Assembly: GCA_031414595.1 (NCBI GenBank)
Contig: JANNVX010000034.1
Span: forward strand, 1-21,122
Reading direction: 5' to 3'
DNA: 21,122 nt
DNA from: Deinococcales bacterium
Lineage (GTDB): Bacteria; Deinococcota; Deinococci; Deinococcales; JAAFIG01
Both the position numbers and the translations under genes were made by a program. This document shows, one piece after another, positions 1 through 21,122 of the stretch (position 1 is its first letter; each line of letters begins with the position of its first letter). Below the pieces are notes generated by a model. That model did not search any database. It was given only the letters and a program-made list of their open reading frames with translations, and was not told the DNA's origin.

Positions 1-138
1 TATCTTTGCTGATTTGGATGCTTTGGAAGATATTTTGTGTGACCGTTGTGCTTTTCTGATGCAGAATCCTGAACTGGTTCGTGGTCGGGCTGGTTTTAGC
101 TGGCTCGATGATTAAATACTATCTAAGTAAATTTGGTA
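1..138 (+). mobile_element. 3' end of an IS630-family insertion sequence: transposase C-terminus (2..115) and right end up to a probable TA target dinucleotide at 137-138
   Basis: Frame +2 reads IFADLDALEDILCDRCAFLMQNPELVRGRAGFSWLDD*, resembling IS630 transposase C-termini (F..LD.LE..L..RC..L...P..VR....F.W). It is followed by a short AT-rich end ...AAATTTGG|TA. Not in the ORF track because it is cut by the window edge. Confidence 0.72.
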
Positions 139-416
139 TCAGAACTGCCAAGCCAGCGCAAACGCCCCGTTTCGGCTTGTATTCCAGCCCCTAAACCAAG
201 TTGTTTGGTGCGGTACAGCAGTTGCCGTAAACGCTGTTGAACCCCAAGTGGGTCAATATCTTCTGACCAAAGTAAATCCATAAGTTCTTCGCGCCTGAGC
301 CAATCTCCCTTGGCAGCCAGAACCGTCAGCAACCACGAAATTCGCTCCAAGGGTAATTTAATCATTCCCTCGGGAGTTTGAAGCTCGGGAATTCCGAGCA
401 AACGCAAACGCAACAT
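123..416 (-). pseudogene. AfsR/SARP-type transcriptional regulator, N-terminal winged-helix part only, truncated by the IS630
   Basis: MLRLRLLGIPEL...LLTVLA....WLRREELMDLLW...LRQLLYR is a typical SARP N-terminus. The ORF stops right after 'WLGSSD', where the BTAD domain would begin, and its stop codon lies within the IS end. Start at 416 inferred from TACAAT-N7-ATG. Confidence 0.72.
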
Positions 417-466
417 CGTCATAATTGTAACGCATCAAAGCAGGTGTTTTTGGCAAGCGAACACAC

Positions 467-1099
467 TTATGGTTTAGCCCGTTTAATCGTCCCAATACGG
501 GCATCGGACAATAGCGTGTTCTTAAAAATCTCCCAAGTCCCCTGTTTAGCTGCTTTGCTTTCTGGCAGCACATCAAAACGAAAATAAGCGATGTCGCCAG
601 TTTCTAGCTGAATCGTTGGTGTACCAAAAACCCCAAGCCGACCAGCCGCTTCAAGGTCAAGTGCCAATTCTGCCTTGCGTGAAGGTTCGTCGGCTCGAGC
701 CGTCTGATAAGCAGGTACATCAAGCCCCGCCATTTGAGCCGCCTCGAGTATTGTGGCGGCATTTAATTCTCTTTTATCTTTGTGTCGGGCGCGAAAGAGT
801 TCAAGCGCAAAGCGCAAATGAGCCTCACTGCCTTGCTGCATGGCGGCATGAGAAGCAAAAAATGCCTCGAGACTGCCATTGACATCCAAGTATGGTGGTA
901 AGTTCTGATTGGCTTGACTGCCAATGGTTTGTTCCACCAATAACCACTTTGGAGCGCTGCGAGGCAAAGCAGCGTTATCTGGATGATTCCCCTGAACTAA
1001 GCTGTAATGCCTTGCAGCAAAGGGAATCTCGAGGGCAGCCAGAAGTTCCACGCCGCGCCAAGCATATGGGCAGAGATAATCAAAGTAAACGGTAATCAC
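467..1099 (-). CDS. DsbA/FrnE-like thioredoxin-fold oxidoreductase (DSBA family)
   Basis: YFDYLCPYAW N-terminal motif and GVFGTPT cis-Pro motif. GTG start preceded by TATCCT-N6. Confidence 0.85.
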   Translation of the reverse strand: MITVYFDYLCPYAWRGVELLAALEIPFAARHYSLVQGNHPDNAALPRSAPKWLLVEQTIGSQANQNLPPYLDVNGSLEAFFASHAAMQQGSEAHLRFALELFRARHKDKRELNAATILEAAQMAGLDVPAYQTARADEPSRKAELALDLEAAGRLGVFGTPTIQLETGDIAYFRFDVLPESKAAKQGTWEIFKNTLLSDARIGTIKRAKP

Positions 1100-1159
1100 G
1101 TTCTTAGGATACTCGAGTACAAAAGTAAATTTGGTACTCCTGAATGCTTAAGGAAAACT

Positions 1160-1186
1160 AAATCCTGCCCAAGAAAGGCAGGATTT
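1160..1186 (-). terminator. Intrinsic terminator hairpin downstream of the lipoprotein gene
   Basis: AAATCCTGCC-caagaaa-GGCAGGATTT is a perfect 10-bp stem, with T-rich sequence following on the minus strand. Confidence 0.75.
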
Positions 1187-1207
1187 GTTGTCTGGAGGTG
1201 TCCTTAT

Positions 1208-1753
1208 TTATGGGCATGGACTATAAACAGGAATCTCACGCACTAAAAAGTTACTCGAGGCAGATGAACCGAGTCTGTCGGTGATGGTTAAGCGCAAGTC
1301 GGCACTACCAATTTTGACAGTGTTGACTGGAATTGGCTTGACCACAAGGGCTTGAGTGTTGAGTTTAGGGGCAATGTAAGGTGAGGTATTTGATGCAAAA
1401 CCAAAAGTAACGGTAATTCGATTGCCAACAGGAACAGCAGGATTTGCAACAGTAGGGTCTGGGGAAGCAATGACATTAAAAACAGGCGAGGTGTAATCTG
1501 AGGCGGTGGTGGTTGAACCAAAGATTTTTACACGAAATGAAGCAAAATCCGAGGTTTTACCCGTAAAAGTAAACGAAAGCGTGACCTCTGTATCGTTCTT
1601 GTTTCGACAAATCACTTGCTCGGTTTTATTATTGTCGGTGCGAGTATAATTTGAAAGAAAATCAATATCGCTGCTCAGCACACCGATTAACCCCGTATCC
1701 AAACACCCAGAAAGAAGTGCTGCCAGCCCTAAGCCTATAAGAATCTTTTTCAC
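1208..1753 (-). CDS. Hypothetical beta-rich lipoprotein
   Basis: MKK + hydrophobic core + lipobox LSGC. Thr/Ser/Val-rich mature part. GTG start preceded by TACGAT-N6. Confidence 0.8.
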   Translation of the reverse strand: MKKILIGLGLAALLSGCLDTGLIGVLSSDIDFLSNYTRTDNNKTEQVICRNKNDTEVTLSFTFTGKTSDFASFRVKIFGSTTTASDYTSPVFNVIASPDPTVANPAVPVGNRITVTFGFASNTSPYIAPKLNTQALVVKPIPVNTVKIGSADLRLTITDRLGSSASSNFLVREIPVYSPCP

Positions 1754-1830
1754 GCCTCTATCGTACTCGAGATTTGTCTTTTGGCATGAGACCCGATTTA
1801 AGTTCTCTTTATTTGAACTTAAGCTAAACT

Positions 1831-2130
1831 TCAGTTTTCCAGTTCAAGAACTTCAAAAGTTTCGTCCCTTACAGTATATTCGCCATTTGCCACAATAAAA
1901 CTCGAGACATCTTGCAAAACACCATCTAACCAAGTGGCATCGTGCGAGATACTGACCACGCCAATAGTTTCCCAATCATGGCTGTCTAAACCATCTAATC
2001 GGGCAACCGAAACGGGAAATCTGGCTTTGAGACGTTCGGTGACTGGGCGAATCAGGGCGCGTTTTTCTTTGAGATTACTGACCCAAGGCATCTCGAGCCG
2101 AGCGGTGTAGACTCCGATGTAACCCAGCAT
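1831..2130 (-). CDS. DUF503 (YlxP-like) protein
   Basis: 'NLKEKRALIRPV..RLKARFPVSVA' and 'D.HD...IGV' motifs, 99 aa. Translationally coupled to the upstream HMA-like gene. Confidence 0.88.
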   Translation of the reverse strand: MLGYIGVYTARLEMPWVSNLKEKRALIRPVTERLKARFPVSVARLDGLDSHDWETIGVVSISHDATWLDGVLQDVSSFIVANGEYTVRDETFEVLELEN

Positions 2131-2339
2131 TAGAGCATTCCAGCCAAGTATCCAACGCCGCGTACTGCCCTGAGTAAGTCCATGACAGTGGCTTGGGTTG
2201 GGTCAAAGCTGACTTCGATTTGTCCGGGGTGCGGGTTGTTGACTTCGCTAACAGCAGCGATTGCTTTGAGGGCTGCCATGACTTTTTCGGCTGCTTCTTC
2301 TGTAACCAGTCCTCTGACCCCAAGTAAAACGCGATTCAT
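2130..2339 (-). CDS. Heavy-metal-associated (HMA/CopZ-like) fold protein lacking the CxxC motif
   Basis: 69 aa with HMA pattern (V.GL......V..AL...V.FDP......L..AV...GY). GLVTEEAA replaces GMxCxxC. TACAAT-N7-ATG. Confidence 0.75.
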
Positions 2340-2433
2340 GGGCTGTATTGTACATCTTTCCCAGTTTTTATGAGGGTTTTGGCTCGAGTCATCGGGACTT
2401 TTAGGCTTGTGCTACTTTCCACAAAAGATTATC

Positions 2434-2459
2434 TTACTAGCTGAACGTTCATTCAGTAA
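2434..2459. promoter_or_regulatory. Probable TetR operator
   Basis: TTACTagCTGAACGTTCATTCAGTAA contains the perfect palindrome TGAACGTTCA (2442-2451) and CTGAA/TTCAG arms, directly upstream of the TetR start. Confidence 0.55.
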
Positions 2460-2471
2460 AAGAGGTGATTG

Positions 2472-3101
2472 ATGTCCGAACCGATAACGCCAACTCGAGA
2501 CGCAGAACGCAGCAAGACCGCGATTCTTAACGCCGCCACCGAACTCTTTTGTGCCAAAGGCTTTAATGCCACCAGCATTGGTGATATTGCCAGTGCCGCA
2601 GGACTAGCAAGGGGTACACCAGCTTATTTTTTTGGCAGCAAAGAAGATTTATACAAAGCCGTGCTTGAAGCTGTCCTAGAAAAATCGCAGCAAATCATAC
2701 CCAACGCCCTAGAACAAGCTGGCACAAACCGCAACCCCAAGCGCCTAATCGAAGTCTTCACTGATGCCTATATGGACTTTCACCATCACAACCCAGAATT
2801 CTTGCGTTTGATGCACTGGATTGCACTCGAGCAGAACCGCTTAATGCTCGAAGTTCAAGCCCACTGGCTGAGCATTACGCAAATTATGCAATCGGTGATG
2901 ATGACTGTGACTGGCAGTACCTTTGAACACGAAGATCAACGCCAATTGGTACTGAGCATCATTGGAATTTGCAATGCCCACCTGATGTATGGACAAACCC
3001 TAGCCGAACCAATGGGACTCGAGCCGAGCAGCTTGGAATTCCTCGAGCAGAGAAAAATTCATGTTAAAAAAATCCTCAAAGCTGCTCTACAACCACATTA
3101 A
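2472..3101 (+). CDS. TetR/AcrR family transcriptional regulator
   Basis: RDAERSKTAILNAATELFCAKGFNATSIGDIASAAGLARGTPAYFFGSKEDLY HTH. SD-like AGAGG upstream of ATG 2472. Confidence 0.95.
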   Translation: MSEPITPTRDAERSKTAILNAATELFCAKGFNATSIGDIASAAGLARGTPAYFFGSKEDLYKAVLEAVLEKSQQIIPNALEQAGTNRNPKRLIEVFTDAYMDFHHHNPEFLRLMHWIALEQNRLMLEVQAHWLSITQIMQSVMMTVTGSTFEHEDQRQLVLSIIGICNAHLMYGQTLAEPMGLEPSSLEFLEQRKIHVKKILKAALQPH

Positions 3102-3112
3102 AGGAGAAAATA

Positions 3113-3661
3113 ATGGCACGAATCAATGCTCCAAAACAACAACCCTTGATTGGTTCAATCATCAATTCAATCTTAGCCAAGCGCTTTGGAAAGCCGTTCC
3201 CGACACTACAACTACTGGGACACAACCCCAGTTACCCAATTGCGTATGGACTCATGGCAAATAACTTTAGCAACAGCCGCACCCAATTACCAAGCAACAT
3301 CAAACGCCTTGCCACCCAACTGGTGGCACAACTCAATCAATGTGCTTTTTGTATTGACTTAGGGCAGAGAATCGCCAAAGACGAAAAACAGAGCTTAGAA
3401 AAAATGATGGCTGTGCTGAGTTATCAAACCAATCCAATCTTTGACCAAAGCGAAAAAGCCGCCCTGCAATACGCCTTTGAAACCACTCAAGTTGCGGCTC
3501 GAGTTTCCGAAGAAACTTTTACTGCCTTAAAACAACACTTTAACGAAACCCAGATTCTCGAGCTAACGGTTTGTCTGGCAGCAGAAAACTTTTATAATCG
3601 CCTGACTGCCCCACTGGAAATCGAAAGCCAAGGTTTTTGTGCCATAAGCAGGCGCTCATGA
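3113..3661 (+). CDS. Carboxymuconolactone decarboxylase / AhpD-like protein
   Basis: 'VAQLNQCAFCID' CxxC, 'F...EKAAL.YA', 'LKQHFNETQILELT...ENFYNR'. Strong SD AAGGAG. Confidence 0.9.
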   Translation: MARINAPKQQPLIGSIINSILAKRFGKPFPTLQLLGHNPSYPIAYGLMANNFSNSRTQLPSNIKRLATQLVAQLNQCAFCIDLGQRIAKDEKQSLEKMMAVLSYQTNPIFDQSEKAALQYAFETTQVAARVSEETFTALKQHFNETQILELTVCLAAENFYNRLTAPLEIESQGFCAISRRS

Positions 3662-4077
3662 GCCTGACTCGAGCAGCGCTGGTCTACCAAATTTTTACGC
3701 TTGGATTGGTTGGAATTTGGGCATTGTTTTTCCCAAGTGGCTTCTACAACTCTTTTCCGGGCTTTGGAATGCAATGGATTATTCGTGATGGTACATACAA
3801 CGAGCATTTGCTGCGCGACATTGGCAGCCTCAATCTTGGTATTGCCTGCGCCACGCTCTATGCCTTAGTCTCGAGAAACATTGGGGCGACCAGAGCCAGT
3901 GCAGTCGCTGCTTTGGTTTTTAGCCTGCCGCATTTGTACTACCACTGGCATCATCTGCAAGACTTACCGAACTTACTCGAGCGTGTCTTAAACATCACAT
4001 TGCTAAGCGGAAATGTACTTATTCCAATTCTTTTATTACAACAAACAAGGGGCAAGCATGAACAACATCTTTCTTAA
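3658..4077 (+). CDS. Hypothetical four-TM membrane protein
   Basis: ATGA overlap with the AhpD stop. Hydrophobic segments. 'P..FY.SFPG.G..W....G.YNEHL.RD.G' and His-rich 'PHLYYHWHH' motifs. Confidence 0.75.
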   Translation: MSLTRAALVYQIFTLGLVGIWALFFPSGFYNSFPGFGMQWIIRDGTYNEHLLRDIGSLNLGIACATLYALVSRNIGATRASAVAALVFSLPHLYYHWHHLQDLPNLLERVLNITLLSGNVLIPILLLQQTRGKHEQHLS

Positions 4078-4978
4078 AATCGCCGCGTTTTTGTACTTTT
4101 GTATCGCTGCGCTGCACATCTACATTATTTTGGCTGGCGCACCCGCTTATCGGTACTTTGGGGCTGGCGAACAATTTGCTCGAGCAGCCGAGCAGGGTAT
4201 TATTATCCCTGCCATTGTCACCAGTTTTATTGTGCTGGTCTTTTTCCTTTGGGGTTTGTACGCACTTTCGGGCGCTCGAGTGATTAAGCGCTTATTTCTG
4301 ACCCGAACTGCTTTAATGGTGATGGCTGGAATTCTGGTGTTGCGTGGCGCATTGCCGTTCTTAGCAGGAATTTTTATTGCCTTAGATTCATTTGTGGTTA
4401 TTTCATCGCTGATTGCGCTTGGCATTGCTGGAATTCATTTACTTGGAATACAGCAAATCTGGGCGAATCTCGAGCCGGACAGTCTAAAAGTTCGTAATGT
4501 TCACCAGCGCCAACTCGAGAACAACCCTAAAAATGGGCAACTGATAGACCAACTCTCCTCGAGCAACGATATTCTCTGGGCGCATGAACGTTGGATGCCA
4601 ATGGAATTTCCCAAAGGATTGCATGTGGGTTCACACGGTGGACATGGCTCAATTCGGTACACCATTGAAGAGTATTTAAGAGGTCAAAGCATCACTTTTC
4701 GGTTTACTGCTCCTAAAGGCTTTGATGGTTGGCATAAACTGACCCTAGATTCTAACAACATCATGACCCACGAAATTAATTGTCAAGCCATTGGCAATGC
4801 CATCTGGCTGTGGTTATTGATACGCCCAATCCATGATGCGGTGGTAGAAGATGGCTTAGACAAAGCCGAAGCCTTTGCGGCGACTCGAGAGGTCAAACCA
4901 CGGGCGTGGAGTTTATGGGTACGGTTTCTACGCAAAATCTCACCTCGAGAACCAAGTCCACATCAGTCAGTTATCTAA
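4058..4978 (+). CDS. Membrane protein: N-terminal DUF3995-like TM domain fused to a C-terminal SRPBCC-like domain
   Basis: About 4 hydrophobic helices with 'YRYFGAGE..A..AE.G', followed by a soluble domain 'VRNVH.R...D.LW...W.PM....L.VG..GGHG.IRY.......FRF..P.GF.G.H...IRPIHDAVVED.LD.A'. ATG at 4058 with GGGG upstream. Confidence 0.65.
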   Translation: MNNIFLKIAAFLYFCIAALHIYIILAGAPAYRYFGAGEQFARAAEQGIIIPAIVTSFIVLVFFLWGLYALSGARVIKRLFLTRTALMVMAGILVLRGALPFLAGIFIALDSFVVISSLIALGIAGIHLLGIQQIWANLEPDSLKVRNVHQRQLENNPKNGQLIDQLSSSNDILWAHERWMPMEFPKGLHVGSHGGHGSIRYTIEEYLRGQSITFRFTAPKGFDGWHKLTLDSNNIMTHEINCQAIGNAIWLWLLIRPIHDAVVEDGLDKAEAFAATREVKPRAWSLWVRFLRKISPREPSPHQSVI

Positions 4979-5012
4979 TTTTTTAGACTCGAGCCTCATG
5001 GATTTAAGGGGT

Positions 5013-5605
<593 letters not shown>

Positions 5606-5608
5606 ACT

Positions 5609-5684
5609 TGGCGGGTTGTGAGGGGCTCGAACCCCCGACCTACGGTTTTGGAGACCGTCGCTCTACCGACTGAACTAACAACCC
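5609..5684 (-). tRNA. tRNA-Trp (CCA)
   Basis: Minus strand GGGTTGT TA GTTC AGTCGGTA GAGC G ACGGT CT-CCA-AA ACCGT AGGTC GGGGG TTCGAGC CCCTC ACAACCC G CCA forms a full 76-nt cloverleaf with encoded CCA. Confidence 0.97.
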
Positions 5685-5729
5685 ATCGGCGAAGGATTGT
5701 ATCAAAGAGCGCGGTGAGTTTCAATAGGC

Positions 5730-8700
5730 TTATTCGCGCACTGTTAAAGTAGCGGCACTCGAGCGTCCGCGAATTTCGGGGTCATACATCAGTTCGGCGC
5801 TGCTCGGTAAGTGGGTATATGTTCCGGCAGTCTGGGCGCGTAGCACAACCCTAAACTGATTACGGTCCTCGAGACTCTGGGCAAACATTTCCACACGGTC
5901 AGCATAAATGTCTCTGGCGGCGTACCAATTATCCCAGTCGGAAGCAGTGCCAAATGACGTTTTGGGGTTTTTGATGCCGAGCAAGTTAATGGTGTCCATT
6001 GGTACAGCTTGGAATCCGGCTGGCACAGGCTCGATAATTTGGGCATGGCGCATACTGCCGCTTTCTGGGTTAATTTCGAGATTGACCAGAATCAAATCTC
6101 CGACCTTAATCGCTTGGGCAACACCATTTTGAATCAGTGGTTTGGGGCTGTACTCCCAAGCCTGGGCTGCTTCGCTCCAAGTTTTCTCAAGGCGTTCATA
6201 GGTGCGCTTGACTTGAATGCCATTATTTTCGTTGTCCAAACGTGAGGGTTCGCGGGTGTACTCGAGACGAACGCCATAGGTCAGGTCGCCGACTATTTCT
6301 AAGGTGTTTTCGCCGTTACTCAAGGCTGGCTCGAGGTCAAGGCTTATTCCTGCGGCAGTGACGGTTGGTTCAGCAATGGTTTTGCCGTTTAAGCGCACCT
6401 TAACTTGTTGGCTCGAGGTGCTGGGTTTGGGCAAGGTTAAGGCAGCACTGATAATCGCGCTGGTGTCGGCGGTACTGACCCACCAATCGCCGCGTCTGGC
6501 TTGCAGTAAATAGTTGATTGCTTTAGAAATCAGGGGGCTTTTAGACTCGAGTAAACTCAAGGCTTCTAAGGCAGTGGCGGTCACAAGAATCGGGTTATCA
6601 TCCCAATAATAATTCCAGCGATACGGGTTTTTGGGGCGCTGCCACTGCACTGTGCTGTCGCGCTCGATTCGGGTAGCTTTTAAGCGCTCGAGCAGATTCT
6701 TAGCTTGTTCAGGGCGGCTCAGGCTGTGGTATGCCAAGGCTAATTGCGCCAAGTGGTACGGCTCAAGGTCTGGGACGGCGGCAAAAATTTGCATCGTCTC
6801 CAAGTCTGGGGATTGGGCTTCGGCTAGAGCGCGGTGGGCTAGGGCGCGTGAACCGCGTGAAAAACTGGTGTTTTTGAGGTTATCGCGCAGCCATTTAATG
6901 CCGCCATCAAGCAAAAAAGCATAGCGTTCTCGAGGAATTTTTTGTTTTTGTAATCGGGCTAAAGAAAGCACCACACTGGCAGTCATGTCCATGGCGCTTT
7001 GGTCATGACTCCAAAATCCCCAACCTCCATCGCTATGACGCAGGGTCTCCAAGCGAGCTAGTCCAGCCTCGAGTAAATCTGGCAGGTCGTCTCGAGGGGC
7101 GATTTCGGCGGCAAGCATGGCGGGGATAAAGCGGGCTAGGGTTTGTTCGGTACAGCCATATGGATAGGCAATCAGGCGTTCCAAGGCGGGTTGTACGGCA
7201 CTGAGTAAACTTGGGGTCAGGCTGATATGAAGTTGTGCGCTCTCGAGTCGAGCATCTTCGGGAAGAATAAAGGTTTTTTGCTTGTTGCCAGTATCCCCAG
7301 CCCATGTTTGGGTGGCGCTAAAACCCCTTGGTTTAACGGCTAGAGGCAACTCGAGGGCATCCGAACCGAGTAGCGAAGTGTACGCGCCTTGGATTTTGGC
7401 TTGTCCTAAGTTGGTGGCGGTAATTTGCGTCTCAAAACTGGCTCGAGTATTGGCTGGGATTTCCAAACGCCCTTCAAGCGCACGGCTGCTGCTGAGTCCA
7501 AGTAAATTAAATGTAAAGACTCCGTTTGCATTTTGCGCTAAGTTGTTATTGACAATGCCACGCAAGGTGGTACTGTCACCACGCACCAAAAATTCGGGTT
7601 TGGCAATTCGCGCTAGAATATCTTTGGTGACGAGCGTTTGGGCTTTACTTTCCCCTGCCGCACCATTTAGGGTTTGCCCTCTTGCGGTGATTCGCCAGGT
7701 TGTCAGGTTGTCGGGGTACAGCACTGGTACCTTGGCAATTCCATTGGCATCGGTGATGACACTGCCAAGCCACAAGGCGGTGTCCCTAAAATCTTTGCGG
7801 ACTCGTCCAGTATCATTGTCGGCTCGAGTTGCACGGGTGTCACCTTCGCCATCTCCTCCACCGCCAAGTTCGCCATCCATGTCTTCACTCGAGACAGTGC
7901 CGATTAAATTGGGGCGGTCTCCATGAAAAATATCAAACGGATTGGGTGTACCATCTTCACGTAGTAAATAGATGCCTTCGTCCACCACTGCCAGACTTAA
8001 TTCGGTCTGCACAGGTTGTTTGGCGGCGTTGCTGACTTTAAGCTCGAGTTGACCAGTTTCTGACGGGGCATAACGTGTTTTACTGGGCAGAATTTCTAGG
8101 GTGAGGCGCTGGTCATCTTTAGGAACACTGACATTTGCACCTCCGCCGTATTGTGTGCCATAAGGTATTCCCAAATGCAGATAGGAAATTTGCAAATAGA
8201 CATTGGGCTGCATCGCACTTGTGACCTTAAACGAATAGACAAAGGTCGAGCGGGTAGTACGGATTAAGCGGGTCTGCAAAACACTGTCCGCCTCGAGCGA
8301 GACCCAAGCATCCACCCTAACAGGTACGCCCATAATCAATGCCGTGACCGTTTCACCGACCTGATACGAAGTTTTATTCAAACGCACTTGGGCATAATCC
8401 ACATTCCAGCCCCAGTTTTCGTTTTGTGCCAACTGCCATGCAAAGGTCTCGGCTTTGGATAAACGCCCCGCCGCATCCTTGGTTCTGGCTCGCACCACAT
8501 ACCCACCGCCAAGGCTAGGCTTAAAGACCACTCGAGCCGTGCCACTGCGGGTTTGAACGGTGCGTTTCTCGAGCGGCGTTTCTTTCAGGGTCCAAGTGGT
8601 TTGGCGCTGACCGTCCTTTAGCACAGAACCTTGGATGTACTCTTGGCGAAACAATTGCAACTCGACACTGCTGTTCGCAATTGCGCCTTGCAAATTCCTC

Positions 8701-10139
8701 GTCCGCACATCTAATTCAAAAGGTTCGCCTGCATTAAATAAGTAACGTGTGGTTCGCGAAGAGACCCGCACCGAACTTGGATAGGCATAAATATCCACAT
8801 AGCGCTCGAGTAAATTCCGAGATTCATCTTCAATTTGTACAAAGACGGTGTAACGCACAGGGAAAGCAAATGTATTAACTTCAAATGGCAACTCGAGTTT
8901 TAATTTTCCGTTTGCATCGAGGGCGGTCACTTGTTCAAAGATGATTTTATTGTCGTATGCACCGTACTCTTCCGAATACGCAAAGCCAAAATCCTTATAA
9001 TTGGGGTCATCTTTGGTAAAACTTGAAGCCCTCGAGAAGGTTACTTTAACCCGCCCGTTGCTCATGCCCCCACCAAAAAGATAATTTGCACTGACCTCGA
9101 GTGGTGAACGTGTGCCTTGCAGCACCACCAAGGGTGTTTTTAGGGTCATGTCAAAGTCTGGCTTAACGTATTCCTGTACAGCAAAATCGGCTAAGCTGCG
9201 CGAGTCATCTAAGCCCTCAAAAGTACAGGCGGCTTGCCCTTCGGGGTTGATATGAATTCTGTAATTGTACGATGAGACTCGAGCCGAAGGGCGGAGTAAA
9301 AAACGCCCAGCAAACGTACCGTAAGCGTTGGTCTCGAGCGTTAGCTGGCTTAGTTCTTGTTCACCAAAACACAAGGCAGCACTGATTGGGCGCTTGACCA
9401 AAGGTACAAGGGTTTTATCGAATCGAAAATTCCCACGAAACTCTATTGAATCACCCGGACGGTACATGGTGCGGTCTGTTTGCCCCGTAAAGACATATTT
9501 TTGCGCCAAGCCATACGCCCACGACGAATTGACGACCGCAAAATTCTGCCCCGTTTGCGCCACCACAATCACTTCTTTTTCTGGCACGGGCAAGAGCAAT
9601 AAACCATTTGCATTGGTTGCCAGTTCACGCATGGTTTTAGCTTGCACCAGCCAAATTTTGGCACTACGTTTCTGCCCAGAGATTCGGTTTAAGGTTAAAA
9701 TTCGTAAATCCTGCGGTGATTGCTTGGTGATTATTCCTAAATCTGAAACCAGCACCACACTCGAGCCTCGCTTTGCACCAAACCGAGCTTCTACTTGGTA
9801 CAAACCAGCCGACAAACGCCCAAGCGTGACTTCAGTATCGCCTTCACCTAAGGTTTTATTAACTCGAGACACTTCGGTACGCTTTGCACCATTTGGAATG
9901 GTCGGAGACTGCCACGAGACCAACCAACCGTTTCGCAAAATCTCGAGCGGATTAGAAAAACGCGAAATGATAAAATTGATTTGCACCGAGGTCTTTGCCC
10001 CGTGGTAAATGTCTAAAGTCACAATTTGGTCTGGCGAAAACGTTCCTCTTGAACCAACTGAGAGTTCATTGTCCTGAGCCGAAACAAAAGCCCAACCTAA
10101 GAGCAGCACCGCCAGCCACCAAAAACGAATTCGAGTCAT
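5730..10139 (-). CDS. Bacterial alpha-2-macroglobulin family protein
   Basis: 1469 aa with signal peptide. TDRTMYRPGD (MG2), LAVVDEG, VRKDFRDTALW, PDNLTTWRITA, thioester motif YPYGCTEQ, DGGWGFW, C-terminal AELMYDP. Confidence 0.96.
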   Translation of the reverse strand: MTRIRFWWLAVLLLGWAFVSAQDNELSVGSRGTFSPDQIVTLDIYHGAKTSVQINFIISRFSNPLEILRNGWLVSWQSPTIPNGAKRTEVSRVNKTLGEGDTEVTLGRLSAGLYQVEARFGAKRGSSVVLVSDLGIITKQSPQDLRILTLNRISGQKRSAKIWLVQAKTMRELATNANGLLLLPVPEKEVIVVAQTGQNFAVVNSSWAYGLAQKYVFTGQTDRTMYRPGDSIEFRGNFRFDKTLVPLVKRPISAALCFGEQELSQLTLETNAYGTFAGRFLLRPSARVSSYNYRIHINPEGQAACTFEGLDDSRSLADFAVQEYVKPDFDMTLKTPLVVLQGTRSPLEVSANYLFGGGMSNGRVKVTFSRASSFTKDDPNYKDFGFAYSEEYGAYDNKIIFEQVTALDANGKLKLELPFEVNTFAFPVRYTVFVQIEDESRNLLERYVDIYAYPSSVRVSSRTTRYLFNAGEPFELDVRTRNLQGAIANSSVELQLFRQEYIQGSVLKDGQRQTTWTLKETPLEKRTVQTRSGTARVVFKPSLGGGYVVRARTKDAAGRLSKAETFAWQLAQNENWGWNVDYAQVRLNKTSYQVGETVTALIMGVPVRVDAWVSLEADSVLQTRLIRTTRSTFVYSFKVTSAMQPNVYLQISYLHLGIPYGTQYGGGANVSVPKDDQRLTLEILPSKTRYAPSETGQLELKVSNAAKQPVQTELSLAVVDEGIYLLREDGTPNPFDIFHGDRPNLIGTVSSEDMDGELGGGGDGEGDTRATRADNDTGRVRKDFRDTALWLGSVITDANGIAKVPVLYPDNLTTWRITARGQTLNGAAGESKAQTLVTKDILARIAKPEFLVRGDSTTLRGIVNNNLAQNANGVFTFNLLGLSSSRALEGRLEIPANTRASFETQITATNLGQAKIQGAYTSLLGSDALELPLAVKPRGFSATQTWAGDTGNKQKTFILPEDARLESAQLHISLTPSLLSAVQPALERLIAYPYGCTEQTLARFIPAMLAAEIAPRDDLPDLLEAGLARLETLRHSDGGWGFWSHDQSAMDMTASVVLSLARLQKQKIPRERYAFLLDGGIKWLRDNLKNTSFSRGSRALAHRALAEAQSPDLETMQIFAAVPDLEPYHLAQLALAYHSLSRPEQAKNLLERLKATRIERDSTVQWQRPKNPYRWNYYWDDNPILVTATALEALSLLESKSPLISKAINYLLQARRGDWWVSTADTSAIISAALTLPKPSTSSQQVKVRLNGKTIAEPTVTAAGISLDLEPALSNGENTLEIVGDLTYGVRLEYTREPSRLDNENNGIQVKRTYERLEKTWSEAAQAWEYSPKPLIQNGVAQAIKVGDLILVNLEINPESGSMRHAQIIEPVPAGFQAVPMDTINLLGIKNPKTSFGTASDWDNWYAARDIYADRVEMFAQSLEDRNQFRVVLRAQTAGTYTHLPSSAELMYDPEIRGRSSAATLTVRE

Positions 10140-10173
10140 AACAGCAGTCTACGCGGTCAGATGAAAAATGTTC

Positions 10174-11307
10174 TTATCCAACTCGAGCCAGTATAAATTT
10201 TAAGTACCTTCCCTCAAAAAAAGTCACGGGATGATCCATGGCTTGTCCGTTTTCTTGGACAATTTGCATTTGGCGCTTGCAATCGCTGGTGGACTCGAGA
10301 ATAATTTCCTTAAACACCTCGGGCGAAATTTGACTGGTACAACTGGCAGTCGCCAGTAAACCTCCTGCTCGAGTGCATTTGATGGCTAGGGCATTGAGTT
10401 TTTTGTAGGCTCTGGCGGCGGCATAACGGTTGTCTTTACTTTTTGCAAGGCTCGGCGGGTCGAGAATCACCAAATCAAATTGCTTGCCTTCTTGGACAAA
10501 TTGCTCGAGCAGCTTAAAACAATCAGCCGCCAAGAATTCGTGCTTGGTGGAATCAAAACCGTTCAAATCAAAATTTCTGGCAGCATCACGCATCGCGGCA
10601 CTGGCAATATCAACACTGGTAATCTGGTTTGCGCCGCCCCTTGCCGCGTACAAACTAAATGCGCCAGTGTAGGCAAATAAGTTCAGCACAGTTTTATCTT
10701 TTGATAATTTCTCGAGGGCAGCGCGGTTGTCACGGTGGTCTAGGAATAACCCAGTCTTTTGACCGTCGTAAAGGTTAGCAATAATCTTTAAGCCATTCTC
10801 GAGAATCGTCACTTCGGGCGGTGGCAACGAACCCCACAGTGCGGTCAGTTCTTTATCCTCGTCGCGCCGCAGAATTCCTTTTAAGCCGCTTTTACTCAAG
10901 GCTTTGACCACATCTGGCACAATTGTCTCGAGACAGTCGGCATAGGTTTGCAGCACCGCGTAACGCTCGTACTTGTCTACCGTGATGCCGGGCAGGAAAT
11001 CGTTTTCGCCACTAATGAGGCGGTAGGCATTGGTGCTTATGTCAAAAATTTCTTTGCGCCACTCGAGGGCGCTGTAGACTTTTTGGGCAATCATGGCACT
11101 GCTTGGTTCTTCGCGTCCAAAAAGCCGAATCGCAATCGTGCTGTTATCGTCGTACAAGCCGTAAGCGCTGGCACGACCGGCTTGGACTTTGACCCATTCG
11201 CCAGTCTCGAGGTCGTGGCGTGGCAAATGATTGTGGTAAACCCACGGATGACCATTTTGGATACTCTGCTCGAGTTGCGGATTGATGTGTAGGGTTGGAA
11301 TTGCCAT
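10174..11307 (-). CDS. Class I SAM-dependent rRNA m5C methyltransferase, RlmI-like
   Basis: GHPWVY PUA-like N-terminus, GQKTGLFLDHRDNR, VLNLFAYTGAFS, FDLVILDPPS, SCT, DHP, EGRYLK. Confidence 0.9.
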   Translation of the reverse strand: MAIPTLHINPQLEQSIQNGHPWVYHNHLPRHDLETGEWVKVQAGRASAYGLYDDNSTIAIRLFGREEPSSAMIAQKVYSALEWRKEIFDISTNAYRLISGENDFLPGITVDKYERYAVLQTYADCLETIVPDVVKALSKSGLKGILRRDEDKELTALWGSLPPPEVTILENGLKIIANLYDGQKTGLFLDHRDNRAALEKLSKDKTVLNLFAYTGAFSLYAARGGANQITSVDIASAAMRDAARNFDLNGFDSTKHEFLAADCFKLLEQFVQEGKQFDLVILDPPSLAKSKDNRYAAARAYKKLNALAIKCTRAGGLLATASCTSQISPEVFKEIILESTSDCKRQMQIVQENGQAMDHPVTFFEGRYLKFILARVG

Positions 11308-11338
11308 ACCCTAAGTTACCACCAATTTAATGATTTCT

Positions 11339-11368
11339 CACACAACTTACTCAAGTGAGTATAGTGTG
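11339..11368. promoter_or_regulatory. Palindromic site overlapping a -10-like hexamer upstream of the DUF692 gene
   Basis: CACAC-aact-TACTCA-ag-TGAGTA-ta-GTGTG, with TATAGT at 11360-11365 and SD GGAG at 11391. Confidence 0.45.
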
Positions 11369-11399
11369 TAAATAACTCAAAGTAGTAACGGAGATAAAT

Positions 11400-12323
11400 A
11401 TGATTAGCCTCGCCGCCAATGACTCAAGCGCTCTTCGTAGTTTGTTACGCAAAATCAATCCACCACTGGATTATGTCAAAGTTGCACTCGAGCGCGAGAT
11501 GGACACACAACTGATTAGCGCCCGAAATCTGCGCCCGGTGCTGCTGCATGGTTGTGGCGACTATTGGCGAATTGGAATGCCAGAACTCCCCAATTTTGAG
11601 CGATTAAAGAACTGGATTGCCACCAGCAACACTCCGTATTTATCGGTTCACTTGGATTTACAACCCGAAGATATGCCAAACCTGACACCCGGGGCGGCTT
11701 TAGAGCAAATTGCCACCAACATAGAAATTTTGCACCAAGAAACTGGCTTAGAAGTCGCCCTCGAGAATGTGGCACACTATGCTTGGTCAGAACGCCCGAG
11801 TTTTATTTCTGACCCAGCTTGGATAACTGCCGCCATCGAAATCACCGAAGCGCCGTTTTTACTCGATATTGCCCATGCCAGAGTCAGTGCTGCCCACCGA
11901 GGCGAAAACGCCGAAAAGTACATGGATGCCCTGCCGCTCGAATCAATTCTCGAGATTCACACCAGCGCCCCGCGTATGGAAACTGAAGGGCTGCGTGACC
12001 GCCACTTATCCATGCAGCAGTGCGAATTTGATTGGCTTGAATGGGTCTTGGCTCGAGCCACCAAGACCAAAACCATCACCCTCGAGTACGCTGGAATCCC
12101 AGACATTGGTCACACCCGCGAAGGCAAAGAAATCCGTATCCCACGCAATGACTCTGGCTTACTGCTCGAGAATCTTGCCAAACTGGATTTGTTGCGTAAG
12201 CGTCTGGCTGGAAAACTCCGAGAAGCCCCGCGCTTGCCACAAGGCTGGCATTTGGATCAACGCCGCACCCCGAAACGTGAAGAGGAGCTGAGTTTAAGCA
12301 GCATCCGCGCCATGGGGTATTAG
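11400..12323 (+). CDS. DUF692 / multinuclear non-heme iron-dependent oxidative enzyme (MNIO)-like TIM-barrel protein
   Basis: Ordered motifs LHG, LSVHL, ALENV, FLLDIAHARVSA, LPLESILEIHTS, DRH and ITLEY match the DUF692 metal-ligand pattern. There is an extra ~40-aa C-terminal tail. Confidence 0.8.
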   Translation: MISLAANDSSALRSLLRKINPPLDYVKVALEREMDTQLISARNLRPVLLHGCGDYWRIGMPELPNFERLKNWIATSNTPYLSVHLDLQPEDMPNLTPGAALEQIATNIEILHQETGLEVALENVAHYAWSERPSFISDPAWITAAIEITEAPFLLDIAHARVSAAHRGENAEKYMDALPLESILEIHTSAPRMETEGLRDRHLSMQQCEFDWLEWVLARATKTKTITLEYAGIPDIGHTREGKEIRIPRNDSGLLLENLAKLDLLRKRLAGKLREAPRLPQGWHLDQRRTPKREEELSLSSIRAMGY

Positions 12324-12352
12324 CGGCAGGGGTAAATAGAGTCAAAACCCTT

Positions 12353-12380
12353 TCATCCAATTTGTCCTTGAGTTGCGTAT
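12353..12380 (+). promoter_or_regulatory. Putative ECF-type (autoregulatory) promoter TCATCC-N17-CGTA
   Basis: TCATCC (12353-12358) and CGTA (12376-12379) resemble (T/C)(G/C)ATCC...CGTA/CGAA promoters of SigK-/RpoE-like ECFs and lie just upstream of the ECF gene. Confidence 0.45.
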
Positions 12381-12430
12381 ACCTTTTGATGATGTTCTCT
12401 TTTCGAGCTTTTACACCGTATACTTGGCAA

Positions 12431-13036
12431 ATGGCTAATCTGCCTCCAGATACCGATTCCAGTACAAGTACAGATGAGTTCTTATTGGCACAAGTGGCAC
12501 TTGGCAGCGAAGCAGCTTTGACAACGCTTTATCAGCGTTTCTCGAGACGGGTTCATTCTTTGGCGCGGCGGATTTTGGGCAGTCAATCAGAAGCCGACGA
12601 CATCACCCAAGAGGTTTTTGTAAAACTCTGGGAAAAAGCGAACGTTTTTTTTGAACAACGCGGCAGTGCGGCTGCATGGCTGATGACAATTGCCCATCAT
12701 GCCAGCATAGATGCACTTCGCCGTCGTAATGCTCGGCGCATAGACACAGCAGAAGAAGATTTAGGGCGGTTTTTTCTCGAGCCAAATCACGACCCGCTTG
12801 AACAAGCGATGTTGTCTCGGGCTTTAACGGTACTGAGCAGTGGTGAGCGTGAACTGATTGAATTGGCATTCTTTGCGGGTTTTAGTCATTCCCAAATTGC
12901 CAAAAAAACCGAGTTGCCTTTGGGAACAATTAAATCGCGTTTGCGTTTAGGACTCGAGAAATTAGCCAAAGCACTTGGCGCAAGCGAAGCCAATTTACTG
13001 CAAGCCCAGACTGACTCAAAGATGGTGGAATCATGA
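12431..13036 (+). CDS. ECF sigma-70 factor, SigK-like
   Basis: DE.LL..VA.G...AL..LY.RF, ADDITQEVFVKLW, F...RGSAAAWLMTIAH...ID.LRR, LAFFAGFSHSQIA....LPLGTIKSRLRLGL.KL. Start at 12431 from TATACT-N6-ATG; an alternative in-frame ATG is at 12389. Confidence 0.93.
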   Translation: MANLPPDTDSSTSTDEFLLAQVALGSEAALTTLYQRFSRRVHSLARRILGSQSEADDITQEVFVKLWEKANVFFEQRGSAAAWLMTIAHHASIDALRRRNARRIDTAEEDLGRFFLEPNHDPLEQAMLSRALTVLSSGERELIELAFFAGFSHSQIAKKTELPLGTIKSRLRLGLEKLAKALGASEANLLQAQTDSKMVES

Positions 13037-13896
13037 TTGCGCCTTTGCCATTAAACGAAGCCGCCAGACTCGAGGCATTGTATCGGTACAGCATTTTAGA
13101 CACACCACCTGAAAATATTTTCGATGCCTTAGCTGCCGAAGTTGCGGCTGCCTTAGATGCGCCGATTGCGGTGATTGGTTTTATAGACCAAACACGACAT
13201 TGGTTCAAAGCAAAATTTGGTACTCAAGTCACCGTCAACACGAGGGACTGGGCAACTTGCGCTCATACGATTTACCAAGCTGCGCCTTTGGTTACACCAG
13301 ACGTTCGGCTCGAGCCACGTTTTGCCAACATGCCACCACTTGGGCAAGCAGGGATTCTGGCATACGCTGGAGCGCCTATTCTCAATACTGATGGCTGTGC
13401 GATTGGGACAGTCTGTGTTTTTGACCAAAAAACCCGTCCTTTTACGGCTTTACAAATCCAGCAGCTCGAGCAGTTTGCGGCTCAGGTGCTGCAAATGCTG
13501 GAAACTCGTGTGCGCCTTGAAGAATCGGCGGGTATTGAAATCGTTTCGCAATTTGTACCGTCAAGTCAGCCCAACGCAGGACTCGAGAACAAAATCCTTG
13601 AACGGGTTCGGCAACAAGTTCAGGCGGCTGAGGCTCGACTTGAACGCCTTGGTTCGGGGCAAATGCGGCTGCATGTGGATACTGTTAAACCCGAAACCAT
13701 GCACTGGCAAGTCTGGAGTATGAATCCGTTTGAGGCTGCCCCTCGTCCGATACAAAGTTTTGAATCTGTCAGTACCGACTTTTTTGTTCCAGAACAAACC
13801 CGTGTGGTGATGGTTTCACTCGAGCCAATCGGAGCAACACCAGTGTATCCAACCAAGGTGATGTCAGTTTTAGCCCTCGAGTTGCAGCATAATTAA
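13033..13896 (+). CDS. GAF domain fused to an RskA-like (anti-sigma-K) C-terminal region; putative soluble anti-sigma factor
   Basis: ATGA-coupled to the ECF. aa 1-160 GAF (EAARLEALYRYSILDTPPE..FD; WFKA; CAHTI; YAGAPI....G..IGTVCVFD..PR-like). Then 'PSSQPNAGLENKILERV' and 'WQVW....AAPRPI...VMVSLEPIGATPVYPTKV'. No hydrophobic TM stretch. Confidence 0.72.
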   Translation: MIAPLPLNEAARLEALYRYSILDTPPENIFDALAAEVAAALDAPIAVIGFIDQTRHWFKAKFGTQVTVNTRDWATCAHTIYQAAPLVTPDVRLEPRFANMPPLGQAGILAYAGAPILNTDGCAIGTVCVFDQKTRPFTALQIQQLEQFAAQVLQMLETRVRLEESAGIEIVSQFVPSSQPNAGLENKILERVRQQVQAAEARLERLGSGQMRLHVDTVKPETMHWQVWSMNPFEAAPRPIQSFESVSTDFFVPEQTRVVMVSLEPIGATPVYPTKVMSVLALELQHN

Positions 13897-14058
13897 CAGA
13901 AAGACTCGAAACTAGAGCAACCACACTCACCACTATGAGGTCTCAGGGTTGTGTTTGGTGTGACTACGGTGACTGGATTTGTCTGGGGGCTTGGGGGGTC
14001 TCGAGGGCGAGTTGACCAGATTTGGTGATGTCAAACGGTTGTTGCACAGACCACGGCG

Positions 14059-14087
14059 TTGACAAGCACAATTGGACACTCTAAACT
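14059..14087 (+). promoter_or_regulatory. Sigma70 promoter of the TA operon (leaderless)
   Basis: TTGACA (14059-14064) - 17 nt - TAAACT (14082-14087) - 6 nt - GTG 14094. The spacer contains CAATTG. Confidence 0.8.
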
Positions 14088-14093
14088 ACCCTT

Positions 14094-14516
14094 GTGTTTC
14101 GTATCGCCTACCCTTACGACCCAGATGAACTCGAGGCAAAACACCCACCTTTTGTTCAAGATTTAATTGCCATGCACGAAGCAAATCAACTTCAAGCCCT
14201 GATGGAAATTAGCAAAATGATTGCTGCCCTAAAACAGCTCGGACTCAAATCTGGTTTTACCAAGAAAATGTTTGATTCCCCGCTTTACGAATTAAAAACC
14301 CATTCTCGAGGTGGACAAAAAGGTGGCGCTCGAGCGTACTTATTTCGTAGCAATGATAATTTCTTAATTTGTCGTGCCGAGTGTAAAGTCAGTAACCAAC
14401 CAGACCCAGAATTACTCGAATCAGCCGCTTATATTTTGCTTGCCTTTAAGACAGGACGACCGGTATTTCCAGCATGGATGAAAAACCCAATTCAAATTCT
14501 TGGAGATAACTTATGA
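14094..14516 (+). CDS. RelE/HigB-like (Gp49-type) type II toxin
   Basis: 'L...G......KKM..SPLYELK......GARAYLF......ICRA..K' RelE-like pattern. Immediately upstream of and overlapping an HTH gene. Confidence 0.68.
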   Translation: MFRIAYPYDPDELEAKHPPFVQDLIAMHEANQLQALMEISKMIAALKQLGLKSGFTKKMFDSPLYELKTHSRGGQKGGARAYLFRSNDNFLICRAECKVSNQPDPELLESAAYILLAFKTGRPVFPAWMKNPIQILGDNL

Positions 14517-14893
14517 AAAACCTTGAAGCCAGAAAAGCTGCCCTAGCCACAGTCCTTGCAATGCGTGAAGATAACATCATTCCGGATGTGCCAACCTTTA
14601 TCCCAGAAGCGAATCCTGATATTTTACTCGAGACAGTCCAACAGGCATATATTGCCCATAAAATCGGTGATTTACTCGAGATGGCACGAAAACAACGCAA
14701 AATTGGTAAACGCCAACTTGCTAGAGCTTTAGAAACCAGTCATGGAAGAATCACAGCCTTAGAGAACGCTGTTAATCTCGAATTAAAAAGTATTACGGCT
14801 GTAGCCAGCGAACTTGGTTTTGACGTGCAAGTTAATTTAATACCTCGAGATGGTGGAACAAGTTTAGGTGCAATGTTGCATAGTGGTCATTAA
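14513..14893 (+). CDS. XRE-HTH antitoxin (HigA-like)
   Basis: 'IGDLLEMARKQRKIGKRQLARALETSHGRITALENAVNLELKSITAVASELGFDVQVNL'. ATGA overlap with the toxin; SD GGAG. Confidence 0.8.
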   Translation: MKNLEARKAALATVLAMREDNIIPDVPTFIPEANPDILLETVQQAYIAHKIGDLLEMARKQRKIGKRQLARALETSHGRITALENAVNLELKSITAVASELGFDVQVNLIPRDGGTSLGAMLHSGH

Positions 14894-15091
14894 GCCAACG
14901 GGCATTACAATGTGAAACTCGAGCGGATGCTGAAAGTGGCTTAGGTACTCACCTAGGCTCTAGGCTCGCAATTCTGGACAGTCATTGTGACCCTGATTGC
15001 TGGTTTAATTGCCGCAATTATGAGCATCCTCATTAACCACACAACCCAAGAGAAACTAAACTTCGCCATTTCTGACGGGGTTTTTCTCGAA

Positions 15092-15418
15092 TTAAAGATT
15101 ATTTTGTTTAGAAATTCGTAATTGATTTGATCGTTCTGCGCTTAGGTCTAAATCATTCCGAACAAACTCTTGAGGAACATTCCTATAGGTAATACTAAGT
15201 TTTTTTCCACACCAAGGACAAAACTGAATACTACTCTCTTCGGCAAATACAACACGTACATCTTCATTGAATGTAAGAAATTCGCCATCGTCAACAATTC
15301 TAAATTGCATGAAAAATTCTGATTCTGAATTCTCAGATTTTTTGATACATAAACTTAAACCGCGTAAGCCAGCAAACTCAAAGCGAAACTTAAATTTTTG
15401 ACAACACCAATTCATCAT
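15092..15418 (-). CDS. Small Cys-rich hypothetical protein (WCC...IQFCPWCG), possibly DUF6980-like
   Basis: SD AGAGG upstream; CC near the N-terminus and CPWCG zinc-ribbon-like motif; AT-rich relative to neighbours. Confidence 0.65.
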   Translation of the reverse strand: MMNWCCQKFKFRFEFAGLRGLSLCIKKSENSESEFFMQFRIVDDGEFLTFNEDVRVVFAEESSIQFCPWCGKKLSITYRNVPQEFVRNDLDLSAERSNQLRISKQNNL

Positions 15419-15460
15419 CTACCTCTATTTTAGGGACGTGGCTTAAAGTAAGGGCAAGTA

Positions 15461-16243
15461 TTAACGCAACATAACTGAATTTGCCTGTAACACTGCATCT
15501 GGTTCAAGGTCTCGGCGCAGCACCGCCAAAGCAGTAAAGGTATCTTGGTCGGCAATAACTGCACCAACTTGTCCAACTTCACGTGAGCCAAGCAGCACTT
15601 TTGTACCTCGAGCCACGGCTTTATCCAAAAGCACTTGGCGCAGTTCGTACCGTGGGTTGCCCCGCGCCTCGAGCCGCGCCATGATTTCCTGTCCGATATA
15701 ACAGCCTTTTTTATAAGAAACAGCACGCTCTAAACCACATTCTTGCGGTAGTAACCCCAAAAAAGCATCCAAATGGGCATGGGCTAATCCAGCTTTGACT
15801 CGAGCCAATTCTGGATTCTCGAGTGGTGTAGCATCGAATTCTGGAATTTCTGAGGCGGCAAAAAGCACATCTAAACCAAGTCCAAAACCACGATTGGCTG
15901 TCCAGTGCAGAGCGCCCGTCTCGAGTTCGCCGACAACGTGCAGCAAAGTCCAATTGGCTGTAACGACACTGATTTGCACATCATCAAAAATAATATAGCG
16001 CTTAAACCGTTCAAATAAGGCTGTCTCGAGTCCGGCTTGACAAAGCACCAACAAATCGTCTGCTCGGCGCAGCACTTTTATATCAAATTCAATTTGTCCT
16101 TTGGCATTTAAGACCAAAGCTCGGCAAGCAGCACCTATGGCTAAGCCACGCACATCATTGCTGCATTGACCCTGCAAAAAAGGAATTCTATCCGAACCCA
16201 TTAAACAAAGCACGCCCGTCTCGAGTTTTACAAAAGACTTCAT
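15461..16243 (-). CDS. ygfZ: YgfZ/GcvT-like folate-binding protein
   Basis: G.DR..FLQGQCSND, LNAKGQI, signature KGCYIGQE..AR. ATG 16243 preceded by TAAACT-N7. Confidence 0.92.
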   Translation of the reverse strand: MKSFVKLETGVLCLMGSDRIPFLQGQCSNDVRGLAIGAACRALVLNAKGQIEFDIKVLRRADDLLVLCQAGLETALFERFKRYIIFDDVQISVVTANWTLLHVVGELETGALHWTANRGFGLGLDVLFAASEIPEFDATPLENPELARVKAGLAHAHLDAFLGLLPQECGLERAVSYKKGCYIGQEIMARLEARGNPRYELRQVLLDKAVARGTKVLLGSREVGQVGAVIADQDTFTALAVLRRDLEPDAVLQANSVMLR

Positions 16244-16308
16244 ATTCCCGAGTTTAACCCTAGACAATTTGGCTGTCTGTCCTCTGGGATTCTTGATAGG
16301 CTAGATGG

Positions 16309-17184
16309 ATGAACGTCTCTTTTTTAGGCTTGGGTTTGATGGGTTATCCGATGGCTGGACATTTAGCCAAGTCCTTTACCACCACCGTATGGACTCGTAA
16401 TTTGGAGAAAGCCGAGCGCCACAGCCACGAATTCGGCTCGAGTTTAGCGCAAGTGCCAGAAGATGCCGCCCAAGCCGATGTGCTTTTTACATGCTTTCCA
16501 ACCAGTAAAGAAGTCTTGGAAATCGCGCCACGTTTATTAGAACGCGCCAAAAGCGGTTTAATTTGGGTAGACTGTACCAGTGGCGACCCGAGCAGTGCCA
16601 GAAACCTTAACGCCATGCTCGAGACAAAGCAAATGCACTTTTTGGATGCACCCGTGTCTGGTGGGGTCAAAGGGGCAATTAGCGGGCAGCTGACCACAAT
16701 GATTGGTGGCTCAGCCAATGCCCTCGAGCTTGCCCGTCCTGCACTTGAAACCTTTGCTACAAAAATTGTTCATGTTGGTGGCAGTGGCGCAGGGATGGCA
16801 GTCAAAGCCGCCAATCAAGCTCTTTTGGGGGTGAACATTTTAGCACTGACCGAAGTGCTGCTTGGACTCGAGAAACAAGGTGTTCCAAGTCGGGCTGCAC
16901 TTGAAGTCATCAACGCATCAAGTGGGCGCAGTAATGTTTCACAGAATTTATTCCCCGAACGGGTTCTCGGCAGGGCATTCCCGAATACCTTTGCGCTTGC
17001 GCTGATGACCAAAGATGTGAGGATTGCCGCCCAGAGTTTACGTGAACAGGGCATCCCCGCACCAATTGTGGCATTGACCGAAAATCTGCTCGAGATTGCT
17101 TTACGGCAACTTGGGGACGTTGACCATGTGGCGGCGGCGCAGATGCTCGAGGCTTGGAGTGGTATGGAATTGGGGAAAGAATGA
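16309..17184 (+). CDS. NAD(P)-dependent oxidoreductase, 3-hydroxyisobutyrate dehydrogenase family
   Basis: FLGLGLMGYPMA, FLDAPVSGG, G.GMAVKAANQ, F.L.LM.KD. TAGGCT-N6-ATG. Confidence 0.93.
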   Translation: MNVSFLGLGLMGYPMAGHLAKSFTTTVWTRNLEKAERHSHEFGSSLAQVPEDAAQADVLFTCFPTSKEVLEIAPRLLERAKSGLIWVDCTSGDPSSARNLNAMLETKQMHFLDAPVSGGVKGAISGQLTTMIGGSANALELARPALETFATKIVHVGGSGAGMAVKAANQALLGVNILALTEVLLGLEKQGVPSRAALEVINASSGRSNVSQNLFPERVLGRAFPNTFALALMTKDVRIAAQSLREQGIPAPIVALTENLLEIALRQLGDVDHVAAAQMLEAWSGMELGKE

Positions 17185-17597
17185 AAAAGAAGTCATCAAC
17201 GTGGAGTTATACACCCGCTAAAAGTACGTTTACGGCTGCTAAAAAAGAATTATACTTGGCGAGGCTAGAAACATTTTTAGAAACTGAGGTTCGTCCAAAA
17301 ATTAAGCCAGTACCACAAGACAATCCGCATCACTTTAATTACATGACAGGCGTTTCGGCTCGAGCCAAAAGCAAATTTCTCTACATTACGGCGCAGTGGG
17401 CAAGTCCACATCCAAAAGCCATTGCCCCAACCTTTGAAACCAGTGAATTTAGATTAGAACTTGTGGGAAACGAGCGTTTTGATGTGGCGTACATGCGTCA
17501 TACGGAAAAGTTTTTTACCATCAGCACCGATTTGAGTTTTGATCAAGCACTTGAGTGCATTCGTGAGTTACCACATTTTAATTTGTTTTTCGTTTAG
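17181..17597 (+). CDS. Hypothetical protein (possibly DUF3024-like)
   Basis: ATGA overlap with the upstream gene. 'FRLE.VG..RFDVAYMRHTEKF' resembles conserved DUF3024-type C-termini. Confidence 0.6.
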   Translation: MKKKSSTWSYTPAKSTFTAAKKELYLARLETFLETEVRPKIKPVPQDNPHHFNYMTGVSARAKSKFLYITAQWASPHPKAIAPTFETSEFRLELVGNERFDVAYMRHTEKFFTISTDLSFDQALECIRELPHFNLFFV

Positions 17598-17624
17598 GTT
17601 CATTTCCTGATAGATTCTATCTTG

Positions 17625-18590
17625 ATGATTACACACGTTGATCTAAAAACAGCTATTCCTAATGCCCTTTCAAACCTTGACTTAAGTGCTTTTGGGTCGC
17701 AGAGCAGTGGGAAGGTACGCGAAATGGTCTCGCTTGGCAATGGACGGCGTTTACTGGTGACCACCGACCGAATCAGTGCTTTTGATGTGGTGCTGGGGGT
17801 GATTCCCTACAAAGGGCAGGTCTTAAATCAATTGTCGGCGTGGTGGTTTGAACAGACCAAAGATATTGTGGCAAATCATCTGCTGGCAATTCCAGACGAA
17901 AATGCCGTTATTGCCAAAGAAGCCAAACCCTTACCGATAGAAGTCGTGGTGCGTGGCTATATTACAGGTGTGACCAAGACCAGTCTTTGGACCCATTACC
18001 AACAAGGAACTCGAGATGCTTACGGCATTGTACTGCCAGACGGCTTAGAAAAAAATGATGCCCTGCCCAAGGCAATCATCACCCCAACCACCAAAGCCGA
18101 ACTGGGTGGGCATGACGAACAAATTACTCGAGAACAAATCCTTGAGCGTGGTTTAGTGTCCCCTGAACTCTGGGGAAAAGTCGAAACCGCCGCCCTAGGC
18201 TTATTTGCTCGAGGGCAAGAATTGGCAGCCAAACAAGGTTTACTCTTGGTGGACACCAAATACGAATTTGGTACAATCGACAATCAACTGATTTTAATAG
18301 ACGAGATTCACACCCCAGACTCGAGCCGCTACTGGACACAAAGCAGTTACCAAGCCGATAAAACCAAGCCATACAGCATAGATAAAGAATTTTTGCGCCT
18401 CTGGTATACCGAGCAAAACTACAATGGCAGTGGCACACCGCCAATCATGCCCGAAGATTTTATTGCCGAGGTCGCTGGGCGTTATATCAGTGCTTATGAA
18501 CAAATCACGGGTTTAACCTTTGTGGCAGGTTCTCAACCAGCCGCCCCACGAATCCTGAAAGCTATCAAAACCTATCTTGGCGCGGATTGA
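17625..18590 (+). CDS. purC: Phosphoribosylaminoimidazole-succinocarboxamide (SAICAR) synthase
   Basis: GKVRE, TDRISAFDV, IPYKGQVLN, EVVVRGYITG, TPTTKA, LVDTKYEFG, DEIHTPDSSRYW, DKEFLR. Confidence 0.97.
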   Translation: MITHVDLKTAIPNALSNLDLSAFGSQSSGKVREMVSLGNGRRLLVTTDRISAFDVVLGVIPYKGQVLNQLSAWWFEQTKDIVANHLLAIPDENAVIAKEAKPLPIEVVVRGYITGVTKTSLWTHYQQGTRDAYGIVLPDGLEKNDALPKAIITPTTKAELGGHDEQITREQILERGLVSPELWGKVETAALGLFARGQELAAKQGLLLVDTKYEFGTIDNQLILIDEIHTPDSSRYWTQSSYQADKTKPYSIDKEFLRLWYTEQNYNGSGTPPIMPEDFIAEVAGRYISAYEQITGLTFVAGSQPAAPRILKAIKTYLGAD

Positions 18591-19323
18591 ATAAACCCCA
18601 AATGGTGGTGATGATGACCAACACCAAACCAGCAATACCTGTGTATAGCAAAGGATTCATCCCAAGTTTTGGCTCGTTCAAAGGTGGGACTTCTCGAGTC
18701 GCCCAAAGTAAAATCTGGCGATTCTCGAACAAAATATCCAAAGCACTCGGGGCATTCTCGAGCGGCGAAACCAGTTTTAAGGGCGAAGCCTCAAATTGCG
18801 GAATGGCAATACCATTAGGCGTTAAGCTATCGTACAAACTGGTGATTGCGTAATAGGTAAATTCTGCGGCGGGAATATCGGTTTTAATGACAATACTCGA
18901 GCCTTCAACCAGCACTTTGGCGGTGCGATTAGCGGGTAACTGGACTAAATCAGCACTGGTATCACGCTTGACGGTCACTGCCCAAGGTGTAGCCCGAATC
19001 CAATAATACCAACCGCTATTGCCCCTTGTCGAAAAACCACTGCCTCCAAGGTCTGAGTTGCCTCCGCGTCCAGTGCCAATAAATACATCTATCACAGGAT
19101 TAGAAAATCCATTCGGGGCTTTGTCTGGGTTTTGCACCCGTCCGATATTCAGTTTTAACTCGAGTCGTCCGTTGGTGTCTAAAGCCGTAAAGGTACGAAT
19201 ATCCACCTGAGAGACATCGCGTTTTGCCACTGGCAAGGTATAAGCACCGTCTCCCAAAGCATCATTGGCGGGGTCTGAGACACTAAATAAAATGGCACTG
19301 GCTGCAAGGACACTCAAGAGCAT
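18565..19323 (-). CDS. Glucodextranase DOMON-like domain protein with signal peptide and C-terminal membrane anchor
   Basis: 'DPANDALGDGAYTLP', 'NP..APNGFS.P.IDVFI'. Hydrophobic N-terminus and C-terminal TM (LLYTGIAGLVLVIITTIWG). Start ATG 19323 after TATACT. Confidence 0.8.
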   Translation of the reverse strand: MLLSVLAASAILFSVSDPANDALGDGAYTLPVAKRDVSQVDIRTFTALDTNGRLELKLNIGRVQNPDKAPNGFSNPVIDVFIGTGRGGNSDLGGSGFSTRGNSGWYYWIRATPWAVTVKRDTSADLVQLPANRTAKVLVEGSSIVIKTDIPAAEFTYYAITSLYDSLTPNGIAIPQFEASPLKLVSPLENAPSALDILFENRQILLWATREVPPLNEPKLGMNPLLYTGIAGLVLVIITTIWGLFNPRQDRF

Positions 19324-19357
19324 TGGCGCGAAGTATAACTGTCTGCCATGAGGAAAA

Positions 19358-19993
19358 TTAAGGGGCTTTAGGCAGTACGTCACTATTGGAGTCTGACAGA
19401 ACCTCATCTTTGGGCTTTAAGCGAATTGGGCTTTGTTTACTTGGGTCACGTCCAGTCACATCGGCAAAAAAACCTTTGATTGCTTCAAAATCGGCTTCTA
19501 AATCGCCAGTCGGCGTAAAATACGCCCCAATCCCGATTTCTTTGCGTTTCCAATCCATGTACGCCAAAGCAAGCGGCACTTTTGCCTCGAGTGCAATATA
19601 ATAAAATCCGCTCCTCCAATACTCGGCTTTGCCGCGTGTACCTTCGGCAGCAATGATTAAAAATAACTCGTCTCGAGCATTAAAAATTGCTGCAACTTTC
19701 TGCACAAAATTTGTACTTTTATCGCGGTCTACGGCAATTCCACCCAACGCGGTCATAATCGGTTTCATAATGCCCTTAAATATTTGGGCTTTACCAACAA
19801 AGCTACCGCGAATGCCAGTACTCCAAATCCAAGCGATGGCAGGGAAAAAATCCCAATCACTGGTGTGTGGATAACCAACCACCACATATTTTTTACCTGA
19901 CGGCGGCAATAGAACAGCTTTCCAACCAAATAAACCCATTAGCCAAGAAAAAAAGGCTTGACTGGTAGTGGTCGGGACATGGGCTTTAGACAT
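19358..19993 (-). CDS. 1-acyl-sn-glycerol-3-phosphate acyltransferase (PlsC-like)
   Basis: PHTSDWD (HX4D), GGIAVDR, AEGTR, WRSGFY. ATG 19993 after TAGACT-N7. Confidence 0.9.
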   Translation of the reverse strand: MSKAHVPTTTSQAFFSWLMGLFGWKAVLLPPSGKKYVVVGYPHTSDWDFFPAIAWIWSTGIRGSFVGKAQIFKGIMKPIMTALGGIAVDRDKSTNFVQKVAAIFNARDELFLIIAAEGTRGKAEYWRSGFYYIALEAKVPLALAYMDWKRKEIGIGAYFTPTGDLEADFEAIKGFFADVTGRDPSKQSPIRLKPKDEVLSDSNSDVLPKAP

Positions 19994-20041
19994 GAGGCGC
20001 AGTCTAACAAAAATTGCTTCAACAGACGTTAAAATAAGTGA

Positions 20042-20953
20042 GTGCAGCCTTTTCAACTGATTCCTCAGTACCACCCTCGAGTCTGGGGCGGGCAACGTTT
20101 ACAAGCCACCCCCGCAAATGCAACTCCGATTGGGGAAGCATGGGTTATTCACGAACACAACCTCGTGCAAGGCGGAGAATTGGCTGGGCAGACGCTCGAG
20201 CAAGTAGCCCTACAATTTGGCACGGATTTACTGGGTACAAACCACACGGGCAAACGATTCCCACTTTTGATCAAACTCCTCGATTGTGCCGATTGGCTCT
20301 CAATACAAGTACATCCCAACGATACCCAAGCCCTGCAACTCGAGGGGGCTGGGCAGTTGGGCAAGACTGAGGCTTGGCATTTACTCGAAGTACAAAAAGG
20401 CGCAGAACTGATTTGTGGGGTCAAAACAGGGGTCTCCCCTACTCAACTCGAGGCAGCCATTCGCGGCGGTACAGTCCGTGACGTTGCCCAATACCAACAA
20501 GTCTCGAGTGGACAAACAATTATGATGCCCGCCGGAACAATGCACGCCCTCGGACCCGATATGCTTTTGTATGAAGTCCAACAAACCTCAGACATCACTT
20601 ACCGAGTCTACGATTGGGATAGACCCGCCAGTGCAGGTCGAGCCTTACACATCGAGCAATCGGTAGCCGTGACCAAGACCAACATCGCCAGCATTACCCC
20701 AGCACTCGAGACTGGAATTCTGACCCAATGCCCATATTTTATGCTCGATAAAATAAATGGCAATACCACCAACACCCCCGACGGCTCGAGTTTTCATGCC
20801 ATTACCATCACCACCGGACAAGCCATTCTCGAGAGTGCAGGGCAGATATGGGAACTCAATCGTTTTGATTCGGTGATTATTCCAGCAATAAGCGCGATGT
20901 ACAGCCTAACTGGGAATTTTGAAGGCTTACGCTCGAGCCTACCAACGCTATAA
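20042..20953 (+). CDS. manA: Class I mannose-6-phosphate isomerase
   Basis: VWGG.RL, IGEAW, FPLLIKLLD..DWLSIQVHP, GKTEAW, PAGTMHAL, EVQQTSDITYRVYDW. Confidence 0.92.
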   Translation: MQPFQLIPQYHPRVWGGQRLQATPANATPIGEAWVIHEHNLVQGGELAGQTLEQVALQFGTDLLGTNHTGKRFPLLIKLLDCADWLSIQVHPNDTQALQLEGAGQLGKTEAWHLLEVQKGAELICGVKTGVSPTQLEAAIRGGTVRDVAQYQQVSSGQTIMMPAGTMHALGPDMLLYEVQQTSDITYRVYDWDRPASAGRALHIEQSVAVTKTNIASITPALETGILTQCPYFMLDKINGNTTNTPDGSSFHAITITTGQAILESAGQIWELNRFDSVIIPAISAMYSLTGNFEGLRSSLPTL

Positions 20954-20969
20954 GCATAATAGCGTTGGT
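20941..20969. terminator. Hairpin overlapping the manA stop, probable terminator
   Basis: ACCAACGCTAT-aagcata-ATAGCGTTGGT is a perfect 11-bp stem, but without a clear U-tract on the + strand. Confidence 0.55.
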
Positions 20970-21042
20970 AAACAGCTACTCGCTTAGGATTTGTCCGTAA
21001 ATAACTTCCCTATTTGGAAATGATGAAACATTGTTTCCTAGC

Positions 21043-21118
21043 AGGACAGACACAGGGGTCTGTCCCTACAAAATCCATAAAAATACGTCAGGTAGGGGCG
21101 GACCCCCGTGTCCGCCCT
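21043..21118. repeat. Inverted pair of GTAG-type REP elements (REPIN/BIME-like)
   Basis: Minus copy 21043-21069 GTAGGGACAGACCCCTGTGTCTGTCCT and plus copy 21092-21118 GTAGGGGCGGACCCCCGTGTCCGCCCT. Each is GTAG + hairpin. Confidence 0.82.
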
Positions 21119-21122
21119 GTGA

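Follow-up and report, generated by a model that had tools for sequence, protein, structure and literature searches.

The window analysed here is the whole stretch of 21,122 nucleotides from a Deinococcales contig, and the genes of interest lie on its plus strand. An ECF sigma factor gene (12431..13036), encoding 201 amino acids from the ATG at 12431, is followed by a gene for a soluble protein of 287 amino acids (13033..13896). This second protein is a fusion in which a GAF domain, a putative remnant of an anti-sigma helix and a domain resembling the C-terminal part of RskA follow each other. Directly upstream of the sigma gene lies a gene of the DUF692/MbnB-TglH-ChrH family (11400..12323, plus strand; Pfam PF05114, 1e-14). 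It is a conserved neighbour within the genus, being found upstream at L050, L052 and L055, the last of which carries two tandem copies.

The sigma gene is part of an open frame running from 12362 to 13036, within which the ATG at 12431 lies. Its product belongs to the ECF sigma factors (sigma-70 group 4), as judged by matches to the Pfam families Sigma70_r2 (1.7e-20), r4_2 (4.5e-11) and Sigma70_ECF (8e-7) and by TIGR02937, which scores 90.9 bits against a cut-off of 42.9. The first-pass annotation had called it a SigK-like ECF factor; the ECF assignment stands, and the likeness to SigK is a loose one. Among the NCBIfam models, PRK13919 (Thermus-type sigE) ranks first (4.8e-41, 141 bits, below its cut-off) and the SigK model PRK09646 second (4.8e-38, 130.7 bits against a cut-off of 226), which places the protein outside strict SigK/ECF19 membership. 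Among solved structures, R. sphaeroides RpoE (2q1z_A, 8.9e-32) comes narrowly before SigK (4nqw_A, 5.4e-29). In addition, the sequence contains no cysteine, so the redox pair of SigK is missing. Such a pair is located in sigma-4 in ECF18 and forms the disulphide of SigK, according to the accessible text of PMC7826278.

Translation of the sigma factor may begin 42 nt further upstream, at the ATG at 12389, which would be read as a leaderless start and would give a protein of 215 amino acids. The in-frame N-terminal extension that this implies is kept in orthologues, even across a 3-nt indel. Just upstream lies an ECF-type promoter motif, CATCCAA-N16-CGTATAC (12354..12382, plus strand), both blocks of which are invariant across five orthologous upstream regions. 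In the same genome the motif is also found directly upstream of a paralogous sigma gene (contig C88), of a Ferritin_2 gene with a signal-like N-terminal leader (C102) and of a DUF4397 gene whose N-terminus is signal-like (C51). Genome-wide, the pattern has nine matches against four for a reversed-pattern control, which is a weak enrichment. The sigma factor probably regulates its own gene through this motif. A scan for a terminator or an internal promoter within the sigma-fusion operon gave background values, and both were rejected.

The start codon of the fusion gene overlaps the stop codon of the sigma gene in the sequence ATGA, as had been pointed out at the outset and can be read directly from the DNA. 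The overlap is ATGA in all 11 loci of the 'MIAP' type and TGATG in two relatives, L057 and L063. Sigma/anti-sigma stoichiometry is usually marked by tight translational coupling of this kind. The AlphaFold2 model of the fusion protein has confident domains and a mean pLDDT of 85.4.

The first 160 residues (13033..13512) form a GAF domain. Pfam GAF (PF01590) matches residues 26-152 with 2.1e-17 and 64.4 bits, against a cut-off of 22.4. The closest solved relative is the GAF domain of the diguanylate cyclase Dcsbis, both by sequence (4zmu_A, E 5.4e-35) and by fold, where 4zmu is the top Foldseek match (E 9.2e-14). Among GAF-only homologues, many are joined to GGDEF, histidine-kinase or cyclase domains, which agrees with the initial description of the domain as one of the cyclase and kinase type. 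The domain of the fusion family shares 32 core positions, C76 and C128 among them, with 61 GAF-only homologues, and seven positions are specific to the family; judged by this alignment, the domain retains the core residues of a sensor subfamily that is in wide use. Dcsbis itself (PA2771 of P. aeruginosa, GAF-GGDEF, PDB 4ZMU) shares with it the GAF subfamily, the helix motif at the N-terminus and the two conserved cysteines. The two proteins differ in their output, which is a GGDEF enzyme in Dcsbis and an anti-sigma remnant in the fusion. In the accessible text of PMC4937426, Dcsbis's GAF domain is described as binding neither cAMP nor cGMP. A GAF domain of the free-methionine-sulfoxide-reductase type was considered and rejected, no such match being found in the PDB at E<=1.

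The C-terminal domain (aa 201-282, 13633..13878) resembles the beta-sandwich domain RskA_C, which is normally extracytoplasmic; in the fusion it would be cytoplasmic. How clearly this likeness is seen depends on the method. When the profile of the domain is compared by hhalign with that of 19 canonical RskA-like proteins, the probabilities over residues 202-282 are 98.3% (E 2.5e-14) and 98.9% (E 3.7e-17), and BLASTP links the domain to the canonical RskA of the same genome at E 1e-6. The RskA likeness originally proposed for this region is well founded at the profile level and weak by models applied to the single sequence. Pfam RskA_C (PF10099) gives no match to the fusion protein of the window at E<=1 and does not reach its gathering score, and it is likewise missing for the fusion from the family scan of the whole genome. 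The same model matches 13 of 22 members of the fusion family, with a best E of 3.8e-4. The NCBIfam model PRK13920, 'putative anti-sigmaE protein', matches residues 206-277 with 2.2e-5, a score that falls far short of the model's cut-off.

When 1.84 billion representatives were searched with a profile of the C-terminal domain, 19 matches came back: seven GAF fusions, 11 canonical RskA-like proteins (two of them fragments) and one repeat protein. The predicted domain has seven strands at a pLDDT of about 90. Foldseek against the PDB returned nothing at E<=1e-3, its rows being FN3/Ig-like, and the wide VIA structure search gave a generic FN3-like best match (Z 8.7). No solved RskA_C structure surfaced in either search, and the ESM Atlas gave no usable match for residues 165-287. 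A 'GGS' motif that is invariant in canonical RskA_C is degenerate in the fusion.

Canonical RskA proteins contain a single transmembrane helix, and a scan of 19-residue Kyte-Doolittle windows finds none in the fusion, as the first reading of the sequence had held. The highest window (1.89) lies inside the first helices of the GAF domain and includes E and D. After residue 160 the maximum is 1.03, compared with 1.57-2.63 at the transmembrane segment of canonical RskA-like proteins of relatives (n=21). Longer relatives, of 320 amino acids, were considered as possible carriers of a hidden helix. This was rejected: their best linker windows, at 1.38-1.58, contain D/E or polar residues.

Between the two domains lies a linker (aa 169-196, 13537..13620) that holds the conserved helix LENKILERVRQ (aa 183-193, nt 13579-13611). 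The segment 'PSSQPNAGLENKILERV', which the first-pass annotation had singled out, aligns with the canonical anti-sigma domain at its end, with an hhalign probability of 94.1% (E 1.3e-7). Controls stay far lower: 0.1% for the reversed alignment, 0.1% for the transmembrane-plus-spacer region and at most 0.4% for 20 column shuffles. The canonical segment matched by the linker also aligns to the anti-sigma domains of ChrR and RskA in the PDB. At the level of sequence homology, the helix is a counterpart of helix 4 of the class-I anti-sigma domain. It forms an island of conservation in a linker of variable length, with a mean conservation of 0.59 compared with 0.31 and 0.38 in the flanking linker and 0.49 in the C-terminal domain; the core (I/L)LER(V/I)R reaches 0.64-0.86. 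AlphaFold2 places a helix at residues 182-193, in surroundings of low pLDDT.

Helices 1-3 of the anti-sigma domain, the bundle that binds sigma-4, are absent from the fusion, where residues 1-160 are GAF. In the comparison with the 19 canonical proteins, the fusion aligns solely over residues 202-282 and, separately, over residues 169-196. As the gene that follows the sigma factor, it offers a homologue of RskA_C and a putative helix-4 remnant, and has neither a whole anti-sigma domain nor a transmembrane helix. In every solved class-I complex known to us, helices 1-3 hold sigma-4. Because they are absent here, the affinity for sigma may be low or the role of the protein may be different. Class-I helix 4 itself binds regions 2.1/2.2 of sigma-2, accounting for 12 of the 14 top coevolving contacts, and its binding is deemed likely to keep sigma from core RNA polymerase, according to the accessible text of PMC7406223.

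The source is a draft, metagenome-type assembly in 120 contigs, which leaves room for the idea that the fusion arose as a chimera during assembly or through a recent deletion by which two broken genes were joined. Evidence against this can be found in relatives. The GAF-fusion architecture occurs with intact frames in 15 other uncultured Deinococcales genomes, at identities down to 25-35%, and the sigma gene lies immediately upstream in 14 of the 15 (those with a visible upstream region). Full-length homologues of the fusion are present in 52 of the best 120 listed protein clusters. The locus is also tiled by contigs of another study, which span both junctions, and the AlphaFold2 model shows confident domains. 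Since the sigma-fusion pair is conserved across this uncultured family, as the initial reading had suggested looking for, the chimera is refuted and can be regarded as extremely improbable.

In a tree of C-terminal domains, 24 fusion sequences are split from 26 canonical ones by one branch (SH-aLRT 98), and a single origin of the fusion domains is not contradicted. The sigma factors of the family form one clade (97/97) whose members have the fusion, RskA or both as coupled partners. Monophyly of the fusion-coupled sigma factors is neither rejected nor demonstrated (p-AU 0.12). One genome, G002 (82% complete), has the fusion without an adjacent sigma gene, and the sigma factor found there is the RskA-coupled paralogue alone.

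Membrane-bound RskA has not disappeared from these organisms. In the genome of the window, a canonical RskA with a transmembrane helix is located on contig C88 beside the paralogous sigma gene, whose product is 50% identical, and in L057 and L063 a canonical RskA, the sigma factor and the fusion are found together at one locus. The locus had been interpreted as a cytoplasmic switch in place of a membrane cascade. The exchange of the N-terminal helices for a GAF domain and the loss of the transmembrane helix agree with the first half of this. The switch is not a simple replacement of the membrane pathway, since canonical RskA coexists with it, in two relatives at the same locus.

These features suggest a model in which the operon encodes an ECF sigma factor together with a translationally coupled, soluble regulator of the cytoplasm derived from a membrane anti-sigma of the RskA type. 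The regulator would have lost anti-sigma helices 1-3, the transmembrane helix and the extracytoplasmic spacer, would have gained an N-terminal GAF domain of the Dcsbis type, and would have kept helix 4 and the RskA_C beta-sandwich. It would sequester sigma by placing helix 4 on regions 2.1/2.2 of sigma-2, which would block access to core RNA polymerase, and RskA_C or GAF may supply extra sigma contacts in place of helices 1-3. A cytoplasmic signal sensed in the GAF pocket would be passed through the long alpha-5 helix of the domain to the linker, so that sigma is released reversibly and without proteolysis. The freed sigma factor would read CATCCAA-N16-CGTAT promoters, its own included. Membrane RskA, whose gene lies elsewhere in this genome and in some relatives at the locus itself, would feed a second signal, an extracytoplasmic one, into this sigma family.

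That the fusion is a soluble, reversible, GAF-gated putative anti-sigma which holds sigma through the retained helix is given roughly even chances. Several points speak against it: the absence of helices 1-3, the G002 fusion that lacks an adjacent sigma, the weak enrichment of the promoter motif, the sub-threshold Pfam RskA_C score, the normally extracytoplasmic place of RskA_C, and the finding that the nearest solved GAF domain binds neither cAMP nor cGMP. A bolder version is put forward tentatively. Here the protein would be a minimal anti-sigma working with helix 4 alone, in which GAF replaces both the sigma-4-binding bundle and the membrane anchor, the gating of sigma is reversible and responds to a metabolite or redox state inside the cell and not to proteolysis, and RskA_C, once extracytoplasmic, takes on a cytoplasmic role as a second module for sigma binding or dimerisation. 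With membrane RskA alongside, one sigma family would receive two independent inputs, from outside and inside the cell.

Alternately, the fusion may be a mere co-transcribed member of the regulon, with a GAF sensor and a beta-sandwich output acting on some other target, and with the helix and RskA_C as ancestral leftovers that play no part in sigma binding. ECF operons often carry regulon genes, the C-terminal domain is a generic FN3/Ig-like sandwich with a degenerate 'GGS' motif, and one orphan copy has no sigma neighbour. However, conservation is higher in the helix-4 remnant than in the C-terminal domain while the linker around the remnant varies in length and sequence, which argues for a maintained function of the sigma-binding element, and the overlap of start and stop is kept across about 25-35% identity. 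With these points on its two sides, the regulon reading seems rather unlikely. Another proposal would make the fusion a sigma-linked regulator other than a simple inhibitor, such as a co-factor, an adaptor or something like an anti-anti-sigma, acting on the same sigma in concert with membrane RskA, for instance by stabilising it or by capturing it and handing it over after proteolysis of RskA. The three-gene loci of L057 and L063, the separate pair of RskA and second sigma factor under the same promoter motif in the genome of the window, the G002 fusion found alongside an RskA-coupled sigma alone, and the absence of the sigma-4-binding helices all fit such a role. Yet the sole sigma-contacting element that has been kept is the inhibitory helix 4, the coupling to the sigma gene is of the tight kind typical of sigma/anti-sigma stoichiometry, and no other partner is indicated. 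An adaptor role is considered unlikely.

The putative anti-sigma can be compared with several known systems. M. tuberculosis SigK-RskA (ECF19, PDB 4NQW) has a closely related sigma factor; its RskA is released by regulated proteolysis and possesses helices 1-3, a transmembrane helix and an extracytoplasmic location, none of which is found in the fusion, and it has no counterpart of the N-terminal GAF domain. The RskA-like anti-sigmas of Deinococcales, including the copy on contig C88, differ from the fusion in the same respects, and RskA_C and the helix-4 motif are what the fusion has in common with both. In Thermus thermophilus, SigE and its anti-sigma, which we take to be a membrane protein, correspond to the best NCBIfam models for the two proteins of the operon, at scores far below the curated cut-offs; the match to PRK13920 covers model positions 139-207 of 213. 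R. sphaeroides RpoE-ChrR (ECF11, PDB 2Q1Z) offers the best solved relative of the sigma factor and a soluble anti-sigma whose anti-sigma domain is joined to a cytoplasmic sensor domain. ChrR differs in having a full, zinc-binding domain of four helices and a C-terminal cupin-like sensor, whereas the fusion has an N-terminal GAF and helix 4 alone. The promoter motif given in PMC5507510, TGATCC-N16-CGTA, is similar to CATCCAA-N16-CGTAT, and in the accessible text of that paper GAF appears solely as a regulon gene.

The order of sigma gene and putative partner is the position reported for ECF19 anti-sigmas in the accessible parts of PMC7826278. The cysteine pair that the same paper describes for SigK is missing from the sigma factor of the window. 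Soluble partners without a transmembrane helix and with alternative domains are described in the same clade by Casas-Pastor et al. 2021 (PMC7826278): s19 is ChrR-like, and s7/s18 combine a zinc finger with an MDMPI N-terminal domain. The variants described in the accessible text have neither GAF nor RskA_C. The term 'GAF' is absent from the main text of that paper and occurs once, in an unrelated context, in its supplement, as counted up to the later groups. The first-pass annotation did not recognise the architecture as a described ECF mechanism, and no description of a GAF or soluble RskA-type anti-sigma was found in the searchable ECF literature, including that on the RskA C-terminal domain (PF10099) and on Deinococcus ECF factors. 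The putative regulator may thus represent a new and conserved way in which an ECF sigma switch is wired.

No other kind of alternative-sigma switch is as abundant as the pair of ECF sigma and anti-sigma factor, and such pairs serve as orthogonal parts in synthetic circuits. The anti-sigmas known so far are for the most part membrane proteins, which proteolysis removes irreversibly. If the fusion is indeed a soluble derivative of such a protein, the retention of helix 4 alone would reveal how small a part of the anti-sigma domain suffices for control. Being soluble and expressible without a membrane, it would offer a first handle on the role of RskA_C. It would also link the very widespread, ligand-orphan GAF domains of the Dcsbis type to a transcriptional read-out that can be used for signal screening. 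Finally, it would trace an evolutionary path within one bacterial family, in which a domain swap and the loss of a transmembrane helix turned a switch that senses the outside of the cell into one that senses the inside.

The gene coupled to the ECF sigma factor encodes a conserved fusion protein, each part of which has recognizable homologues. By ORF scan, both genes lie on the forward strand. The sigma gene runs from an ATG at 12431 to a stop at 13036, in a frame open from 12362. The fusion gene (287 aa) occupies 13033-13896, its ATG overlapping the sigma stop as ATGA.

Residues 1-160 of the fusion form a GAF domain (Pfam 2.1e-17). As the first-pass annotation had proposed, it is of the type carried by diguanylate cyclases and kinases; cyclases also appear among the homologues listed for its subfamily. 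The nearest structure is the GAF domain of Dcsbis/PA2771 (sequence E 5.4e-35, fold E 9.2e-14), which has a large hydrophobic pocket. The fusion family shares 32 core positions with 61 GAF-only homologues, including both invariant cysteines (C76 and C128), and only 7 positions are family-specific. Thus, the sensor looks ordinary for its subfamily, a typical Dcsbis-type GAF.

At the other end, residues 201-281 are confidently modelled as a seven-strand beta-sandwich; a model built from the C-terminal part by itself (pLDDT 83.5) confirms this. The fold is a generic FN3/Ig-like sandwich, and structure searches with the model surfaced no solved RskA_C structure. Single-model searches detect the domain only faintly. 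Pfam RskA_C does not match the window's fusion at E<=1 and matches 13 of the 22 members of its family, at E 3.8e-4 at best; the NCBIfam 'putative anti-sigmaE' model PRK13920 matches residues 206-277 at 2.2e-5. Because this signal is faint, 19 canonical RskA-like proteins were gathered from related genomes, each combining an N-terminal anti-sigma domain and a transmembrane (TM) segment with an RskA_C domain that passes the Pfam cut-off. Profile-profile comparisons with these reach 98.3% (E 2.5e-14) and 98.9% (E 3.7e-17) over residues 202-282, and the BLASTP match to the canonical RskA of this genome has E 1e-6, bearing out the proposed RskA similarity. Against 1.84 billion representative proteins, the C-terminal profile has 19 matches at E<=1e-3: 7 GAF fusions, 11 canonical RskA-like proteins (2 of them fragments) and 1 unrelated repeat protein. 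Elsewhere in the genome, a 293-aa lipoprotein-like ORF (L015, 958-1839, on contig C106) ends in a stretch that weakly resembles RskA_C (PF10099 E 0.004, under the cut-off).

Between the two domains, the AlphaFold2 model (pLDDT 85.4) extends the last GAF helix to about residue 174, followed by a low-confidence linker with a short helix inside it at residues 182-193. The segment PSSQPNAGLENKILERV, picked out in the first-pass annotation, is a helix-4 remnant that aligns with the last part of canonical anti-sigma domains (profile-profile 94.1%, E 1.3e-7); the three controls, namely the alignment reversed, its columns shuffled 20 times and the TM-plus-spacer region, all stayed at or below 0.4%. 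The whole canonical profile matches the anti-sigma domains of ChrR and RskA in the PDB, and the ChrR alignment takes in the helix-4 segment. Within the fusion family the helix is an island of conservation, with a mean top-residue fraction of 0.59 versus 0.31 and 0.38 in the flanking linker and 0.49 in the C-domain; the linker around it differs in length between subfamilies. A hydropathy scan finds no TM helix, as first described: the top window (1.89) is charged and lies inside the GAF domain, and the maximum past residue 160 is 1.03, versus 1.57-2.63 at the TM segment of canonical RskA-like proteins.

Of the 120 best protein clusters listed, 52 cover 93% or more of the query. The fusion is present in 7/7 genomes of the same genus (55-94% identity); two other genera of the family have it too, with longer linkers and a length of 300-320 aa. 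Other families of the order Deinococcales have GAF-only matches or none. In a collection of species-representative genomes, full-length matches occur only in Deinococcales or Deinococcota MAG records, the rest being GAF-only. The locus is also tiled by contigs of another study, which span both junctions. The architecture is therefore not unique to this assembly, contrary to the case that would have undone the proposal, and an artefact is exceedingly improbable. Where the upstream region can be seen, 14 of 15 other genomes have a sigma gene immediately before the fusion. The start and stop overlap as ATGA in 11/11 'MIAP'-type loci and as TGATG in two relatives' loci, L057 and L063. The exception, G002 (82% complete), has an orphan 269-aa form (L056, 2477-3310) with no adjoining sigma and a divergent alpha/beta-hydrolase-like gene upstream; the only sigma found there is the RskA-coupled paralogue.

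The sigma factor best matches the Thermus-type 'sigma E' model PRK13919 (4.8e-41) and the SigK model PRK09646 (4.8e-38), each under its curated cut-off. Among solved structures it is closest to R. sphaeroides RpoE (2q1z_A, 8.9e-32), followed by M. tuberculosis SigK (4nqw_A, 5.4e-29). It contains no cysteine, and so has no counterpart of the cysteine pair reported in ECF18/19 and SigK (PMC7826278).

A promoter motif, CATCCAA-N16-CGTATAC, lies at 12354-12382 on the forward strand and is kept upstream of sigma in orthologues. An ATG at 12389, 7 nt past the CGTATAC -10-like element, opens an in-frame extension (12389-12430, MMFSFRAFTPYTWQ-MANLPP...) whose frame is kept in orthologues, even across a 3-nt indel in L052. 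Together these suggest a longer, leaderless form starting at 12389; leaderless mRNAs are common in Deinococcus. A further CGTATAC copy lies 8 nt 5' of ATG 12431. The motif also directly precedes three more genes of the genome: the paralogous sigma and, as CATCCAA-N16-CGTAT, a Ferritin_2 gene whose product starts with a signal-like leader (L137, 1538-2149, on contig C102) and a DUF4397 gene whose product also has a signal-like N-terminus (L134, 735-1454, on contig C51). The last two are candidate regulon members common to both sigma paralogues. Genome-wide the motif is barely enriched (9 matches versus 4 for a control pattern), so the regulon is only a lead.

Directly upstream of sigma is a DUF692 (MbnB/TglH/ChrH family) gene (11400-12323), conserved in the genus; L055 has two tandem copies. 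Farther off, 5730-10139 on the reverse strand encodes a bacterial alpha-2-macroglobulin of 1469 aa that comprises MG, bait-region, TED and bMG10 domains. Downstream of the fusion, a sigma-70-like promoter (14059-14087) precedes two overlapping forward-strand ORFs (14094-14893; 140 aa, no Pfam match, and 126 aa, weak HTH_19/HTH_3). With a 108-aa reverse-strand ORF (15092-15418), they make up a small module, present only in this genome, that looks like a toxin-antitoxin-like insertion. The YgfZ/GcvT-like gene, here at 15461-16267, directly follows the fusion in the relatives L050, L051, L052 and L054.

The genome also has a canonical RskA on contig C88 (253 aa, TM helix, PF10099 1.2e-11), divergent from a sigma 50% identical to the window's. 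In this paralogous locus (L017, 710-2558), a 158-aa single-TM protein without a Pfam match comes after the sigma; a cytochrome P460 gene lies past RskA. In a 40-row tree the family's sigmas, whether coupled to fusion, RskA or both, form one clade (97/97) whose interior branching lacks resolution, and one clade for the sigmas coupled to the fusion is compatible with the topology test (p-AU 0.12). In the C-domain tree, a single branch (SH-aLRT 98) splits 24 fusion from 26 canonical domains. The simplest history would be one origin within this bacterial family, in which a copy of RskA was stripped of helices 1-3, of the TM helix and of the spacer, and acquired a GAF domain; the sigma would have duplicated later in some genera.

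Full-text literature searches turned up no anti-sigma of GAF type and none of RskA type that lacks a TM helix. Soluble anti-sigmas are reported in 10 groups of the ECF reclassification, with ChrR-like and zinc-finger/MDMPI variants within ECF19 (PMC7826278). In that paper, 'GAF' is absent from the main text and occurs once, in an unrelated sense, in the part of the supplement that deals with the earlier groups.

In class-I anti-sigmas, helices 1-3 bind sigma-4 and helix 4, with 12 of the 14 top coevolving contacts, binds sigma-2 regions 2.1/2.2, which its authors consider likely to bar sigma from core RNA polymerase (PMC7406223). Without the bundle that binds sigma-4, the fusion departs seriously from all solved class-I complexes, which counts against sequestration. 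The fusion could instead be a mere passenger of the regulon, which is unlikely. It is more doubtful that it acts with RskA as a non-inhibitory co-regulator; in L057 and L063 a divergent RskA, the sigma and the fusion do stand in one locus. We infer, at about even confidence, that the fusion sequesters sigma. It would hold the sigma by the helix-4 remnant, perhaps aided by the C-domain or GAF, and a cytoplasmic signal at the GAF domain would then free it, reversibly.
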